The notes beneath the pieces were generated by a model that worked only from the letters and a program-made list of their open reading frames with translations, was not told the DNA's origin and made no database searches. DNA of 56,003 nt from IMG/VR virus record IMGVR_UViG_3300020179_000039, positions 1 to 56,003 of that record, one strand, 5' to 3'. Of the stretch, positions 1 to 56,003 are shown one piece after another. Numbering within the stretch: the stretch's first letter is position 1; the number at the start of each line of letters is the position of its first letter. The stretch comes from a virus. Taxonomy: Duplodnaviria; Caudoviricetes. The position numbers and the translations under genes were made by a program.

Positions 1-169
1 AAAGAGGCATTTCTACCTTCTGTGTCATTGCCCACAAGTCTACAGGACCCAAATCCATGGGTTCTGCACTCTTGAGCATGTTCACCAGGTGGTAGCTGTC
101 CACGTGAGAGCTAACTTTATAGCTAGTGTCTCTCAGGAATAGACCATTGTTAAGAACAGGTGTACTCAT
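1..169 (-). CDS. major capsid protein, N-terminal part (runs off window)
   Basis: Not in ORF track; manual translation MSTPVLNNGLFLRDTSYKVSSHVDSYHLVNMLKSAEPMDLGPVDLWAMTQKVEMPL; position follows crAss-like order terminase-portal-acidic gene-MCP. Confidence 0.75.
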   Translation of the reverse strand, partial: MSTPVLNNGLFLRDTSYKVSSHVDSYHLVNMLKSAEPMDLGPVDLWAMTQKVEMPL

Positions 170-212
170 TTTTGAAAGGGTTTTAGGATTAAATTGTTAT
201 TTTGTTAAAGGT

Positions 213-1457
213 TTAACTTCTTCTGAATATGTTTGACGGACGAGGAATTTTTCTTCCGGCTTTTTCTTCTTTTTCGTCAGCTACTGTTCCTGCAATTTTT
301 CTTGCCTCTTCAGATTTCAGCTTTCGAACTGTATCTTGTGTTGCTTGATTCTTTGCTTGTTGACGAATCTGATCTTTATAAGCATCAGGATCTGCTAACA
401 ACCAAAGCGCTTCAGCAACTAAATCATATCTAGGTTCTTGGAATTGGTATTTCTCAAGGAGGTGTCCTAGTAGATTTGTTTGCTTACCCGACATAGATTG
501 ATATTTGGCATCAGTCAATTCTGAGAACAAGAATGTTTGTGTACGCTTATCGATTTTTACACCATTTAAGTCACCAACTTTCAGCGTTTCGTATACATTA
601 TTCATGTAATCACGAGCAGCTTTTTCTTGTTGCTTTTTGTATTGCTCTTGACGCTGAATCTGCTCTTCAAGAATTTCTTCTTGCATTTTTTCAAGTTTGG
701 GTTTGAAACTTCCCGCTTTTTTCTCAAGCGTTCCAAAGTCTTCCCATTCTTTAATTTGCTCTTCAATATCTGTGTCACTTCCAAAATTGGTTGCTCTCAA
801 ATATTGACGTACCACATGATGAGCATCTGCTTCAGGATCAAAAGACTTAGTCTCTTCAACTTGAGCTAGTGCTCTGAACAAACCTTTAATGTCTGTTCCA
901 CCATTTGCTACGTAACGAGCTGCATATTGCAGTTCATCGGGTAGTGATTCAAAGAACTCTTTAGGAGTTTGATCTCTAATCGCTTTTTCGCGCTCTTGGA
1001 AATTTGCTTCAATAAGCTCTTTCCAGTCTTTCATAGAGTACTCCTCTAATTTTTTATCATCTTCAAAGGGGATGATAAGACCCTCTTCAATCAACTTAGC
1101 GAATGTTTCAACCATTCCGCTTTTGTTAACTTTTTTTCTTCCAGCTTTTGAATCAGCTTCGTCTGATTCATCCTCATCGGAAGGATTCAAATCATCCAAA
1201 ACATCATCTGTGTTAATTGGATCTTTTTTATCATCTGCTGAATCATTTTTCTTGTCATCAGCAGGTTCATTTTTTTCATCATCTTCAAGAAAACTCATAT
1301 CAACTGCTGCATTTCTTGAAAAGAGACTTGGTTTTTTTGCATCACTTCTACCATCTCCGGTTAATACATCCTCTGCACTTGGCATAGGAAGAAAATCATC
1401 GATGTCAGAGAGCGTTACAGATTCTACATTTGTAGATTGGTTTTTGTCTGTAGCCAT
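213..1457 (-). CDS. acidic/coiled-coil head assembly (scaffold-like) protein of crAss-like phages
   Basis: 414 aa, D/E-rich disordered N-terminus, helical C-terminus, located between portal and MCP. Confidence 0.6.
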   Translation of the reverse strand: MATDKNQSTNVESVTLSDIDDFLPMPSAEDVLTGDGRSDAKKPSLFSRNAAVDMSFLEDDEKNEPADDKKNDSADDKKDPINTDDVLDDLNPSDEDESDEADSKAGRKKVNKSGMVETFAKLIEEGLIIPFEDDKKLEEYSMKDWKELIEANFQEREKAIRDQTPKEFFESLPDELQYAARYVANGGTDIKGLFRALAQVEETKSFDPEADAHHVVRQYLRATNFGSDTDIEEQIKEWEDFGTLEKKAGSFKPKLEKMQEEILEEQIQRQEQYKKQQEKAARDYMNNVYETLKVGDLNGVKIDKRTQTFLFSELTDAKYQSMSGKQTNLLGHLLEKYQFQEPRYDLVAEALWLLADPDAYKDQIRQQAKNQATQDTVRKLKSEEARKIAGTVADEKEEKAGRKIPRPSNIFRRS

Positions 1458-1597
1458 AATTTAAAGTGTTGGTTTCTTTGTTGTTCTACATTAATAATCT
1501 ACACATTATAATTTATTTCTAAACTTTTGAAAGTTAGTTTTAGAAAAGAATGTGTGACATTTTTGGGATTATATCGCTAACGTATTTTTAGCTTTTA

Positions 1598-4315
1598 TCA
1601 ATCTTTCTTATCAAAGCGGTTTTTATTAGTCTTTGCGACCTCTACTTGCTTCTGAGCGATCTCTTTTCTTGCTTGTAACTCTTGTCTTTGCAAATCAAGT
1701 TTTTGCTGATCAATTGCGTTCTTTGCAACAGATGCTTCACGACGCATATTTAATTCTTGATCCGCACGATCTTTTTTATCTAAATAATCAAGAGTATCTC
1801 TAAAGTCAGATTGACTATTCTTATCAAGATCAACCATAGCACCATACCCAGCAGATCTAATCTCAGCAACTCGTACATCATTGTCACGCTCAAGCTGCGC
1901 TTGTTCTGCTTTGTATTGTTGCTCTGCCATTAAACGCTTATCAAGACCTTCTTGCTTCATACGCTCAATTTCTTGCATTTGCTGCATTTCTTGTTGCTTA
2001 GCTTTAGTAGTCTTCTCTTCAATACCTTTAAGGGTATGGCTAATTTCAGCAAGAGAATCGGCTTGAACAAGCTTACCAAGATCATAAATAGAAGCGCCTG
2101 AAGTATTGTTACTTAAAGCAAGCTGACGTATTTGCTCCATTATCTGTTTTTGATTCACCTTTGTTGTAACAAAGATGTTAAGATCTCTAGCAAGCATTTC
2201 AGTACCGCTCATTTCAAAATTCACCTTTTCATCCATTCCTGTCATATACTGAAGACGAACAGAAGGTTTATGTGAATGATAGTATTGCGCAAGATCTGTA
2301 CGCATCTGATGAACTCTGGGCATCAAATACTCAGAATGCTGAATAAAATAAGTTTCAGTTTGTGAATAAGAATTATTTACAGCTTGCTGAATTCCTTGAG
2401 CAGTTTCCTGAGCATTAACAGCACCAAGACGTTGAGGTGAAATACCAATAGTTTCAAATGCTTGTGATTTAAAATAATTTGCTAGTTGAATTCTAGACAT
2501 CAAACGTTGTGTTTGTTCTAAATTCAACACTTGATAATGCTGAAAATTAAGTGCATTTTCAGTATTTGTAATAGAAGTATCCAGAGGCAACATCTGGAAA
2601 GACTTCATTGCTACATAAGCTTTTGCAAAATTGTTCTGTCCCCAGTCTTCACCCATTGATTGACGAGGTAAAGCATTTTGATCAAGCATAATAACAGTAC
2701 CCAGCTCGTCAATAAGAATATCTGCAATCTGATTATTTACAAGATTATAACCAATCTGAAAAGGTTTCATCTTATCCACAAGAGCTACTGAACGACTGTT
2801 TCTATCTGAGAAAACAGAACCTTCTACGGGTAGCTTACATCCGTATGGTGTAAAGTCACCTTTAAATTGGAATTTTACAGGTTTTACGTTAAGATAAATA
2901 GGTGCAAGTCCCGTTGCATCTGCATTACCATAAAAAGTAGGTCTATTAGGTCCAATTTTAAGTCCTCCCCAAACCTCATTAATCCAGATCCACTCAACGT
3001 GTTCACCATAGACTAAGTTATCTGCTGTCTTTCTTTTAACAACAGATGTGTCATACATGGGTTTAGTTGTTACTTTGAAGTTCTCATCCACAATCATTTT
3101 AATTTCGCTACCGTCATCTTCAATACGTGTCAAATAACCAAGCATACGCTGAGATTTCCAATAAACAGTAGTAACTCTTAAAAGATTTGTAGTACCATAA
3201 TCATAAAGGTCCTCGGATTCTTCCAAGATTTGTGTGATCACATCGTCACCTTGTCCAAGGAAGCGGTCGTTAACACTGACGAACTGACGGTAACCCAATG
3301 ACGGACCTTCTGTATTCCATTTGTGAGAACGTGTAGCATCGTAAAAAGTACCATCGTTTTGATATCCTGAAATTGCATAACCGGCTGCTTTAACGGGATA
3401 GATTGCTTCTAACGATCTCAGTTGCTCTTCAGTCATCATATAACCATATTTGTCAATGATATCTGAAGGACTCATAAGATCTACTTTACCAGCCCAGTTA
3501 CCCTGTGAAATGTATCTTACTTCAGGTGATTTATGATAAAAAGTCAATACAGGATTCCACAATTCAATTTCGTAGTCATCCTCATTCATTTTAAAATGCC
3601 AGAACTCTCTATCGGTAATAAGCATATCCTTGAAAGCCATGTTCTCAAGTTCTTTCAATTTAAAACGCTCTTCATCAACAAGATGCTGATGCATAGCCCA
3701 TTGCTCAATCATTGAGCGATAGTCTTTTTTAAAGTATGCTTCAATTTCGGGTAAAGACTTAAGATTTTCAGGATTTAAAGCTTGTTGAGCTTCTTCAGAA
3801 TCCATTTGCATTCCTTGTGCCATCAGCATTTCCATCATCTTTGCTTCAGCATGAGATAATAGATATTGCTCTACCATAAGACGCTTCTCTTCAAGCATTT
3901 CATTATAAGAGATCTCATCAACAGCACGATACATTATCCGGTCATTACGTTTAGCAAATTCACCGGACAGGACATTAATCACATTAGGAATGATTGGGAA
4001 AAACTTAAGCTCTAAAGCCGACTCATCAGTCTTTGTGAGAATATTGATAAGATCCGCCTGTTCATTATCTTCTTCAATAATGTAGTCAGTCTTATCAATT
4101 ACACCATTCGCAAGCTTATAGTTTTTGAGAAGTTTACGGGCGTTTCTTCGAATCTGCTTAAGTCCTTGCATTTCATACCAGTCCATATTCCAAGCACCCC
4201 ATTCTTCTGTTTTGTCTTTTGTAGACAAAAACTGTATGGGTTGAGTAATTGTACCCAACCGATTATATTCAGCTTTAGCGCCGTTTTTTATCTGTAATGC
4301 ATTAAATATTTGCAT
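1598..4315 (-). CDS. portal protein (crAss-like)
   Basis: 905 aa next to terminase; FFPIIPNVINVLSGE near N-terminus, GISPQRLG motif, Q/E/K coiled-coil C-terminus. Confidence 0.85.
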   Translation of the reverse strand: MQIFNALQIKNGAKAEYNRLGTITQPIQFLSTKDKTEEWGAWNMDWYEMQGLKQIRRNARKLLKNYKLANGVIDKTDYIIEEDNEQADLINILTKTDESALELKFFPIIPNVINVLSGEFAKRNDRIMYRAVDEISYNEMLEEKRLMVEQYLLSHAEAKMMEMLMAQGMQMDSEEAQQALNPENLKSLPEIEAYFKKDYRSMIEQWAMHQHLVDEERFKLKELENMAFKDMLITDREFWHFKMNEDDYEIELWNPVLTFYHKSPEVRYISQGNWAGKVDLMSPSDIIDKYGYMMTEEQLRSLEAIYPVKAAGYAISGYQNDGTFYDATRSHKWNTEGPSLGYRQFVSVNDRFLGQGDDVITQILEESEDLYDYGTTNLLRVTTVYWKSQRMLGYLTRIEDDGSEIKMIVDENFKVTTKPMYDTSVVKRKTADNLVYGEHVEWIWINEVWGGLKIGPNRPTFYGNADATGLAPIYLNVKPVKFQFKGDFTPYGCKLPVEGSVFSDRNSRSVALVDKMKPFQIGYNLVNNQIADILIDELGTVIMLDQNALPRQSMGEDWGQNNFAKAYVAMKSFQMLPLDTSITNTENALNFQHYQVLNLEQTQRLMSRIQLANYFKSQAFETIGISPQRLGAVNAQETAQGIQQAVNNSYSQTETYFIQHSEYLMPRVHQMRTDLAQYYHSHKPSVRLQYMTGMDEKVNFEMSGTEMLARDLNIFVTTKVNQKQIMEQIRQLALSNNTSGASIYDLGKLVQADSLAEISHTLKGIEEKTTKAKQQEMQQMQEIERMKQEGLDKRLMAEQQYKAEQAQLERDNDVRVAEIRSAGYGAMVDLDKNSQSDFRDTLDYLDKKDRADQELNMRREASVAKNAIDQQKLDLQRQELQARKEIAQKQVEVAKTNKNRFDKKD

Positions 4316-4336
4316 CTTTCATAGGATTAATGTCTA

Positions 4337-6544
4337 TTATCGAAAGTTCTTAAACGGGTTCCTAGGCTTTCCTGAGCTTAAAGTAGTGTTTCTGGAACCT
4401 CCAATATGCCTAAAGGGACTCATGTTTAAGTTACTATTTTTTGGTGATTTCTCCAAATTGGTGTTCTCATACTCAGTTTTTCTAGCGTAACCTCGGTTAG
4501 AGTGTTGTATTTTAGAAAAAGCAACAAGTGCTGCAAAGCTAACCAAGCGGTCAACGTTCAAACCTTCCCTATATGCTTGCATCTCTTTAAGCAGCATTGG
4601 GTCCGGAATTCTCTCTATACCATATGTTGTCTTTACAATTTCCCCGTCACTTTTTGTGACGTGATCCAGTTCTTCCGTCAAAAAAGAAACTGCATAACTC
4701 AAAAGGTGCGTTTTAAATATACTACCAACATTACGCCATCCATATTCCTGGAAGACGTTTGTATTTGCACCTAAGTCCTTAAGAAAAAGAATTTGATTTT
4801 TGGGTACAAGATATCGCTGTTTTCTTCGAGCTATCATATGCTGAATAAACAACGAAATGTTATTTTCGACAATAGTCCAAGCATTGTACCACTCAATTAT
4901 ATTTTCTAATCTCTCATGGGTTTTGTTTAAGTCATCAAATCTCCCACACCATACAGCAACTACCTTATCACGTTCAACATGACTTTCAACAGAACCATCA
5001 CTTTTCTTCTTGGTAATTTCTACAGGGGTTTTGTAGACAATTATCGAGCACAGTGAATCTGATGTAGTTGTTTTACCTTCAGATACAGGGTCAACGGAAG
5101 CATAATACATTCCAAAAGTAGGATCTTCAACAGGTCGCTCATATACTACAATTGTACCTTCCTTGTCAGTAGTCTTTGGAGAAAGCGGAAATTCACTAAT
5201 CGGCAGTTTTCGCGATTCGCGAACAGTGATCTTGCCATTTTCGTCTTTGTATAAATCTACATGTTCAGTATAATATTCTCTTTCTTCAATTCTTCTTAAC
5301 TGTGCATTTACCAAATGTAATGGAAATATTGAAACCTTTCTGTTTGCAAAAGCCTCTTCAATGTTAATAGGTTTCTGCGAAATACGGAGTTGATAATCTT
5401 GAGCTTTAAGTTTTTTCTTCCAATCTTTACGCTCTTTAATAATCATTTCTAAGGCTTGCTCAATAAGAGAGTTACCGAATTCGTCAATACATGGTAACAT
5501 TGACCATTGTTCAGGAATAAACAAACCACATTCAGCGTATTCCCAGTTTTCATTAAGCAGATTAGTACCGACTGCAAGAATATCTTTTGAGTCAGGTTGC
5601 AGAATCATTTCTTTTAACGGTTCGCACTGATCCAAATCACCGACAGAACCTGCAGCTACAAACATCCCTGTATAAATCATACCAGACTTTAATGCTGGTA
5701 AAAGATACTCCATAGTTTTATCCATGTTTGGAGCAATACCAGCCTCCTCATGAAAGAACAGATTACAAGGACCACCGACACCGTTTGTAGGATCTTTGTC
5801 AAGTGATAAACCAATAATCACAGAGTTAAGACCTACGTCTTTCTTTCTTCCACCAGCATTCACTTCAATCTTCTGTTGCCAGTTAAGAATTTTATCAGGA
5901 TTACAAGGTCTGTACCAAGCGGTATGTTGATTCAAGAAGTTTCTGTATTCCTCCATAAATCTCCATGTCCCCTTTTCATTAATGTAATCTTTTAATGACC
6001 CTGCCATTTTATTGATAGACCCTTCTTCAAACCAGAAGTTATTAATCATCTTAGCGGCATGAAAATAAGAAGATGCAATCTGACGTTTTTTAAGAATTGC
6101 GACATGCTTGTAACTATATTTTGCAATGTCTTCATAAAGAGCCATATGATATTGTGCATCTCGAATATCAGGAAATGTAAATTTTCCCTGCTCTTTGTTG
6201 TAAATAGGTAAAAAGTTTAACCACATATAGTAGTCTCTTGTAAGATACCATACCTTACCAAGAGGACTTTTATATATTACACCCTTTCTACATTTTTCTT
6301 TTTCACAATTCCAATAGTCAATAAAATCTTTACTACGAAATGGTGCAGCACAATACACCTTCTGATGATTAAACTTTTTAGCTTGATCATTAAAAAGTCG
6401 TGTAGTTTCATCAAACGCATACTGTCCGGGTTCCTTAAAAATTGATTTAAGGAAATTTACAAAGTGTTCGCGAGTAGAATAACTAGTAGTACTCCATTCA
6501 CCAACAGATGCATCATAGGTTGGTATGTCAATAAATGCTTCCAA
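4337..6544 (-). CDS. terL: terminase large subunit
   Basis: LKKRQIASSY Walker A variant, FFHEEAG Walker B, YYASVDPV RNase H-like nuclease start, IVENN, NVDRLVS. Confidence 0.92.
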   Translation of the reverse strand: MEAFIDIPTYDASVGEWSTTSYSTREHFVNFLKSIFKEPGQYAFDETTRLFNDQAKKFNHQKVYCAAPFRSKDFIDYWNCEKEKCRKGVIYKSPLGKVWYLTRDYYMWLNFLPIYNKEQGKFTFPDIRDAQYHMALYEDIAKYSYKHVAILKKRQIASSYFHAAKMINNFWFEEGSINKMAGSLKDYINEKGTWRFMEEYRNFLNQHTAWYRPCNPDKILNWQQKIEVNAGGRKKDVGLNSVIIGLSLDKDPTNGVGGPCNLFFHEEAGIAPNMDKTMEYLLPALKSGMIYTGMFVAAGSVGDLDQCEPLKEMILQPDSKDILAVGTNLLNENWEYAECGLFIPEQWSMLPCIDEFGNSLIEQALEMIIKERKDWKKKLKAQDYQLRISQKPINIEEAFANRKVSIFPLHLVNAQLRRIEEREYYTEHVDLYKDENGKITVRESRKLPISEFPLSPKTTDKEGTIVVYERPVEDPTFGMYYASVDPVSEGKTTTSDSLCSIIVYKTPVEITKKKSDGSVESHVERDKVVAVWCGRFDDLNKTHERLENIIEWYNAWTIVENNISLFIQHMIARRKQRYLVPKNQILFLKDLGANTNVFQEYGWRNVGSIFKTHLLSYAVSFLTEELDHVTKSDGEIVKTTYGIERIPDPMLLKEMQAYREGLNVDRLVSFAALVAFSKIQHSNRGYARKTEYENTNLEKSPKNSNLNMSPFRHIGGSRNTTLSSGKPRNPFKNFR

Positions 6545-6547
6545 TTA

Positions 6548-7003
6548 TTATTCTTTAACAGCTAAATCAATAATTTCTTCAATAAATGAAGGATCACCTT
6601 CTGAAGTATTCACTACGTAAATCAAAGTTTTTATATCCTTTGATTTAACTACTGGATATTTAGTTTCACTACCATTCCAGTAAGCAGTATAATCTTCACG
6701 ATGAATTATTGACCAAAGTTGTGTATAAGGATTAAAATGGAATATCCAATTGTAAAACCCGTCGTTTAACATAAATTCTTCATTATTAATATTTTTATAC
6801 AAACTATAAAACCAAACACCAATGCTGTAAAAGAATGATGAAAATGACTCATTTTTCCATTTCAACATTGATATAAAAGATATCTGACAAAATATCCATC
6901 CTAGCTTTTCAGTAATAATATTTCTTATCCTATATAAATAGGTCATCATGGGGATGTCTTTTATTTTTTTTAACCGACTTGCGCAATAAGATATATAGTC
7001 CAA
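6548..7003 (-). CDS. hypothetical protein (start probably 6949 or 6772)
   Basis: ORF in operon; C-terminal 74 aa look globular (YNWIFHFNPYTQLW). Confidence 0.55.
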   Translation of the reverse strand: MDYISYCASRLKKIKDIPMMTYLYRIRNIITEKLGWIFCQISFISMLKWKNESFSSFFYSIGVWFYSLYKNINNEEFMLNDGFYNWIFHFNPYTQLWSIIHREDYTAYWNGSETKYPVVKSKDIKTLIYVVNTSEGDPSFIEEIIDLAVKE

Positions 7004-7166
7004 AGAACAATCCCGAAACGCAATAGAAAATTATATCCGTAATCCAATAAGAACCTGTCAAGTCCATTACTAGTTTGAATAAAGCATCGAATCCAAAGGG
7101 GTTGAAAAACATTGCAATCATAAGTACTACTGTCGCCAACTTCTGTTTGTCTACTGTCACCTTCAT
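6930..7166 (-). CDS. small membrane protein, two hydrophobic segments
   Basis: LATVVLMIAMFF and IIFYCVSGLFFGLYILL. Confidence 0.6.
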   Translation of the reverse strand: MKVTVDKQKLATVVLMIAMFFNPFGFDALFKLVMDLTGSYWITDIIFYCVSGLFFGLYILLRKSVKKNKRHPHDDLFI

Positions 7167-7193
7167 TACTCATATTTATTTCTTTTCGTTAAA

Positions 7194-7706
7194 CTATTGG
7201 TCATATGCAAGTTGCTGACCACCTCTTGCTGTACCTTTTTGCTCTTCCATGAGATCTTTATATGCACCTTTAAACGACATTCTTATTTGTTCAAATTTAG
7301 CTGCTGCATTTACTAGTGAGTTAATATTACCATCTCTACCGTGCTCAATAGGTGTATTTTCCATATATCTTGCCAATCTATCAAGCATTTGCTTTATACC
7401 CATGTATGCTCTATATGTAGGTGTCTCATATAATTTTTCACAAAACTTAATCGCGTCTCTTATAGCAATGTCTTCAGTTGAAAACTCTGCATTAACCTCT
7501 CTAAGTATAAGCTCTTCCTTATCATTCTCAATAATATCAAAGAAAGGATTCAACTCTGGATTAGGGCACGTCATATAAAAAACATATGCATAAATTGACA
7601 AATAATCTTCAGGATACTCGTCATATATTTTTTTAAGTGTTTCCAAAACAAAGCAATGCTCTGTGGGAACTACTGTACCATTTTGGATATCAAACAGCTT
7701 GACCAT
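7194..7706 (-). CDS. hypothetical helical protein upstream of terL (small terminase candidate)
   Basis: 170 aa, helical, ends RGGQQLAYDQ; function inferred from position only. Confidence 0.5.
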   Translation of the reverse strand: MVKLFDIQNGTVVPTEHCFVLETLKKIYDEYPEDYLSIYAYVFYMTCPNPELNPFFDIIENDKEELILREVNAEFSTEDIAIRDAIKFCEKLYETPTYRAYMGIKQMLDRLARYMENTPIEHGRDGNINSLVNAAAKFEQIRMSFKGAYKDLMEEQKGTARGGQQLAYDQ

Positions 7707-8547
7707 ACTTTTTTACTAATAGTTTTTCTTTGTTGTCCTGATAGTGTTTTAAAAGACTTACAACTTCATCTTTTAAATATGGTAATCTATATATCACCAC
7801 TTCTTTTACTTTTGGAAAACCTCTTTCATCATAGATAACAAGAGGAAAACCATTCTCATCTTTTTCATCCCTTTCTTCAAACATTATATGATGAATTGTA
7901 AGTTCACCGGGTTGAAGCTTTGGATTATGCTTTAGCACTATATACATGTATAAAGAAAGCTGAAGATTGTAATGATTTAAATTACAATCATCTAAATGTG
8001 AAACAGGATATTCCATTTTTTGTGAAATACCTTCCCAGTTACGATAACTTTCTTTTTTAATCTCTTTATTTGTCTTGTAGTCAGTAATATACACTTTACC
8101 GTTTGCTACTTCAACTAAATCACTTTGTCCACAAATACCAGCAGACTTTAAGTACACCATGTGTTCTGGATATATACCTTCTGTGAGTTTTTGATTAGGA
8201 GCTACTTTATATCCCTCAGCATCCACAATAGGTGCAACTATTGCTAATTCCGTATTGTATCGTACAATTGTATTACATCCAAGCAAATCATCTTCTCTTT
8301 GTTTATGATACCAGTTACCTAAAGATGTTGCACGGTCAGCTTCTTTTTTCCAAATAGCACGTATTTCTTCAGGTTTCATTCCGTACCATTTACTTTTAGC
8401 ATTGCGAGAAGACTTTTCAGAAATTGACTTTGGATCAAAAGGTTGCTTATAAAAACTTAAAAGTGATGTAGCACTTACCCACTTAATAGGATCTGACTTA
8501 TCAATTGAGTGATAAGAATGATCTGACTCGTTAAAAAATATTTCCAT
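7690..8547 (-). CDS. PD-(D/E)XK nuclease
   Basis: GICGQSDLV...ITDYKT and HYNLQLSLY motifs. Confidence 0.8.
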   Translation of the reverse strand: MEIFFNESDHSYHSIDKSDPIKWVSATSLLSFYKQPFDPKSISEKSSRNAKSKWYGMKPEEIRAIWKKEADRATSLGNWYHKQREDDLLGCNTIVRYNTELAIVAPIVDAEGYKVAPNQKLTEGIYPEHMVYLKSAGICGQSDLVEVANGKVYITDYKTNKEIKKESYRNWEGISQKMEYPVSHLDDCNLNHYNLQLSLYMYIVLKHNPKLQPGELTIHHIMFEERDEKDENGFPLVIYDERGFPKVKEVVIYRLPYLKDEVVSLLKHYQDNKEKLLVKKYGQAV

Positions 8548-8558
8548 AGGGTTTGGTT

Positions 8559-8867
8559 TTAAAGTCCTAATTTTTGTTCAAGCTTTTGAGCTTCTTCATC
8601 TGAAAGCTCTTCTCTCCATTTACCTATAGGACAACTGCTTGATAAGCTTCTAGTTTTCCAAAGAAGTTTGCAACCGCATTCACCACAACATGGCTGTGTA
8701 CCTGGTACAAAACACTTGTCACCTTTTCTATCAATATGCTCGCAACTGTCGCATATATACATTCTTTCACTAGCAATGGATTCAACATCTTCTGTAGTAA
8801 ATATTGAGTTCTTAATACCCTCAAATATTTGTCCTTTGTTCTTCCAAATTCGTATTACGCTGTTCAT
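8559..8867 (-). CDS. Cys-rich Zn-binding protein
   Basis: CDSC..C..CCGECGC..CPIGKW. Confidence 0.7.
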   Translation of the reverse strand: MNSVIRIWKNKGQIFEGIKNSIFTTEDVESIASERMYICDSCEHIDRKGDKCFVPGTQPCCGECGCKLLWKTRSLSSSCPIGKWREELSDEEAQKLEQKLGL

Positions 8868-9232
8868 CTTTTTTTTCTTTGGTTTTTTATTTCAGCTTTT
8901 TCCTGATCAAGAATAGCAACTTTTTCTTTTAAGTCTAAAAGTTTATCAAGTTGATCATACTTCTCTTTCAGGATACTATATTGTTGTAATGTCTTTGGTG
9001 CACCTATAGCTTCAATCAGTCTCTGAAGTCGAGCTATTTTATTTTCAAGTGACCAGGGTTTAACTACAAATGTTCCTAAATTGGGAACTTGAATATGCGT
9101 ATGTTTTACCTGAGACATTTGATTATGCACATATTTCCAATACTGTACAATAACCGAATCAACTAACTCCTGATTTAGATTAAGCTTTTCCGCTGTCTTC
9201 TTTACTATTGGGTTTCTCTTGGTTGGTTTCAA
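8864..9232 (-). CDS. HU/IHF-like DNA-binding protein
   Basis: IVKKTAEKLNL...IQVPNLGTFVVK HU/IHF signature. Confidence 0.65.
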   Translation of the reverse strand: MKPTKRNPIVKKTAEKLNLNQELVDSVIVQYWKYVHNQMSQVKHTHIQVPNLGTFVVKPWSLENKIARLQRLIEAIGAPKTLQQYSILKEKYDQLDKLLDLKEKVAILDQEKAEIKNQRKKR

Positions 9233-9602
9233 CTGCTAGAAAATTATAGTTTAGTAAAATGTTTCCTTTCTTTGCAACACTCAATGCATCTACAAGTCGG
9301 ATGATTTTTTTACCCTTCCTAGACTTTATTACGTATCCTCTCTTTTCAAGACTTACCATACGATTTCGCACGTTCTGTGAACGCACCTCTGGTTTTTCAG
9401 TATGCTTATATACAATACCAGAAGCACGATCACAGAATAGTCGTAGTTCAATTGGTCCCCATAAGCCCAACAATGTCAGAAGCTCCAAATCACTAGGAAC
9501 AATGTTCTCCTTTTTGAAGAACATTACTTCTGTAATGATTTGGTACTTTACCAGATCGTAGTGATCCAGTCTTACCTTTTTTGTTATTTTGTTTACTTCC
9601 AT
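9180..9602 (-). CDS. putative winged-helix DNA-binding protein
   Basis: SQNVRNRMVSLEKRGYVIK wHTH-like pattern. Confidence 0.55.
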   Translation of the reverse strand: MEVNKITKKVRLDHYDLVKYQIITEVMFFKKENIVPSDLELLTLLGLWGPIELRLFCDRASGIVYKHTEKPEVRSQNVRNRMVSLEKRGYVIKSRKGKKIIRLVDALSVAKKGNILLNYNFLAVETNQEKPNSKEDSGKA

Positions 9603-9622
9603 TTTGGTTTTGTTTCTTAATG

Positions 9623-9748
9623 AATGTCAGTGAGCGAGTTTCACGCTCATTACCTAATATCCAGGATATACTTGCGAGTAAACCCTGTAACCCTTTCCAC
9701 CAAGTGGGGATAGGCGTGTTATTTTTACGCTTACACCAACACGACATT
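9623..9748 (-). ncRNA. tRNA-like RNA with branched insert replacing the anticodon loop
   Basis: Closing stem AATGTC-GT/AC-T-GACATT, D arm TGGTGTAA..ACAC, stem CCTA/TAGG enclosing two hairpins, T arm GAGCG-TGAAACT-CGCTC. Confidence 0.55.
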
Positions 9749-9754
9749 GACTTG

Positions 9755-10129
9755 TGGAGGTGGTGGGATTCGAACCCACGTCCAATAAAGAAGCAGTTCA
9801 ATGCAGCTTATCACATGCTTAGTACTGATCATTTTGTTGACGTCAACGAAATGGTCTGCACCGTAAAGGCACACCAAGTAGGTCGCACTCCACCACTTAG
9901 TTTTACGAACTAAGAAACGTGTTTGTGACTTTCTGTTCCAAGGTTGTCACCACCCGATGACTAGGCAGCAAGTTCTAACTCAGCACCCACGAAAGACATA
10001 GCGTCTTCCCAAGTCATAGACGAAAGTTCAGTTTCGCCGGTTATATTCTGGTACGTGATTATAGAGAGCAGGACCATCTCTCTGCATGTGCATTGACCCT
10101 CGCAGTACTGTCGAAAGCCTTTCACCCCC
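9755..10129 (-). ncRNA. ssrA: tmRNA
   Basis: 5' GGGGGTGAAAGGCTTTCGAC, 3' GGACGTGGGTTCGAATCCCACCACCTCCA; G3:U70 pair; 375 nt; tag ORF 10038-9961 GETELSSMTWEDAMSFVGAELELAA* preceded by ATAACC. Confidence 0.93.
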
Positions 10130-10135
10130 CATATT

Positions 10136-10423
10136 ATAACTGATTTCATTAGGTGGGAATCCTGACTACCCACAAGTCCAACGTATACCCCTTTTAACCT
10201 ATAGTCCAACAGAGTAGCTAATTCTGTTGTGTTGACTAGCTGGATTATCTACCAGCACCTGCTGCAGAGATCAGTATAGTATACTTCGCAGGACTACAGA
10301 GCTTATTGGTTGCGCTCACCTTTAAGATGCATGGTTTTATCTCATATACATGACAACGTGCTTCCTAGTGCTTTTCAGCACAGTGACACTACCTTAACCC
10401 CTCTCAAGAGTTTGTTCAGTCAC
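10136..10423 (-). ncRNA. unidentified structured RNA (~288 nt)
   Basis: Ends pair (GTGACTGA/TCAGTTAT); hairpins GTGCT-GAAA-AGCAC, GCTGG/CCAGC, AACAGA/TCTGTT, GTGGG/CCCAC; lies between tRNA-Met and tmRNA. Confidence 0.55.
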
Positions 10424-10461
10424 AAATGAAAATCAGATTTTTCAAAGAACGATTTATTCTG

Positions 10462-10536
10462 TTGCGGGGGTGAGATTCGAACTCACGTGGTTTGGCTTAT
10501 GAGACCAAGCTGGAACCTACTCCAGTCCACCCCGCC
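10462..10536 (-). tRNA. tRNA-Met(CAT), initiator-like
   Basis: Anticodon arm TTGGT-CTCATAA-GCCAA, T loop TTCGAAT, acceptor GGCGGGG/CCCCGCA with 1:72 mismatch. Confidence 0.85.
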
Positions 10537-10541
10537 TTTAA

Positions 10542-10817
10542 TTACCAGACAATTGCAATGTCTCTTTCAGCAATCATCAAACGAGTTTCACCTTCCACTT
10601 CAATAATCTCTGTGTTCTGAAGAATAATGGCAGGGATGTAAACCTTATCGCCAACTTTTACCAGAGATACCTCCTCACCTACAGCATAAACTTCGAGAGC
10701 TGTCCACTGCTTCATCATTGTTTTTTCAAGCTCTGCTTCTCCTTCTGGAGTAAGGATAACCTTGGATTCAGGTTTTACAGGCTTATTTAATAAAATTCTT
10801 GTTCCTACTAATTTCAT
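10542..10817 (-). CDS. groES: GroES/Cpn10-like co-chaperonin
   Basis: MKLVGTRILL...EVYAVGEEVSLVKVGDKVY...MIAERDIAIVW. Confidence 0.8.
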   Translation of the reverse strand: MKLVGTRILLNKPVKPESKVILTPEGEAELEKTMMKQWTALEVYAVGEEVSLVKVGDKVYIPAIILQNTEIIEVEGETRLMIAERDIAIVW

Positions 10818-10820
10818 AAC

Positions 10821-10892
10821 TTATTTTTTACACCAACCAAAACATATTTTTCCAAAAGTGAGTTTATTGATTAAATTACAGATGTGTTTCAT
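10821..10892 (-). CDS. 23-aa Cys-containing micropeptide
   Basis: MKHICNLINKLTFGKICFGWCKK; A-rich leader; stop 3 nt before groES ATG. Confidence 0.5.
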   Translation of the reverse strand: MKHICNLINKLTFGKICFGWCKK

Positions 10893-10917
10893 ATTTTTTA
10901 GTTTTTTAGTTTTTTAG

Positions 10918-10991
10918 AGCCACCAGTAGGAATCGAACCCACAACCTACTGAGTACAAATCAGTTGCTCTACCAGATTGAGCTATGGTGGC
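10918..10991 (-). tRNA. tRNA-Thr(TGT)
   Basis: GCCACCA/TGGTGGC acceptor, ACTGA-TTTGTAC-TCAGT anticodon arm, GTTCGATTC. Confidence 0.93.
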
Positions 10992-10996
10992 AGGAC

Positions 10997-11122
10997 CTAA
11001 TCAGTTTTCTTTTTTTGTTGGTTTTTCTTAGAAAACTTTTCAAAACCACGGTTTTCGTAGTTCTTATCCTCCATCTCCTCAATCCAACGGTTTCGCTTAG
11101 GTCCTCCTCGTTGCTTTTTCAT
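10997..11122 (-). CDS. 41-aa charged micro-protein
   Basis: MKKQRGGPKRNRWIEEMEDKNYENRGFEKFSKKNQQKKKTD fills the gap between hairpin and tRNA-Thr. Confidence 0.5.
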   Translation of the reverse strand: MKKQRGGPKRNRWIEEMEDKNYENRGFEKFSKKNQQKKKTD

Positions 11123-11140
11123 TTTAAAGAATTTTGTGAA

Positions 11141-11179
11141 TGGATAAACCCCCCGCGTTTATGCGGAGGGCTTATTCCA
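11141..11179 (-). terminator. GC-rich hairpin (terminator or processing site)
   Basis: TGGAATAAGCCCTCCGC-ATAAAC-GCGGGGGGTTTATCCA on minus strand. Confidence 0.45.
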
Positions 11180-11219
11180 TAGGTTTTCACAGGTATTGGA
11201 TTTCACTTTCACACCTTTC

Positions 11220-11504
11220 TTAACTATTGCGTTTGAGAGTTCTTCCACCTCCAGACGCCGGTTCTTCATTAGGGGTAATATTTTCATCCTGCTCACCTTC
11301 TTCCTGTGAAGCCTGCATTGCACTCATAGTCATAATAGCATTTATTCGCTGTGCATCAGCAATAGCTGCTTTACTGTTCAGATCTGCAAGTTGGTGTCTA
11401 AGACTTGCCAACTCAATCTGTGCTTTGTACCATGCAATAATCTCGTCTCGCGAAGGCTGCTCTTGCTTTTGAGCGTCCTGTGCAAGGTTTTCATTTGTAT
11501 CCAT
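11220..11504 (-). CDS. hypothetical coiled-coil protein
   Basis: 94 aa, first gene of leftward transcript; TATATTTG promoter upstream. Confidence 0.65.
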   Translation of the reverse strand: MDTNENLAQDAQKQEQPSRDEIIAWYKAQIELASLRHQLADLNSKAAIADAQRINAIMTMSAMQASQEEGEQDENITPNEEPASGGGRTLKRNS

Positions 11505-11521
11505 ATTCTTATTGGTTTAAG

Positions 11522-11584
11522 GTCTACAATACAAATATACTTAGAAAGTTTAAATTCTACAAATTTATTACTATTTTTGTAGAG
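11522..11584. promoter_or_regulatory. divergent promoter region with TAnnTTTG elements and TGTAGA motifs
   Basis: Minus-strand TATATTTG and TAAATTTGTAGAA; plus-strand TATTTTTGTAGAG. Confidence 0.6.
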
Positions 11585-11610
11585 GTGAGGTTAAACTTTT
11601 AAAGTGTAAT

Positions 11611-11811
11611 ATGCCAGATAGGTATACTTCGAGCTTGAAACTTAAGAAGATACGTGATATCTTACTTAAGAAGGGGTTTAAATACCTTGACGAATATAAG
11701 ACTATCAAAGTCTACAAGAATCGGGAATACAAGTTGTACAGAACCGAAACTGTAGATATTATTACAGATGCAAAAGACAACCGATTGGGTATTATAACGC
11801 AAGACCTATGA
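11611..11811 (+). CDS. hypothetical protein
   Basis: 66 aa, ATGA overlap with next gene. Confidence 0.6.
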   Translation: MPDRYTSSLKLKKIRDILLKKGFKYLDEYKTIKVYKNREYKLYRTETVDIITDAKDNRLGIITQDL

Positions 11812-12305
11812 AAGTCAATAGAGAATTAGAATGGGAAGCCATTGTAAAAGTATGTAGCCAGCTAGAAGAACTAGCTGTATACCATGAATTAAGTCCTCAG
11901 AACACTGTAGTTGCAATGGTTTCTCCTGACTACAGTGCTACTGTTGCTATGCATGTAGCACATCATCTCAGTAAGAATGGTGAAATGCTTGATATTATAC
12001 CTGTGGATATACCTTATCCAGACGAAGATCCTGCACATTTTCAAGATGACTTTATACATTTTGTTTCTCATAAGTTTGACTCTTACGAGCATGTAATCAT
12101 TGTAGAAGGAGGTGTCATTTCTGGAAAAACCTTTGAGTTTATTCATTCAGATCTTAAGGATAAGGGACTTAATGTAATCTCGGTTGCGTTATTTGAAAAT
12201 GTACACAGTGTATTTTGGTCTGACATAGTAGGCTTCTATTATGACTGGAAAAAAGAACCTCTAGAGTTTTATTGGGAGAGAGAAAATAAACATTGGAATT
12301 TTTAA
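11808..12305 (+). CDS. type I phosphoribosyltransferase-fold protein
   Basis: VIIVEGGVISGKT resembles PRPP loop (hhhhDD..hhSGxT); C-terminal LEFYWE resembles the HPRT-like FPWE end. Confidence 0.6.
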   Translation: MKVNRELEWEAIVKVCSQLEELAVYHELSPQNTVVAMVSPDYSATVAMHVAHHLSKNGEMLDIIPVDIPYPDEDPAHFQDDFIHFVSHKFDSYEHVIIVEGGVISGKTFEFIHSDLKDKGLNVISVALFENVHSVFWSDIVGFYYDWKKEPLEFYWERENKHWNF

Positions 12306-12306
12306 T

Positions 12307-12741
12307 ATGGCAAAGAAAAAAGCAATATTCAAGTTCAACGGTGGTCAGGGAGCACTGTTATGTAGTAAATGTAGTAAAATCATTAAAACAGGAAAACAGA
12401 TGAGTAAAAAAGAAATCGCTGCTATGAAAGGTGAGCAGCACTTAGATGCACAATACTGTGAAGATTGTGGTGGTCAAAAGCCTGAACCCAAAATATTTTA
12501 TTTGAAACGTGAAGAGGATAATAAACTTATTGCTGGTTTGAGTTATAAGTTTGTTGAATGGAACGAAAACGGTACGGGTAAAGATTTACATGATGAACCT
12601 AAAGAAGGTTACAGCTTTATTATGGACCCCAATCCTATTGACTTTACTTGGTTAACTACTCAAATTACTGAAATTCTCACAGACGATGAGAAACTCTTAA
12701 AGTTTAAAACCAAAAACTCCACGTATACACTGGAAAAATAA
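12307..12741 (+). CDS. hypothetical protein with N-terminal Zn finger
   Basis: FNGGQGALLCSKC...YCEDC. Confidence 0.65.
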   Translation: MAKKKAIFKFNGGQGALLCSKCSKIIKTGKQMSKKEIAAMKGEQHLDAQYCEDCGGQKPEPKIFYLKREEDNKLIAGLSYKFVEWNENGTGKDLHDEPKEGYSFIMDPNPIDFTWLTTQITEILTDDEKLLKFKTKNSTYTLEK

Positions 12742-12751
12742 AACCAACCTT

Positions 12752-13084
12752 ATGACAGACGAACAAATCCTCAAATATGGTGAAATTCAATATTTGAAAG
12801 GTCGTATTGATGAGCTTGAAAAAGCGGCAGCCGTTGTATTAAGTACACAATCTGTACGCAGAGTTGATGCTCGTTTAGATAAATACTATACCAAGCTTAG
12901 AGAAGCTGATGAAATATCATACTTCTTGCATTTTGTGGAATCTCAAAATGTTAGAATGAGTAAACAAAAAAGCAAAAGACATCTTCAAGAGTTACTAAAA
13001 GAAGTTATAGAACATGTAAGTGACATAGACTTAAAGATTAAAATTGCAGAACATATTTCAAAAGTAAGTGATGAGAGAAGCTAA
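12752..13084 (+). CDS. hypothetical protein
   Basis: 110-aa helical ORF in operon. Confidence 0.65.
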   Translation: MTDEQILKYGEIQYLKGRIDELEKAAAVVLSTQSVRRVDARLDKYYTKLREADEISYFLHFVESQNVRMSKQKSKRHLQELLKEVIEHVSDIDLKIKIAEHISKVSDERS

Positions 13085-13718
13085 CCGTACCCGTAAGAAT
13101 GAGATTCGATACAAAGTAGATCTGAATGAAGAACAAAAAGAAGTTAAAAGATTAATTCGTGAGAATCAAGTTGTGGTTATAACAGGTAGAGCCGGCTGCG
13201 GTAAATCGCTTGTATCTGCACAAACTGCTTTAGATTTCTTATTTAAAAAAGAAGCAGAGAGAATTTTAGTTACTCGTGCCACTATTGAAGTAGGAAACTC
13301 TCTTGGCTTTTTACCAGGTTCTCTAGATGAAAAGTTTAATCCTTATCTAGAAGCGTTTCAAGAAAACCTATTAAAATGTTACGATCGTCTGCGCATTGAA
13401 GAATTGATTAAGGACAAGGTTATTGAAGCCATGCCTGTACAGTTTATTCGTGGTAAAACAATCGATGACGTGCTAGTTGTAGAAGAAGCTCAGAACCTAA
13501 ATAAATCTCAGATGCTAGCTATTCTCACTCGTCTCGGAAAGACTGGTAAAATCATTATCAATGGTGATAATGAGCAAAAGGATATCAAAGATGAGTACAA
13601 TGGACTAAGCTACGTAATTGAACTTAGTAAAAAGATTGAAGAAATCAAATGGATCAAGCTAAAAGTTAACCACCGATCCGATTTGGTCGGAAAAATTCTA
13701 GACTATGAATACAAATGA
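13068..13718 (+). CDS. phoH: PhoH-family ATPase
   Basis: GRAGCGKS, LGFLPG, FIRGKT, EEAQN, LTRLG, GDNEQKD, HRSDLV. Confidence 0.92.
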   Translation: MMREANRTRKNEIRYKVDLNEEQKEVKRLIRENQVVVITGRAGCGKSLVSAQTALDFLFKKEAERILVTRATIEVGNSLGFLPGSLDEKFNPYLEAFQENLLKCYDRLRIEELIKDKVIEAMPVQFIRGKTIDDVLVVEEAQNLNKSQMLAILTRLGKTGKIIINGDNEQKDIKDEYNGLSYVIELSKKIEEIKWIKLKVNHRSDLVGKILDYEYK

Positions 13719-14241
13719 TGAAATAGAAAAAATTCGTGAGCTAAGGCAAAAGCTTGCTAAACAAATCGTAGACATTTATCCTAAGATGTTTACTTTTTGT
13801 GTAAGACTTAATTGTGAACCCGATCCTTATGAGGACTATGGTAAAGATATGGGTGTAGGTATTGGGTGGTATCCCATTATTAAAAAGCTTGTAGAGACCA
13901 TTCACGAAAACGATACCCGTTTAAATCTAGAAAAAAATATAAATCATATTACCAAAGTCACACAAATTAAAGAGAAGTTCGGCGGTCTTCGGTTCTATGT
14001 AACAGCTACATCAGATGAAAACTGGGAAGCTATTAAGAAAGCTGAAGAAGAATCCTTTTTTACTTGCGAAGAATGTGGTTCTAAAGAAGATGTCGGCAGA
14101 TGGAACGATGGATGGATACTTACTAAATGTAAGAAATGTGCAATAAAAGAATTTGAAAGCCGGCAATGGAAAGAGGGTGTAACTTTTGCTGATATATTCC
14201 AAACCTGGAATGATATTGAGCAAAACAAATACGATGACTAG
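13705..14241 (+). CDS. conserved phage hypothetical protein with Zn ribbon
   Basis: GWYPII...QIKEKFGGLRFY...TCEECG...GWILTKCKKC. Confidence 0.7.
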   Translation: MNTNDEIEKIRELRQKLAKQIVDIYPKMFTFCVRLNCEPDPYEDYGKDMGVGIGWYPIIKKLVETIHENDTRLNLEKNINHITKVTQIKEKFGGLRFYVTATSDENWEAIKKAEEESFFTCEECGSKEDVGRWNDGWILTKCKKCAIKEFESRQWKEGVTFADIFQTWNDIEQNKYDD

Positions 14242-14441
14242 CTTATAGCAAAGGACAGCGTCCATTTTAACCAACTAAGCTCGAGGTTGTAGTGGTAATA
14301 TTTACCAACAACCTTGGGCTTTTTTGTTTTCTGGTCTACTACAACCTTAAAGTCTTCCTCATACCACAAAGTAAGTGCGGGTAAAATGAAGAAGTTGTTA
14401 AAGTTCGGCATCAGCGCGAAACGGTTAAAAATTATTTTCAT
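14238..14441 (-). CDS. hypothetical protein
   Basis: 67 aa, co-oriented with tRNA-Arg transcript. Confidence 0.55.
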   Translation of the reverse strand: MKIIFNRFALMPNFNNFFILPALTLWYEEDFKVVVDQKTKKPKVVGKYYHYNLELSWLKWTLSFAIS

Positions 14442-14443
14442 GG

Positions 14444-14767
14444 TTACTTTGATTTAGGTAGGAACTCTTGTATAACTGAAGCAAATATGGACGTGTTTAT
14501 TTCAAACTGTTTATGGTCCATAAAGAAATGGTAGTTGCCTTGCACCGAGGTGTCTGAAAACCTCGTCGCGGTAATCACCGCAATAGCCTCCATCACCTCA
14601 TGACATATAATACTAAACGTATATGTAGGATCACTCTTTAGAAAGAGCGTGCCTATTACCATCTCATTACGGGAGAAGTCAAATGATCCGCCCGCCTCAT
14701 CCTTTCTCTGTATTACAGTAAATGTATGAGAGAGGATCTTAATGTTTTTAGGGAATATAATTTTCAT
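14444..14767 (-). CDS. small zincin-like (HExxE variant) protein
   Basis: SIICHEVMEAI in a phage mini-metallopeptidase-like context. Confidence 0.5.
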   Translation of the reverse strand: MKIIFPKNIKILSHTFTVIQRKDEAGGSFDFSRNEMVIGTLFLKSDPTYTFSIICHEVMEAIAVITATRFSDTSVQGNYHFFMDHKQFEINTSIFASVIQEFLPKSK

Positions 14768-14818
14768 AAACTACATATATGTCCAGTTTATACACTAAAA
14801 AACTGGACAGGGTTTTAG

Positions 14819-14892
<74 letters not shown>

Positions 14893-15125
14893 ATGTCACA
14901 AATATATACAAATTATTCTTCAGTTCTACATGTTCCACGTGGAACGTCTACAATATGTAGAATTTACTACCCCCGTAGTTCTAACAGGAAAAAGACACCC
15001 CCCCCTATACGGTGCTCAGATGCATACAAGGGAGAAAGAGGGGGGAGGGATTATAATAACTATCCCAAGGTTCAAAAAAAACTGTACCCACCCCCGGTGT
15101 AATCCAGCATGAAAAAGCACTGAGT

Positions 15126-15227
15126 ATGTATCACTGGTACATCATTTCGGGAGTCAGTATCCTTGCAAAGTCCCTGCGAGAAGCGTATCGCTACTTCAGA
15201 GACAACTGCAAGGAGAAAGGTGAGTAA
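15126..15227 (+). CDS. 33-aa micro-protein, first ORF of putative early region
   Basis: MYHWYIISGVSILAKSLREAYRYFRDNCKEKGE followed by motif and hairpin. Confidence 0.45.
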   Translation: MYHWYIISGVSILAKSLREAYRYFRDNCKEKGE

Positions 15228-15255
15228 GGATTACTCACGCCCGGCAGCAACACAC

Positions 15256-15299
15256 AGGTGGTAGTAGTATGTAGTAAGTATATACTATTACCACCTTTT
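15256..15299 (+). terminator. long hairpin with T tail
   Basis: AGGTGGTAGTAGTATGTA-GTAAG-TATATACTATTACCACCT-TTT. Confidence 0.55.
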
Positions 15300-15355
15300 A
15301 CATGCAAATACTCACCACCTTAAGTAATCAACTAAAACCCCTAAATATCACAGTT

Positions 15356-15583
15356 ATGAAAAACCTCAAGCACTTCGTACTACCCGTACAAATTGTAGCA
15401 CTCTTCGTGTTACCCGCAATGATGTTAACTATTATCATCAGTGCTATCGCAACTATGTTCGTCATCCTATCAGACCTTACGTTCATGGACGTCACCACCA
15501 GCGGTATTACCGCAATCTTCGGTGTGTTCGGATACATAGGGATGCTGATAGCAGTAGGACAATGGATGTGGGACGAGCAATAA
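15356..15583 (+). CDS. small membrane protein (2 TM)
   Basis: Two long hydrophobic stretches; start moved to ATG 15356. Confidence 0.65.
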   Translation: MKNLKHFVLPVQIVALFVLPAMMLTIIISAIATMFVILSDLTFMDVTTSGITAIFGVFGYIGMLIAVGQWMWDEQ

Positions 15584-15609
15584 CTCACCACCTCATCCTT
15601 TAAGACAAT

Positions 15610-15654
15610 ACCCCGTTTCAGTGCTTAAAGAGCGTGCACTGATTCGGGGTTTAT
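15610..15654 (+). terminator. hairpin terminator
   Basis: ACCCCG-TT-TCAGTGC...GCACTGA-TT-CGGGGT-TTAT. Confidence 0.55.
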
Positions 15655-15716
15655 AATTAATACGCTCTAAAAATCCCTAAAACCTTGTCGGTGTATAGGT
15701 AACCGCATCACTAGTC

Positions 15717-16232
15717 ATGAGTAAATTAACTCTTTCGCCCGAAGTCTCTGACTTCAAAGAAGGTCTGTTCATCCTTACAGACGAAGCCGGTAACTCTGTC
15801 CGTCGTTACGAAGATGACCCTGAGCAGGGTTACATCGTACTGAAAGATGTGCAGTTCCGCGAAATCACCCTGTTAACTTCCACTCGTCTCCAACTGAAGA
15901 CACGTCAGGCGCTTTATGCAGGTCCTGTAGAAGTGCTTGAGAAGAAGATTGCTATGTGGGAAAAAGCAGGTAAGATTCCAGGTCGCATCCAGTCTCTGGA
16001 TATCCTGGAAGGTGACCCAATCCTTGACAACCTCAAGAACTTGGACCGCTATGTAAAGCGTGCTGGAGAAGACGGACCAGTGCTTACTAAGGAAGGTAAA
16101 AAGATTTACCACTTCCGTAAGTATACCGCTAACCCTGACGCTTTAGACATGCTCATCGAGCACGACAACAAAGCGGAAGTAGTCACACACCGTGCTGCAG
16201 CGCGTCTTGCATCTGCAGACCTCGACGCTTAA
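15717..16232 (+). CDS. hypothetical protein, paralog A (ends ASADLDA)
   Basis: Shares YEDDPEQGY, LYAGPVEVL, GKIPGRI, KRAGEDG, IEHDN blocks with 16495-16974. Confidence 0.8.
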   Translation: MSKLTLSPEVSDFKEGLFILTDEAGNSVRRYEDDPEQGYIVLKDVQFREITLLTSTRLQLKTRQALYAGPVEVLEKKIAMWEKAGKIPGRIQSLDILEGDPILDNLKNLDRYVKRAGEDGPVLTKEGKKIYHFRKYTANPDALDMLIEHDNKAEVVTHRAAARLASADLDA

Positions 16233-16244
16233 GTCAACTCTCCT

Positions 16245-16287
16245 CTGATAAGCAGGGTCATCCTTCGGGGTGACCTTGCTCTATCAG
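16245..16287 (+). terminator. stable cUUCGg hairpin after paralog A
   Basis: CTGATA-AGCAGGGTCATCC-TTCG-GGGTGACCTTGCT-C-TATCAG; no U tail. Confidence 0.5.
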
Positions 16288-16289
16288 CA

Positions 16290-16459
16290 GGAACAAAAAC
16301 AATACTCACCAACGCAGAAGTACACTACTGCAGTTTTTTGATCATCAACTTGACATGTCTGATAATCTGCAAAATCCGGTAGTTTTTGGTGGGACTCGCA
16401 GCCCTAACCTGCAGTATCAACACTCTTTCGACGGAACAAAAACAGTACCCACCACCGCA
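16290..16459 (+). repeat. 27-bp direct repeat, two copies (16290-16316, 16433-16459)
   Basis: GGAACAAAAACAATACTCACCAACGCA vs GGAACAAAAACAGTACCCACCACCGCA, 24/27 identical. Confidence 0.8.
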
Positions 16460-16494
16460 ATTAATCACTAACAAAACAATTTAAAAGTTCAATT

Positions 16495-16974
16495 ATGAGC
16501 AAAAACATCAATCCCAATTTGAAGGTTGTCACAGAGTTGACAGCTTACGAGTCTGATCCCAACCAAGGTTGGGTACGCATGGAAGAGACTTCTTATGTAG
16601 ATAAGGAGATTTCCCCATTGCGCACAATTGCTGTAGCAGAGAAGCGCAGCTGTCTTTATTCCGGTTCTATGGAAGCTTTGCAAGCCAAGCTTGCAGAGTG
16701 GAAGCGTCAAGGTGGTATCACCGGTCGCATCCGCGTAGTAGAGATGGTAGAGTCTGAAGCAAAGCAATTTGTCAAAGACATTACCACTCGTGAACCTAAA
16801 AAAGCCGGTGACACTGGTGTAATCTGCTGTGTAGGTGGTGAACCTATCTATCGCTTTAGCGCATACGACGCTACTGGTGAGAAGACAGACACCATGGTAA
16901 TGCACGATAATGGTGACGCCATCCGTGCTATTAACGCTCAACGTCGTCTTGAGTCTGCAGATTTAGACGCATAA
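16495..16974 (+). CDS. hypothetical protein, paralog B (ends ESADLDA)
   Basis: YESDPNQGW, LYSGSMEAL, GGITGRI, KKAGDTG, VMHDN. Confidence 0.8.
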   Translation: MSKNINPNLKVVTELTAYESDPNQGWVRMEETSYVDKEISPLRTIAVAEKRSCLYSGSMEALQAKLAEWKRQGGITGRIRVVEMVESEAKQFVKDITTREPKKAGDTGVICCVGGEPIYRFSAYDATGEKTDTMVMHDNGDAIRAINAQRRLESADLDA

Positions 16975-16993
16975 GACGTTATGCGTCTACTAT

Positions 16994-17050
16994 ATAGGGA
17001 TACAGTAGTGGGGTAATACCTGCTACTGTACTCTCTATTTAGTTTTTGTT
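16994..17050 (+). terminator. intrinsic terminator
   Basis: ATAGGGA-TACAGTAGTGG...CCTGCTACTGTA-C-TCTCTAT followed by T-rich run. Confidence 0.6.
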
Positions 17051-17402
17051 TGGGTTAGTCTACAATTCCAACGGTAAATGAATAATTTTCAGCGTGTTCG
17101 AGAGAGCACGAATGAGTGAGAGCACCACACCTCACCATATCATTACCGTCAAACAGTTCTCAAAACCACATATTAGGTTCATCAGAACACGGATTAGATA
17201 GCTAACTCATTCTTAACGTCCGTACATAAAGGGTATATTCTCTCTATGTATGATTGACTACTATATATTAAAATAAGAGCTTTCTACTATAGGGTTTTTG
17301 TTAGGGATTCTCCCTTAGTAGAGTAGTACTTCCCCGGGGATTACCGTTTGTGACGGGTGTAGTAACATCGCGTCTTGTAATCTTTGAGACCACAAGTCTC
17401 AT

Positions 17403-17589
17403 AACGCAGGCTAAAGTTTAGGTGTCTCATAGTAACGATAAATAACAGACAATTGGTAGTATCAAGCGTTTTTGTTACATCTTCCATTTTTTTGAGTTTG
17501 GAATCAAATTTGTGACAATCACCAATGATCAAACCATAGGCTCTAACGTCTATCGTCTATGCTGCGGGTTCGATTCCCGCTCTGCGTTC
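17403..17589 (+). ncRNA. tRNA-like RNA with very long anticodon-arm extension
   Basis: Acceptor AACGCAGG/TCTGCGTT, perfect T arm GCGGG-TTCGATT-CCCGC, stems CATAG..ACGATA/TATCGT-CTATG, ATTGGT/ACCAAT, TTGTTACA/TGTGACAA, TTCCA/TGGAA. Confidence 0.6.
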
Positions 17590-17613
17590 AAACCAATCCA
17601 AATATTATACAGT

Positions 17614-17736
17614 ATGAAAAATCAAGGTAAAACAGACCGCCAGGTCCACGATGCTGACCGTAACGCTATGATAGCTGTAGCAGGTCTTATTATTACAGTA
17701 GTGCTCTGCATATTAGTTGACATTTTAAAACGCTAA
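17614..17736 (+). CDS. 40-aa single-TM protein
   Basis: MKNQGKTDRQVHDADRNAMIAVAGLIITVVLCILVDILKR. Confidence 0.55.
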   Translation: MKNQGKTDRQVHDADRNAMIAVAGLIITVVLCILVDILKR

Positions 17737-17738
17737 CC

Positions 17739-17981
17739 ATGAACTTAAAAATCAACTTCTACACAGTGTTTTTTACCCTCATTGTAGGGTATGGTATCTT
17801 CCAATACGGAAGAGTATACGATAGGTCTCCAAAGACCATAGTTGACCAAGCCGAATACAACCACGTTGTGCTCGGGTCCAATGAATGTACAATCGTTACA
17901 GATACAGCAGGAAACGTTAATTCCATATGGTTTAAGGACCAACCTTATACCCTTGATACTGCTATCCTTAATGATTTATAG
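17739..17981 (+). CDS. small protein with N-terminal TM
   Basis: FYTVFFTLIVGYGIF. Confidence 0.6.
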   Translation: MNLKINFYTVFFTLIVGYGIFQYGRVYDRSPKTIVDQAEYNHVVLGSNECTIVTDTAGNVNSIWFKDQPYTLDTAILNDL

Positions 17982-18085
17982 TTCGCACACGCGAACATGG
18001 TTCTAGACATGCGTACACATCTATATAACATGTCTATATACATATATTCGCCCACGCGAACATAGTATGACCGCATACGCGAACA
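17981..18085. repeat. three palindromic repeats (GTT)CGC-N4-GCGAACA
   Basis: 17981 GTTCGCACACGCGAACA; 18047 TTCGCCCACGCGAACA; 18072 CGCATACGCGAACA. Confidence 0.75.
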
Positions 18086-18101
18086 GCTAATCGTAAAAGA
18101 A

Positions 18102-18365
18102 ATGACCAAAACAGAATTCTTTAAAACCTATGGACCATACCTACATGTAGTCTTTTATGACAACAGTGAGTTTGGTGACTTTCTAATTCTTCATCCAGAA
18201 GAAGTTGAAATTGCTAAGAAATTACTTGCCGAAGGGTTAACCATTGTATCAGTTCATGAAAATGAAGATGGAGAAGACCTAGTCGATGTTTCACAACCAT
18301 GTGATTTCGGTAGTCAACCTTTTAAACTTGGATACTTTGCAATTAACACAAGTATCCGAGAGTAA
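18102..18365 (+). CDS. hypothetical protein
   Basis: 87-aa ORF with A-rich start. Confidence 0.65.
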   Translation: MTKTEFFKTYGPYLHVVFYDNSEFGDFLILHPEEVEIAKKLLAEGLTIVSVHENEDGEDLVDVSQPCDFGSQPFKLGYFAINTSIRE

Positions 18366-18415
18366 TTAATGCAATCAGTACTCTATACAAGTGCTCTTTC
18401 ATAGCAAACAAAGTT

Positions 18416-18447
18416 AAGGGGATGGTATAGCATCCCCTTTTGTTTTT
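18416..18447 (+). terminator. intrinsic terminator
   Basis: AAGGGGATG-GTATAG-CATCCCCTT plus T run. Confidence 0.75.
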
Positions 18448-18464
18448 AAAATCCCTTAACTAAA

Positions 18465-18725
18465 ATGGAAAAAGAACTCCAAAGAATGCATGTGCTAGGA
18501 ATAACAGCACGTGATCTAAAAACAAACGAAGTACAAAAAAATGTATTCGTATTTGACAATGAGCATACATGTAAAACCTTTGCTCTATTGGTTAAACTTG
18601 TTGTTCACCCACCTCACAAGTTCAATGTAACTCTTGAAGTAACAGAAACAGATCTCGTCACAAGAGAAAAAGTATCTAATCTTCTTGAGAAGACTAAAGA
18701 AATGGCTGAAAAAATTAATGCATAA
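18465..18725 (+). CDS. hypothetical protein
   Basis: 86-aa ORF. Confidence 0.65.
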   Translation: MEKELQRMHVLGITARDLKTNEVQKNVFVFDNEHTCKTFALLVKLVVHPPHKFNVTLEVTETDLVTREKVSNLLEKTKEMAEKINA

Positions 18726-18746
18726 GTTTAAATTAATCTAATTAAC

Positions 18747-19088
18747 ATGAAAAACTATCAACACGTTTATCGTTACTGGACTAAATCAGAAGAGAAAACC
18801 ATCATCAGTTGTATTAAAAACAACCCTGAAAACCTTACAAAAGCATTTGAATGCGCCGCAGAATTAATTAATCGTAGTAAAGGTGCTGTATGTCAGCGCT
18901 ACTATAATTATATCCGCTTGCGCAAGCAGTTGTTTACCACTTCTTCTGACAAGTCAACTTACGTAAATCGTAAGAATATTTCTCGTCGCCGTAATCAAAA
19001 TAATGATGACCGCGTACAAGTATTCTCAAACATGTTTCGATTGTTGAGTACTGATGAGAAAGCAAGAGTTTTAATGAGCATGCTCTAG
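18747..19088 (+). CDS. Myb/SANT-like HTH protein
   Basis: WTKSEEKTII...AAELINRSKGAVCQRYYNY. Confidence 0.65.
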   Translation: MKNYQHVYRYWTKSEEKTIISCIKNNPENLTKAFECAAELINRSKGAVCQRYYNYIRLRKQLFTTSSDKSTYVNRKNISRRRNQNNDDRVQVFSNMFRLLSTDEKARVLMSML

Positions 19089-19093
19089 AGTAT

Positions 19094-19166
19094 GAAATGC
19101 GGTGGGTATTCCCTTAAAGAACACTATTGGTATTTAGGAGTCATTAATAACTGTCGCCGCAGTTTC
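19094..19166 (+). promoter_or_regulatory. candidate three-way-junction RNA element with loop-loop pairing
   Basis: P1 TGCGGTGG/TCGCCGCA, P2 GTATTC/GAACAC, P3 TATTGGT/ATTAATA; loops CTTAAA and TTTAGG complementary. Confidence 0.4.
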
Positions 19167-19188
19167 AAACTATTCAAATTTAAATCTT

Positions 19189-19536
19189 ATGCGTTTATCA
19201 TATTCAAACATCCGACGTTTTTACAGGTTGTTAACCACATACCGTAAGTTTAAAAAAGCATGTAAGTCTTGTTTTTCAGATCAATATGTTGAACCAGTCC
19301 GTTTTGAAATATGGGCTATCAATCATATGAATAGAAAATCTAAGATATACGCTTTTGAAACAATGAAAGAAGCGATGAATTTTGTTACCATGGAAGACAG
19401 ATTAGACACTGAAATTGAATACTTATTCATAAAACGTGTAAAAGAAAATTGTCAAACATTGCGATTAAATATTCATCCAATTAAAAGTCCCATCCACAAA
19501 CCCTACGATATATGTCTAAATCAGAAGCTTTCATGA
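19189..19536 (+). CDS. hypothetical protein
   Basis: 115-aa ORF. Confidence 0.6.
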   Translation: MRLSYSNIRRFYRLLTTYRKFKKACKSCFSDQYVEPVRFEIWAINHMNRKSKIYAFETMKEAMNFVTMEDRLDTEIEYLFIKRVKENCQTLRLNIHPIKSPIHKPYDICLNQKLS

Positions 19537-19853
19537 TTATGCGTTACGCTGACGCAAGAGAAACCGAAACACACTGGCACACACCAGAGAACTATGTGCA
19601 ATACAATAATAAAGATGAAGAATTTGCAACTGATCAAATTGCAGTAATTCAAGATTTGAGTTCGGGTATCATCTCCATTCACCCTATTGAAAAAGGTAGT
19701 GTGTTAAAAGACATTACGCTTGCTGAAATGACACCCAGGGATTTGTATACAGAAGATGAGACTGTTGCTAAAGCTATTGAAAAATACTACAAGCAACGTT
19801 TTAATTTCTTTGACCTCATTGACCCTGACGACACTTATTTTACATTTATTTAA
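19512..19853 (+). CDS. hypothetical protein
   Basis: 113-aa ORF. Confidence 0.65.
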   Translation: MSKSEAFMIMRYADARETETHWHTPENYVQYNNKDEEFATDQIAVIQDLSSGIISIHPIEKGSVLKDITLAEMTPRDLYTEDETVAKAIEKYYKQRFNFFDLIDPDDTYFTFI

Positions 19854-19863
19854 AAAAACCTTT

Positions 19864-20190
19864 ATGGGCAAAATGAAAGAAATCTACGCGGAAATGTTAG
19901 AAAAAGGAGAAATATTTCCTACAATAACAGAACCAGTAGTAATGAAAATGTATGCTTCTTTCACATGGAAAGAACAAAACTATCTCATCATGGGTGATTC
20001 TTTAGAAGAAATCCGTGATAAAGCAGCTTACCATTTCGGAACAGATACTGAAAAGTTAGAAATTGTTGAAGAATACTCAGAATACGGTGCATTTGGTGCA
20101 TACGTTATGAAAGGTGTGCTTCCAAACAATGAACCTATTTTCCCATTTATTTCAGTATCTATTTATACACCACAAATTATCCTTTACTAA
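19864..20190 (+). CDS. hypothetical protein
   Basis: Start MGKMKEIY at 19864. Confidence 0.65.
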   Translation: MGKMKEIYAEMLEKGEIFPTITEPVVMKMYASFTWKEQNYLIMGDSLEEIRDKAAYHFGTDTEKLEIVEEYSEYGAFGAYVMKGVLPNNEPIFPFISVSIYTPQIILY

Positions 20191-20399
20191 TGGCAGACTT
20201 TTTAATATATTATTTAGTTATTACCTATCTTATACAATTCGGTATTCTTACCGTAGAATGGACAGAAAGAGATATAATCAATATGGATATTCTTATGCTT
20301 ATACTTGCTCCATTTAGTATTGTTCCGGTAATAGCTTCACACTTGATCTCATTTATTGTAGATCTAGACGGTGTGTTTTTAGAAAAGCATAATAGTTAG
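20190..20399 (+). CDS. small membrane protein
   Basis: Two hydrophobic segments. Confidence 0.6.
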   Translation: MADFLIYYLVITYLIQFGILTVEWTERDIINMDILMLILAPFSIVPVIASHLISFIVDLDGVFLEKHNS

Positions 20400-20433
20400 G
20401 TGTATAGTTGATAGATGGTTGGTAAGTAAAATT

Positions 20434-20465
20434 AGGGGTGCTCTCTTGTAGAGCATCCCTTTTTT
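20434..20465 (+). terminator. intrinsic terminator
   Basis: AGGGGTGCTCT-CTTGT-AGAGCATCCCT-TTTTT. Confidence 0.75.
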
Positions 20466-20505
20466 ACGATTCTAACTGTCTGATTATCAATGTATACAAA
20501 ACATT

Positions 20506-20524
20506 TTGTAGAGTAATTCTACAA
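20506..20524. promoter_or_regulatory. palindromic TGTAGA site
   Basis: TTGTAGA-GTAAT-TCTACAA. Confidence 0.55.
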
Positions 20525-20576
20525 TTTGTATATTTTACTCAAGTTTTTGTACAAATTAATAAATAACCAATCCATC

Positions 20577-21122
20577 ATGTCAAAAACCATCCACTGTACC
20601 GCAAAAGGTATTCTCATCCACCACGAGAATTACCACAAATCGCACTTTGTTCCCTATTCTGAGGAACTAGATCAAAAGTATTACCAAAATAAAGCAGCAA
20701 AAAAATCAATTGTTGCTGAAATGGAAATGCTTCACTTAAACCCTGTTCAAAGCACGATGTATGATCGTCTTGTAAGAGGTATGGGTTATTTCTCTAAATC
20801 AGAAATAGCAAACATGCCTCAAAAGACTAAATCTAAAATCGAAGCTGAGCACAGTAAAGCACAATTTCTTGTAAGAAAGCTACGTGTTGATGCGTATTAT
20901 CGAGCAGAAACAAAGCTTCTTAATGCAATTTTCCCTCATGCCAAACTTGGTTCTAAAGTTAGTGACTACTATATGGGAGCAGATGTTCCTCGTCATGTTA
21001 CTAATCAAAAACTAGGTATCAGCAAAAAAGTAATGATTGAAACTTTTATTCAAAATCGTTTATTACCCTTAAACTTTTTTGACATAACTGTTGAAAGTAC
21101 TGCTTTGTCACTCAATTCTTAA
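20577..21122 (+). CDS. hypothetical protein
   Basis: 181 aa from ATG 20577. Confidence 0.7.
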   Translation: MSKTIHCTAKGILIHHENYHKSHFVPYSEELDQKYYQNKAAKKSIVAEMEMLHLNPVQSTMYDRLVRGMGYFSKSEIANMPQKTKSKIEAEHSKAQFLVRKLRVDAYYRAETKLLNAIFPHAKLGSKVSDYYMGADVPRHVTNQKLGISKKVMIETFIQNRLLPLNFFDITVESTALSLNS

Positions 21123-21126
21123 TTAT

Positions 21127-21429
21127 ATGAGCGCTCAAGAAAAGTTCGCAGGATTAGATAATGTTGAAATCAGCATGATCTATTATCGGTTTTCTCAAGT
21201 ATTAAAGAAAATTAATAAGAACATGGAGCAAGGAATCATTACAAAGACTGTCAATTTACCGGGAAGTGGTGCTCGTATTGAGGCACCACTCCCGATGACT
21301 GACAAAATTAAAGATGATTTGACTGACTCTTTGTTTTACAAAACAGTTCAATCTATTGTAGATAAGCTTGAACCTATTGTAGAAATTATTGAAGAGTACG
21401 ACTCTTCTATTAAAGAAAAGCTTAATTAA
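21127..21429 (+). CDS. hypothetical protein
   Basis: 100 aa from ATG 21127. Confidence 0.65.
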   Translation: MSAQEKFAGLDNVEISMIYYRFSQVLKKINKNMEQGIITKTVNLPGSGARIEAPLPMTDKIKDDLTDSLFYKTVQSIVDKLEPIVEIIEEYDSSIKEKLN

Positions 21430-21434
21430 AGATT

Positions 21435-21704
21435 ATGCGGAAAATATCCTATGCTAAAATACCTAATACGGTTGCTTACAACAGCAATATAGATTTGGAA
21501 GCTAGGATGCTGTACGTAATTCTTTCTTGCCTGCAAGGACCTAATGAGTTTTGTTATCCTTCTATTAGATGGATGTCTGAGAAATGCAATTGTAAACGCA
21601 CTAAAACCAGCAGACTTCTGAAAATATTAGTTGAACACAATTTAATAGAACGCATGAAAGATCCTGTTGCTCGCAAAACAGTAACAAAGGTTTATAAAAT
21701 CTAA
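21435..21704 (+). CDS. winged-HTH protein (replication-initiator N-terminal-like)
   Basis: EARMLYVIL...CYPSIRWMSEKCNCKRTKTSRLLKILVEHNLI. Confidence 0.7.
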   Translation: MRKISYAKIPNTVAYNSNIDLEARMLYVILSCLQGPNEFCYPSIRWMSEKCNCKRTKTSRLLKILVEHNLIERMKDPVARKTVTKVYKI

Positions 21705-21717
21705 CGTCCAATCAACC

Positions 21718-22176
21718 ATGTCCAAATCCAAAGAAATTATTAACCGTATTCGTGAACTAACAGATGATATGCCAGATGGTAAAAATCCATATATCATTGC
21801 TATAGTTCACAATGACACTGATTCAGAATGTCCTTCTTTTATTAAAAGTGGAGGTAATCCACAAGATTTAATGAAGTTAGGTGAAGTTCTCTACAAACAA
21901 GTAGATAGTCTTCGTACTCGATTTATTGCTCAAGCATTATTTACAGATGCTATGAATCAATTTATGAATGTTTTAGATGCTGATAAAAGAGATCTTCTTT
22001 TTGAAGCAATGCATAAACATGCAGATGAAATCATGGACAAAATATTATCTAGTCTTGGTGATAAACTAAGTTATGATTTAGGTCAATTAGATAACGATCA
22101 AGATAAAAATAATACTAAACCAGATTCATCATCTAAAGATGACTTAGACAATTATCTCAGAGACATTTTTAATTAA
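21718..22176 (+). CDS. hypothetical protein
   Basis: 152-aa ORF, acidic end. Confidence 0.65.
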   Translation: MSKSKEIINRIRELTDDMPDGKNPYIIAIVHNDTDSECPSFIKSGGNPQDLMKLGEVLYKQVDSLRTRFIAQALFTDAMNQFMNVLDADKRDLLFEAMHKHADEIMDKILSSLGDKLSYDLGQLDNDQDKNNTKPDSSSKDDLDNYLRDIFN

Positions 22177-22181
22177 AAATT

Positions 22182-22796
22182 ATGGGAGTAGATATCTACG
22201 GTATTTCACCGAAAATTATTGGTATAAAACCTGAATTTCCAAATGATGATATTTGGAATAATTTATCTTCTGAAGAGAAAGATGCTCATTTCAAAGCAAT
22301 AGATGACTTTGAAAATAACAACCCTGGTTATTATTTCAGAAATAACTGGTGGGCTTGGAGACCTATTCAATATTTAATGATAGGTCTAAATGACAATTAT
22401 GGTTTAGGATTAACAGATGAACAATGCAAACTGTTAGGTGAAAACAGTGGTCTTGTAACTGATGACTCAGACACATGTAATCGTTTAGCAAATGCATTAG
22501 AAACAATCATCAATGATTTAAAACAAGATAACACCGAAGTTGTATGGATGCTTTCAGGAAGCTGGTCTCAACGTGCTGTAATGGATGGTGGTAGAATAAC
22601 ATCTATCATGCCTTCTAAATCAGTAATTAACACACTAAACAATAAGTATGGTGTAAACAGACTTTCTTTTGAAAAAGAATTTACAACAGATGATAAACCT
22701 GATGTTTTGTACGAACCTTCTCACGGAAGCTCTCTAAAAAACATTGAACGGTTCATTGCGTTTTTACGCAATTGTAATGGATTTGAAATTCATTAA
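22182..22796 (+). CDS. conserved phage hypothetical protein
   Basis: MGVDIYG...GYYFRNNWWAWRP...FIAFLRNCNGFEI. Confidence 0.7.
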   Translation: MGVDIYGISPKIIGIKPEFPNDDIWNNLSSEEKDAHFKAIDDFENNNPGYYFRNNWWAWRPIQYLMIGLNDNYGLGLTDEQCKLLGENSGLVTDDSDTCNRLANALETIINDLKQDNTEVVWMLSGSWSQRAVMDGGRITSIMPSKSVINTLNNKYGVNRLSFEKEFTTDDKPDVLYEPSHGSSLKNIERFIAFLRNCNGFEIH

Positions 22797-22809
22797 TAAA
22801 AAAACTAAC

Positions 22810-24153
22810 ATGCAGCATCATATTTTATTTAAAGCAGAAGCCACATCAGGTGGTGTAAGTATTAAAGTTCTTAATTTTAAGGACATCAAAAAACAATTCC
22901 CTCATTTTGAGGAAGATACACTTAAAGTATCTTGTAATCTAGGCAACTTACTTCGTTTTCCTATTCAAACATGGTTTATTTCTACTATGTCTAATACTCC
23001 AGGTGAAGAAGTAAATCAGTATCAAGTAGCCGGCGAACATCATATTCATATTGCAGAACAAAAAGCATTATTTTTAAACGATAATGTTTTTGTTTTACCA
23101 AGTACTCCTGCAAGTAATCCTACAAGTGATGAGCTTGTATACTTGTTTAATCACATTCTATCAAATGAATATGACTTTGGTGTACCTGCTGATGAAAAAG
23201 TACGGACTCTTGCAGAGCTGTATGCTCCATATGGATATACAATTGATGTTGATGCTATATTGAATCCGCCAGTACCAGAGACTATTGAAGAAGCAGTAGA
23301 AATTGGTAGTTCTCTACATGATTTTATTAAATCTAAGTACCCTGTACCAGATATTAAAAAAGCAGGATTCTCTATTGATCCTGATATCTGGTATTTGCTT
23401 GTTCGTAACGTACTTCGTGGAGAAAATACACTTATTATTGGACCTACAGGTACTGGTAAAACAGAATTGATTTCTCTACTTGCACAGTCTATGGGATTAC
23501 CAATGCATACACAAGATATGGGTACTGTGCAAGATGCTCAATCTGCATTACTTGGTGTACACCGTCTTAATAGTGATGGTAAAAGTGAATTTGATTATGC
23601 ACCTTTTGTGCATAATATTCAACAAGAAGGTGTTATTCTGCTAGATGAGCTTAACCGTTCACCTCTCGCTGCAAATAATATCTTATTTCCTTGTCTAGAC
23701 CGTCGTCGTTATTTACCTGTTGATATTGCTGATTCAGATGCTGATCGTCGCATTCCAGTGCACGAGAAAGCAATTTTCTTTGCTACTGCAAACTTGGGTT
23801 CAGAATATTCAGGTACACAGATGATTGACCGTGCGTTATTAGACCGCTTTTTTCCGATTGAATTGGATTACCCAATTGAAAAAGAAGAAGTACGTGTTCT
23901 TGTAAACCGTACAGGTGTAGATGAAAAGAGTGCAAAAGCTATTGTAAAAGTTGGTAATCAGATTCGCAGACAGTTTAAAGAACAAGAATTGTCTAATGCT
24001 ATTTCTGTACGTCATACTTTACAAGCAGCTAATCTTGTAAAAGATGGATTTGCTCTTGAAAAAGCTCTATCAAGTACTATTATGCCGTTGTTTGAAGACG
24101 GTATTGGTGCAAGTGAGCGCAGTAAAGTCAAATCAATTATTGCAGCATTTTAA
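22810..24153 (+). CDS. MoxR/CbbQ/NorQ-like AAA+ ATPase
   Basis: GPTGTGKT, LLDELNR, FFATAN, DRALLDRF, ISVRH. Confidence 0.88.
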   Translation: MQHHILFKAEATSGGVSIKVLNFKDIKKQFPHFEEDTLKVSCNLGNLLRFPIQTWFISTMSNTPGEEVNQYQVAGEHHIHIAEQKALFLNDNVFVLPSTPASNPTSDELVYLFNHILSNEYDFGVPADEKVRTLAELYAPYGYTIDVDAILNPPVPETIEEAVEIGSSLHDFIKSKYPVPDIKKAGFSIDPDIWYLLVRNVLRGENTLIIGPTGTGKTELISLLAQSMGLPMHTQDMGTVQDAQSALLGVHRLNSDGKSEFDYAPFVHNIQQEGVILLDELNRSPLAANNILFPCLDRRRYLPVDIADSDADRRIPVHEKAIFFATANLGSEYSGTQMIDRALLDRFFPIELDYPIEKEEVRVLVNRTGVDEKSAKAIVKVGNQIRRQFKEQELSNAISVRHTLQAANLVKDGFALEKALSSTIMPLFEDGIGASERSKVKSIIAAF

Positions 24154-24163
24154 TTAATTAATT

Positions 24164-26086
24164 ATGGGTTTCAGAGATTGGTTTAACCGAAAAGAAGAGA
24201 ATAATTACTCTTATTATGACAGTTCTCGTAGACTTATATCTTGGGATACTGGTTACAAAAACTACTCTGACTTTCTTGTTGATTCTAAACGTGGTAAAAA
24301 AGGTATTTCTGATGTTTCTAGCATCTTAAATTCTATGTTGCGTGTAATGGGTGTCCCTAAAAGCACCCGTTTCACCAGCAAAGCCACAGCTTCAACATCT
24401 ACTTTAGAGTTACCTATTGGTATTCTTAAAAATGATGAAGGTAAAGTAGAATTGACAGGTGAAAAAGTAGATGCTTTTTATGGTAAAAGTGTACTGAATG
24501 CAAGTTTAAACACACTTATGACAAGTGCAGATAAAACAGCATATGTACACGCCGTAAATAAATCTAAAAAATCTGGTGATTTACAGTCTATGATACGTGT
24601 TCTTCTTGATGATGAACGTATTCACAGAGAATTGTCAGAATCATATCCAGGATACAGTCGATTTGCTCAAAAGCATAAAGAACATATTTATGCAAAAGCA
24701 GAAGATTGGTTAAGTAAACCAGCTGAATCTGAGATGGAAGAAGTAGTTCAGCTTTTGACAATGTTGATTCGTTATCCTAAAGATGTTCCAAAAGAACTTC
24801 TTGAAAAATATTCAAAACTTGTAGACTATTTACAGAAAATATTCAATAAGTTTGATGGTATTCCAAGAACGTCTGAAGATGCTGATAAAATCACTAAAGC
24901 AATCTATAATACTGTAATTAAGTACATAGATGAAACTTTACCCCCACCTCCACCTCCAGGTCCTGGAGAAGATGGAGAGAGTGATGAAGGTGATGAGGGT
25001 GACGATACTAGTGACAGTTCTGATGATTCTACTAAACCTGACAGCGAAAAAACACCTTCTGACAAACGTAGAGATACAAGAAAACGTAAATCTAGTTTGA
25101 GTGCAGCATTTGCTGATTCTGTTAAATCAGTATATGAAAATTTAGTAGATCAAATTGAAACACCTGAAGAATCAGAAAAGAATGAAGAAATAGCTAAATC
25201 TATTACTGAAGAAATAGAAAAAGCTGAAGAAGCAAGCAAGTTTACATATGGTAAAGATGATGCAGACCCTACAAAAACGGGAATTCATTTTCTAACACCA
25301 GATGCTAACAAATCAAGATACGATGCTACAAAATCTAAAATAGATATTGCAAAAGCACAAGTTCTTAAAAAGCTTCTTTCTCGTAAAAGTAAAGATTATG
25401 ATTTTGCTTTAAAATCTATGCGTTCAGGTAGACTTGATACAAACAAAATTGCAGAAGCAGTTCAACATGTCCCTACTATTTATGAAAGAATAGGGAATGT
25501 AAAGACTAATAAAATTTGCATTGGTGTTTTGATTGACGAGTCAGGTTCAATGAGTGGGGATTCAATTGATAAAGCAAGAGAAGCTGCTATATTTATTAAT
25601 GAAGCATTAGGTAAACTACCTGATGTTGAATTATTTATTTATGGTCACTCTGCTGATCAAATGGGTTCACGTACTACAGAAATTTATACTTATCGCGAAC
25701 CAGGTAAATCAGTATCTCCTTATGCTTTAGGTGGTTGTAAAGCACGTTACGAAAATCGTGATGGTGTTGCAATACTTGAAACTGCTAAACGTATCCGAAA
25801 ATTTACTCAGAACAATGGTGTGCTATTCGTTTTATCAGATGGTGCACCAGCTGCTTCAGGATATAATGGTGGTACAGGAATTAGAGATACTAAAGAAAAA
25901 GTTAACCAAGTTGAGAAATTAATAGGTTTTCAAGTAATTCAAATTGCTATTAATAACCATGTTCCTTCAGAGCAAATGTTTAATCATTTTGTAAAAATGA
26001 CAGACATTAAAACTCTACCAATTGACATGGTTAATTACTTGTCTCGCCACATTAACAGGTTGGTTAAAGAAAAGTACACAATGTAA
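24164..26086 (+). CDS. vWA-domain partner protein (CobT/NorD-like)
   Basis: SGRLD, IDESGSM MIDAS motif, NRDG, VLSDGAP; acidic Pro-rich linker. Confidence 0.85.
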   Translation: MGFRDWFNRKEENNYSYYDSSRRLISWDTGYKNYSDFLVDSKRGKKGISDVSSILNSMLRVMGVPKSTRFTSKATASTSTLELPIGILKNDEGKVELTGEKVDAFYGKSVLNASLNTLMTSADKTAYVHAVNKSKKSGDLQSMIRVLLDDERIHRELSESYPGYSRFAQKHKEHIYAKAEDWLSKPAESEMEEVVQLLTMLIRYPKDVPKELLEKYSKLVDYLQKIFNKFDGIPRTSEDADKITKAIYNTVIKYIDETLPPPPPPGPGEDGESDEGDEGDDTSDSSDDSTKPDSEKTPSDKRRDTRKRKSSLSAAFADSVKSVYENLVDQIETPEESEKNEEIAKSITEEIEKAEEASKFTYGKDDADPTKTGIHFLTPDANKSRYDATKSKIDIAKAQVLKKLLSRKSKDYDFALKSMRSGRLDTNKIAEAVQHVPTIYERIGNVKTNKICIGVLIDESGSMSGDSIDKAREAAIFINEALGKLPDVELFIYGHSADQMGSRTTEIYTYREPGKSVSPYALGGCKARYENRDGVAILETAKRIRKFTQNNGVLFVLSDGAPAASGYNGGTGIRDTKEKVNQVEKLIGFQVIQIAINNHVPSEQMFNHFVKMTDIKTLPIDMVNYLSRHINRLVKEKYTM

Positions 26087-26090
26087 TTAT

Positions 26091-26120
26091 CCCCGGAGTG
26101 TAATGCTCCGGGGTTTTTTT
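26091..26120 (+). terminator. intrinsic terminator
   Basis: CCCCGGAGT...GCTCCGGGG-TTTTTTT. Confidence 0.8.
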
Positions 26121-26154
26121 ACTTACAAGTAACTTGCTTAACACTTATTAAAAT

Positions 26155-26640
26155 ATGCCATACAATCAATTCTTAGGAGTTGCTGGAGTAGACTCTGGAC
26201 AACTTCTTATTTGTGATCCCTGCTACATAGATAGCGAATGGGAAAAAGAAGATTTTATAGATATCCGTATTTATAAAAATAAATCTACGGGTAAAACTTT
26301 GCAGTACCGAGTAGACTTTGAAAATTTTGAAAGTCCTATTGCAGAGTTTGACAACCAAACAATGAATCAGTTATTAGAAACAGGTAATTGGGAATCTATT
26401 GATACTTTTGAAGTTGAAAATAGTTTTAGTTACAATGCCTGCGCAAGAGAAACTCTTTCAGAAGATGGTTTTGGTCAACTTAATTATAAGCTAGGTCATC
26501 CAGGTGTTGGTGTAGTATTTTCAACTACAATTGGTGACGGTATGTATCCTGTATTTGGAAATTTTAGTGATGATGGGACTCTTATCAGTGTTACAATTAA
26601 AATTACAGAACATGACGACGAATCCATCGAAGAATTTTGA
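26155..26640 (+). CDS. hypothetical protein (VDSGQ/GDG motif family)
   Basis: GVDSGQLLICDPCY...GDGMYPV. Confidence 0.7.
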   Translation: MPYNQFLGVAGVDSGQLLICDPCYIDSEWEKEDFIDIRIYKNKSTGKTLQYRVDFENFESPIAEFDNQTMNQLLETGNWESIDTFEVENSFSYNACARETLSEDGFGQLNYKLGHPGVGVVFSTTIGDGMYPVFGNFSDDGTLISVTIKITEHDDESIEEF

Positions 26641-27079
26641 TATTAACAGGCAGCTTGTATATAATGCTGTACGTTGTCTAAGTTGTAATGAAGTACTTGT
26701 TTCATACTATGGTCACGATTACAAAACATGTAAATGTGATAATCGTACTATGGTCGATGGTGGAAATAACTATCAACGCTATGGTGGTAAAGATTTAGAT
26801 CTTGTTGAAACTATTGCATACTACGACGATGATCCTTATGAAATAGTTCGCACTGTTGCTACACGAGGAACTAGAGGTAAGGACATAAATGAAAATCTTA
26901 AGTGGATTACACTAGATAAACTTACAGATAATCATTTACAAGCTATTGTAGACTATTACGGTTTACATGAAACTGAAAAAACATTAAACCTAAGAGAAAA
27001 AAGCTGGCATTTAAAGCTTATTCTTAAAGAGATCGAGTACAGAAAACAGAATAACATTACAATATCAGAAAATGAGTAA
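26612..27079 (+). CDS. Zn-binding hypothetical protein
   Basis: CLSC...HDYKTCKC...VDGG. Confidence 0.7.
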   Translation: MTTNPSKNFDINRQLVYNAVRCLSCNEVLVSYYGHDYKTCKCDNRTMVDGGNNYQRYGGKDLDLVETIAYYDDDPYEIVRTVATRGTRGKDINENLKWITLDKLTDNHLQAIVDYYGLHETEKTLNLREKSWHLKLILKEIEYRKQNNITISENE

Positions 27080-27350
27080 GAAAACCGACATCAACATTAG
27101 CAAACGACCTTACGGTCAGACAACTTATCACTCAGGATCTTATGTAACAAGTGGTATTTTATGGGAAGATGAATATCAACCCGACGAAGTATTCCCTTTT
27201 AGCGTAGAACTTCATCATGACTTAGACAATGCACTTTTTGAAGTGGGTAAAATTGAATGGCAAGATGGTATAAAACCTTCAAACCATGAAGAAATTGAAG
27301 AAAGAATTACGTTAAATTTTTACAATCAACAAACAAGTCATTCTTTATGA
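27072..27350 (+). CDS. hypothetical protein
   Basis: 92-aa ORF, coupled overlaps. Confidence 0.65.
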   Translation: MSKKTDINISKRPYGQTTYHSGSYVTSGILWEDEYQPDEVFPFSVELHHDLDNALFEVGKIEWQDGIKPSNHEEIEERITLNFYNQQTSHSL

Positions 27351-28204
27351 AACTATTGGAGAGGAAGTCTATGTTAATTCGTGAGAGCGGAAGAAGCACA
27401 GACTTTATCTCTCCGAGTTTTGGACACGGTTGTTTATTCAATTGTACTTATTGCTATATGAAGCGACATAAACCGGAAGGACTAGATGTTGCAACAAATA
27501 CAGGTGACATTCTTACAGCTATTAATAATCATGCTTGGTTTGCTGTTGTAGATAAACCTAATCAAACACATCCAGAATATGTTACATATGACATATCCTG
27601 TAATGAAGACTTTGCACTTCATTTAAAATATCATAAGTGGCAGAAAATATTTGACTTTTTTGTAGATCATCCCCGTGCTATGGGTTCATTTGCTACAAAG
27701 TATGTTAATTCAGATTTACTCACTTATAACCCAAATAAAAAAATTCGCATACGATTTAGTTTAATGCCTCAAAAGTATGCTGATGTATTGGAACCAAATA
27801 CTACAAAAATTATAGATAGGATAAGAGCTATTAATAATTTTATAGAAGCTGGTTACGATGTACACATTAACTTTTCTCCTGTTATTGTGACAGAAAATTG
27901 GTTAACGCAGTACAGAATGTTATTTGAAGGTGTTGATGCTATTGTGGATAGAAAGTATAAAGATCAGGTTAAAGCTGAAGTTATATTTCTTACACACAAT
28001 CGTAATAAACATCAATATAACATTTCTAATCACCTAACTGGTGAAGAATTATTATGGAATCCTCAAATACAAGAAGATAAAATTTCTCAATATGGTGGAC
28101 TTAACATACGTTATAAACACGATTTAAAGTCTCAATATATTAATGAGTTTGTTCAACTACATAATGAGGTTATTCCTTGGAATCACATTAGATATATATT
28201 TTAA
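27347..28204 (+). CDS. spore photoproduct lyase-like radical SAM protein
   Basis: GHGCLFNCTYCYM (CxxxCxxC), SFATK, IRIRFSLMP, LEPNT..IIDRIRAIN, HINFSPVI. Confidence 0.8.
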   Translation: MKLLERKSMLIRESGRSTDFISPSFGHGCLFNCTYCYMKRHKPEGLDVATNTGDILTAINNHAWFAVVDKPNQTHPEYVTYDISCNEDFALHLKYHKWQKIFDFFVDHPRAMGSFATKYVNSDLLTYNPNKKIRIRFSLMPQKYADVLEPNTTKIIDRIRAINNFIEAGYDVHINFSPVIVTENWLTQYRMLFEGVDAIVDRKYKDQVKAEVIFLTHNRNKHQYNISNHLTGEELLWNPQIQEDKISQYGGLNIRYKHDLKSQYINEFVQLHNEVIPWNHIRYIF

Positions 28205-28207
28205 ATT

Positions 28208-28285
28208 ATGACAGGTATTGGAATTATTGTTATAATATTACTTTATGCAATTTTAAAAGCTATTGATAAAAATAAAAAGGAATGA
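28208..28285 (+). CDS. 25-aa TM micropeptide
   Basis: MTGIGIIVIILLYAILKAIDKNKKE; ATGA overlap with next gene. Confidence 0.45.
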   Translation: MTGIGIIVIILLYAILKAIDKNKKE

Positions 28286-28662
28286 GTCATCCATTACACC
28301 ACAGTATTAGCTCAGTAAAAAAGTATGGTGGAATAGTTGAAGATTATTTACCCATTCATAACTGGTTTGATGAGACAAAAGCTCATTATCCAGACATGCG
28401 TCATCGCGCTTTACGGCATCACTCAGAAGGTATCTTTTGGTGTGAAGAAAAATTTGGTATTTATATTACTAATTCAGATGGTAAAATGGTACCAGTAAGA
28501 GCAATCGGTGAGCAGCATTGTATTGAAGATATAGGTTTTATACCTACAATCAAAGATTATTTAGATAATATGTCTCAAACAGGTTGGATGTACAAACCTG
28601 GAGAAGGACGTAAAATTTTAAAAGAAATTAATCAAGAAAAACTCGACTATGTCAAAAACTGA
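28282..28662 (+). CDS. His-rich conserved protein (DUF6915-like)
   Basis: HPLHHSISSVKKYGG..DY..IH.WFD.TK...RHRALRHH.EG...EQH..ED. Confidence 0.7.
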   Translation: MSHPLHHSISSVKKYGGIVEDYLPIHNWFDETKAHYPDMRHRALRHHSEGIFWCEEKFGIYITNSDGKMVPVRAIGEQHCIEDIGFIPTIKDYLDNMSQTGWMYKPGEGRKILKEINQEKLDYVKN

Positions 28663-29365
28663 AACTATTAAAATTGAAGACGTAATTACCTGGTTAGATA
28701 AGTTATCTGACGAAGGTAAAGAAATTGAAATCTGCTGGGAAGGCGGTGGAGATTCAGGATGGGCTTATTTCCAAATAGACGGAGAACAAGTAGCTGACAA
28801 TCCAATGATTGATGTATTAGTAGACAGAATGTATGATCTTTTAGACTATGGTTCATGGGCAGGTGAATATTCTGCAAATGGTTCTGCTCAGTATAGTTCT
28901 ACACAAAAAGCATTTATTGGTATCGACTACTATTCTGAAGATGAAACCATGCAGTTTGATTGTAAGTTTCAAATTGAAGTTCCAAAAATTTTAGGATTTG
29001 AAGAACTAAGAGTAAACATTGACGGTGATTACAATGATGATTTCAATATTGAAACAACTTACTTTATAAAAAATGGTTTTATTTCTAAAGAGCATGAAAA
29101 ATTCAGTGATCATTTAGAAAATACTTTAGAAGAAACCATTAATGATCATTTAGATACTAGTGATTATTCAAATGATGATATGAGGTATTGGAATACTAGT
29201 ATTGCAATAACACAGGAAGATCTGAAACCTCATCCTAAAAATCCAGAATTACTTGTATTTGATAACCGTCATGTATCTATTTCAGTAGCAAATACTGAAG
29301 AAAAAGGTATCTATTTAGATTTAGATTTGGCAAATCATGACGAAAACTATGATGAAAATGAGTAA
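28649..29365 (+). CDS. acidic conserved protein (DUF6878-like)
   Basis: WEGGGDSG motif; very D/E-rich. Confidence 0.6.
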   Translation: MSKTETIKIEDVITWLDKLSDEGKEIEICWEGGGDSGWAYFQIDGEQVADNPMIDVLVDRMYDLLDYGSWAGEYSANGSAQYSSTQKAFIGIDYYSEDETMQFDCKFQIEVPKILGFEELRVNIDGDYNDDFNIETTYFIKNGFISKEHEKFSDHLENTLEETINDHLDTSDYSNDDMRYWNTSIAITQEDLKPHPKNPELLVFDNRHVSISVANTEEKGIYLDLDLANHDENYDENE

Positions 29366-30095
29366 TTTAAAAGAACACAAGTATATTGTTGATCATGTAA
29401 ACAATTTCACTTTTGATGAAGCCTGTAAAGCTTGGAAAACAAAATACGAGAACTACAGTGATTTTCAAAAAGAAGTTATTACGCATGAATCTTATAATGA
29501 ACTTTCAGTAACTTTGTTTGATATGTGGGATAGTATAACACCAATATCAGTCAATGAAGCATTGCAAGAAAGTAACATTGAAAAAAGACGTGTTTACTTT
29601 AATTGTATAGGTGTAAGTAAATTATTTAAAGATCTCGGACCAGAACTTTTAGATAAACAGACTATTAAAAAGGAAAGAACGCGCTGGGATGCAGATAATA
29701 AACCTTATACACACAAGTTTTTAGATGTTTATGAACTATATCGAATACCTGCACAAAAATTATATCGTGGAGGTCAAGATCGTTGGGGAAGAACAAGATT
29801 AGAAGACTCGAATGATGCATATGCTGTTCGTTGTTGGTGTACTACTACTAATCGTGAATATTGGCTATATGTTCCAAGAGAAGCTGCTTTAGGCACACGA
29901 TGGAGAACTGATACAGATAAACCTGATGCAATTCGTGCAATTGCATGGACGATACGTGTAGATCAAAGTCATATTGAAAAAATATATCGTCAAGGGGACA
30001 TCATTGTAGCTAAAACATCGATAGATTCTAAACCTGTTAATCCTTATCATCTAGATAAAGAACAGTATTTAACTTTAATGTATTCAGAAACCTAA
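29358..30095 (+). CDS. conserved protein (DUF6745-like C-terminus)
   Basis: NIEKRRV...AVRCWCTTTNREYWLYVP...DAIRAIAWT...RQGD. Confidence 0.65.
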   Translation: MSNLKEHKYIVDHVNNFTFDEACKAWKTKYENYSDFQKEVITHESYNELSVTLFDMWDSITPISVNEALQESNIEKRRVYFNCIGVSKLFKDLGPELLDKQTIKKERTRWDADNKPYTHKFLDVYELYRIPAQKLYRGGQDRWGRTRLEDSNDAYAVRCWCTTTNREYWLYVPREAALGTRWRTDTDKPDAIRAIAWTIRVDQSHIEKIYRQGDIIVAKTSIDSKPVNPYHLDKEQYLTLMYSET

Positions 30096-30100
30096 TTTAT

Positions 30101-30382
30101 ATGAAAAAGCCATATCAAAAATCATCTAAACGTATTGTTTTAGGTGAAGGTGAAGTTGTAGGACATAAGCACATCTTAGAATCTACAGCTCAAATTCATT
30201 ACACCCAGACTACTGAACAGTCTTGGCGTAGTATTCCATCAATTGAGTTCTTATTGGAAGGAACTGGTGTATTAACACATGACGAACACGATAAAATGTT
30301 GTTTGATAATGGTCAGTACTATAGCTACAACCAAGTTGAATTTAACCCCTTTGATGAAACCATTTCAAGGGTATTTGATTGA
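30101..30382 (+). CDS. small His-motif (cupin-like) protein
   Basis: LGEGEVVGHKH...LTHDEH...QVEFNPF...RVFD. Confidence 0.65.
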   Translation: MKKPYQKSSKRIVLGEGEVVGHKHILESTAQIHYTQTTEQSWRSIPSIEFLLEGTGVLTHDEHDKMLFDNGQYYSYNQVEFNPFDETISRVFD

Positions 30383-30390
30383 TTAAAAAA

Positions 30391-30421
30391 GGGGGGTGTA
30401 TAAAAGCACCCCCTACTTTTT
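30391..30421 (+). terminator. intrinsic terminator
   Basis: GGGGGTG...CACCCCC-TACTTTTT. Confidence 0.65.
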
Positions 30422-30631
30422 ATGTTTGAGATAGTAAAACAATCCAAGCGCATGACTCCTGATGAAATGGCACAAGATTATATTCATCGACATCGCGAGT
30501 CAGCATATGCACAATTTGCAACAGTAGTGAATTTTCTAGAGCATGCAGGTGTTACTGATATGCAGTACTTTTACGAAGTAAGAAATATTTTAAAAGAAGC
30601 TAAAACTTCTCCAAAATATCTATATTTGTAG
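30422..30631 (+). CDS. hypothetical protein
   Basis: 69-aa ORF. Confidence 0.6.
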   Translation: MFEIVKQSKRMTPDEMAQDYIHRHRESAYAQFATVVNFLEHAGVTDMQYFYEVRNILKEAKTSPKYLYL

Positions 30632-30680
30632 AACTTATCACATAAAACATACCTGTTTTTGTGAAAAAATCACAATAATC

Positions 30681-30929
30681 ATGCTTAACTATTCAAAAAC
30701 ACCAGAACCATTTCAGCTTACAATTAAGCACTATGACGTAAAAGTTACTATAGAACTTCCTTGGGACACTAGTTTAGAAGAAGTATTTAATACTTTACGA
30801 GGTGCTTTAGTTGCTGCAGGATGGTCTAGCTCTCAATTTGATAGCGAGATTAAAAATCAAGCTGAAAGTCTCCAAGACTTAGAAGATTATCTTGAAAGAC
30901 AATCAAAAAACAATGATGAATTAACCTAG
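30681..30929 (+). CDS. hypothetical protein
   Basis: 82-aa ORF; TATATTTGTAGAAC upstream at 30621. Confidence 0.65.
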   Translation: MLNYSKTPEPFQLTIKHYDVKVTIELPWDTSLEEVFNTLRGALVAAGWSSSQFDSEIKNQAESLQDLEDYLERQSKNNDELT

Positions 30930-30994
30930 TTCTGGTTTAATTTTTCTCGTTTTTTGATACTTATAGTACCAATTTACGCTAATATTTAAACCAA

Positions 30995-31219
30995 ATGAGT
31001 CAAACTAACTGTCACAACTGCGTTCATTCTCGCAGTAATAAAGACAAAAATTCAGCACATATTCATTGTCATTTGTACTGGTCATATTATAAAAAGCAAA
31101 AATCTACACATCCAAAAGCTAATGAGTATGCTGTAAAAAGTGGATGGTGGGACTTTCCTTATGACTATGATCCTGTATGGATGGAAGAAGACTGTAAAGA
31201 TTTTAATCAAAAACCGTAA
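30995..31219 (+). CDS. small Cys/His protein
   Basis: CHNC..HIHC..GWWDFPYDYDPVW..C. Confidence 0.65.
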   Translation: MSQTNCHNCVHSRSNKDKNSAHIHCHLYWSYYKKQKSTHPKANEYAVKSGWWDFPYDYDPVWMEEDCKDFNQKP

Positions 31220-31224
31220 ATTAT

Positions 31225-31653
31225 ATGAACATTCGTGTTGCGTGTAAGAAACTTCGTTCAGACGCAGTAATCCCACAATATGCAAAACCAGGTGACGCTG
31301 GTTTAGATCTTGTTGCAACTCAAATTATTAGTCAAGATACCCAACAAGTTACTTATGGAACAGGACTAGCTGTTGAGATTCCAGAAGGTTATGTTGGTTT
31401 AATTTTTCCACGTAGCTCTATTCGTAAATACGAACTTGCGTTAAGCAATTCCGTAGGAGTTATTGATAGCGGTTATAGAGGTGAAATTCAAGCAACATTT
31501 AATACCCGTTATTACGGTGAAATTGTTTACAAGAAGGGTGATAAAATTGCTCAACTTGTAATAATCCCTTACCCTCAAGTAGAATTGTATGAATCAGATG
31601 AACTATCAGAATCAGAACGAGGATCAGGAGGATTTGGTTCCACAGGTAATTAA
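31225..31653 (+). CDS. dut: trimeric dUTPase
   Basis: AGLDL, PRSS, GVIDSGYRGEI, KIAQLV, RGSGGFGSTG. Confidence 0.95.
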   Translation: MNIRVACKKLRSDAVIPQYAKPGDAGLDLVATQIISQDTQQVTYGTGLAVEIPEGYVGLIFPRSSIRKYELALSNSVGVIDSGYRGEIQATFNTRYYGEIVYKKGDKIAQLVIIPYPQVELYESDELSESERGSGGFGSTGN

Positions 31654-32020
31654 AGATTATACCGGGCAGGTAGAGATAAGAGACCTGAATATGGCTCTTT
31701 ATCTCTATACTGTCAGGTATGGTAAGCAAATAATACAAGACCTGTATGTAGTGCTTTCAAAGAAATTACACTGGGATAAACCAGATATCCTTGCAAGAAT
31801 GATATTCTGCCGAATGCTTCCTCCAGAAGAACAGTATTTAGATACAGGATTTGGTATCAGCTTAGTAAGTTATCTTAATGTGGATGTAAAAATTACATTA
31901 AACTGTGAAATGCAAATAGTTAGTGTCTACTCTAAAGGTAATCGTGCACCTGTTTGGTCAGGTACTTTTCAGAAATTCATTGATGATTACACTTTTCCTG
32001 AAGCAAAATTAGATTTATAA
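31649..32020 (+). CDS. hypothetical protein (start uncertain: ATT 31649 or ATG 31691)
   Basis: GQVEI..LYLYT..WDKPDILARMIFC..GFGI. Confidence 0.6.
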   Translation: MKDYTGQVEIRDLNMALYLYTVRYGKQIIQDLYVVLSKKLHWDKPDILARMIFCRMLPPEEQYLDTGFGISLVSYLNVDVKITLNCEMQIVSVYSKGNRAPVWSGTFQKFIDDYTFPEAKLDL

Positions 32021-32052
32021 ATGTCACGCTTTTTTGAAAAATTGTGACATAG

Positions 32053-32082
32053 AACCGGTTGCATTTTGTAACCGGTTTTTTT
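32053..32082 (+). terminator. intrinsic terminator
   Basis: AACCGGTTGCA...TGTAACCGGTT-TTTTT. Confidence 0.7.
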
Positions 32083-32168
32083 ATTAGCGATATATTCCTG
32101 TTTTTATAGAACTTGTTGTATATTTGTTCTACAATATGGTTATCTTAGCTGTCATAATTCTGAGAATC

Positions 32169-32456
32169 ATGATAGTGAGTTTGCCAAATGGTAAAGTCGT
32201 TGAAATGAGTCTAGAGCAGTATCTCAGAATGACCGATGAGGATTTTCAATTCATGGTTGCGCAAAACTGGGGTGAAGAAGTAAATAACCCCTTCCATGGT
32301 TCTGTATTGGAAGACGGCGAATATGCTGATATACCAATTCCTGAAACATTTGCTGAAGAAGTTAGAATTGAAGAAGCGTTTGAAGACCTAACCGACATCG
32401 ATCTTTCTGAAAAACTCTCAGACGCAGATTTTATCGACGATAACCTAGAGACTTAA
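32169..32456 (+). CDS. acidic hypothetical protein
   Basis: MIVSLPNGKVVEMSLEQYL...NPFHGS. Confidence 0.7.
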   Translation: MIVSLPNGKVVEMSLEQYLRMTDEDFQFMVAQNWGEEVNNPFHGSVLEDGEYADIPIPETFAEEVRIEEAFEDLTDIDLSEKLSDADFIDDNLET

Positions 32457-32511
32457 AAAAGTTAAATGAAATTTCTTTAATCAACTATATGTTGACAAGG
32501 ATTTACTGTCT

Positions 32512-32925
32512 ATGATTAAACCAAAATTAAAAACCTGTGCTGCTTGTGGGGAACAAAAAGTTATTTGGAAAAACTTTGAAGGTGATAAGTACTGCAAAGA
32601 TTGCTGGTATCGTAAAGAACCTCCAAAGTATCCTGCAAAAAGCACTATTAAACCTGTATCTGATAAAAGAAAGCCTCTGGATGAACTTTATTCTGTATTA
32701 CGTAGACGATTCTTATCTGAACCCGGAAGACAATGTTGTGCAGCTAAACTACCAGGTTGTCAAGGATGCGGACCAGAAAACCTTACAATACACCATAAAC
32801 GTGGAAGAGGAAAATATTACCTTGACCCAACTACATGGATTCAATTATGTCTCAACTGTCACAAGTGGGTAGAAGAACATCCAGCTGAAGCTAAAGAATT
32901 AAATCTTTCAGAATCAAGAGTATAA
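32512..32925 (+). CDS. Zn-finger/HNH-like nuclease
   Basis: CAAC..CKDC; IHHKRGRG...LCLNCHKWVE. Confidence 0.7.
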   Translation: MIKPKLKTCAACGEQKVIWKNFEGDKYCKDCWYRKEPPKYPAKSTIKPVSDKRKPLDELYSVLRRRFLSEPGRQCCAAKLPGCQGCGPENLTIHHKRGRGKYYLDPTTWIQLCLNCHKWVEEHPAEAKELNLSESRV

Positions 32926-32952
32926 CACAAAAATTAATTTAAAATCAAAACT

Positions 32953-33297
32953 ATGAGAAAATTTGTAGGCTACTATTGCTTAGGAGCAACAAGTAAAGAA
33001 GATGCACTAGCGGAAAAAGGATTCTGCTTATGGTATGAGGTAAAACCTAATACACTGCGTCGTTTTTTAATGCTTAAACTTTTAGGCTTTTACTGGGTAG
33101 ACAAAACACGTACTGTTGGTGGTAATCAAGAAACCAATACGAAATCTCAGCAAAACTTACAAACTAACCCCGGACCAAAAAAACAAAGGGGTCCACGTAA
33201 ACCAAAACCTGCAGCACTTGCTCAAACACCTGTTGAAGAAACAGTAATTGCAGATGCTCCTGTTATTAAAAGAACACCCAGACAACCGATCAGATAA
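32953..33297 (+). CDS. hypothetical protein with disordered basic tail
   Basis: 114-aa ORF. Confidence 0.6.
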   Translation: MRKFVGYYCLGATSKEDALAEKGFCLWYEVKPNTLRRFLMLKLLGFYWVDKTRTVGGNQETNTKSQQNLQTNPGPKKQRGPRKPKPAALAQTPVEETVIADAPVIKRTPRQPIR

Positions 33298-34400
33298 TGA
33301 ATAATCGCGAGAATATCCAGCAGCAGGCTTTAGAATCTGTTGCTGGAAGAACTCGCAGCGGTCTTGGTATTTCTATGGGAGTTGGTAAAACACTCATAGG
33401 TCTAAAACATATGAATGACTTATATGTCAATCAAGGAATGCGCAAATTCTTAGTTGTTGCACCCAAAAAGTCAATTTATACGACATGGGTTGATGATGCT
33501 AAGAAGTTTGCGCTTTCTCATTTAGAAGACTGTATGGAATTTACAACATACTTAAGTCTTACCAAAAAAGACAATGCTGCATATCAAGCTATTTATTTAG
33601 ATGAATGTCACAGTCTCCTTTATTCTCATGAGCTTTGGTTAGCTACATATGGGGGTATAATTTTAGGACTGACGGGTACACCTCCACGATTTAAAAACAG
33701 TGAGAAGGGGTACATGGTAGACCGATTCTGCCCAATCACTTATACTTATATTACAGATGATGCTGTTGAAGACGGTATATTAAATGACTATCGAATAATT
33801 ATTCATCCGATTATATTATCTGATAGAAAAGATTACTTGGTTAAAACTGCTAAAAAAGAATTCTATTCAAGCGAACAAGCTAATTATGCTTACTGGTGCG
33901 ATAGAGTTTATAATGCTGTAGGTCCAAAAGATGAACAAATTACACGCATTATGCGGATGACTTCTCTTATGAACTATCCAGGTAAGATGAGATATGCTAA
34001 ACGCCTTCTTCAGAATATTGAAGGTAAGTGCTTAGTATTTTGTAATACACAAGCACAAGCTGATAATATTTTACCAAACAGTTATCATAGTAATAATCCT
34101 CACAGCGACGAAAATCTAATAGCTTTTAAGACTGGTGAAATAGATAGATTAAGTTGCGTACTTTCTCTTAGTGAAGGTGTAAATATACCTGACTTAAGAA
34201 ATTGCATCATCATGCACGCTTATAGTAATGAGCGAAAAAGCACTCAAAGAATAGGTCGTCTATTACGTTTAAATCCTGATGAAACAGCGACAATTCATAT
34301 TCTTATGTATAAGAATACTGTTGATGAAAGTTGGGTAAACAAAGCTTTAGAAGACTTAGATCCTTCAAAAATTCACATCTTAGAAAATACCTATGCATAA
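33297..34400 (+). CDS. SF2 (DEAD/DEAH-like) helicase
   Basis: MGVGKT, DECH, LTGTP, LSEGVNIP, QRIGRLLR. Confidence 0.9.
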   Translation: MNNRENIQQQALESVAGRTRSGLGISMGVGKTLIGLKHMNDLYVNQGMRKFLVVAPKKSIYTTWVDDAKKFALSHLEDCMEFTTYLSLTKKDNAAYQAIYLDECHSLLYSHELWLATYGGIILGLTGTPPRFKNSEKGYMVDRFCPITYTYITDDAVEDGILNDYRIIIHPIILSDRKDYLVKTAKKEFYSSEQANYAYWCDRVYNAVGPKDEQITRIMRMTSLMNYPGKMRYAKRLLQNIEGKCLVFCNTQAQADNILPNSYHSNNPHSDENLIAFKTGEIDRLSCVLSLSEGVNIPDLRNCIIMHAYSNERKSTQRIGRLLRLNPDETATIHILMYKNTVDESWVNKALEDLDPSKIHILENTYA

Positions 34401-34776
34401 CGAAATAATTCGATTTGCTATAAAAGAAGGAAAGCTTGTACCTGCAAACTCAGTAGAGGAAGCAAAGTACAAGCTGTTTCTTAAATCGCTTCATGAAGGT
34501 GATACCATTGAAGCATTTATGAACTTGCATAAAGCTGATAAAACTTTAAGTCAAGTTGCATATGCTCACGTTCTTATACGTGAGCTTGCAAATTATACAG
34601 GTCACTCTTTTGAAGAGATGAAAGCATTAGTAAAGCAAAAAACAGGTCTTTATGTTAAAACACATGAGGGAAGAACTACTTACAAAAGTCTTGGTGACTG
34701 TTCTAAAGCAGAGCTTTCAAATGTTATAGAAACCTGTTTACTTTTGGGTAATGATATCGGATGCTACTTAAGATAA
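34393..34776 (+). CDS. NinB/Orf-like recombination-associated protein (tentative)
   Basis: TLSQVAYAH..IRELANYTG..FEEMK...KSLGDCSKAELS..IE. Confidence 0.5.
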   Translation: MHNEIIRFAIKEGKLVPANSVEEAKYKLFLKSLHEGDTIEAFMNLHKADKTLSQVAYAHVLIRELANYTGHSFEEMKALVKQKTGLYVKTHEGRTTYKSLGDCSKAELSNVIETCLLLGNDIGCYLR

Positions 34777-35094
34777 TTCTTCTTCTGTAGCATCGCGAAC
34801 AAAACCTTTTTCTTTAGCTAATTTTTCAAATTCATATACAAAAATTAGACAGGTTTCATAATGTTGCACCCAAGAGGTCACAATTTTCTGATTTTGAATT
34901 TCTTGATGTGCATTATTAATTGTCTCAGAGTCTAATTGTCCGTCTTTCATTGCATTTTGGTTAACAAGATATTCAGTAAGAGCTATTACTCTTGCCTGAA
35001 AACCAGCGGACACTTCCATAGATACAATAGCAGAGCTATCAATTACTTGTAAATTTTCCTCCTTTTCTTTTTGCTGAGGGTTGGATTTTTTCAT
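34768..35094 (-). CDS. hypothetical protein (lone minus-strand gene)
   Basis: 108 aa with own TACATTTGTAGAAC promoter at 35110-35123. Confidence 0.7.
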   Translation of the reverse strand: MKKSNPQQKEKEENLQVIDSSAIVSMEVSAGFQARVIALTEYLVNQNAMKDGQLDSETINNAHQEIQNQKIVTSWVQHYETCLIFVYEFEKLAKEKGFVRDATEEELS

Positions 35095-35168
35095 ACATGT
35101 TATTTATGAGTTCTACAAATGTAATGATAAACAACAAGAGTATCAACTTATTATACAAAATTTAAAAA

Positions 35169-35885
35169 ATGAACCAAGTAAATCAAAACTGTTATGAGAT
35201 TGCTGAAAAACTTTCTCAGAAACTTAAAGAATCAGGTTGGTCAGACTTACTAAAAAGTTTTTTAGTTAGTGAAGACTTTAAAAGCATTTTTTGTACCCTT
35301 GAACAAACCGTTCAGGATGGTCTAAGATTTACACCACCACTAAAGGATGTTTTTCGGGCTTTTGAAGCATGTCCTTATGATAAACTCCGAGTAGTGATTG
35401 TAGGTCAAGATCCATATCCACAGCTGGGTGTAGCCGATGGTATTGCGTTTTCATGCTCGAAAACAGGTAAACCAGAAGCATCTTTGAGGTATATCCAAGA
35501 AGCAATACAAAGGACTGTTTATCAAGATGTTAAAGCCGATCAATCAGCAGACTTATCAAGATGGTCAAACCAGGGAGTCCTACTATTAAATACCGCTCTT
35601 ACTACACAAGTGGGTAAAGTAGGTAAGCATTATGATATATGGCACCCTTTTATAATGTTTCTTATAGATATTTTGAATTACAAACGAAATGATATTACTT
35701 GGATATTTATGGGGAAAAAAGCATCAGAATACAGCAATTTTCTCTTTTTAAACCCAAATCAATTATTTTGTTCTCATCCGGCAAGTGCAGCATATGCTAG
35801 ACAGCAACAATGGGATTGCAATGATGTCTTTAATCAGTGCAACAAACTACAAGAATTAGCAGGATTACCAGCCATTATTTGGTAG
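35169..35885 (+). CDS. ung: uracil-DNA glycosylase (family 1)
   Basis: VVIVGQDPYP, GIAFS, QGVLLLN, SHPAS. Confidence 0.93.
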   Translation: MNQVNQNCYEIAEKLSQKLKESGWSDLLKSFLVSEDFKSIFCTLEQTVQDGLRFTPPLKDVFRAFEACPYDKLRVVIVGQDPYPQLGVADGIAFSCSKTGKPEASLRYIQEAIQRTVYQDVKADQSADLSRWSNQGVLLLNTALTTQVGKVGKHYDIWHPFIMFLIDILNYKRNDITWIFMGKKASEYSNFLFLNPNQLFCSHPASAAYARQQQWDCNDVFNQCNKLQELAGLPAIIW

Positions 35886-35948
35886 ATTTTGTAGATTTTC
35901 TTGGTAAAGTTCTACATTTTAGTTACCTTAGCAGTTCATTTAGCATTC

Positions 35949-36938
35949 ATGATGAAACCAACATCACTTCCAAGTGCGTATAAACACATCAGTGTTGGAT
36001 ATGCAGAAGCTTTAGACCACATATATAAACGAAAAACGGGTGAAATCCGTTCACTTGTAACTCCCTGGAAAAAATTTAATAATGCGATTATGGGAGGACT
36101 TGATTGGAATACAATCAATGTCATAGCAGGAAGACCTGGATCAGGTAAAACTTTAATGGCTGCTATTATATCACAAGAATCATTTAATTTAAATCCGCAT
36201 GAAAAGATTGCTGTTTTAGACTTTCAGTTTGAAATGCTTACACGTATCAGTGCTCAACGTCAGATAGCTGGTAAGTTGTCAAAAAGCATGCAAGAATTGA
36301 ATAGTGTAGGATCTGTATTGTCAGATGCTGACTATGAAGCTGCTTGCAGGTATGTAGCTTCAATTCCAAAAGATCTACCCTACCACTTTATAGAAAAACC
36401 ACAAACAGTTGCGGGAATTAAGGAAGCTGTCAGAATATACTGCGAAAACCATCCTGACAGTAAAATAATTGTAACTCTAGACCATACCCTTTTGGTGAAA
36501 GGAAGTTCAGAAGAACGGACCGTCATTGATAAATTATATGGTTTAGGTGAAGCTTTAACAGAATTAAAGAGACAATACAACTGTCTTTTTATAGTGTTGA
36601 CGCAAATGAACAGAGAAATTGAAGGAGTAGAACGTAGAAAACCACGTAGTACGGGAAACTTCCCTACTCCTAGCGATGTATTTGGCTCTGATGCTTTATT
36701 GCAACATGCTGATACACTTATCGCAATCAATAGACCTGGTGACTTTAACATTTTTGAATATGGTCCACAAGGTTATGTCATTCATGATAAAAATATAATG
36801 GCTATGCATATTCTTAAATCACGGAATTCAGAAACAGGCATGCTTTGGTTTTTAGGTGAATTCAGGAATTTTAAACTCCATGAACTAAATAATACCGACA
36901 AGCTTTATCCCGTATCAACAGTATCAATTAAAAAGTAA
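35949..36938 (+). CDS. dnaB: DnaB-like replicative helicase (C-terminal domain only)
   Basis: AGRPGSGKT, FQFEM, TLDHT, LTQMNR, SDVFGSDALLQHAD, KSRN. Confidence 0.88.
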   Translation: MMKPTSLPSAYKHISVGYAEALDHIYKRKTGEIRSLVTPWKKFNNAIMGGLDWNTINVIAGRPGSGKTLMAAIISQESFNLNPHEKIAVLDFQFEMLTRISAQRQIAGKLSKSMQELNSVGSVLSDADYEAACRYVASIPKDLPYHFIEKPQTVAGIKEAVRIYCENHPDSKIIVTLDHTLLVKGSSEERTVIDKLYGLGEALTELKRQYNCLFIVLTQMNREIEGVERRKPRSTGNFPTPSDVFGSDALLQHADTLIAINRPGDFNIFEYGPQGYVIHDKNIMAMHILKSRNSETGMLWFLGEFRNFKLHELNNTDKLYPVSTVSIKK

Positions 36939-36941
36939 TAT

Positions 36942-37502
36942 ATGTATTCAACACCAGTATCTGATGAGAAACCAGCTTATGCTAAACCAGATTCAGAAGT
37001 AAGAATCGAAAAAACAAAAGCAATTAAAGATTTTTGGAAGGAATCTCTAGTTGCTACAACATTCAAAGACATGTATGTTGTACCTAAAGTTTTATATAAA
37101 CCTTCCGGCAAAAATTATCAAGTAATTAGTTGCTATGGAACCGAGCTATCAAAAGGTGATATGCTTGTCGAGTACGTTAATTTTCAATATGATGTAATCG
37201 AAGAAGATAGGTGTTTATACTTATTAAAGTATAACCCAAACTTCGAAAGTGATTATGAAGATCGCGGAAATGGAAGCTTCACCATTAAAGCGGAACATTT
37301 ACAAAAAGTTATTAGTTACAACGATGTACGTAAAGCATCTTCTGAAAAGACAGAAGCTGAAGTAGCAACTTTTTTAGAGCATGGAGAAGAGGAAGATGCA
37401 AACTTTAACAAACTAACAGTTCGTGATTTGTATGCTATCATTCAAAACAAACCAGTCTCTAACAAACCTTGGTTGAACAAGGTCATTTTGAAAAACAAAT
37501 AA
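36942..37502 (+). CDS. hypothetical replication-module protein
   Basis: 186 aa, ends LTVRDLYAI..KPVSNKPWLN. Confidence 0.7.
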   Translation: MYSTPVSDEKPAYAKPDSEVRIEKTKAIKDFWKESLVATTFKDMYVVPKVLYKPSGKNYQVISCYGTELSKGDMLVEYVNFQYDVIEEDRCLYLLKYNPNFESDYEDRGNGSFTIKAEHLQKVISYNDVRKASSEKTEAEVATFLEHGEEEDANFNKLTVRDLYAIIQNKPVSNKPWLNKVILKNK

Positions 37503-37503
37503 T

Positions 37504-38289
37504 ATGGCAGTAACGACAGAAGCAAAACGACCAGCTGCTGTGTCAGCACCGGGAATAGTACTCCCGACAAAGAAGGCACCAGCACTAACTAAAAGTCCCA
37601 AGACTATGGTGATTTTTAGTAAACCAAAAGTTGGTAAGACCAGTCTACTTGCAGGATTAGAAAATTGTCTCATTCTTGACTTAGAGAATGGAACAGACTA
37701 CTTAGAAGCAATGAAGCTTAAAGTAAATTCTGCACAAGACATCAAACCAATTGTATCTGCAATTATTGAAGCGGGTAAACCGTATAAATACATTGCAATT
37801 GACACAATCACAGCATTAGAAGACATGTGTATTCCTGTTGCTGAAAGATTGTACAGTGATTCACCTATGGGTAAAAACTGGTTTACAGAAGGTAAACCAA
37901 AGTATGGTTCAATTTTGAATCTTCCTAATGGTGCAGGATATCCCTGGTTGCGTGAAGCATTTACCAGAGCTATCGATTTAATCCGTCACGCTGCGGATAA
38001 TATTATTCTAGTAGGTCATATTAAAGACACGCTACTAGAAAAAAATGGTTCAGAGTTTTCAGCTTTGGATCTTGATTTGACAGGTAAACTAAAACGTATT
38101 ACTACATCTAATGCTGATGCTATTGGTTATCTGTATCGTAAAGGAGATAAGAACTTTTTAAGTTTTAAAACAACAGACGAAATAAGTTGTGGTGCAAGAC
38201 CAGAACATCTTCGTAATAAAGAGTTTGTAATCTCAGAAGTAGTAGAAGGTGAGGTAGTCACTCACTGGAATGAAGTTTATATTGACTAA
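37504..38289 (+). CDS. AAA_24/Sak4-like ATPase
   Basis: SKPKVGKT, ILDLENG, IAIDTIT, ILVGH, ADAIGY. Confidence 0.8.
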   Translation: MAVTTEAKRPAAVSAPGIVLPTKKAPALTKSPKTMVIFSKPKVGKTSLLAGLENCLILDLENGTDYLEAMKLKVNSAQDIKPIVSAIIEAGKPYKYIAIDTITALEDMCIPVAERLYSDSPMGKNWFTEGKPKYGSILNLPNGAGYPWLREAFTRAIDLIRHAADNIILVGHIKDTLLEKNGSEFSALDLDLTGKLKRITTSNADAIGYLYRKGDKNFLSFKTTDEISCGARPEHLRNKEFVISEVVEGEVVTHWNEVYID

Positions 38290-38316
38290 AAACTAACAAT
38301 TTAAATAATAAAAACC

Positions 38317-39057
38317 ATGAATTTTAGAATTGATGACTTTGACGTAAACAAAGACTTAAACCAATCAGGTGGAAACAGTAACTCACCGCTTCTTGAACCG
38401 GGAACACATCAAGTTCGTCTGGTAGACATGTATCTCAAAACCCCTGGTTATGATGTAAAGAAGGAAAAGTATGAACTAGTTCTTGTACTAGAAGGTCCTA
38501 ACATGGGTCCCGATTTCAAAGGTTGGTTAAAAGATCCAATGAATCCAACTCGTGGTAGCTTTGAAGGTAAAAGTGCAAATGTTAAGCATGACTTCTGGGC
38601 ATTTAGTACATACACTAATAAGCGTGGTGAAACTGTAGATCGTGACCAACAGATTTTTCGTTGGGTAAACTCTTTTGCTTTTTACATTGGTAAAATGGAA
38701 GCACTACGTGCAGCAAATATTGATGAAGCTACAATTGAGGACTACGTTGCTGCTGCTAAAAATGTACTATCTGATCAAAATTATTGGTTTTATACAACTA
38801 TTGCTGGTCAGCAATACAAGAACAAAAATGGTTATGATGCTTACACATTGTTTTTCCCAAAACCTACAAAGCTTCAGCAACCTTATGCGTATTCACCTGA
38901 TGGTGATATGCCAAGTAACATTCTTGCATTTAATCCTGAAGAACATATTACAGTTAAAAAAGAGCGTGAAGCAGAATCATTATCTGATGGTTTTAGCGTA
39001 AATGGCGCAGGTGGTTATGCACCTGTTAATAACGGGTTCAACGACTTGTCACTTTAA
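38317..39057 (+). CDS. putative single-stranded DNA-binding protein
   Basis: Follows Sak4-like ATPase; LEPGTHQV beta-rich start, flexible acidic/aromatic tail GFNDLSL. Confidence 0.5.
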   Translation: MNFRIDDFDVNKDLNQSGGNSNSPLLEPGTHQVRLVDMYLKTPGYDVKKEKYELVLVLEGPNMGPDFKGWLKDPMNPTRGSFEGKSANVKHDFWAFSTYTNKRGETVDRDQQIFRWVNSFAFYIGKMEALRAANIDEATIEDYVAAAKNVLSDQNYWFYTTIAGQQYKNKNGYDAYTLFFPKPTKLQQPYAYSPDGDMPSNILAFNPEEHITVKKEREAESLSDGFSVNGAGGYAPVNNGFNDLSL

Positions 39058-39082
39058 TTTTTAACTAAATAAGAATGTAATT

Positions 39083-39114
39083 GGGGTGCGGGTAATACTG
39101 CACCCCTTTACTTT
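39083..39114 (+). terminator. intrinsic terminator
   Basis: GGGGTGCGG-GTAATA-CTGCACCCC-TTTACTTT. Confidence 0.7.
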
Positions 39115-39122
39115 ACAATTGT

Positions 39123-40133
39123 ATGTTCAGGGTTCGAGATTATGTTCACGATTTTACAGAAGTACCTTCCACTTGGATTTTTGAGTACTATCTCAGTCTA
39201 TCTCAACCGCTGCACGGACAAACCGTCTTAATACGCAGTGTGTTTAACAGTAAGGACCAAAACCCTTCGCTGTCTATTTATTATAATCGTCACCTCCAAC
39301 AGTACAGGTTCAAATGTTTTTCGACAGGTATTGGGGGTTCAGCGATTGACCTCATGCAACACTTATGGAAGATTGATTTTCATGCTGCAACTAAGAAAAT
39401 TATTGATGATTATGTCGAGTTTCTTAATAGCGGTAAGACTTTTAATCGCGCTATTTATGAAGGTGCTACCTGGAGAGTCAAAGATTACACACCTCGAATC
39501 TGGAATACAAATGATGCAAAATACTGGACAGCATATAATATTGACAGCAATCTTTTAGAACATTACAATGTGGTTCCTTTGGACAACTATGTAATGTATC
39601 GTAAAAAAGGTTCTGAGTGTCAAGATGATGAGTCCTTTATAACTAAAGGTGAACATATGTATGGGTTTTTTAATAAGGACGGTAAACTATACAAAATTTA
39701 TCGACCCTTAGATAAAGAACGTAAATTCTTAAAGGTTGGAAACTATTTACAAGGTTCAGATCAACTACAAATGTTAGACTACCTTGTAATAGTTTCTTCC
39801 CTTAAGGATATAATGTGCATGCGTTCATTAGGATTTAGAATAGATTTTATAGCTCCAGACAGTGAAAACTCTACGTTATCAAGAGAACAAATAGATGAAT
39901 TTAAAGCTAATTATAAAGCTGTAATTACTCTTTTTGATAATGATGACGCCGGTATTAAAAACATGAAAAAGTATGAAGAACTCTACAATCTTCCTTTTGT
40001 GTATTTACCAATGAGTAAAGATGTAAGTGACTCTGTTAAGCAATACGGTAAAGACAATGTCTTACGTGAGCTTGCACCCAAGTTGCAAAGAGCAATAGAG
40101 AAATATGAAGAATATCATCCTGAAAATACGTGA
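39123..40133 (+). CDS. DnaG-like primase
   Basis: Degenerate Zn domain (SVFN..D.NPS..FKCFSTG), Toprim SSLKD, LFDNDDAG, KDVSD. Confidence 0.82.
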   Translation: MFRVRDYVHDFTEVPSTWIFEYYLSLSQPLHGQTVLIRSVFNSKDQNPSLSIYYNRHLQQYRFKCFSTGIGGSAIDLMQHLWKIDFHAATKKIIDDYVEFLNSGKTFNRAIYEGATWRVKDYTPRIWNTNDAKYWTAYNIDSNLLEHYNVVPLDNYVMYRKKGSECQDDESFITKGEHMYGFFNKDGKLYKIYRPLDKERKFLKVGNYLQGSDQLQMLDYLVIVSSLKDIMCMRSLGFRIDFIAPDSENSTLSREQIDEFKANYKAVITLFDNDDAGIKNMKKYEELYNLPFVYLPMSKDVSDSVKQYGKDNVLRELAPKLQRAIEKYEEYHPENT

Positions 40134-40173
40134 GTTCTAAAAAATAGGTTAATTTTGTAGAAATCCGTATCCT

Positions 40174-40605
40174 ATGTTGATATTTATACCCGGTGCTGTA
40201 CCCTCGTCCAAAAACAGCAGAATTCGTACAAAATCAGGATTGTTCATTGCTTCTAAAGCAACTCAAACCTGGAGGAAAAACACTATGCAATACTGGAGTT
40301 TTTACAGAAAAGCTTTTGTAGAGCAATGTATAGGAAAATCCCAACCCTTTTTTGTAGGATTCCATTTTGTACGGGGTACTAAGCATCGATGGGACTTTAT
40401 TAATCCATGTCAAACAATCCAAGATGAGATGACTCATCACGGGTGGTTAGCGGATGACTCTGTTGAAGAGATGCTACCACTACCCCTTATGGTAGATGGT
40501 AGTTACTGGTCTTATGACAAGAACCATGCAGGTGTATATATAAAAGTATTGTCTACACCTGAAGAAGCAAATTTTAATTTTTCAAAGACCTCAGTCCATG
40601 TATAA
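40174..40605 (+). CDS. RusA-like Holliday junction resolvase (tentative)
   Basis: VPSSKNS, WDFIN..Q.IQD.M...GWLADDS. Confidence 0.6.
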   Translation: MLIFIPGAVPSSKNSRIRTKSGLFIASKATQTWRKNTMQYWSFYRKAFVEQCIGKSQPFFVGFHFVRGTKHRWDFINPCQTIQDEMTHHGWLADDSVEEMLPLPLMVDGSYWSYDKNHAGVYIKVLSTPEEANFNFSKTSVHV

Positions 40606-41638
40606 ATTTAATTCAGATGCAATCGACGCTGGAACAAGGTTAAGATTAGAAGAAGAGTTTTTCTCTAATCGTTTTACCCTTTCTTATAGCGGTCTTAATA
40701 GATTGCTTTATTCACCACAGCTGTTTTACAATGACTATGTGCTTAAAGGTAAGCAAGAGTCAATTGACAAATATCTGGTAGAAGGTAAACTAATACATTG
40801 TTTATTACTTACTCCCAGTGAATTTGACAAACAATTTGCTATTACACCAAAAGATCTTCCTTCAGATAGCGCAAAAGCACTTTTGCATGCGTTATTTAAC
40901 CATCACACAGAGCTGTCTCAAACAGAAGAATATGATGGTAGAACACAACTGGAAGAATATGGAAATGCAATACTTGATATTTTAGTCGATATGAATCTAC
41001 ACCAGTCTCTTAAAACAGACGCCCAAAGGTTAGAAAAAATCATTATTGATAAAAACATTGAGTATTGGAACTATCTCTTAAATGCAGATGGTCGAAGTAT
41101 TATTGATGACAATCAATTAGACTTTGCTAAACAAGTAGTTGAAACTATTAAAGCAAAATCTAAAATTAATAAGTTAATGGGTTTATCAGTAGATCCTTTT
41201 GATAAAGTTCAAGTTTTAAATGAGTTTTATGTTCACCTTCCGGCTGAGCATTTACCATTTGATCTTAAAGGTTTTATCGACAATCTTGTGATTGATCATA
41301 ATGCTAAAGTAATTCGTATAAACGATTTGAAGAAGTCTTCAAAAGACATACAAAACTTTAAAGACTCAATTGATTATTACCGATATGATCTCCAAGCAGC
41401 AATGTATTATACCTTGATCACTAATACACTAGCTAAAGAATATGGGTATGATGTAGAGTTTCGATTTATTGTAGTAGACTCTTTGATGCAAGTAGCTCCA
41501 TATAAGGTTTCTTACAAAACTATGTTTGAATGGGTCAATAATCTCAACACTAAATTGGAAGAAGCATCTTACCATTTTAACAATAGAGATTTTGACTTAC
41601 CCTACATTTTTGCAGTAAACCACGAAGTAGAGCTATGA
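40598..41638 (+). CDS. PD-(D/E)XK exonuclease (RecE/exo VIII-like)
   Basis: LSYSGL, GKLIHC, LKGFIDNL..INDLKK, YRYDLQAAMY. Confidence 0.8.
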   Translation: MYKFNSDAIDAGTRLRLEEEFFSNRFTLSYSGLNRLLYSPQLFYNDYVLKGKQESIDKYLVEGKLIHCLLLTPSEFDKQFAITPKDLPSDSAKALLHALFNHHTELSQTEEYDGRTQLEEYGNAILDILVDMNLHQSLKTDAQRLEKIIIDKNIEYWNYLLNADGRSIIDDNQLDFAKQVVETIKAKSKINKLMGLSVDPFDKVQVLNEFYVHLPAEHLPFDLKGFIDNLVIDHNAKVIRINDLKKSSKDIQNFKDSIDYYRYDLQAAMYYTLITNTLAKEYGYDVEFRFIVVDSLMQVAPYKVSYKTMFEWVNNLNTKLEEASYHFNNRDFDLPYIFAVNHEVEL

Positions 41639-42204
41639 TTCAAGATCTTTATAAAACGTATTTTCAAAAATCCAAGGTATTTCTCTATCCTCTTATAGGG
41701 ATAAGCAGAAAGGCAGCTTACCGTCCCAGCAATACTTATATTGCCTGGGATGGTAAGTTTAAACCTGAAGACTGCAAGCTTATTGCAGTTTACAAGGTTG
41801 ATGATTCTGATGAGTGGAAACAGTTTCATTTAAATATTCTTTTGAAAAATAGAATGTTTAATTCCTTTTACACTTCAAAAGACTTGACCGAAAATATATA
41901 TGTCTTTGACCTGTTTTATCACAAAGCAGATTACAAGAATATATTAAAAGGTCAATATTCAAAAGTCCAATCGCATCCTAGAGGATTAATACTTAATCAC
42001 TTTGGACATAATACTCCAGAATGGGCATATGTTGAAAGCTTTTTAATACCAAAAAAGCACTTTAAAAGATATGCTGAAATGCTGGGTGTAGACGAAGAAG
42101 ATCTCCAATATGTAGGTGAATTATGTTCCCCACCAGATCTTGATAAAGAAACTTTATCTCTTGAGACAGTTGATTATTTTGGAGAACTTGTAAAAGAAAT
42201 TTAA
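41635..42204 (+). CDS. hypothetical protein
   Basis: 189 aa, ATGA-coupled. Confidence 0.7.
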   Translation: MIQDLYKTYFQKSKVFLYPLIGISRKAAYRPSNTYIAWDGKFKPEDCKLIAVYKVDDSDEWKQFHLNILLKNRMFNSFYTSKDLTENIYVFDLFYHKADYKNILKGQYSKVQSHPRGLILNHFGHNTPEWAYVESFLIPKKHFKRYAEMLGVDEEDLQYVGELCSPPDLDKETLSLETVDYFGELVKEI

Positions 42205-42233
42205 ATTTGTAGAACTTGTAAAAAACCAATGTC

Positions 42234-42596
42234 ATGGCAGAAAAATCAATGCTTGTAACAACTATGGAATGGAACGGTGTACCGACATTCCGAATGATTC
42301 CTATTAACATCGACTGTCCTTATGTTGATGTAATCTTTGATCCACGTGAAAAAACACTTGCTGTTATCAGTTCAAGTGTAAAAGAAAAACCGCAAATGCT
42401 ACCTAAGTTGAATGATAAGGGTCAGCTAATTCAGGTGCGTGGTACTGATTATGCTCAAGAGCGTCGTATCATGGAAGCATATTACGAGTACTATATCCAA
42501 GACTTATCGGATATTCAAACTTTTGTAAACCACTTTGCAGTAAACCCCGATAATCCTGTTATTAAAACAGCAATCGAAACAGATTATAATAAGTGA
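42234..42596 (+). CDS. hypothetical protein
   Basis: 120 aa; TAAATTTGTAGAAC upstream. Confidence 0.7.
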   Translation: MAEKSMLVTTMEWNGVPTFRMIPINIDCPYVDVIFDPREKTLAVISSSVKEKPQMLPKLNDKGQLIQVRGTDYAQERRIMEAYYEYYIQDLSDIQTFVNHFAVNPDNPVIKTAIETDYNK

Positions 42597-42620
42597 TTAC
42601 AATAGTTTTATCCCGCGTCT

Positions 42621-44588
42621 ATGAATCGTACATTTTGGATAATGGATTATGAGACAATTACTAATTGTTTCATAGCAGTTTTTGAAGCGTATGACCGGGA
42701 TGAACGTAAAGTATTTGTAATCAACCGTGAAAGAAATGACGCAGCAGCATTTATAAAATTTTTAGATGAATGTATTGTAAGCGACAGCTGGCACTTTGGT
42801 TACAATAATATTGCTTTTGACGCCCAGATTACGCAATATATCCTAGTTAACCGTGAAGCTATACTGAAAGGTACAAGTGATGAAGTCACTATGCTAATTT
42901 CTCAGTATGCAGGAGTGGTTATTAATAAGTCTAGGAACAACGAATTCCACGATTTTAGAGAGGAAGACTTTTCTATCAAAGTGATTGACATATTTAAGCT
43001 CAATCACTGGGATAATCCTGCAAAGAGATCTAGCTTAAAGTGGATACAATACTCATTAGACTGGAAAAATGTCCAGGAAATGCCACATAAGCATACAGAA
43101 CCGGTATTAACAAATAAAATACTGGACAATGTTGTGAGTTATTGTATTAATGATGTTGCTTCTACAAAAAACATATTTCATTACAAAGATGAGAATGGTG
43201 TAGAAGTAATGAAAGAACAAATCCGTTTACGATCTGAGCTTAGTAAGCAGTATGGTATTAATCTATACAGTGCTTCAGAGCCTAGAATCAGTAAAGAAAT
43301 GTTCTTACACTTCTTAAGTGAACGTCTTGGTCAGGAAAAACGAACTATCAGAGGTTACAGAACTAGCAGAGATAAAATTAAAATCAGCGATATACTGCTT
43401 CCATACATTGAATTCCATACCCCGGAATTTAAAGCTATGTTTAATTGGTTTAAAAACCTAACAGTAGATATCAGAGAAGATAACAGCTCTGACACAGAAA
43501 GTAAAGGTCCAAAATATACAATGCACTACAAACAAGTAGAAACAGTATATGGTCTCGGCGGATTACACGGTTGTGCTAAATCCGGTATATACGAGGCAAC
43601 AGACGATATGATTCTTGTGACAGCAGATGTTACTTCATTTTATCCTAATCTAGCTATACGCAATAAATGGAGTCCAGCTCATATAAAGAACGACGTGTTC
43701 TGTGAATTATATGAGTGGTTCTTTGAAGAGCGTAAAAAGTATCCTAAAGGTTCTACCCTAAATTATCTTTTTAAGATTATTCTAAACTCCACATATGGTT
43801 TGAGTAAGAATGTTTATTCTTTCTTGTATGACCCCATGTTTACATTTAGAATTACCATCAACGGACAGCTTTTACTGAGTATGTTGTATGAAATGGTTAT
43901 TACTAAAATTCCTAATTCTGTTGCTATTATGCAAAATACAGATGGTTGTGAATTTTTAATACCCAAAGAATATAAAGCAATGTTTGAGCAGATATGCAAA
44001 GATTGGGAAGTAATGACTAATCTTGAATTGGAAGTAGATGAGTACAGAAAGATGATTATATCAGATGTAAACAATTACATCGCGATGTATAAAAAAGAGG
44101 GTAAAGAACCAAAATGTAAAGGTCGTTTTGAGTTTTCTAATCTAGCACTGCACAAAAACAAATCTTATCAGGTAGTACCTAAAGCATTATATGCATATTT
44201 TGTTAAAGGTATAGACCCTAAAGATTATTTAGTATCTAATAAGAATATTTATGATTACTGTGCAGGTGCAAAAATTAAAGGTGACTGGCACTTCGTGGAA
44301 CGAAAAGTCATTGACGGATGCTACATTGAAAATAATTTACAAAATCTTGTAAGATATTACATCAGCAAGCATGGTGTAAAGATTATTAAATGCAGCTCTG
44401 ACGGTAGAGAAATACAATTAGAAAGTGGTAAATGGATGCAATCCATTTTCAATGTATTTGAAGAAAAAGAATGGAATACTTATGATATAGATGAGTCTTT
44501 CTATCTTGACAAAATCTATCGTGAAATAGCAAAAATTGAGGAGTCTAATCCTCTAGTAAATTCTAACAAGCAACTTAGTTTATTTTAA
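42621..44588 (+). CDS. family B DNA polymerase
   Basis: Exo DYE, GYNN..FD, YCINDV; Pol ADVTSFYP, KIILNSTYG, NTDG, DVNNY, KGRF; ends QLSLF. Confidence 0.92.
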   Translation: MNRTFWIMDYETITNCFIAVFEAYDRDERKVFVINRERNDAAAFIKFLDECIVSDSWHFGYNNIAFDAQITQYILVNREAILKGTSDEVTMLISQYAGVVINKSRNNEFHDFREEDFSIKVIDIFKLNHWDNPAKRSSLKWIQYSLDWKNVQEMPHKHTEPVLTNKILDNVVSYCINDVASTKNIFHYKDENGVEVMKEQIRLRSELSKQYGINLYSASEPRISKEMFLHFLSERLGQEKRTIRGYRTSRDKIKISDILLPYIEFHTPEFKAMFNWFKNLTVDIREDNSSDTESKGPKYTMHYKQVETVYGLGGLHGCAKSGIYEATDDMILVTADVTSFYPNLAIRNKWSPAHIKNDVFCELYEWFFEERKKYPKGSTLNYLFKIILNSTYGLSKNVYSFLYDPMFTFRITINGQLLLSMLYEMVITKIPNSVAIMQNTDGCEFLIPKEYKAMFEQICKDWEVMTNLELEVDEYRKMIISDVNNYIAMYKKEGKEPKCKGRFEFSNLALHKNKSYQVVPKALYAYFVKGIDPKDYLVSNKNIYDYCAGAKIKGDWHFVERKVIDGCYIENNLQNLVRYYISKHGVKIIKCSSDGREIQLESGKWMQSIFNVFEEKEWNTYDIDESFYLDKIYREIAKIEESNPLVNSNKQLSLF

Positions 44589-44589
44589 T

Positions 44590-45438
44590 ATGAAAAGAAC
44601 CGTAAACGGATTCGATGCATATAATCGAATCATTACAGCAGAACAACCGGCGCGTACAGATAGTTACACGCCCATTATGCACTCAAATGTAATTAGTCAG
44701 GTCCGGAAAGAAATTGGTAAAGCCGGATTTATTATTACTGCGGAAGACTACCGCAGCACCAATAACGGACAAGTCGCTATTGGTAACTACAGGATTAACT
44801 ATAAGTCTGATCCTGATATTGAACTTACTGCTTCATTTATGAACTCTTACAACAAGCAGTTTGCTTTCCGTTTCACCATTGGTGCTATGGTAAGAGTTTG
44901 CTTAAACGGAATGTTTGTAAGCGACGGTAAGTTTGGTTTCTTTAAACGTGTCCATAAAGGAGACGCTGACATTCTATCTGGTAGTGTGATTAGTGACTAC
45001 TTGAAAAATGCTGATGATTACTGGGGTACTTTAGTTCAAGCAAAAGATGAGTTAAAAGATAAGACTTTGAATAAAGCTGATAAGTATAACTTATTAGGTC
45101 AATTATTCTTTGACGATAAGCTTTTGACAACTCTTCAAATGAATATTGTTCGTAAAGAGATGGAAAAACCATCTTTTGAGTACGGTGTTCATGATGATAC
45201 AGCTTGGGCTTTATACAATCACATAACATTAGCTCTTAAAGAGTCTCATCCAGCTAATTGGATGGATGACCACTATGCAATTCACGATCGTTTTGCAGAG
45301 TATTTAGACTTAAGCAGTCATCGTACAAAGTATATGCATGAGCTTAGTACTGTTGGTGAAACAGAATTAGCTTTTGCCGATACAGATAGATCAGTTATTG
45401 AAATACCAGTTGAAGATTCAACTACTATTTTATTGTAA
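44590..45438 (+). CDS. DUF932-like protein
   Basis: YTPIMH, NSYNK..F..GA.VRVCLNGM, HKG, WALYNHIT.ALK. Confidence 0.7.
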   Translation: MKRTVNGFDAYNRIITAEQPARTDSYTPIMHSNVISQVRKEIGKAGFIITAEDYRSTNNGQVAIGNYRINYKSDPDIELTASFMNSYNKQFAFRFTIGAMVRVCLNGMFVSDGKFGFFKRVHKGDADILSGSVISDYLKNADDYWGTLVQAKDELKDKTLNKADKYNLLGQLFFDDKLLTTLQMNIVRKEMEKPSFEYGVHDDTAWALYNHITLALKESHPANWMDDHYAIHDRFAEYLDLSSHRTKYMHELSTVGETELAFADTDRSVIEIPVEDSTTILL

Positions 45439-45448
45439 ATAATAATTA

Positions 45449-45480
45449 GAGGGGTCCTTGTGACCCCTCATTATTTTTTT
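45449..45480 (+). terminator. intrinsic terminator
   Basis: GAGGGGTC-CTTGT-GACCCCTC-ATTATTTTTTT. Confidence 0.75.
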
Positions 45481-45484
45481 AATC

Positions 45485-45646
45485 ATGAAAGATGTTATTA
45501 TAGAATCTATTCAATCGTTTTTTTCTAAAAAGAGAAAACACACTTCTTTTTATGTAGTTCGACGCTATTTGAGAATGAAATACAAAATTCAAATTTCAAA
45601 ATCTGCATTGTTATCACGATTTAAATCTTTATGTAAACATGAATAA
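45485..45646 (+). CDS. 53-aa basic protein (HTH-like)
   Basis: MKDVIIESIQSFFSKKRKHTSFYVVRRYLRMKYKIQISKSALLSRFKSLCKHE. Confidence 0.55.
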   Translation: MKDVIIESIQSFFSKKRKHTSFYVVRRYLRMKYKIQISKSALLSRFKSLCKHE

Positions 45647-46361
45647 ATCACCAAACCTTATTGGTATTTCTGGTAAAATTGGTACAGGTAAAGACACAGT
45701 TGCTACATTAATCAACATTATTTGTCGTTATCCTGATTTTTCTACATCAACAATAGAACATTTCTATACTAACAATAATAAGTTCATTGCAAAGATGTGG
45801 GAAATTAAAAAGTTTGCAGGTAAACTAAAGTCTATAGCATCTATACTTACAGGTATTCCTGAGTACAAATTTGAAGACCAAGAGTTTAAAAAAGCATTGC
45901 TAGGACCAGAATGGGGTTCAGTAAGTAAAGACACTCCTTTAAATACTATAGATCCTTTCAGAGATATTGAATTTAATAACTTAATGTCTATACGAGAGTT
46001 TTTACAAAAGCTTGGTACTGATGCTATGCGAAAAGGACTTCATGATAATACCTGGGTTAATGCTCTTTTTAATAGCTACAGTAGTTCTTCCAAATGGATT
46101 GTAACAGACGTAAGATTCCCTAACGAAGCTGTAGCAATTAAATCACGAGGAGGATTACTAATTAGAATGGTAAGAGACAATACTAAAGTAAAATCAGATC
46201 ATGCTTCGGAAACAAGTCTAGATAACTTTGAATTTGACATTTACCTAGTAAACGAAGGTGGTCTTGGAGAACTTGTTGAAAAAGTAAAAGATATTGTCAA
46301 ACTTTACAATTTAAATGTACCAGAGGATGAGTATCATTCTCATAATGAAGGTTTCTTTTAA
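45639..46361 (+). CDS. deoxynucleoside monophosphate kinase
   Basis: GISGKIGTGKDT, FAGKLK, REFLQKLGT, TDVRFPNE, HASE. Confidence 0.88.
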   Translation: MNKSPNLIGISGKIGTGKDTVATLINIICRYPDFSTSTIEHFYTNNNKFIAKMWEIKKFAGKLKSIASILTGIPEYKFEDQEFKKALLGPEWGSVSKDTPLNTIDPFRDIEFNNLMSIREFLQKLGTDAMRKGLHDNTWVNALFNSYSSSSKWIVTDVRFPNEAVAIKSRGGLLIRMVRDNTKVKSDHASETSLDNFEFDIYLVNEGGLGELVEKVKDIVKLYNLNVPEDEYHSHNEGFF

Positions 46362-46371
46362 GATTTAAACT

Positions 46372-46683
46372 ATGAAAAAACAAATCTACTACGTCATGGG
46401 TGGATTAAACCAGCATGATATAGAATACGTAATTGAGGTCCCTTATGATGAAGATGTTGTCATCATGAAATATTCTGATTCAACTAACTGGGCAGAGCAT
46501 GTACGTAATACTAAAGTGTTAGAAGCTCTAAATTCAGGTGATGGTTATAAAATCAATTGGAAAAATAAACCCGGTAAAGTTTTAGATTATGCACAGACAG
46601 CAGAGCTTACAATACTACTTAACTTTTTAGATAAGTATGATGGTAAACCCTTAAACTATACTTTTTTAAAAGCTGCAGAATAA
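46372..46683 (+). CDS. hypothetical protein
   Basis: 103-aa ORF. Confidence 0.65.
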   Translation: MKKQIYYVMGGLNQHDIEYVIEVPYDEDVVIMKYSDSTNWAEHVRNTKVLEALNSGDGYKINWKNKPGKVLDYAQTAELTILLNFLDKYDGKPLNYTFLKAAE

Positions 46684-46714
46684 AAAAACCCCTCGATAAT
46701 GAGGGGTTTTCTTT
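46682..46714. terminator. bidirectional terminator between convergent genes
   Basis: AAAAAAACCCCTC-GATAAT-GAGGGGTTTTCTTT. Confidence 0.8.
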
Positions 46715-46731
46715 ATATACTAGTCGCTAAC

Positions 46732-47382
46732 TTAAAGAGATTTAAGCATCTCAATAAGTTTAGGATGAGGGTAAACATCCACTTTATCTTTTCTAACAGA
46801 GTTATGTGTAAAAACACCTGCATCACCTTTTAAAGCTCGCGGTGTAATATCCCAGATATCATCTTTATAGTCAATAGGAATACCGTATTTTTCTTTCCAC
46901 AACAAAAGCAACTCCTTAGTAGACTCAATTTGTGCATCTGTGTAATTGTGAAAATACTTATAACCTTTGAAAGGTTTATCAAGCTGACACACCTGATCAG
47001 CAGGTACTTCTTTATTAACGTAGTTGTAATACTTACCGTCTTTAAGAGTAAGCTGACCCCAGTTACAAATCTCAATACCTATAGAAATCTTATCCAGACT
47101 CTGATAAGGTACTTTATGTTTTGTAAAAATATCTTGCTTGAGACCTAAATGATAAGCCCAAAACTTTGATGAAAATCCTTGTACAATCTGTCCATCTACA
47201 GATAACTTTCCAGGTCCTGATATAGATACACATGTTGCAATTCTTTCAGTGTTTGCAGCCCATCCTTTAAACACAGCTTCACCGCTTGAGTTACCAGCAG
47301 TATGGTGAAGATAAATTTGCTTTTTAGGAAATACATCCTGCATGTATTGACTTGCAGGAAATTCTATCTGCTTGATGTTCAT
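46732..47382 (-). CDS. endolysin, N-acetylmuramoyl-L-alanine amidase (Amidase_2)
   Basis: IYLHHTAG, WAYHLG, SIGIEIC, YTDAQ, THNSVRKDKVD.YP. Confidence 0.88.
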   Translation of the reverse strand: MNIKQIEFPASQYMQDVFPKKQIYLHHTAGNSSGEAVFKGWAANTERIATCVSISGPGKLSVDGQIVQGFSSKFWAYHLGLKQDIFTKHKVPYQSLDKISIGIEICNWGQLTLKDGKYYNYVNKEVPADQVCQLDKPFKGYKYFHNYTDAQIESTKELLLLWKEKYGIPIDYKDDIWDITPRALKGDAGVFTHNSVRKDKVDVYPHPKLIEMLKSL

Positions 47383-47987
47383 TTCTTAGATAATTTAAGT
47401 TTCCACTGAGTACCGACACCAAAATAAGGACCTTGTTCAGGAATAATAATCCCGTTTAAATAGTAAATCTTATCGGATTTTGTTTTAAGAGACAGGTTTA
47501 GTTCTGCTCCCAGAGTATTTAAATCGGTGTTTGTAAAGATTCCACCCCCTACGTACACCTGATTGCGTTTTTGGACTACTGTTGTCTTTTCTTTTACAAC
47601 AGGTAAAGTATACTTGTAGTCATAAATTCTGTTTTTTAATGCATTAAATTGAACAGAGTCTACAACAAAGACATACCCTAGAGAATCTAGTTTTAAAGTA
47701 TCAGCATAAATATTTAATGCTGTATGCTCTTTCACAAGGTTCTGGAATTGCTTTTTTAATACCACATAATTAGTGTCAGGTAAATACTTAGTTTCACCTG
47801 GTAGATATGTGGTATCTCTTTTAATTCTAGGTACTTTGCGAACTATCAAAGAGTCTTTAGTAATGTACACAGTATCAATTTCAGTTTTAACACTAACCGG
47901 TTCTGTGACACTTGGTCCTGAGCAGGACCTTTGTAATAGAATAATTAATACTAATACACCTATTACTGCTAAATAAAATTTATTCAT
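47379..47987 (-). CDS. lysis accessory/spanin candidate
   Basis: N-terminal hydrophobic segment plus QRSC, DTV repeats, C-terminal amphipathic beta strands. Confidence 0.5.
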   Translation of the reverse strand: MNKFYLAVIGVLVLIILLQRSCSGPSVTEPVSVKTEIDTVYITKDSLIVRKVPRIKRDTTYLPGETKYLPDTNYVVLKKQFQNLVKEHTALNIYADTLKLDSLGYVFVVDSVQFNALKNRIYDYKYTLPVVKEKTTVVQKRNQVYVGGGIFTNTDLNTLGAELNLSLKTKSDKIYYLNGIIIPEQGPYFGVGTQWKLKLSKK

Positions 47988-48002
47988 ATGGTTTTTAATA
48001 AG

Positions 48003-48269
48003 TTATACTTCAGGGTCTTGCTTTTCTTCTTCTTTCTTAATAGGTCTTTTCATAACTTGACCTAGAGTACCAATTCCCAACGCCGCAGCGCATAAAATCA
48101 AAAAACCATCAAATACATACTGATGAATGTTTAAGGTTTTTCCGATTAAACCTGTAACTAGATCAGCAATAAGTACAATAACGCAAGCAGCTAAAGCTAC
48201 TAGACCAACAAAAGTCTTTTCGTTGATGTCATTATCGTCTCTAATTAGCTTTTTGAAAAAGTCAAGCAT
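48003..48269 (-). CDS. holin candidate (2 TM)
   Basis: FVGLVALAACVIVLIA and FLILCAAALGIG; charged C-terminus. Confidence 0.6.
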   Translation of the reverse strand: MLDFFKKLIRDDNDINEKTFVGLVALAACVIVLIADLVTGLIGKTLNIHQYVFDGFLILCAAALGIGTLGQVMKRPIKKEEEKQDPEV

Positions 48270-48270
48270 A

Positions 48271-48579
48271 TTATTTCTTTTTAAAGTCAATCTCATTTTC
48301 AGGCTTAATATAGTAAGTCTGAGATCTTTCGTCTGGGACTTCTTGAGCAGGTCCAACAGGAAATTTACTTGGAGTACTATATAAATAGTTCTTCAGCATC
48401 GATACATCTGATTCCAGCTGTTCAATTTTAACACGATCGGCACTCTCGTTTGTTAGGAGTGTCTTAACGTCAGTACGCATCTCAGTGATATCCCTCCACA
48501 ATAGGATACCAACCAGTCCAATAAGCATTGGACTAGCCCACTCTTTGACAGTGCTGATTACTCTTTCTTTATCTTGCAT
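48271..48579 (-). CDS. single-TM coiled-coil protein (holin/antiholin candidate)
   Basis: MLIGLVGILLW followed by coiled coil. Confidence 0.55.
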   Translation of the reverse strand: MQDKERVISTVKEWASPMLIGLVGILLWRDITEMRTDVKTLLTNESADRVKIEQLESDVSMLKNYLYSTPSKFPVGPAQEVPDERSQTYYIKPENEIDFKKK

Positions 48580-48922
48580 GGTAGATTTTAAATAGATTTT
48601 TTAAAAAAACTGATTAATTCTACCACCTCCCTCATATAAAATATACCCAATAGTTTCTATTTCTCCAAGAAATTCGTTTACTTTGTAGACCTTTACCAAG
48701 AATAATTTACCCCTATGATTTCAAAGTACTGTAACAGAAGTATTTGTGGTTTACGCATGAAAAATTCGGAAAAATTCATGCACAAACGAACGAGACTTCT
48801 TGTAGAACTTTGTAAATTATATATGTAACTCCGATTTATTTATTGACCCTTCATGTCCTTCAGTTTCATAGGACGTGGGAGGTCTTTTTGTCTCTATATG
48901 CAACTAACAAAACTCTAAGAAT

Positions 48923-49897
48923 ATGGGAATTTTTGACAAGCGTATTGCTTTTAAGCCGTATGAGTATCCTGAAATTATAAAATACAGGGATGCAATTAAA
49001 CACAGTCGCTGGGACGTTGAAGAATTCAACTTTGACAGTGACGCCTATGATTTTAAACACAAGCTTTCTGACTCAGAAAAAGAAGCTATTAAAAGAACTC
49101 TTCTTGCTATTTCTCAGATTGAGATTAGCGTTAAGACTTTCTGGGCTAAGTTGGGTGAACACATCCCTAAACCAGAATTTAATTCTGTAGGTATTACGTT
49201 TGCTGAAAATGAAGTAGTTCACTCTGAAGCATATTCTAAGCTTCTTGAAGTACTTGGCTTTAACAGCGAATTTGATTTACTATTACAAAATCCTGTAATT
49301 GGTGGAAGGGTTGAATACCTAACAAAGTACTTAAAAAACAGCGGTGATAACGCAAAACAGGTTTATACCCTAAACCTAGCTTTGTTTTCAATGTTTATTG
49401 AGAATGTATCTCTATTTAGTCAGTTTGCTATTGTAAAGTCGTTTATTGAGAAAAAGAATCTTCTAAAAGAAGTAGATACAGTTATTGAAGCTACTATGAA
49501 AGAAGAAATCATTCATGCTCAACTAGGCATGCATGTCATTAATCTGATTAAAAAAGAGTATCCTGAATGGTTTGACCAAGATTTTTATGAAAAAATCTAT
49601 CGAGCATGCAAAAAAGCTTTTGATGCTGAGGTGAAAATCATTGACTGGATATTTGAAGAGGGTGAAATTGACACTGTATCTAAAAAAGCCGTAGTCGAGT
49701 TTATAAAAAATCGTTTTAACAACTCCCTTACTGCTATTGGAGGTGAGGAATTATTCGAAATAAACGAAACAGTATTATCTGAGCTTTACTGGATGGTTGA
49801 AGCTATTTACGGATATGTGCGTAATGATTTCTTTAACACACAAGGTACGAACTACACTAAGTTTCAAAAATCAATAACAAGTAAAGATTTATTTTAA
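48923..49897 (+). CDS. nrdB: ribonucleotide reductase beta subunit (class Id-type signature)
   Basis: QIEISVK, ENEVVHSEAY, ENVSLFSQF, EEIIH, DFF..GTNY. Confidence 0.9.
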   Translation: MGIFDKRIAFKPYEYPEIIKYRDAIKHSRWDVEEFNFDSDAYDFKHKLSDSEKEAIKRTLLAISQIEISVKTFWAKLGEHIPKPEFNSVGITFAENEVVHSEAYSKLLEVLGFNSEFDLLLQNPVIGGRVEYLTKYLKNSGDNAKQVYTLNLALFSMFIENVSLFSQFAIVKSFIEKKNLLKEVDTVIEATMKEEIIHAQLGMHVINLIKKEYPEWFDQDFYEKIYRACKKAFDAEVKIIDWIFEEGEIDTVSKKAVVEFIKNRFNNSLTAIGGEELFEINETVLSELYWMVEAIYGYVRNDFFNTQGTNYTKFQKSITSKDLF

Positions 49898-49898
49898 T

Positions 49899-51545
49899 AT
49901 GGCAAAAATGGACTGGTATACTCCCTTAAGTGAGGAGTTTATGGGGAGAGGGTATTTTCACAATGATAGTACAATCTATGATCGAATTGACTCAATCGCT
50001 AAACTTGTAGGTGACACTTATAATAGTCAAGAACTTAGAGGTAAGGTAAAAGAATATATTGAGAATGGATATTATGTATTACCATCACCCGTATGGAGCA
50101 ATGCTGGAACTGGAAGAGGTTCCGGCATTTCATGCTTTAACACGCACGTCAGTGACAGCATTGAATCTATTATTAGAGGTAATGCTGAAGTAGGGATGCT
50201 TTGTAAAATCGGAGGCGGTACATCGGGGTACTTTGGTGATATTCGTCCTGCTGGTAGTAAGATTTCTACTGGAGGGGATACTTACGGTGCAGTACATTTT
50301 ATGCAAATGTTTGATACTACCAAAAATGTAATTTCTCAGAACAATGTTCGCAGAGGAGAATTTGCTGCTTACCTGGATATTACACACGGCGATATCAAAG
50401 ATTTCTTACGGATTAACGCGGAAGGTCATAAACTACAGCGTTTTCCTTTTGGTGTTTGTGTTACTGACAAATGGTTAGAAGACATGAAAGCTGGAGATAT
50501 TGACAAACGCGAGCTTTGGGCTATGGTTATTGACTCCAGAAACCGTACAGGATTTCCCTATATCTTTTACACAGATAACGTAAACAATAACACTGTAGAT
50601 GTCTATAAAGATACTGGTGCTAAAATCAATTCATCAAACATGTGTACAGAAATTCTGCTTCCTTCAACAGAAGAGGAATCCTTTGTATGTGACCTGGTTG
50701 GAATGAACCTGGTTAAATTTGATGAATGGAAAGATACCGATGCTGTCAGAGTTGCTGTATATATAGCAGATGCTGTATTGCAGGAGTTTATTGATAGATA
50801 TAAAGAAACACCATTTATATCTAGAGCAATACGCTTTGCTGAAAGACACCGTGCTATTGGTATCGGTGCTTCAGGATATCACTCTTATTTGCAAAGTCAT
50901 ATGATTGCATTTGAGTCCCTTCGTGCTAAGTTTTTGAATTCTCAGATTTTTCAGACGATTCAGAATCAAGCATGGGCTGCATCAAAAGAAATGGCAGAAC
51001 TTTACGGAGAACCTGAAGCACTAAAAGGTTATGGTAGAAGGCATACTACATTAACTGCTGTAGCACCGAATACATCTTCATCCTTTATTATGGGACAGCA
51101 ATCTCAATCTATTGAACCCTATACTTCTAATTACTATATCAAAAAGACAGCAAAAGTTAAACATGCAGTTAAAAACCCTTATTTAAAAAAACTTCTTGCT
51201 GAAAAAGGTAAAGACACAATGGATGTATGGGAATCTATTTTACAAAAAGCCGGTAGTGTTCAACACTTAAGCTTCTTGTCAGAAGAAGAGAAACTAGTCT
51301 TTAGAACCTTTATGGAAATTTCACAGATGGAAATTATTATACAAGCTTCACAAAGACAAAAGTTTATTGATCAAGGACAATCATTAAATTTGATGATCCA
51401 TCCTGCAACGCCTACACGGGACATTAATACTATTCTTTTAAAAGCTCACGAAATTGGTGTCAAGACTCTTTATTATCAACTGGGTCAAAACGCTGCTCAA
51501 GAGTTTGCAAGGGATATTTTAAGCTGTGAATCCTGTGCAGGATAA
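49899..51545 (+). CDS. nrdA: ribonucleotide reductase alpha subunit, no ATP cone
   Basis: ISCF, RRG, SNMCTEI, APNTSSS, KTLYY, C-terminal CESCAG. Confidence 0.93.
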   Translation: MAKMDWYTPLSEEFMGRGYFHNDSTIYDRIDSIAKLVGDTYNSQELRGKVKEYIENGYYVLPSPVWSNAGTGRGSGISCFNTHVSDSIESIIRGNAEVGMLCKIGGGTSGYFGDIRPAGSKISTGGDTYGAVHFMQMFDTTKNVISQNNVRRGEFAAYLDITHGDIKDFLRINAEGHKLQRFPFGVCVTDKWLEDMKAGDIDKRELWAMVIDSRNRTGFPYIFYTDNVNNNTVDVYKDTGAKINSSNMCTEILLPSTEEESFVCDLVGMNLVKFDEWKDTDAVRVAVYIADAVLQEFIDRYKETPFISRAIRFAERHRAIGIGASGYHSYLQSHMIAFESLRAKFLNSQIFQTIQNQAWAASKEMAELYGEPEALKGYGRRHTTLTAVAPNTSSSFIMGQQSQSIEPYTSNYYIKKTAKVKHAVKNPYLKKLLAEKGKDTMDVWESILQKAGSVQHLSFLSEEEKLVFRTFMEISQMEIIIQASQRQKFIDQGQSLNLMIHPATPTRDINTILLKAHEIGVKTLYYQLGQNAAQEFARDILSCESCAG

Positions 51546-51556
51546 TTTCATAAGAG

Positions 51557-51590
51557 CTTGAGGTTATGTTGTATAACCTCAAGTTTCTTT
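51557..51590 (+). terminator. intrinsic terminator
   Basis: CTTGAGGTTAT-GTTGT-ATAACCTCAAG-TTTCTTT. Confidence 0.7.
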
Positions 51591-51612
51591 AAAAAACTAA
51601 ATTTATATACCT

Positions 51613-52236
51613 ATGGTACTACAAGAAAAGTTATTTAATCATTTATTTAAATCGGGTATAACACCAAACGCATGGTGTGTACTATACTCAATCTATAAGA
51701 ATGTTTCTTATAGAGCGTACTTCCCAGATATGGCGGAGTATAGTAAATTAGTTGATGGACAATTCATTCGTCAAGTAGAAATTCGTGATGAAGACAATTT
51801 TGTTCAAGCAAGAAAGTTTGAGTTGACAGCAAAAGGTTTAGCTTTTGTAGAAGAAATGGAAAAAATACTGAGTGCAAAACTTAAAAAACAAGCGCTAAGT
51901 ACATCTCAAAAAGAAGAATGGGCACCAAAGATAACCGAGTACCGAAATAAGTTTCCTGCAGGAGGTCCACATAGGGGTAATCCTCGTGATGTTATGCAAA
52001 GATTTATATGGTTTTTTAGTGAGTATCCTGAGTTTAACTGGGATATTGTAATGAAAGCAACAGATCTTTATATGCATGAAGCATCAAACCACACATACTT
52101 AAAACAGTGTCAGTACTTTATCCAAAAAGCAGATTCACATAAAATTATTACATCTATTTTAGCTAATTACTGTCAACGTATACTTGATGGAGATGAAACT
52201 CCTGAGACACAGCAATTTGCTGTTACTGTATTTTGA
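51613..52236 (+). CDS. hypothetical protein (wHTH-like N-terminus; possible replication initiator)
   Basis: FELTAKG wing motif; YRNKFP..FIWFF.EYPEFNWD...YFIQK. Confidence 0.55.
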   Translation: MVLQEKLFNHLFKSGITPNAWCVLYSIYKNVSYRAYFPDMAEYSKLVDGQFIRQVEIRDEDNFVQARKFELTAKGLAFVEEMEKILSAKLKKQALSTSQKEEWAPKITEYRNKFPAGGPHRGNPRDVMQRFIWFFSEYPEFNWDIVMKATDLYMHEASNHTYLKQCQYFIQKADSHKIITSILANYCQRILDGDETPETQQFAVTVF

Positions 52237-52265
52237 TGCCCATGTTTTGTTAGAATTAGTGGAAT

Positions 52266-52297
52266 AAAAAACCCCCCGGCTGCATCACCGAGGGGGT
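52266..52297 (-). terminator. terminator between convergent genes
   Basis: ACCCCC..CGG/CCG..GGGGGT with A run on plus strand. Confidence 0.65.
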
Positions 52298-52322
52298 CCA
52301 CTTACTAATACATCACTATAAA

Positions 52323-52742
52323 TCAACCAAACAACTTGAAAAGAACTGTAAAGTTCGATTCAGTTTCAATGTTTTTGAATTCATCTACGCTAAGTTTAAT
52401 ATGTTCAACTTCGCGTTCAGTTTTCATTAGTTCATCCATCTGTTTACGAAATTCAATAATGTTGGGATTAACTACACCATCAATTTCATTTTTAATCTCA
52501 AAAGATCCGTCTTCAGTTTCTGTTCCCAAAGACTTAATTAGTTCATTACGCTGTTCACCAATATACTTCTTATCTTCTTGTAGAGAAGTCAAGAGTTTAT
52601 TTAAGTGATACTTTGTGGCAATTGAAAGCTTGTGTTGGAGCAATCCTTTAGAAACAATTCCTGTTTCATTAGCAACGCCGCCAATTTCCGCTTCCAGGAA
52701 GAGAATCTCTTCCAGAGTTAGACTGGTTTTTACTGTTTCCAT
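52323..52742 (-). CDS. helical hypothetical protein at end of tail operon
   Basis: 139 aa from ATG 52742; own TATATTTGTAGAG promoter. Confidence 0.7.
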   Translation of the reverse strand: METVKTSLTLEEILFLEAEIGGVANETGIVSKGLLQHKLSIATKYHLNKLLTSLQEDKKYIGEQRNELIKSLGTETEDGSFEIKNEIDGVVNPNIIEFRKQMDELMKTEREVEHIKLSVDEFKNIETESNFTVLFKLFG

Positions 52743-52813
52743 ATACGTATTTTTGGATTTGTTAACTCTACAAATATACAAGAGTTCTACAATTAAAACA
52801 AAGAATTAGGGTA

Positions 52814-52951
52814 TTATCTGCCCTGACCCCTATAATTTTTTTCTTTGCGGTTGTGCTTATTAAAGCTCTTTGCATGCTTTCCTAGCTTACGCTTACCGAA
52901 AGTTACTTTAGCAGCCTTATTAGAACCGAGTAATCCTTTCTTTGCTGCCAT
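52814..52951 (-). CDS. 45-aa highly basic peptide ending YRGQGR
   Basis: MAAKKGLLGSNKAAKVTFGKRKLGKHAKSFNKHNRKEKNYRGQGR; starts 2 nt after upstream stop. Confidence 0.65.
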   Translation of the reverse strand: MAAKKGLLGSNKAAKVTFGKRKLGKHAKSFNKHNRKEKNYRGQGR

Positions 52952-52953
52952 TT

Positions 52954-53469
52954 TTAGCAATCATCTACATTCTCTGCGCCAAAGATGCCTACGAGTTTCT
53001 CTTTAAGCTTAGAATAACCGAATTCAAAGATGTCAATTCCTTCAGCTCCAGAAAGATCCGGAACAGTTTTTTGAATACCTTCTTCAACATCTTTCTCTAC
53101 ATAAACAGTTTGAGTTCTTGTAACTGTCTGAGTTGTAGATTCACCACCCTCTTCTGAAGGAGGAAGGGTAATAGTTTCACTGATTTCCTGCTCTTCAGGA
53201 ACAGTGCGTTTTACAGTTTGTGTAACTGTAATCACTTTTGTCATAGGGACCATCAAGCTATCACCAATTTGTGCATTGCGGGCTACTGGACCAGCAATTC
53301 CTAAGGGTCCTGAAGCAGATACTTCTGTAGCGTCTTCTTCAGATTTAAAAAGCTGAATGCTGAAATATGCATTACCAATTTTATTAATTTGGTAAGACAT
53401 AATACGCACATAAGCTTCACTGGTAATACCCTGATCTGTACCAATTTGAGCTGTAATTTTAAGTGCCAT
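52954..53469 (-). CDS. tail-associated hypothetical protein
   Basis: MALKITAQIGTDQGITSEAYVRI...FGYSKLKEKL; long beta-hairpin insertion. Confidence 0.7.
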   Translation of the reverse strand: MALKITAQIGTDQGITSEAYVRIMSYQINKIGNAYFSIQLFKSEEDATEVSASGPLGIAGPVARNAQIGDSLMVPMTKVITVTQTVKRTVPEEQEISETITLPPSEEGGESTTQTVTRTQTVYVEKDVEEGIQKTVPDLSGAEGIDIFEFGYSKLKEKLVGIFGAENVDDC

Positions 53470-53544
53470 TTTTATATAAGTTTTTAGGTAAGTTCTACAT
53501 TTATAATATACAAAATTTTATTAAACTCTCCAAGTTTAAATATT

Positions 53545-54159
53545 TTATTCAAAACCACCGACTTCTCCATCACAACCACAAGTAGGATGATTAGGATAAT
53601 TTACTCTGTATGTACCACAAGTACCATCATTATATATTTCAAAGTAATCACATCCTTCGCAGCCTGAAGTAACAAATGTATCAGATCCAGGACAAGTGGT
53701 AACTGAGCGAATACTACTATATGCACTATACTGACCTGATGACGCACATCTAATTCTAACTCTGAAAAGATAAGTTGTAGATGGTGCTAAGTTGTACACA
53801 TATTTGGTTGATACACAACCGACGTTACCTTCTTGAGTCCAGGTTTGACCTCCATTTGAGCTATAAAATACCTCCATTATGTCACAGTTAGCGTATTGAA
53901 TATAAAGAATAGCTGAAGTACTGGTTCTGTCAGACCCTGTAATGACTGGTGCATTACATGCTGCTGCATTATGATTATAACAATGCCACTCACTCATAGC
54001 TGCCGGATTAGACGCATTAGGTCTAGAAGCACTATTCTGATTAATAGCACCATAGTCCCCATTTTCAGCAGCATCAAGGGATATAGTAGCAGAAGCTGAA
54101 CGATTAAGTTCAGTATTTATCTGCGACATTGCTATTTGACCAGAACAAGGTAGTGCCAT
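53545..54159 (-). CDS. putative tail-fibre tip/adhesin with FN3-like domain
   Basis: MALPCSGQIAMSQINTEL N-terminus, LAPSTTYLFRVR FN3 signature, 12 Cys. Confidence 0.6.
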   Translation of the reverse strand: MALPCSGQIAMSQINTELNRSASATISLDAAENGDYGAINQNSASRPNASNPAAMSEWHCYNHNAAACNAPVITGSDRTSTSAILYIQYANCDIMEVFYSSNGGQTWTQEGNVGCVSTKYVYNLAPSTTYLFRVRIRCASSGQYSAYSSIRSVTTCPGSDTFVTSGCEGCDYFEIYNDGTCGTYRVNYPNHPTCGCDGEVGGFE

Positions 54160-54161
54160 TT

Positions 54162-56003
54162 TTATGCAAGCTTAGCTTTAAGTTCTTCAATTTGTTTCTG
54201 TTGCTCTTTGATAGCTTCAATGAGAACACCCACTATGTTACCATATTTTACACCATATTCATCAACATCAGCAGCATATGTTACAGCTTCAGGTAATACT
54301 TCGTTCATTTCCTGAGCAATTACACCAACCTGTCTACCTTTATGAGCTTCATCAATTTTGGTATAGAAAACACCACGCATATCTTTAACCTTTGATAATG
54401 CGTCTTCAATCGTAATAATGTCAGTTTTCTTTCTCTTATCAGAAAAAGCTACAATATCTCCTGTTGCATAAATTGCACCTGTTACATAAAGTTTATAACT
54501 ACTTGATGTAGTAGATTCACCTATACCTAAGCTTCTGTTTCCTGTGTGCCAATACCATCCCCAGCCATAATTATTATCATGCAAACCAAGATCAGTACCC
54601 ACTCTACCCATAATGACAAACTGCGACCCAATCCCGTAACCACTCCAACCATTTCTACCAGTTCCATAAGTTGCAACGTTACCGTATGAATTACCTTCAC
54701 ATTCAGGTGCTCTTAATCCATAACCGTAACTTTGAAAATATAGTCCAGTACATCCGTTTGCTCTAAACCAGTCATTTGTGTAAATTCCATTAAATGTAGG
54801 AGCATCCGAAGTTCTAACATACTGATTCATGTTAGAAGGATATGGATGGCTGTTTGAAGTTAAAACATTATACCAACCATTCCAGTTATTATTACCATAC
54901 CACCCATATCTATGTAGTATATTTCCTTGATAGAAATAGAATTGGTCTTGCTGGTGTCCACTTAAACCATACATATCTACTATAGTTCCATAACCACTAG
55001 GTGCTCCTCCTTGAGTATAGTTGTCCCATATACTAATAGACATTGGAGTTGTTACAGTATGTGAACCCCAACCAAAATCCCATTCTTGATAATCAGATTG
55101 TATTTTTTTAGAAACATTTGCTGTTGTAGCAGTAGTAGCAGTAGTAGCATTACCTGATATATTGAAATGACCTGTACCACTTGTAAATCTACCTACCCAT
55201 CCTACACCTTCTCTGTGGAATCCAAACTCACCCTCATTCATCATAAGGGTTATACCTGTGCCTTCACCAAAATGTAACCCCCTCCATCCGTTTCTTTCTC
55301 CTATAATTTTCCACGCTCCATAGCTATTGTTATTAGGATAAAGGTGAGCACCATTTGTACCAGAATAAAAACCGTAATGCCCGTCAAGTCTTACCCATGA
55401 ATTAAATACCCCGTAGTTAGAACCACCCTGTTGTATTTCAAATCCATTTGCTAAACGTAAAGTGGTAAATAATGAAATTGGAGAGTTTGTTGTAAAGTTT
55501 AAATAAGATCCATCCCAATACCATCCTCTTCTACTTGACCATGTATTACTACCATCCATAGACCAGTATCCGTTATTTTCTCCTGCTACATACGCACCAT
55601 CAATAAGAATACCCATTTGACCAGCATTAGGAAGTCCATCACCAAATACAATCTCACCACCACTCACACTATATCCATTCCAACGATAACCCGGTAATCC
55701 TGATCCATACCAACCACCACCAGAAGGAATTGTATATGAACCTATATTACCACTGTGTATCATCTCCACCCAACTTCTTATATTGGGCCATGCACTTCTC
55801 CAGAAGAATCTGTTGTTTGCTTCACCTGCACACGCCATCTGGAAACCATATGCTTGGGAGCTATTTTGAAAATTATAATGTAATCCTTGTAATCCTACGT
55901 AGTGAGAAGACCCACCAGGAGCATTACCTGGAGAACTCCATGTATCAATATATCCAGAACCCCAGTTAGAGAAAATAGTATTAAAGTCTGTTGTCCCCCA
56001 ACC
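54162..56003 (-). CDS. tail fibre with C-terminal intramolecular chaperone (peptidase S74); 5' truncated
   Basis: Frame open to window edge (GWGTTDFNTIF...); G/W/Y-rich modules; FSDKRKKTDI...GVIAQE...YGNIVGVLIEAIKEQ. Confidence 0.88.
   Translation of the reverse strand, partial: GWGTTDFNTIFSNWGSGYIDTWSSPGNAPGGSSHYVGLQGLHYNFQNSSQAYGFQMACAGEANNRFFWRSAWPNIRSWVEMIHSGNIGSYTIPSGGGWYGSGLPGYRWNGYSVSGGEIVFGDGLPNAGQMGILIDGAYVAGENNGYWSMDGSNTWSSRRGWYWDGSYLNFTTNSPISLFTTLRLANGFEIQQGGSNYGVFNSWVRLDGHYGFYSGTNGAHLYPNNNSYGAWKIIGERNGWRGLHFGEGTGITLMMNEGEFGFHREGVGWVGRFTSGTGHFNISGNATTATTATTANVSKKIQSDYQEWDFGWGSHTVTTPMSISIWDNYTQGGAPSGYGTIVDMYGLSGHQQDQFYFYQGNILHRYGWYGNNNWNGWYNVLTSNSHPYPSNMNQYVRTSDAPTFNGIYTNDWFRANGCTGLYFQSYGYGLRAPECEGNSYGNVATYGTGRNGWSGYGIGSQFVIMGRVGTDLGLHDNNYGWGWYWHTGNRSLGIGESTTSSSYKLYVTGAIYATGDIVAFSDKRKKTDIITIEDALSKVKDMRGVFYTKIDEAHKGRQVGVIAQEMNEVLPEAVTYAADVDEYGVKYGNIVGVLIEAIKEQQKQIEELKAKLA

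Follow-up and report, generated by a model that had tools for sequence, protein, structure and literature searches.

A variable array of tRNA, tmRNA and structured RNA genes that probably heads the structural operon of a freshwater crAss-like phage

The 56,003-nt stretch of viral DNA analysed here (the window; IMG/VR record IMGVR_UViG_3300020179_000039) carries a compact array of tRNA, tmRNA, GroES-like and structured RNA genes that is, in our judgement, probably the variable head of a structural operon in a freshwater crAss-like phage with a Bacteroidota host, its transcript punctuated by tRNAs and its stable RNAs released by the tRNA-processing enzymes of the host. By comparison with related loci, the RNA genes act like exchangeable cassettes and not like the parts of a single co-adapted system. 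The crAss-like affiliation proposed in a first-pass annotation of the window holds, the 905-aa ORF being a portal protein (phrog_6547, E 2.9e-90) that by tblastn matches the portal proteins of crAss-like, Flavobacterium, Cellulophaga and Bacteroides phages. That annotation had also described the array as co-oriented and as lying upstream of packaging and head genes, and both descriptions are correct: every array element is on the minus strand, and the large terminase and portal genes follow downstream on that strand. A reading of the downstream genes as replication genes was rejected, terminase and portal having been found there. The habitat is lake water, and 17 DNA runs contain at least 0.57 of the sampled words. 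Among GenBank phages, a 1.9-kb query matched tRNA-Thr genes only.

The composition of the array differs among close relatives of the phage. The tmRNA gene is precisely absent from three of them (L004, L005 and L008), and the tmRNA and the structured RNA beside it (RNA-A, described below) are both absent from three others (L001–L003); a contig from DNA run X13, in which position 9784 is joined to 10459, represents the form lacking both RNA-A and tmRNA. Five related records, two of them complete, are without any tmRNA. RNA-A stands before other tRNAs in distant relatives, and its place differs in other lineages. The earlier view of the array as one module does not survive these absences and the shifting placement of RNA-A. 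The near-identical phages of this one lake population, with or without tmRNA and with or without RNA-A, amount to a natural test set, which includes a manA-type RNA whose self-complementary loop has changed at four positions and is still palindromic.

Six of the seven elements listed in the first-pass annotation are real, the exception being a 23-aa 'micropeptide' that is not a conserved gene. The tRNA-Thr (10917..10991, anticodon UGU) is found both by ARAGORN and by the Rfam tRNA model (71.1 bits). The second tRNA (10461..10536), first listed as tRNA-Met, stands as an atypical tRNA with anticodon CAU and the identity Met or Ile2: its cloverleaf scores above the RF00005 cut-off (37.9 bits against 29) and has a 7-nt anticodon loop, CUCAUAA, together with a G1-A72 mismatch, and ARAGORN reports it as 'tRNA-???' here and as tRNA-Met(cat) in relatives. 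Both tRNAs and the tmRNA, as read from the sequence, are without an encoded CCA. The 23-aa ORF (10821..10892) is only a by-product of a 75-nt insertion that carries ATGAAA at each end and is unique to this contig (alignment A11 and blastn breakpoints); in L001, L004 and L006 the GroES start codon comes directly after tRNA-Thr.

The tRNAs read the commonest Thr and Arg codons of the phage (ACA, 45% of Thr codons in 23 long ORFs; AGA, 38% of Arg codons), for which ordinary codon supply suffices. We give very little credence to the idea, raised when the locus was first annotated, that the tRNAs and tmRNA serve as replacements for molecules lost to host defences that cleave tmRNA or the anticodon loops of tRNAs; the sequence says nothing on an anti-defence role, although the tmRNA cassette is patchy in near-identical phages, as is often the case with accessory counter-defence genes, and evasion of tRNA-targeting defences by phage tRNAs is among published proposals (PMC10264068).

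The tmRNA (9752..10129) is a one-piece molecule with a G3-U70 pair and a 25-aa tag, GETELSSMTWEDAMSFVGAELELAA, and its original annotation is upheld by ARAGORN and by Rfam RF00023 (88.5 bits against a cut-off of 47, model positions 1-374). In its tRNA-Ala-like acceptor arm, 5' GGGGGUG pairs with 3' CACCUCC, followed by the discriminator A, and its T arm is GUGGG/CCCAC. The tag ends in ELELAA, of the hydrophobic ...LAA type, and its pattern, M...S-F/L...E-L/V-x-L/V-AA, is found again in the tags read by ARAGORN at other tmRNA-bearing loci. A published count gives 402 of 18,146 phage genomes as encoding tmRNA (PMC9004378); like those described in that source, ours is a complete ssrA in a lytic-type aquatic phage, early in the operon, and differs in being one-piece, in its long 25-aa tag and in being carried by only some members of a near-identical population.

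The 91-aa ORF between the two tRNAs (10542..10817) was annotated as groES, and by its predicted structure it has the GroES beta-barrel fold. Sequence searches against Pfam and the PDB gave little: there was no match to Pfam Cpn10 even at E<=10, the single sequence returned chance-level PDB rows only (E ~1), and the profile returned only weak PDB matches, to the GroES-like domains of dehydrogenases. A match to PHROG 3188 ('co-chaperonin GroES', E 3.1e-5) spans residues 2-90, and related loci hold 41 distinct homologues. The GroES assignment was settled because the fold search with the AF2 model (pLDDT 80.5) gave GroES/Cpn10 chains as its top Foldseek matches in the PDB (TM ~0.6; six at E<=0.001), the best cited being 8wuw_a (E 2.8e-4, TM 0.62), with T4 gp31 also matched (E 0.019). 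The region of the model where the GroEL-binding mobile loop would lie (residues ~12-40) is of low confidence (pLDDT 62-68) and partly modelled as helix.

Between tRNA(CAU) and tmRNA lies RNA-A (~10130..10455; core and closing stem 10436-10140, 5' flank 10455-10437), an enlarged manA-type structured RNA. It corresponds to a 288-nt RNA in the first-pass annotation, which is confirmed as a structured RNA of ~300 nt. Over the full Rfam manA model (RF01745) it scores 29.3 bits, short of the gathering cut-off of 55.2, and its relatives in L040, L006 and L027 score 33.5, 29.8 and 23.9 bits against the same cut-off. RNA-A shares with manA (Weinberg et al. 2010, PMC2864571) the 5' junction GUGACUGAA..., a next hairpin with UAAGGU, the long-range closing helix, the 3' hairpin GUGGGUA...UCCCAC and an aquatic phage source. 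It differs in carrying ~190 nt of extra helices in place of the manA centre and in its setting: manA is filed as cis-regulatory, in the 5' UTR of sugar or nucleotide metabolism genes, whereas RNA-A adjoins tRNA-type genes, with a tRNA, tmRNA or RNA-B (the leader RNA described below) a few nucleotides after it at every locus in place of the 5'-UTR position.

The single-sequence fold of RNA-A is no better than those of shuffles (z -1.3), and only comparative analysis is informative. The comparative model holds 84 pairs, 22 of them compensatory; 97.8% of its cells are paired against 92.7% in shuffles, none of 500 shuffles reaching as high. Four pairs of the long-range closing helix covary, and all 10 copies retain the 3' hairpin. 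Because RNA-A has a higher DNA identity (77-82%) than the adjacent coding DNA (65-67%), takes different positions in the array and has compensatory pairs, it is, on this comparative evidence, a gene in its own right. Its 3' side adjoins tRNA-Arg, tRNA-Thr, tmRNA or RNA-B in all 14 carriers among 80 loci, and likewise in 6 of 6 further loci; RNA-A thus goes with tRNA-type genes generally here and not with tmRNA specifically. A 17-mer scan of IMG/VR returned 64 stretches, of which nhmmer confirmed 16 and the remainder were chance-like, and no match to RNA-A at E<=1 was found among GenBank phages.

In each of the 10 copies of RNA-A, one apical loop is a hexamer that reads as a palindrome, UAGCUA in this phage and UGAUCA in the nine others. 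This suggests that copies of RNA-A bind one another and so multimerise. In vitro, manA RNAs are reported to form 10-mers and a 60-mer cage (preprint 10.64898/2026.07.01.735769). GOLLD and ROOL are likewise phage or prophage RNAs, described as 'often near tRNA islands', that form RNA-only cages (PMC12286853); GOLLD env-38 is placed downstream of a Met-tRNA in the same source, much as RNA-A, with its self-complementary loop, follows tRNA(CAU). In contrast to RNA-A, GOLLD and ROOL are roughly 600 to >800 nt long as against ~300 nt, and there is no sequence or model similarity between them.

Downstream of the tmRNA, the array ends in RNA-B (9623..9748), a 126-nt five-helix leader RNA (P1, P2, Px, P3, P4, P5; model R1) with a T-loop-like hairpin and an L2-L4 loop-loop pseudoknot. 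As with RNA-A, its single-sequence fold is no better than shuffles (z -1.9) and only comparative analysis is informative. Across 24 distinct sequences, 80.9% of the cells of the model are paired, compared with 62.6% in shuffles, none of 500 of which reached that value, and the covariation score is 0.513 as against at most 0.198 with slid partners. Covariation is seen in P1, P2, Px, P3 and P5 and in the L2-L4 pseudoknot (GCG/CGC, GUG/CAC, GCC/GGC and ACG/CGU), and a P4 hairpin is formed by every one of 22 distinct sequences. Structural conservation in relatives, which the first-pass annotation had proposed as the test of its structured RNAs, is therefore found for both RNA-A and RNA-B.

RNA-B had been annotated as a tRNA-like RNA, of which the structured RNA is real and the tRNA is not: neither ARAGORN nor Rfam calls one, and the likeness is at most topological. 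All that it has in common with tRNA is the four-way junction and a 7-nt loop resembling a T-loop, and there is no CCA after it. Its closing helix P1 and P5 together make 13-16 bp, above the 12-bp acceptor/T-arm stack of tRNA, so that the 5' end of RNA-B offers no obvious RNase P site. No family in Rfam 15 matches RNA-B. A cobalamin riboswitch of the AdoCbl-II family (RF01689) was considered and rejected, the match reaching 20.1 bits (E 0.02, 191 nt) against a cut-off of 36.5 and being absent at 15 other RNA-B copies. The P5 hairpin, with its stem and GUGAAAC loop, does resemble the conserved T-loop hairpin of that family, but the remainder of the model does not fit and the order of helices differs.

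RNA-B was found in a single copy at each locus that has it, and nowhere but in the leader position (25 matches in 745 kb and 49 in 309 kb), 9-21 nt upstream of the ATG of a conserved winged-helix-like ORF in the 22 loci examined, with a start-codon region that is unstructured and A-rich in every case. It is missing from 32 of the 80 loci with that ORF, which carry instead the tmRNA 3' end and two small hairpins, or a reduced form. The ORF itself (9180..9602, minus strand; 131-140 aa) is the first gene after the RNA array. Its matches to Pfam wH/MarR families are weak, as are its Foldseek matches to MarR, Fur and ArsR regulators (E>=0.016), and its AF2 models are poor (pLDDT 72 in one of five, 44-55 in the others); a search of 185,579 bacterial and archaeal species genomes found no relative. 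RNA-B is a well-supported leader outside Rfam 15 that goes with a single conserved winged-helix gene at the start of the structural operon in environmental crAss-like phages.

It seems unlikely that RNA-B is more than a passive leader, i.e. a tRNA- or tmRNA-binding sensor, a tRNA mimic for processing enzymes or a self-cleaving RNA that parts the stable RNAs from the mRNA. Several features invite such a reading: the four-way junction, with a 5-6-bp hairpin bearing a 7-nt U...A loop directly against the closing helix P1; a GGUGG loop, present in 23 of the 25 aligned sequences as well as in the reduced forms, that is complementary to the CCACC of the mature tmRNA 3' end and of Ala-type acceptor arms; the L004-type phages, in which RNA-A adjoins RNA-B where other lineages carry a tRNA; and the placing of conserved nucleotides in loops, as tertiary or trans contacts would predict. 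Against this, no tRNA, T-box, ribozyme or riboswitch model matches RNA-B, the base preceding GGUGG varies so that there is no fixed UGGN, five phages with RNA-B are without tmRNA, and the unstructured, A-rich start-codon region leaves no expression platform visible. A still bolder combination strikes us as decidedly improbable, namely that RNA-B is a new structured-RNA class marking the border between stable-RNA array and structural operon and acting as a sensor or processing signal directed at tRNA or tmRNA, with the T-loop hairpin recognising the tRNA elbow or a processing enzyme and GGUGG pairing with CCACC, while RNA-A forms manA-type cages in infected cells and acts with tRNA-type RNAs. 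If this were true, late-gene expression would depend on the state of the translation-rescue RNAs.

The reading we favour, a single tRNA-punctuated transcript, takes its start from a Bacteroidota-type promoter at the head of the leftward operon (11532..11563, minus strand), with a -33 TTTG, a 20-nt spacer and a -7 TATATTTG. This is the only strict site of its type on the minus strand between 9600 and 11600 by pattern search, given the -33/-7 consensus that we take to be that of Bacteroidota; a generic sigma-70 scan gave sites no more numerous than in shuffles. The promoter core block is conserved in 14 aligned loci, including distant relatives (alignment A8), the coding flanks of which have only ~65-70% DNA identity. 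Transcription most likely proceeds leftward from this promoter through two small ORFs, tRNA-Thr, the GroES-like ORF, tRNA(CAU), RNA-A, tmRNA and RNA-B, and would then run into the winged-helix gene, an HU-like gene, a nuclease, terminase and portal. Host RNase P would cut the 5' ends of the tRNAs and tmRNA and a 3' tRNA-processing endonuclease would cut past their discriminator bases, and this punctuation would free the tRNAs, the tmRNA, a short GroES mRNA and RNA-A, the last as a stand-alone manA-type RNA. RNA-B would stay on the downstream mRNA, forming a compactly folded leader at its very 5' end, and probably stabilises or tunes that mRNA.

Independent transcription units are an unlikely alternative, in which RNA-A, and perhaps tmRNA, would have its own promoter in the conserved 5' flank and tight spacing would reflect compact packing and not processing. 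The ~18-nt flank of RNA-A, AAUCGUUCUUUG, is conserved in every context, including lineages in which no tRNA precedes it, and could be such a promoter; also, an 8-bp G+C-rich hairpin with a weak U tail, read from the sequence after a 94-aa ORF (11149..11170, minus strand), separates the operon promoter from the array and might act as a terminator or attenuator, although the terminator scan did not call it. Within the array, however, there is no strict -33/-7 match, the terminator scan found no terminator-like site between RNA genes, and neighbouring genes are separated by only 6-24 nt. As read from the sequence, 24 nt, a conserved stretch, separate tRNA(CAU) from the RNA-A stem, 10 nt lie between that stem and tmRNA +1, and 6 nt between the tmRNA discriminator base and the first helix of RNA-B.

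Metatranscriptome data bear on the same alternative, in that contigs from RNA runs cover the RNA genes and not the coding flanks; these are assembled contigs only, which break at variants, and no transcript ends, strand or continuity can be read from them. Contigs from three runs cover the tmRNA and the RNA-A core, with 9000-9700 and 11430-12000 uncovered. RNA-A is covered over 10197-10419, and a 387-nt contig covers 9765-10135 of the tmRNA, extending ~20 nt past the mature 5' end, which may reflect precursor or DNA carry-over. Three contigs stop at 10197 and one, with adapter-like letters after its end, stops at 10419, and a reading of these as RNA ends was rejected since contigs break at variants. 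The X18, X19 and X20 contigs do not cover 9606-9706 (RNA-B), which, for contigs only, is uninformative either way.

The locus resembles, by analogy, the tRNA region of T4 and the GOLLD/ROOL tRNA islands. In T4, RNAs C and D are released together with tRNAs. They are late RNAs, described as 'RNAs of yet unknown functions' (PMC9697503), and the T4 region is like ours in having stable RNAs among phage tRNA genes; those of T4 accumulate in infection. It belongs to another phage group with another host. Our array has larger RNAs, with no sequence relationship to those of T4, includes a tmRNA and a GroES gene between its other members and stands at the head of a structural operon. Phage tRNA islands repeatedly hold large folded RNAs (GOLLD, ROOL and now a manA-type RNA), several of which form RNA-only cages in vitro.

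Elsewhere in the window, stop-codon recoding (TAG=Q) was considered for the ORF-poor stretch 16974-18747 and dropped, as it gave only one 208-aa ORF. CobT-like and 'porphyrin biosynthesis' ATPase-like ORFs lie at 22744-26086 of the phage.

All elements of the array lie on the minus strand of the window, which is itself an entire 56-kb virus contig record. Read 5' to 3', they comprise a tRNA-Thr(UGU) gene (10991-10917; ARAGORN; Rfam 71.1 bits), a 23-aa ORF (10892-10821), a 91-aa GroES-like ORF (10817-10542), a tRNA gene at 10536-10461 with CUCAUAA as its anticodon loop (37.9 bits in Rfam, cut-off 29), to which ARAGORN gave no amino-acid identity, a conserved structured RNA of ~300 nt, RNA-A (closing stem 10436-10140), a one-piece tmRNA (10129-9752; Rfam 88.5 bits against a cut-off of 47; ARAGORN tag GETELSSMTWEDAMSFVGAELELAA) and a structured RNA of 126 nt, RNA-B (9748-9623); 20 nt past RNA-B, at 9602, is the start codon of a 140-aa winged-helix ORF. 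By inspection of the sequence, CCA is encoded neither in the tRNAs of the array nor in the tmRNA. The first-pass annotation had drawn a co-oriented island at 9623-10991; these coordinates coincide exactly with the outer ends of RNA-B (3') and tRNA-Thr (5'), and the elements are indeed co-oriented. From its list of elements, the tRNA-Thr, the tRNA(CAU), the GroES-fold ORF, the ~300-nt RNA, the tmRNA and RNA-B stand, and the 'micropeptide' falls away as a gene that is not conserved: in the related loci L001, L004 and L006 the GroES start codon directly follows tRNA-Thr, and the 23-codon frame was created by a 75-nt insertion between the two (10818-10892, minus strand; ATGAAA at each end) that is found in this contig alone.

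Upstream of the array, a pattern search located a Bacteroidota-type promoter (TTTG, 20 nt, TATATTTG; 11563-11532, minus strand), a block that follows the -33/-7 consensus of promoters in that phylum. Between 9600 and 11600 the minus strand has no other strict match to this pattern, and the core of the block is kept throughout the 14 loci aligned, even in relatives that share just 65-70% identity in coding DNA. Two results count against a single transcript, namely a G+C-rich 8-bp hairpin at 11170-11149 that may be a terminator, and generic promoter and terminator scans in which nothing rose above shuffles; one rival explanation is that the array elements have separate promoters. A second strict -33/-7 match lies at 52771-52802 (minus strand), where it precedes a 152-aa ORF at 52323-52781 and has the wording TTGTAGAA...TATATTTG in common with the 11532-11563 site.

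The RNA evidence consists of assembled contigs from three metatranscriptome runs in two studies, in which ends, strand and continuity are not readable. The tmRNA and ~20 nt upstream of it (9765-10135) are covered by a 387-nt contig that is 95% identical, the core of RNA-A (10197-10419) is covered by contigs at depths of 22-59, and one contig, from a relative, extends from upstream of tRNA-Thr into the GroES ORF. No contig of the three runs covers the flanking coding DNA at 9000-9700 or 11430-12000. This pattern fits stable RNAs. Very high transcription of two intergenic regions is mentioned for the phage studied in 10.1101/2020.03.07.982082.

The explanation that we favour, and would call fairly probable, is a promoter-driven operon head with tRNA-type punctuation and, since cassettes have been gained, lost and moved between lineages, an accessory array rather than one integrated system. 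The host-type promoter would drive the leftward structural operon, with tRNA-type genes punctuating its 5' part; we infer that RNase P would cut the 5' ends of these genes and that a 3' endonuclease and CCA addition would complete the 3' ends of their RNAs, the established pathway for CCA-less tRNA precursors. Processing would free RNA-A along with the tRNAs, the tmRNA and a short mRNA for GroES. The downstream mRNA would then begin 6 nt before RNA-B, whose compact fold could shield or tune it. The single translation rescue and proteostasis 'module' of the first-pass annotation does not survive the gain, loss and movement of RNA-A and tmRNA between lineages. A rival explanation would have the tRNA-type RNAs serve as spare parts against tRNA-cutting defences, to be set beside the finding that the commonest Thr and Arg codons of the phage (ACA 45%, AGA 38%) are read by its own tRNAs. 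The tRNA-Arg(UCU) gene (14818-14892, minus strand) stands alone among plus-strand genes, ~3.8 kb from the array; in L025-type relatives tRNA-Arg lies within it, flanked by RNA-A and tRNA-Thr.

Phage tRNAs, tmRNA and GroES-like genes are already known kinds, and the T4 tRNA region with RNAs C and D (as described in PMC9697503) and the GOLLD/ROOL tRNA islands (as described in PMC12286853) are among the closest known analogues of the array. RNA-B is the part for which we found no known description: no Rfam 15 family scored over its cut-off, and literature searches, made by text rather than structure and with supplements outside their scope, returned no RNA-B-like leader. The one near hit, AdoCbl-II, reached 20.1 bits against a cut-off of 36.5, on the P5 hairpin alone, and the match was not repeated in 15 other copies. 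In related loci, repeated nhmmer rounds together with a covariance model (R1) recovered 25 copies from 745 kb and 49 from 309 kb, one per locus and each just upstream of the winged-helix ORF, whose conserved ATG lies 9-21 nt away in the 22 loci examined. The helices are a closing P1, a short hairpin P2 whose loop (U/G)AAGCGUAAAA is conserved, Px enclosing hairpins P3 (loop GGUGGA) and P4 (loop CGCA), and a hairpin P5 of 5-6 bp with the 7-nt loop UGAAACU, set directly against P1; a 3-bp pseudoknot pairs L2 with L4. Helix sequences are wholly different between lineages, with Px as CCUA/UAGG, UACUC/GAGUA, UCCAA/UUGGA, GCAA/UUGC, CUCUC/GAGAG or ACGCCC/GGGCGU and the pseudoknot as GCG/CGC, GUG/CAC, GCC/GGC or ACG/CGU. 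In an alignment of 24 distinct sequences, the share of paired cells is 80.9%, compared with 62.6% when shuffled (0 of 500 shuffles as high), and the covariation score is 0.513, where slid partners give no more than 0.198, so that the structural conservation in relatives by which the first-pass annotation proposed to judge the structured RNAs is found above controls. P3, P5 and the pseudoknot are paired in 98-100% of cells; P4, variable in length and poorly aligned, is paired in 40-45%, yet forms a hairpin in all 22 distinct sequences.

RNA-B was undetected upstream of the winged-helix ORF in 32 of 80 loci, and where these are readable a tmRNA 3' end and two small hairpins occupy its place. Two related loci, L162 and L176 (about 1420-1500), carry a reduced form of ~60 nt (Px, P3 with GGUGGA, and P4) after tRNA-Met and directly before the winged-helix ORF. 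The product of this ORF bears a weak resemblance to a winged-helix regulator, and no relatives were found in bacterial genomes. As a rival to the shielding or tuning leader that we prefer, RNA-B might play an active part, as a sensor or ribozyme.

RNA-A is, on sequence grounds, an enlarged manA variant not filed in Rfam. The manA model aligns to it full-length at 29.3 bits, below the cut-off of 55.2 (33.5, 29.8 and 23.9 bits in relatives); the two share the 5' junction motif, the next hairpin, the long-range closing helix and the 3' hairpin, whereas the centre of RNA-A is filled by ~190 nt of extra helices. RNAalifold on 10 distinct sequences gave 84 pairs with compensatory changes in 22, paired cells stood at 97.8% against 92.7% when shuffled (0 of 500 shuffles as high) and the covariation score was 0.226, where slid partners gave no more than 0.059, so this RNA too is structurally conserved in relatives. 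A palindromic hexamer occupies one apical loop in every one of the 10 copies; it is UAGCUA in the window and UGAUCA in the nine others, with self-complementarity preserved through four changes; manA RNAs are described as forming decamers and a 60-subunit cage in vitro via kissing loops (10.64898/2026.07.01.735769). In more distant relatives RNA-A DNA is 77-82% identical, against 65-67% for flanking coding DNA, and lies before tRNA-Arg or tRNA-Thr, not after tRNA(CAU). It is carried by 14 of 80 loci, its 3' side adjoining a tRNA, tmRNA or RNA-B in all 14; since a tmRNA accompanies it in only one of these, plus the window, RNA-A associates with tRNA-type genes generally in this phage family.

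The tmRNA combines G3-U70 with a standard T arm, and its tag ends in LAA. It is precisely missing in L004, L005 and L008, which keep RNA-A; L001-L003 have neither, L006 has the complete set, and a contig from a lake DNA run joins 9784 to 10459, the form without RNA-A and tmRNA. ARAGORN placed a tmRNA directly upstream of the winged-helix ORF in 21 of the 80 loci carrying that ORF, and none scored above cut-off in five relatives that carry RNA-B, of which three are at least 90% complete; tmRNAs are put at about 2% of phage genomes in PMC9004378. Most tags in the related records L154-L233, as read by ARAGORN, are unusually long (17-31 aa), and the pattern ...M..(K/W)..(F/M)S(L/F)..E(V/L).(V/L)AA is common to many of them; tag starts are uncertain, since resume codons differ between near-identical genes. 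Such tags suggest selection on more than a C-terminal degradation signal. In the pseudoknot region (9887-9919, minus strand; 2501-2533 in the related locus L144), a stretch of 33 bases recurs at 100% identity in the intergenic DNA of five Synechococcus phages; in S-H68 the stretch sits 13 nt upstream of a bona fide wcaG RNA (64.1 bits), and the tmRNA segment itself matches wcaG weakly (15.8 bits). A module 'UUUC, hairpin, GUGGUGGA' with covarying stems occurs in 13 of 13 aligned phage tmRNAs, and UGGUGGAG is complementary to the mature 3' end CUCCACCA.

As modelled, the fold of the 91-aa ORF is that of GroES. Pfam gave no Cpn10 domain; PHROG 3188 ('co-chaperonin GroES') matches it full-length (E 3.1e-5), related loci hold 41 distinct homologues, and the nearest PDB structures to the AF2 model (pLDDT 80.5) are GroES/Cpn10 chains (TM ~0.6), with T4 gp31 also matched.

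Downstream, a 905-aa ORF is the portal (phrog_6547, E 2.9e-90) and a 735-aa ORF the large terminase (phrog_6681, E 1.7e-66), matches that rule out a reading of these downstream genes as replication genes. By tblastn the portal is 21-26% identical to annotated crAss-like gut phage portals; Flavobacterium, Cellulophaga and Bacteroides phages give further matches, and the best is in a Leptolyngbya phage (34.8%). The portal and terminase matches therefore bear out the earlier placement of the array in a crAss-like phage, upstream of packaging and head genes. Its habitat is the lake, not the gut; window DNA is found in metagenomes from lake water and fresh water. Related records are as long as 97-126 kb, and two have direct terminal repeats. 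Elsewhere, 14000-18750 has a G+C of 0.42 against ~0.34 and few long ORFs, with a gap at 16974-18747 free of any ORF of at least 90 aa; an Rfam search of the stretch gave no match, and reading TAG as Gln left long frames closed. Of an adjacent ORF pair at 22744-26086 (plus strand), one matches phrog_249 (E 1.4e-37), an AAA-type ATPase listed under 'porphyrin biosynthesis', and the other phrog_17276 (E 9e-7), a CobT-like protein.

Follow-up and report, generated by a model that had tools for sequence, protein, structure and literature searches.

The window, that is, the whole stretch of 56,003 bases analysed here, is an IMG/VR record (IMGVR_UViG_3300020179_000039) with an estimated completeness of 47%. 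It codes for a portal protein, a large terminase, a DNA polymerase, a ribonucleotide reductase and a tail fibre. The terminase shares about 25% identity with those of crAss-like, Flavobacterium and Cellulophaga phages, and its matches comprise 141 records, every one of them below 60% identity. Going by the terminase, the host probably belongs to the Bacteroidota. A complete genome of 120,708 bases with terminal repeats was identified as a relative, with a terminase 91% identical. The DNA runs that contain the stretch are labelled as lake or fresh water.

A row of RNA genes is found on the minus strand of this record. The first is a tRNA-Thr (10917-10991), followed by a 91-codon open reading frame and by a Met-like tRNA with the anticodon loop CUCAUAA (anticodon CAU, 10461-10536), left unnamed by ARAGORN. 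The last is a tmRNA (9752-10129), identified with RF00023 (88.5 bits) and by ARAGORN, which gave a tag peptide. Between the CAU tRNA and the tmRNA lies an RNA gene of about 290 nt (10143-10432, minus strand), whose closing helix, P1, begins 28 nt downstream of the tRNA and ends 13 nt before the start of the tmRNA. Rfam at its gathering thresholds annotates nothing here besides the tmRNA and the tRNAs. From the tRNA-Thr to the end of the tmRNA (9752-10991) the scan returned zero terminator-like sites, and the 8 promoter-like sites (7.5 expected) include none positioned to account for the unit.

An earlier note on this DNA, made from the letters alone, had proposed a folded RNA of about 288 nt between the Met-like tRNA and the tmRNA, at 10136-10423. 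The RNA and its place were recovered, and the extent is corrected to 10143-10432 since the conserved P1 pairs 10423-10432 with 10143-10152; the profile match (10145-10434) and the boundaries of insertions and deletions in relatives were used along with the P1 columns. The RNA is assigned to the minus strand because the G-U pairs of the comparative structure fit a minus-strand RNA alone and the neighbouring tRNA and tmRNA genes are all on that strand. The terminal 8-bp helix of the note (GUGACUGA/UCAGUUAU) does form in the window and in its minimum free energy fold, with 8 of 8 pairs, a score that 1.3% of the tails attain after shuffling. Among the other 25 homologues only 5-7 of the 8 positions pair, as in the shuffles, and this helix, perfect in the window only, was ruled out as the conserved closing helix.

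The remaining features given in the note agree with what was found. The RNA genes are richer in GC (0.41-0.46) than the adjacent coding DNA (0.29-0.40). Just one open reading frame lies inside the RNA, of 39 amino acids on the plus strand, while another of 82 amino acids with a TTG start overlaps the tmRNA, and neither alters the view that no convincing coding sequence is present. The GAAA tetraloop hairpin is located at 10368-10381, with a GNAA loop (GAAA, GUAA or GCAA) in 26 of 26 homologues, and the "at least five" other stems belong to a comparative structure of 16 helices in total. In the 1.4 kb searched (9700-11100), Rfam gave no match at E <= 10 to RNase P, whose signature the note had found lacking, nor to 6S, SRP, GOLLD or ROOL. 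The sole family reported by E-value besides tRNA and tmRNA was manA (RF01745), below its cut-off. The locus is a structured non-coding RNA without Rfam annotation.

Homologues were collected with sequence patterns and profiles. A blastn search of the RNA against phage records returned chance-level matches only (E 4). A first gapped pattern scan gave 56 stretches, 8 of them real relatives by nhmmer (L008, L010, L016, L030, L047, L050, L056 and L057) and the remainder chance, and further patterns built on the motifs common to these relatives gave more homologues. The profile search across the fetched loci yielded 46 matches, comprising 30 distinct sequences, 26 of them distinct and full-length. 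These 26 homologues, from IMG/VR phage contigs, form 17 clusters at 85% identity; the window RNA shares 81% identity with its nearest relative, and identity falls to 40% in the most distant pair. The same pattern run on 185,579 representative bacterial and archaeal genomes found 11 stretches, and the family profile recognised none of them at E <= 10, a result that falls short of proving absence. Alignments were sequence-based (MAFFT), and the one used for the structure, A2, comprises the 26 sequences.

The folding energy gave no support to the RNA and was dropped as evidence, the single-sequence fold being no better than chance: the minimum free energy of the minus strand was -85.8 kcal/mol versus -78.66 +/- 5.58 in shuffles (z -1.28; 9 of 100 shuffles as good), and the plus strand gave a z of -1.25. 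The support comes from comparison. On an earlier set of 16 sequences RNAalifold predicted 56 pairs, 43 with compensatory changes. The curated structure on A2 contains 16 helices and 79 pairs, including a pseudoknot, the GNRA hairpin and a palindromic apical loop. Its cells are paired in 89.7% of cases versus 69.0 +/- 0.6% after shuffling, a value attained by 0 of 500 shuffles; 64 of the 79 pairs change on both sides (45.7 +/- 2.7 in shuffles), and the covariation score is 0.581 versus 0.204 in shuffles and 0.095-0.205 when partners are slid by 1-3 columns. Kinship alone can beat shuffles without any structure, and it is the slid-partner controls, together with the many pair types per column, that argue against such an artefact. 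The flagged stretch is a real conserved folded RNA gene.

All helices of the fold are on the minus strand. P1 pairs 10423-10432 (UUUUCAUUUG) with 10143-10152 (CUAAUGAAAU); this is helix 1, with 9 pairs, 8 of them changing on both sides, and 81.6% of cells paired. It is followed by a 5' junction (UUGUGACUGAAC, 10414-10425) that carries the manA-type GUGACUGAAUAA core and aligns to about positions 22-34 of the manA model; columns G15, T16, G17, G21, A22, A23 and A25 are invariant in the 26 sequences. The P2 hairpin (10391-10420), with the 7-nt loop UUGAGAG and followed by UAAGGU, comprises helices 2 and 3, where 8 of 8 pairs change on both sides and 94-97% of cells are paired, and it matches P2 of manA. 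The P3 hairpin (10359-10389; helices 5 and 6) is capped by the GNRA loop, GAAA in the window. P4 is a long-range helix (10344-10350 with 10182-10188; helix 7, 7 of 7 pairs two-sided) enclosing an expanded domain that spans 10182-10350 and contains helices 8-14. Inside it, the hairpin GCUGG-UAGAUAAU-CCAGC (10239-10256; helix 12), with invariant GGUA...A..CC, has 100% of cells paired, two covarying pairs and three invariant ones. The P5 hairpin (10153-10173; helix 16), GUGGG-UAGUCAGGAUU-CCCAC, carries a manA-type GGUAnnCAGnAAUCC loop and aligns to about positions 160-182 of the model. The invariance of P5 and of the GGUA hairpin was partly imposed by the patterns used to collect the homologues.

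Several candidate helices were rejected. The 5' hairpin P0 of the Rfam alignment (AAAAUC..GAUUUU) overlaps the 5' strand of the covarying P1. A UGAG/CUCA hairpin around the UUAAAACCA loop is paired in 3-21 of 26 sequences depending on the column, and the covarying pairing of columns 111-113 with 159-161 fits better. An all-against-all scan of the columns gave other long-range pairings, among them 197-202 with 318-323 and the 5' core with the P5 loop, which either were rich in G and U or hardly covaried.

The pseudoknot or kissing helix (helix 4) joins GAGA of the P2 loop (10402-10405) to UCUC (10267-10270), with 97.1% of cells paired. The UCUC partner sits within the conserved, invariant-looking segment UGAUCUCUGCAG. 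The pairs found were 22 GC and 3 AU in columns 34-197; 21 GC, 2 CG, 1 UA and 1 AU in columns 36-195; and 25 AU and 1 GC in columns 37-194. The changed pairs are distributed over several lineages: A-U in L142, L174 and L162; C-G in L008 and L056; U-A in L150; and A-U together with G-C in L161. From these covariations the GAGA/UCUC pairing may be either an intramolecular pseudoknot or an intermolecular contact.

The second tertiary candidate is the apical loop of a long hairpin (10202-10238; helices 13-14, 10 of 10 pairs two-sided), which in the window contains the 6-nt palindrome UAGCUA (10215-10220). An in-register 6-nt palindrome was identified in 14 of the 17 clusters, with the alleles UGAUCA, UAGCUA and UAAUUA differing by paired changes; L151, L139 and L150 represent the three clusters lacking a perfect one. 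The outer columns are U-A in 24 of 26 sequences, the middle ones G-C in 15, A-U in 9 and G-U in 1, and the inner ones A-U in 17 and G-C in 7. The two central bases are adjacent, so the complementarity cannot be satisfied within one molecule. These three alleles amount to few independent events. The hairpin of the window is near-identical to the one in L141, a distant lineage, whereas UGAUCA is the allele of the closest relatives of the window; this suggests that the palindromic hairpin was swapped in from an L141-like lineage. A 6-nt palindrome with flanking unpaired bases on a long stem is the layout of kissing-dimer loops such as the DIS of HIV-1, which likewise presents a self-complementary apical loop of 6 nt with palindromic alleles varying by lineage. 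The likeness is one of mechanism only, and dimerisation is a prediction in the phage RNA.

The relation to manA was defined from the Rfam match and from canonical sequences. The RF01745 match covers 10143-10441 on the minus strand and the full model (1-192), with 29.3 bits, an E-value of 2.5e-5 and about 200 nt of insertions, below the gathering score of 55.2 bits. A manA match at the same locus was obtained at E <= 1 in 25 of 25 related records, with scores from about 10 to 33.4 bits (some of just 10-14), and none of the 25 passed the cut-off; a score of 82.5 bits is reached by the canonical manA of Synechococcus phages S-H68 and S-B43. The alignment to the model has a high posterior probability over the P1-enclosed junction GUGaCUGAAUAA, the P2 hairpin and UAAgGu; the P5 hairpin with loop GGUAnnnAnnAAUCC stands immediately before the 3' strand of P1. 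Among the matches listed, 85 distinct canonical manA sequences from IMG/VR have the same junction core, P2 and UAAGGU in the same order and with the same helices, and their P5 loop GGUAnnCAGGAAUCC occupies the same place as in the long form. The shared core is therefore the closing P1, the junction GUGACUGAAnA, P2, UAAGGU, a GNRA-capped hairpin and the P5 loop GGUAnnCAGnAnnCC, and both forms occur in phages.

The middle of the molecule is different. P3 of manA comprises three hairpins (GUGGUG, GNRA and ACCA loops), of which the long form keeps only the GNRA one, and P4, a simple hairpin in manA, is replaced by a domain of about 170 nt with seven helices. The distance from core to core, 5' to 3', is about 240 nt in the window, reaching about 270 nt among its relatives, versus 128-144 nt in canonical manA (matches listed); total lengths are about 290-320 nt and about 190-215 nt, respectively. 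The P2-loop pseudoknot and the palindromic loop of the long form are not seen in the canonical manA sequences. Inspected by eye in the alignment, canonical P4 loops are not clean palindromes, so the palindrome is not a trait of the manA family. The sequence profile of the long form found 0 of 120 canonical loci among the matches listed, and the case for homology thus rests on about 35 nt of common motifs and their placement. Given the sub-cut-off scores, this null result and the differing middle, the RNA is filed as an enlarged manA-related variant rather than a member by the Rfam criterion. It is probably an enlarged, divergent relative of manA, with the conserved core and a new domain.

Weinberg et al. 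2010 rated manA as a probable riboswitch of 5' UTRs (PMC2864571, of which part was available), and its Rfam type is Cis-reg. The window copy is in no 5' UTR of a protein gene, with the tmRNA 13 nt downstream and the tRNA 28 nt upstream. Canonical manA is found mainly in marine cyanophages, whereas the long form comes from fresh water and includes a distantly crAss-like lineage. The canonical form also lies flush between tRNAs at times: in S-H68 and S-B43 a manA copy stands exactly between two tRNAs with one base on either side, and 6 of 120 IMG/VR loci (matches listed) are flush or within 49 nt. A tRNA is wholly absent from 111 of the 120 canonical loci, a rough count among the matches listed, many of these loci being short, in contrast to the 22 of 30 long copies that lie near a tRNA or tmRNA.

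In these 22 of the 30 distinct copies a same-strand tRNA or tmRNA lies at <=100 nt, and in 19 at <=26 nt; by cluster, 11 of 17 are near one. Four copies (L141, L142, L165 and L158) are flanked on both sides by tRNAs at 3-7 nt from the profile ends. All tRNAs in the RNA-bearing loci are on the same strand as the RNA, with the exception of one in L016. A tmRNA is nearby in the window, in L050/L135, in L151 and in L174, where it lies 190 nt upstream and a terminator stands directly past P1. L173 has an apparent tmRNA 3' end before the RNA and a terminator after it. Both of these terminators consist of a stem and a U-run and start after P1 without overlapping it. L143 presents a tRNA-like T-arm downstream of the RNA, and L173, L174 and L164 a same-strand open reading frame.

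The RNA is present or absent as a unit. In L058, L082 and L119 (terminase 95% identical) the RNA and the tmRNA are cleanly absent and the 3' end of the tRNA directly adjoins the block otherwise located past the tmRNA; the RNA without the tmRNA occurs in L063 and L129, and both occur in L135 and the window. The RNA was identified in 4 of 79 terminase-related loci, many of which stop short of the site. In the other RNA-bearing genomes the terminase is related in 1 of 5, and the RNA also occurs in a complete phage of 170,105 bases without a detectable relative of the window terminase; the RNA has therefore passed between lineages of phages. Neither repeats nor an endonuclease gene were found beside the module, and no Rfam match to intron, ribozyme or transposon families was obtained.

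RNA libraries were a further source of information. Six RNA runs share small fractions of the words of the stretch. In three metatranscriptome runs, belonging to two studies, contigs span 10197-10377, 10197-10419 and 10197-10406, each with 5-6 differing letters, and in a fourth run a contig spans 9765-10135, which is almost the entire tmRNA. Contigs of this kind give neither strand, ends nor level, and DNA may be present in RNA libraries. In the four runs 9500-9734 and 10440-10900 had no contig cover, and uncovered parts are not counted as evidence. Contig ends at 10188 and 10419 with abutting adapter letters, seen in one run, were not accepted as ends of the RNA. The cover is supportive of expression, without being proof of it.

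Stable non-tRNA RNAs inside a phage tRNA cluster are known from T4, where the RNAs C and D (rnaC and rnaD), of about 120-140 nt, are matured with the tRNAs; to our knowledge no manA-like core is known in them. ROOL and GOLLD are also often encoded beside tRNA genes. They resemble the window RNA in being large and ornate, the latter being shorter, with a manA-like core and with no match to either family at E <= 10. The earlier note had considered the RNA a new or reduced member of the GOLLD/ROOL class; the tie to RNAs beside phage tRNAs stands, but the RNA belongs to neither family and is an enlarged manA relative instead of a reduced form. ROOL and GOLLD are reported to be several hundred nucleotides long and to form RNA-only multimers or nanocages (10.64898/2026.07.01.735769; also 10.1101/2024.12.08.627333; both available in part). 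According to the available text of the first of these preprints, manA RNAs form RNA-only 8-, 10- and 60-mers, the last an icosahedral shell of 60 subunits, with a pentamer as building block; it is held together through kissing loops, to which one of the variants adds a GNRA loop-receptor contact. The variants keep a common core and vary in peripheral helices, and the RNAs, under 200 nt, were assembled in vitro in 10 mM Mg at 50 C; neither tRNAs nor palindromes are mentioned in that text (10.64898/2026.07.01.735769). As the preprint groups self-assembling manA with ROOL and GOLLD, the analogy drawn in the note was nearer in spirit than in family.

The reading we favour, with a probability of about 60%, is that of a stable free RNA from the tRNA operon, an enlarged manA relative that self-associates as manA does. 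The RNA would be co-transcribed with the neighbouring tRNA and tmRNA genes. Judging from position, RNase P cleavage where the downstream tRNA or tmRNA begins would free its 3' side, and processing of the upstream tRNA 3' end by the host would free the other; in copies without a downstream tRNA, the RNA would end at its own terminator. It would then act free and not as a 5'-UTR riboswitch. The palindromic apical loop is predicted to make a two-fold kissing contact, and, if canonical manA is a guide, closed oligomers of higher order could arise through further loops and the GNRA loop. The P2-loop pseudoknot would anchor P2 to the multi-helix domain of about 170 nt that replaces the compact middle of manA. 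Given the reported assembly of manA, self-association is the most economical account of a conserved GNRA loop and a covarying palindromic loop, and by this analogy the RNA most likely self-associates. The steady company of tRNA and tmRNA genes points towards a role in translation or RNA handling during infection.

The evidence of structure, context and modularity applies equally to a free RNA acting as a monomer, which would bind a protein, or else engage host nucleases or the enzymes of tRNA processing as a decoy or as a mimic of their substrates, its palindrome being the site of a dimeric protein. Palindromes suit dimeric proteins too, canonical manA loops are non-palindromic, 3 of the 17 long-form clusters have no palindrome, and the tRNA and tmRNA company fits RNA processing or a defence against tRNA-targeting systems. 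However, no partner protein gene travels with the RNA, the neighbours being variable and the terminase related in only one of the five other genomes, and the loop layout is of the kissing-dimer type of the HIV-1 DIS. A related manA core, moreover, is reported in the available part of the preprint to assemble without protein (10.64898/2026.07.01.735769), and we regard the monomer as unlikely. Lower still is our estimate for a ligand-sensing riboswitch of the manA type, governing read-through into the downstream tRNA or tmRNA or sensing its ligand in trans. The published rating of manA (PMC2864571, available part), the highly conserved junction nucleotides, the same-strand open reading frames after the RNA in L173, L174 and L164, and the 111 of 120 canonical loci without a tRNA (matches listed), which would fit a leader role of the canonical form, are in its favour. 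Yet the gaps of 13 nt between P1 and the tmRNA in the window and of 3-7 nt to the tRNAs on both sides in L141, L142, L165 and L158 leave no room for an expression platform, and the terminators of L173 and L174 begin past P1. Most copies have RNA genes downstream, there is usually no protein gene to control, and in the window the row from the tRNA-Thr to the tmRNA end is free of terminator-like sites.

A selfish or decaying insert without function of its own, for instance what remains of a mobile RNA element or of genes resembling tRNAs, would explain why presence varies among near-identical phages, why the RNA is found in phages with unrelated terminases and why the apical hairpin of the window looks recombined, its conservation then reflecting recent spread. 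Against this, 16 helices have been kept by compensatory changes at identities down to 40%, which implies long selection on the fold, and the module has neither a match to intron, ribozyme or transposon families nor flanking repeats or an endonuclease gene; we consider such an insert very improbable. The free, self-associating manA relative can also be taken further, in a tentative form that we hold as possible and would not call probable. The RNA would be the protomer of an RNA-only closed assembly produced from the phage tRNA operon, in which the manA-like core would make ring contacts, the added domain would provide the palindromic two-fold contact, and the palindromes would be alleles of assembly specificity, keeping the RNAs of co-infecting phages unmixed. 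Under the same proposal manA-type RNAs in general would be free, tRNA-punctuated structural RNAs like ROOL and GOLLD, not riboswitches.

A long manA variant, or manA within tRNA arrays, was not found described in the literature searched, although the supplements of Weinberg 2010 and of the preprint may list such forms. As far as we can see, new elements are the comparative structure with its pseudoknot, the alleles of the palindromic loop, the clean presence or absence of the module, the cover in RNA libraries and the spread over phages whose terminases are unrelated, among them one with a distant crAss-like affinity. Rfam 15 leaves the RNA unannotated, and standard pipelines therefore show an empty gap between the tRNA and the tmRNA. 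The manA family is widened from less than about 215 nt to about 290-320 nt, the additions being a pseudoknot, a new domain and a contact through which dimers are predicted to form, and the long form extends to fresh water, to a distantly crAss-like lineage and to a complete 170-kb phage without a related terminase. A structural prediction follows as well: a two-fold axis would pass through the palindrome, whose disruption should alter the assembly. The position flush between tRNAs or before an own terminator, the presence or absence as a unit and the RNA-library cover argue that the long-form branch, at least, consists of free RNAs instead of leaders. This bears on the function of manA, and it links RNA cages to tRNA operons, as is the case for ROOL and GOLLD.

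The tmRNA of the window is encoded on the minus strand at 9752-10129, and its tag peptide, GETELSSMTWEDAMSFVGAELELAA, is long and unusual. Such tmRNAs, carried by the phages themselves and with similarly long and unusual tags, are recurrent in the window's phage group, as in the loci L135, L067, L068, L134, L151 and L174. Among the close relatives the tmRNA is a clean presence/absence module, as is the manA-like RNA. The middle of the tmRNA gene, the part that aligns poorly, contains a stretch of 33 bases (9887-9919) with 100% identity (E 1e-6) to an intergenic site of five Synechococcus myophages: S-B43, S-B05, S-H68, RN05-S and RB11-B. The counterpart is listed at 1501-1533 of locus L153, and the stretch includes the hairpin CUUAGUU-CGUAAA-ACUAAG. 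The exact sequence is common to marine cyanophages and to the freshwater, distantly crAss-like phage of the window. In S-B43 a wcaG RNA (RF01761, 66.4 bits) was identified 13 nt downstream of this site; in the window, wcaG gave only a chance-level match at 9881-9963 (15.8 bits, E 5.3).

Canonical manA, the shorter form described by RF01745, was identified with 82.5 bits within the tRNA array of Synechococcus phage S-H68 (locus L155, 1426-2303). This array comprises six tRNAs, two of which flank canonical manA with one-base gaps, and the same arrangement is present in S-B43. The GenBank records of both phages carry no annotation at the canonical manA site. A weak short match of 141 nt (23.5 bits, E 0.014) was identified in L151 at 1728-1868, where it sits flush with tRNA-Met (1656-1727) on one side and with the following tRNA (1882-1966) on the other. 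It is the second manA match of that contig, 83 nt downstream of its long manA-like RNA, and may be a mini manA-like RNA.

The upstream tRNA of the window (10461-10536, minus strand) scores weakly, with 37.9 bits, and is kept in the relatives L058, L063 and L135. Its anticodon could not be named by ARAGORN ('ct'); in the Rfam alignment the anticodon loop is CUCAUAA (CAU) and the D-arm region is unusual. Between this tRNA and P1, the conserved closing helix of the long manA-like RNA, lies a minus-strand spacer of 28 nt (10433-10460) starting with AAAUCGUUCUUUGA. This spacer is conserved between the window's group and the groups of L016, L145 and L140; these three groups lack the upstream tRNA, and the hairpin CAAGUUUAAACUAAACUUG stands ahead of the spacer in them. 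The spacer 5' of P1 may be a leader or processing signal common to these groups.

What the first reader, a model, noticed from the sequence alone, without database searches (positions are those of the whole stretch)
17403..17589. Second tRNA mimic: acceptor stem and perfect T arm with a ~130-nt rod in place of the anticodon
Seen: 8-bp acceptor-like stem, small CTAA/TTAG hairpin in the D position, canonical T arm GCGGG-TTCGATT-CCCGC, and four nested helices forming a long arm. The layout recalls the tmRNA tRNA-like domain or bacterial Y RNAs, but there is no G3:U70 and no evident tag ORF. Inference: an early-expressed tRNA-shaped scaffold or decoy; two unrelated anticodon-less mimics in one genome suggest a strategy rather than decay.
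Basis: partly seen in the sequence, partly recalled or inferred. Interest (0 to 1): 0.7.

Follow-up and report, generated by a model that had tools for sequence, protein, structure and literature searches.

The report
Anticodon-less tRNA-derived RNA in lake phage
A small group of uncultured freshwater phages keeps a 187-base RNA gene with the top half and elbow of a tRNA but a long hairpin rod instead of an anticodon, probably a remodelled leucine-type tRNA that can no longer decode, like the stable tRNA-like RNAs of phages T4 and T5 whose job is still unknown.

Summary
The element at 17403-17589 (+) is real. It has an 8-bp acceptor stem, a canonical T arm, a GG at tRNA positions 18-19 and a ~134-nt irregular rod. 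Six distinct versions in related phage or metagenome contigs keep this fold: 97.7% of cells pair, and 17 of 45 pairs changed on both sides (shuffles 5.3±1.8). The rod's sequence diverges far faster than the flanking genes. The CTAA/TTAG 'D hairpin' is not conserved.

It is not a tRNA, a tmRNA (no G3:U70, no tag frame, 17 bits against a 47-bit cut-off) or a Y RNA.

More distant relatives, reached through PhoH, carry either a true tRNA-Leu(UAA) in the same gene neighbourhood or over-long class-II tRNA-like genes (106-202 nt, Leu-type D arm, swollen middle). The window clade has no tRNA-Leu.

My best reading is a non-decoding shell derived from a class-II (Leu-type) tRNA. Host RNase P, RNase Z and CCA enzyme would cut it out of a longer transcript. 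That would free a short-leader mRNA 24 nt downstream and leave a stable RNA of unknown role.

The closest known RNAs are T5 RNA1/RNA2 and T4 rnaC. They are analogues, not detectable homologues. Expression and processing are not shown. This is a new variant of a known but unexplained kind.

The parts
17403..17589 (+). Whole tRNA-derived element: acceptor stem, D-region loop, rod, T arm, acceptor 3' strand, then C
   Evidence: Fold. The covariance model R1 finds it once per related genome. Pair counts.
17403..17410 (+). Acceptor 5' strand AACGCAGG. In tRNA numbering A1 is most likely 17404, and 17403 (-1) pairs with U73.
   Evidence: Invariant in 6 of 6 distinct sequences. The frame is inferred from relatives in which 7 nt follow the T stem before N73.
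17411..17427 (+). D-region loop without a conserved D stem. The GG at 17421-17422 falls at tRNA positions 18-19.
   Evidence: Alignments. The CTAA/TTAG hairpin is broken in 4 of 5 window-type sequences. GGTGT is invariant.
17428..17561 (+). Irregular hairpin rod. Its base helix CATAG/CTATG (17428-17432 with 17557-17561) is invariant; the interior is variable.
   Evidence: 15 of 32 rod pairs changed on both sides. Interior identity between window and L004 is 20%, against 89% for the upstream gene. The apex has a 16-nt indel.
17562..17563 (+). Two-nucleotide linker CU between the rod and the T stem, a junction like that of a class-II variable arm
   Evidence: Invariant. Compare GT, TT and CT before the T stem in L149 tRNA-Leu and in the over-long relatives.
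17564..17580 (+). T arm GCGGG-UUCGAUU-CCCGC
   Evidence: Compensatory variants GCAGG/CCTGC, GCAGG/CCTGT and GTGGG/CCCAT occur in relatives.
17581..17589 (+). Acceptor 3' strand UCUGCGU, then U73, then C. No CCA is encoded.
   Evidence: The phage's own tRNA-Thr and tRNA-Arg also lack an encoded CCA and are followed by C-T/A-A-A.
16975..17402 (+). Conserved non-coding spacer upstream. It holds a terminator-like hairpin (17001-17030), local hairpins (about 17072-17150), a 39-nt invariant block (17183-17221) containing TAGATAGCTAAC, a helix domain (about 17337-17384) and a hairpin (17385-17401) ending 1 nt before the element.
   Evidence: Alignment. Many 1-nt indels. RNAalifold gives 107 pairs, 96.9% of cells paired, 7 pairs changed on both sides against 1.9±1.2 in shuffles. 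Part of it is shared with the spacers of more distant relatives.
17614..17736 (+). Small ORF (40 aa with a hydrophobic stretch) starting 24 nt after the element
   Evidence: Conserved in L002 (25 nt after) and L136 (98 nt after).

Best explanation
The element is a non-decoding RNA gene that descends from a class-II (leucine-type) tRNA gene of this phage lineage. It keeps what tRNA-processing enzymes read: a 7/8-bp acceptor stem stacked on a 5-bp T stem, a canonical T loop, and G18G19 to form the elbow. The D stem and the anticodon arm are gone, and one long, fast-evolving, self-paired rod fills the middle. Inferred mechanism: it is transcribed on the + strand as part of a longer RNA. Host RNase P cuts at its 5' end. 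RNase Z or other 3' nucleases cut after U73, and the host CCA enzyme finishes it. This (a) sets the 3' end of the structured upstream leader, (b) frees the downstream small-ORF mRNA with a leader of about 24 nt (tRNA 'punctuation'), and (c) releases a stable RNA of about 190 nt whose own role, if any, is unknown. It cannot decode. With U73 instead of A73, and with U8/A14/A15 lost, it is probably not charged by LeuRS. Shown here: the fold, its conservation and covariation, strand specificity, the gene neighbourhood and family context, and non-membership in tRNA, tmRNA and Y RNA. Inferred: the origin from tRNA-Leu, processing by tRNA enzymes, and stability.
For: 1. Structure is conserved in 6 distinct sequences, with 17 of 45 pairs changed on both sides. 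G:U pairs make it specific to the + strand, and the reverse strand scores 25-31 bits against 192-214 forward.
2. The core is held while the rod interior drifts. Window vs L004: acceptor plus D region 76%, base helix 100%, 3' part 82%, rod interior 20%; flanking genes 89% and 68%.
3. Family context. In 14 of 78 PhoH-linked loci of more distant relatives, my script found 16 '+'-strand T arms outside ARAGORN tRNAs. Each is closed by a 7-bp acceptor 79-176 nt upstream. Most are followed by U8-G9 and a Leu-type D arm (GCGGAATTGG.AGACGC), with swollen variable or middle regions. Rfam scores one of them (L195) as tRNA at 29.1 bits.
4. L149 and L167 have a true tRNA-Leu(UAA) between homologues of the window's genes 16495-16974 and 19189-19536, the same neighbourhood as the element. 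The complete window-type genome G004 has only 3 tRNAs and no tRNA-Leu. R1 finds no element in L149 or L167.
5. The 3' halves are shared. L004 type vs L195: 25 of 29 nt. L120 type vs L162:11975-12134: 21 nt identical through the T arm.
6. With A1 = 17404, the GG sits at positions 18-19, and the rod joins the T stem through 2 nt, as a variable arm does.
7. An ORF starts 13-25 nt after the 3' end in 9 of 18 such elements, including this one.
8. The phage encodes no CCA enzyme, SmpB or Ro60: 0 of 4-5 records, including the complete one. It must therefore rely on host enzymes.
9. RNA-library contigs of close relatives from 4 studies cover the region, and one contig runs through the whole element.
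10. Plant mitochondrial t-elements are a precedent for tRNA-like cleavage signals at mRNA ends (PMC1920247, abstract read).
Against: - No RNA ends were seen. The only expression data are assembled contigs of relatives (about 90% identical), which cannot show transcription, strand, ends or stability.
- A mere cleavage signal does not need a 134-nt rod kept paired by compensatory change, so the rod may have a function of its own.
- Homology of the rod to a variable arm is unproven. Local alignments to relatives' inserts are not significant apart from one shared 8-bp hairpin. Similarity of the 5' and 3' parts to tRNA-Leu is no better than to other phage tRNAs.
- The neighbourhood is shared, but exact adjacency is not.
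- The 8th pair (A-1:U73) could shift or hinder RNase P cleavage.
- In 4 of 6 variants an alternative fold, which pairs ATCGAACC in the rod with the T loop, is 1-3.6 kcal/mol more stable than the tRNA-like fold.
- Only one narrow clade carries this exact form, so the covariation rests on about three lineages.
Confidence: 0.5

Rival explanations
1. It is a trans-acting decoy or sponge. After release, the shell binds and titrates a host factor that recognises the tRNA top half or elbow, for example a tRNA-targeting defence nuclease, a tRNA-modifying or nucleotidyl-transferase toxin, or a synthetase. The rod only has to stay folded, or it diversifies under an arms race.
For: The acceptor, elbow and T arm are conserved while the middle is hypervariable across the family. 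Related phages carry up to two such shells next to a true tRNA-Leu. The T4 and T5 analogues accumulate as stable RNAs, according to their record annotations and to PMC3014915 and PMC9697503. E. coli tRNA-Leu lacking the anticodon and variable arms is still leucylated if A73 and the D/T-loop contacts remain (PMC9976931, section 12), and several relatives have A73.
Against: No partner is identified. The window form has U73 and has lost U8/A14, so LeuRS binding is doubtful. Without an anticodon loop it cannot decoy anticodon nucleases. No defence or counter-defence gene was recognised nearby. There are no abundance data.
Confidence: 0.2
2. It is the 3' domain of one large (~560-nt) structured phage RNA (17031-17589), an ornate RNA with a covalently attached tRNA-like module, as is sometimes seen for GOLLD RNAs with linked tRNAs.
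For: The 428-nt spacer upstream is non-coding (many 1-nt indels) and conserved (78-89% identity). It has 107 predicted pairs, 7 of them with changes on both sides against 1.9±1.2 in shuffles. A conserved hairpin ends 1 nt before the element. RNA-library contigs run from the upstream gene into the element. GOLLD and ROOL are phage RNAs often found near tRNA islands, and tRNAs sometimes lie in the GOLLD linker (bioRxiv 10.1101/2024.12.08.627333, passages read).
Against: Rfam gives no GOLLD, ROOL or other hit at E ≤ 10 over 16900-17700. The spacer breaks down into parts that more distant relatives have without the element: a terminator hairpin with a T run, a hairpin, and a promoter-like TAGATAGCTATAAT motif. 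The long-range helices have no double-sided changes. That structure was derived from the same 4 sequences.
Confidence: 0.12
3. The rod is a cis-acting processing or regulatory hairpin, for example an RNase III-type site or a stabiliser, that controls the downstream small ORF. The tRNA-like ends are secondary.
For: The rod is a long, irregular, mostly paired hairpin kept by compensation. An ORF starts 24 nt downstream. RNA-library contigs of two studies break inside the rod, at 17459 (followed by letters I recognise from memory as sequencing adapter) and at 17475.
Against: Contig breaks at hairpins and at variable sequence are expected assembly artefacts. The strongest conservation is in the tRNA-like core, not in the rod. 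Relatives have quite different inserts in the same shell.
Confidence: 0.08
4. It is a mini-tmRNA-like decoy: a tRNA-like domain plus a long helix 2 without a message, which binds SmpB or EF-Tu.
For: The layout (acceptor, stemless D loop, long helix, T arm) resembles the tmRNA tRNA-like domain. The T arm matches the Rfam tmRNA model locally. The phage has its own tmRNA at 9752-10129.
Against: There is no G3:U70 (C3:G70 or G3:C70), no tag frame and no pseudoknots. The score is 17 bits against a 47-bit cut-off, and on the T arm only. The phage has no SmpB gene. Relatives point to a class-II tRNA origin.
Confidence: 0.03
5. It is a decaying tRNA pseudogene or an att-like fragment with no function.
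For: The anticodon arm and D stem are lost, no tool calls it a tRNA, and only one narrow clade has this form.
Against: Compensatory changes occur in the T stem and the rod, and the acceptor and GG are invariant while neighbouring genes diverge to 68-89%. Both acceptor strands are kept, unlike att fragments.
Confidence: 0.05

Closest known systems
Phage T5 RNA1 and RNA2 (NC_005859 30501-30644 and 32959-33083, annotated 'tRNA-like stable RNA with unknown functions')
   Same: They are phage-encoded, lie in or near the tRNA gene region, and have acceptor closure plus a canonical T arm, with no standard anticodon arm and a folded insert in its place. T5 RNA1 has the Leu-type D arm CCGGAAUUGGUAGACGG, as do the over-long elements of this phage family.
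   Different: No sequence or structure homology is detectable with model R1. The window form has lost the Leu-type D arm, has a single 134-nt rod, U73 and an 8th acceptor pair, and lies on the strand opposite to the phage's tRNAs. The stability of T5 RNA1 is taken from the record's annotation; nothing is known for this element.
Phage T4 rnaC (species 1 RNA, NC_000866 70908-71046, 139 nt)
   Same: It is a small stable RNA next to the T4 tRNA genes, with a canonical T arm CCGGG-UUCGAAU-CCCGG near the 3' end and long hairpins in place of the D and anticodon arms. Its function is still unknown (PMC3014915 and PMC9697503, passages read).
   Different: Model R1 does not hit it. It has two hairpins rather than one rod, and a different phage family and host.
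Class-II tRNA-Leu, including tRNA-Leu(UAA) of related phages (L149:14229-14315, L167:14525-14611)
   Same: It lies in the same gene neighbourhood. It shares the T stem GCAGG/CCTGT with the L002 type, begins with A1, has an AAAGT..GGT D-loop motif, has a 2-nt junction before the T stem, and encodes no CCA.
   Different: The window element has no D stem, no anticodon arm or anticodon, U73 instead of A73, and a rod of 134 nt instead of a 14-nt variable arm. It is not scored as tRNA.
Plant mitochondrial t-elements and tRNA punctuation (Forner et al. 2007, PMC1920247)
   Same: These are tRNA-like structures at mRNA 5' or 3' ends, proposed as cis-signals for RNase P and/or RNase Z (abstract). Here an ORF starts 24 nt after the element.
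   Different: They belong to organelles, not phages. Cleavage is not shown here. t-elements carry no long rod.
tmRNA tRNA-like domain (Rfam RF00023)
   Same: It has an acceptor stem, a stemless D loop, a long helix leaving the core, and a T arm.
   Different: The window element has no G3:U70, no tag frame and no pseudoknots, and scores far below the family cut-off.

Membership tests
tRNA (Rfam RF00005 / ARAGORN) | Detected by the family model at or above its cut-off | tested here: not met
   There is no tRNA match at 17403-17589 at gathering score, and ARAGORN calls none.
tRNA (Rfam RF00005 / ARAGORN) | Anticodon stem with a 7-nt loop carrying an anticodon | tested here: not met
   The sequence next to the base helix pairs on into the rod and covaries. 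No conserved 7-nt loop exists in the three lineages.
tRNA (Rfam RF00005 / ARAGORN) | Acceptor stem, T arm with a UUCRANY loop, and G18G19 | tested here: met
   The GG is at positions 18-19 if A1 = 17404.
tRNA (Rfam RF00005 / ARAGORN) | D stem | tested here: not met
   CTAA/TTAG is broken in 4 of 5 window-type sequences and absent in L004.
tmRNA (RF00023) | Family model score at or above 47 bits | tested here: not met
   17 bits, on the T arm only (model positions 347-363).
tmRNA (RF00023) | G3:U70 alanine identity pair | tested here: not met
   C3:G70 (frame from 17403) or G3:C70 (frame from 17404). That G3:U70 is the rule for AlaRS is recalled.
tmRNA (RF00023) | Tag reading frame and pseudoknots | tested here: not met
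   No frame is conserved: a 16-nt and several 1-3-nt indels occur in the rod. The fold is a single rod.
Bacterial Y RNA / YrlA | 5' and 3' ends form the Ro-binding stem, the tRNA-like part is closed, and a Ro60 (TROVE) gene is linked | tested here: not met
   Here the ends form the acceptor stem. TROVE is found in 0 of 5 related phage records, including the complete one. There is no Rfam hit. The Y RNA layout is taken from the abstract listing of PMC4201824 and from recall.
Phage tRNA-like stable RNAs (T5 RNA1/RNA2, T4 rnaC): an operational kind, not a homology family | Phage-encoded, acceptor closure plus T arm, no anticodon, folded insert | tested here: met
   for the element; for the T4 and T5 RNAs.
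Phage tRNA-like stable RNAs (T5 RNA1/RNA2, T4 rnaC): an operational kind, not a homology family | Accumulates as a discrete stable RNA in infected cells | not testable with these tools
   Only assembled contigs from RNA libraries of relatives are available.
Phage tRNA-like stable RNAs (T5 RNA1/RNA2, T4 rnaC): an operational kind, not a homology family | Detectable homology to T5 RNA1 or T4 rnaC | tested here: not met
   Model R1 hits only ordinary tRNAs in the T4 and T5 loci.
Class-II (Leu-type) tRNA-derived shells of this phage family | 7-bp acceptor directly after the T stem, N73, no CCA encoded, insert between the D region and the T arm, '+' strand downstream of PhoH | tested here: met
Class-II (Leu-type) tRNA-derived shells of this phage family | Leu-type D arm U8-G9-GCGGAAUUGG.AGACGC | tested here: not met
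   The window has C8-U9-AAAGUUUAGGUGUCU. Only AAAGU..GGU resembles the D loop of L149 tRNA-Leu.
Class-II (Leu-type) tRNA-derived shells of this phage family | Significant sequence similarity of the insert or rod to relatives' variable arms | tested here: inconclusive
   Only the L120 type vs L142 and L158 shares one 8-bp hairpin (z about 6, but a palindrome counts twice). The window, L002 and L004 types show nothing.
GOLLD / ROOL (for the upstream spacer) | Match to the Rfam model | tested here: not met
   No hit at E ≤ 10 over 16900-17700.

The most novel reading that the evidence does not exclude
This phage lineage maintains a family of tRNA-Leu 'shells' whose top half and elbow are fixed while the middle is rebuilt again and again: rods of 134 nt, variable arms of 33-100 nt, and hairpins inserted in the D loop. 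The released shells would act in trans on a host factor that reads the tRNA elbow or acceptor, with the insert under diversifying selection. Examples would be counter-defence against tRNA-directed immunity, or capture of LeuRS or EF-Tu by the A73-bearing members. In the window clade the shell may also be physically coupled to a ~370-nt structured leader, forming one ornate RNA.
Probability: 0.15. Interest if true: 0.8.

Novelty: new variant of a known kind. Interest (0 to 1): 0.5.

Why it matters
Stable tRNA-like RNAs without anticodons have been known in T4 (rnaC/rnaD) and T5 (RNA1, RNA2 and others) for decades, and no function has been found. This locus shows the same design in an unrelated group of uncultured lake phages. 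Its relatives display what look like stages from a true tRNA-Leu to an anticodon-less shell. That gives a comparative handle on which parts are under selection (top half and elbow) and which are free (the middle). It also suggests concrete tests: RNase P/Z cleavage, CCA addition, and leucylation of members with A73 against members with U73. If the shells prove to be processing marks, they extend mitochondrial-style tRNA punctuation to phage operons. If they act in trans, they are a new class of phage effector RNA. The practical gain is modest. They are invisible to tRNA finders and to Rfam, so such genes are now annotated as empty intergenic DNA.

Tried and rejected
- **tRNA with an intron:** rejected. 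No conserved anticodon-loop flanks, the flanks pair and covary, and the rod is a plain hairpin far smaller than a group I intron (the intron size is recalled).
- **Second tmRNA, or a permuted tmRNA:** rejected (and the gene order).
- **Y RNA:** rejected.
- **Antisense regulator:** the longest complementarity to the rest of the window is 13 nt, E = 0.12.
- **Repeated palindromic element:** TTGTCACA is not over-represented, 76 matches against 74 expected.
- **Known RNA families:** nothing at gathering score or at E ≤ 10 beyond the T arm.
- **Cultured phages:** no DNA match for 17000-18000.
- **Exact-pattern scans:** TAACGCAGGCTAAA gave 111 stretches in viral contigs, of which only the 4 known related contigs hold the element. 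The T-arm/acceptor pattern gave 4 viral stretches, 8 metagenome stretches (6 real, 2 chance) and 1 genome stretch (chance). GGATTAGATAGCTAAC gave 8 stretches: 4 known contigs, and 4 copies of an unrelated coding sequence.
- **Neighbour-protein routes:** ORF 16495-16974 has one homologue cluster only. The CobS-like protein found only the same 4 contigs.
- **R1 on 78 PhoH loci:** 1 weak hit (L167:11310-11466, 25 bits), an unrelated hairpin region.
- **Whole-record searches:** L120 and L121 are not held, and relatives cannot be drawn for a virus record.
- **RNA-library contigs:** they cover the region in 4 runs of 4 studies. Depth before the rod is 116 against 28.5 after it in X1, and 921 against 73 in X3, but contig depth is one figure per contig, the contigs come from relatives about 90% identical, and DNA carry-over is possible. 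I take no expression level, end or strand from them.
- **Protein scans near the locus:** PHROGs (9 ORFs) and Pfam (30 ORFs) found no RNA-handling protein.
- **Earlier notes of this scan:** none for this genome or sequence.
Full report
**What is there.** The window is a 56-kb fragment of an uncultured virus record, about 47% complete. It carries a tmRNA (9752-10129, -) and three tRNAs on the minus strand. It also encodes PhoH, CobS/CobT-like proteins, ribonucleotide reductase and replication genes.

At 17403-17589 on the plus strand the sequence reads as follows:
- AACGCAGG, the acceptor 5' strand;
- a 17-nt loop;
- a ~134-nt irregular hairpin whose base helix is CATAG/CTATG;
- CU;
- the T arm GCGGG-UUCGAUU-CCCGC;
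- UCUGCGUU, the acceptor 3' strand;
- C.

The unconstrained MFE fold is exactly this shape (-45 kcal/mol, z = -2.2, 5 of 200 shuffles as good). ARAGORN and Rfam call nothing here. The only local Rfam hit is the 17-nt T arm against the tmRNA model, 17 bits against a cut-off of 47.

**Is it more than chance?** Yes, on comparative grounds.
- The neighbouring gene led to 4 related viral contigs, and all 4 hold the element.
- A T-arm/acceptor pattern found 8 metagenome stretches: 6 hold the element and 2 are chance.
- This gives six distinct sequences in about three lineages: window/L120/L121, L002/L003, and L004.
- The acceptor stem is invariant.
- T-stem variants are GCGGG/CCCGC, GCAGG/CCTGC, GCAGG/CCTGT and GTGGG/CCCAT.
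- The L004 rod is almost unalignable in sequence, yet it folds as a rod of the same kind.

I built a covariance model from the five window-type sequences (171 positions, 45 pairs). It finds the element once per genome and finds L004 at 57.8 bits. On that alignment 97.7% of 264 cells pair. 17 of 45 pairs changed on both sides, against 5.3±1.8 in shuffles (0 of 500 reach it) and 0-2 when partners are slid. The alignment is fitted to the model, so these numbers lean towards it. The T-stem and several rod changes are nevertheless visible in the plain MAFFT alignment.

Recurrent G:U pairs, and the weak reverse-strand score (25-31 bits against 192-214), put the RNA on the plus strand.

Conservation is uneven. 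For window vs L004:

| Region | Identity |
|---|---|
| Acceptor plus D region | 76% |
| Base helix of the rod | 100% |
| T arm plus 3' strand | 82% |
| Rod interior | 20% |
| Upstream gene | 89% |
| A downstream gene | 68% |

- The CTAA/TTAG 'D hairpin' is broken in 4 of 5 window-type sequences and missing in L004.
- What is conserved is a stemless loop with an invariant GG.
- If tRNA position 1 is 17404, that GG sits at positions 18-19. The residue at 17403 then pairs with U73 as an eighth pair.
- In four of six variants an 8-mer in the rod (ATCGAACC) can pair with the T loop, giving a fold 1-3.6 kcal/mol better than the tRNA-like one. This pairing is broken in the window and absent in L004, so I treat it as unexplained.

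**What it is not.**
- *Not a tRNA.* There is no anticodon arm and no D stem, and it falls below the cut-offs.
- *Not a tRNA with an intron.* The residues flanking the base helix pair onward and covary, so they are not an anticodon loop.
- *Not a tmRNA.* It has no G3:U70, no conserved frame (16-nt and 1-3-nt indels) and no pseudoknots.
- *Not a Y RNA.* Its ends form the acceptor stem, not a Ro-binding stem.
- Neither this phage nor its complete 120.7-kb relative encodes Ro60/TROVE, SmpB or a CCA-adding enzyme.
- There is no significant antisense match elsewhere in the window.

**Where it comes from.** PhoH, 4.3 kb upstream, opened a much wider circle: 318 relatives, of which 80 loci were kept at 75-97% amino-acid identity. 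R1 finds the element only in the L004-type loci. Among the other 78 loci it gives one weak, unrelated hit.

A script then looked for T arms lying outside ARAGORN tRNAs. It found 16 plus-strand cases in 14 of those 78 loci. Each is closed by a 7-bp acceptor strand 79-176 nt upstream. A 7-nt match with G:U allowed is not rare by chance, but most of these are all Watson-Crick. Most are also followed directly by U8-G9 and a leucine-type D arm (GCGGAAUUGG.AGACGC), which is independent evidence. They fall into three groups:
- *Six of 106 nt.* A complete class-II body, anticodon loop CUGUCUC, G73 and a 33-nt variable arm.
- *Four of 150-173 nt.* The same body with variable arms of 77-100 nt.
- *Six of 132-202 nt.* A Leu-type D arm (twice with a hairpin inserted in the D loop), no standard anticodon arm, and A73 or G73.

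Rfam scores one of them (L195) as tRNA at exactly its threshold, 29.1 bits.

In L149 and L167 a true tRNA-Leu(UAA) lies between homologues of the window's genes 16495-16974 and 19189-19536. That is the same neighbourhood as the element. Those loci have no element. The complete window-type genome has only the three other tRNAs and no tRNA-Leu.

The 3' halves link the forms:
- L004 type vs L195: 25 of 29 nt identical.
- L120 type vs L162:11975-12134: 21 nt identical through the T arm.
- L149's tRNA-Leu and the L002 type share the T stem GCAGG/CCTGT.

The rod joins the T stem through 2 nt, as a class-II variable arm does.

Homology of the rod itself to a variable arm is not shown. Local alignments are insignificant apart from one shared 8-bp hairpin, and a palindrome counts twice. 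The similarity of the ends to tRNA-Leu is no better than to other phage tRNAs. Descent from a class-II, Leu-type tRNA is therefore my best inference (about 0.65), not a demonstration.

**Surroundings.** The 428 nt between the upstream gene and the element are non-coding (many 1-nt indels) and conserved. RNAalifold predicts 107 pairs in 15 helices, with 7 pairs changed on both sides against 1.9±1.2 in shuffles and 0-1 in slid controls. That structure was derived from the same four sequences.

Part of this spacer is a module that more distant relatives also have behind the same gene:
- a terminator hairpin with a T run;
- a GAGUGAG...CUCAC hairpin;
- a promoter-like motif, TAGAUAGCUAUAAU. In the window it reads TAGATAGCTAAC, inside a 39-nt invariant block at 17183-17221.

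I therefore do not claim one large RNA and keep that as a rival. Rfam gives no GOLLD or ROOL match.

A 40-aa ORF starts 24 nt after the element. In 9 of 18 elements of the family an ORF starts 13-25 nt after the 3' end, and these ORFs are unrelated to each other.

**Expression.** One search found four metatranscriptome runs from four studies, each holding 5-6% of the sampled words. Laid on the region, their contigs are about 90% identical, so they come from relatives. They cover 16400-17475 and most of what follows. One 3,093-nt contig runs through the whole element with a different rod interior. These are assembled contigs. They show presence in RNA libraries, not transcription, strand, ends or abundance.

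**How it most likely works.** The parts that are kept are the acceptor/T-stem stack, the T loop and G18G19. By established knowledge of tRNA maturation (recalled), these are the parts read by RNase P, RNase Z and the CCA-adding enzyme. The phage brings none of these enzymes. Its own tRNAs also lack an encoded CCA.

I therefore propose that host enzymes excise the element from a longer plus-strand transcript. That would trim the upstream leader, free the downstream mRNA with a short leader, and release a stable RNA of about 190 nt. The abstract of PMC1920247 describes the same logic for plant mitochondrial t-elements.

Charging is unlikely for the window form. In E. coli, tRNA-Leu without its anticodon and variable arms is still leucylated, but only with A73 and intact D/T-loop contacts (PMC9976931, section 12). 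The window form has U73. Several relatives do have A73, which keeps a trans-acting role open for the family.

Why a 134-nt rod is kept paired is not explained by the processing model. That is its main weakness.

**Comparison with known RNAs.** The closest known things are the 'stable RNAs of unknown function' of T-odd and T-even phages.
- T5 RNA1 has the same Leu-type D arm, a T arm, acceptor closure and a folded insert.
- T4 rnaC has a canonical T arm and long hairpins.
- Both are still without a function (passages of PMC3014915 and PMC9697503; T5 from the record's annotation).
- R1 does not detect either, so they are analogues of the same kind, not demonstrable homologues.

My literature searches turned up no description of this family. 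A 2023 survey of structured RNAs in IMG/VR mentions tRNA-like candidates only in general terms (passages read). Its supplements, which I could not open, might list this motif.

Earlier notes of this scan describe similar anticodon-less shells in other phages, including a 'leucine-tRNA shell' compared with T5 RNA1. I used these as leads and checked T5 RNA1 myself.

**Verdict.** The interpretation as a tRNA-shaped, non-decoding RNA is right in outline, but the tmRNA and Y-RNA comparisons are not. It is a new, extreme variant of a known but unexplained kind.

Noticed in passing
L141:6119-6224, L143:7728-7833, L147:5795-5900, L148:12341-12446, L182:12189-12294, L207:12670-12775: These are 106-nt class-II tRNA genes missed by ARAGORN and Rfam. 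They have a Leu-type D arm, a 5-bp anticodon stem that covaries, an anticodon loop YUGUCUC (GUC with U37 and C38), a 33-nt variable arm and G73. L141 and L143 encode CCA. They could be odd Asp- or Ser-type tRNAs, or mimics.
   Followed up: partly
L142:6228-6377, L157:3218-3390, L158:7945-8110, L163:6824-6983: These have the same body as above, but the variable arm is swollen to 77-100 nt. In L142 the loop is CGGUCAC, with U33 lost. An ORF starts 13-22 nt downstream in all four.
   Followed up: partly
L160:17531-17662; L162:11975-12134 and 12601-12735; L171:14771-14972 and 15185-15321; L195:10879-11021: These are over-long tRNA-like genes with a Leu-type D arm, no standard anticodon arm, and A73 or G73. 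Two have a hairpin inserted in the D loop. L162 has a true tRNA-Leu(UAA) between its two copies.
   Followed up: partly
window 10461-10536 (-): ARAGORN's 'tRNA-???' folds as a normal cloverleaf with the loop CUCAUAA (anticodon CAU) and scores 37.9 bits as tRNA. Orthologues in L149, L167 and L144 are called tRNA-Met. It is probably a working tRNA rather than a mimic.
   Followed up: partly
window 9752-10129 (-): This is a phage-encoded tmRNA (88.5 bits) with an unusually long predicted tag, GETELSSMTWEDAMSFVGAELELAA, and a G3:U70 acceptor. No SmpB gene is present in the phage or in its complete relative.
   Followed up: partly
window 17183-17221; L149:13520-13545; L167, L160, L162 and L171 spacers: A promoter-like motif TAGATAGCTATAAT / TAAATGGCTATAA recurs behind the same gene in relatives. 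In L149 and L150 an ATG lies 5 nt after TATAAT, so the mRNA may be leaderless. The window clade has TAGATAGCTAAC inside a 39-nt invariant block.
   Followed up: no
window 17527-17534 against 17566-17573, and the same places in L002, L003, L120 and L121: ATCGAACC in the 3' strand of the rod is complementary to the T stem-loop GGTTCGAT in 4 of 6 variants and gives a more stable alternative fold. It is broken in the window (ATCAAACC) and absent in L004.
   Followed up: partly
window 15717-16232 and 16495-16974: The two ORFs upstream of the element are paralogues of each other: each matches both homologues in relatives by tblastn. Neither has a Pfam or PHROG match.
   Followed up: no
window 17459 and 17475 (run X1 record 1, run X3 record 4): RNA-library contigs of relatives stop inside the 5' strand of the rod. 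In X1 the stop is followed by 23 letters that look like sequencing adapter (recalled). This could be an RNA end or an assembly break at a hairpin.
   Followed up: no
window 52353-52361 (+): There is a further GTTCGATTC T-loop-like word in a region with a minus-strand ORF. With 5 matches in the window against 2.3 expected, it is probably chance.
   Followed up: no
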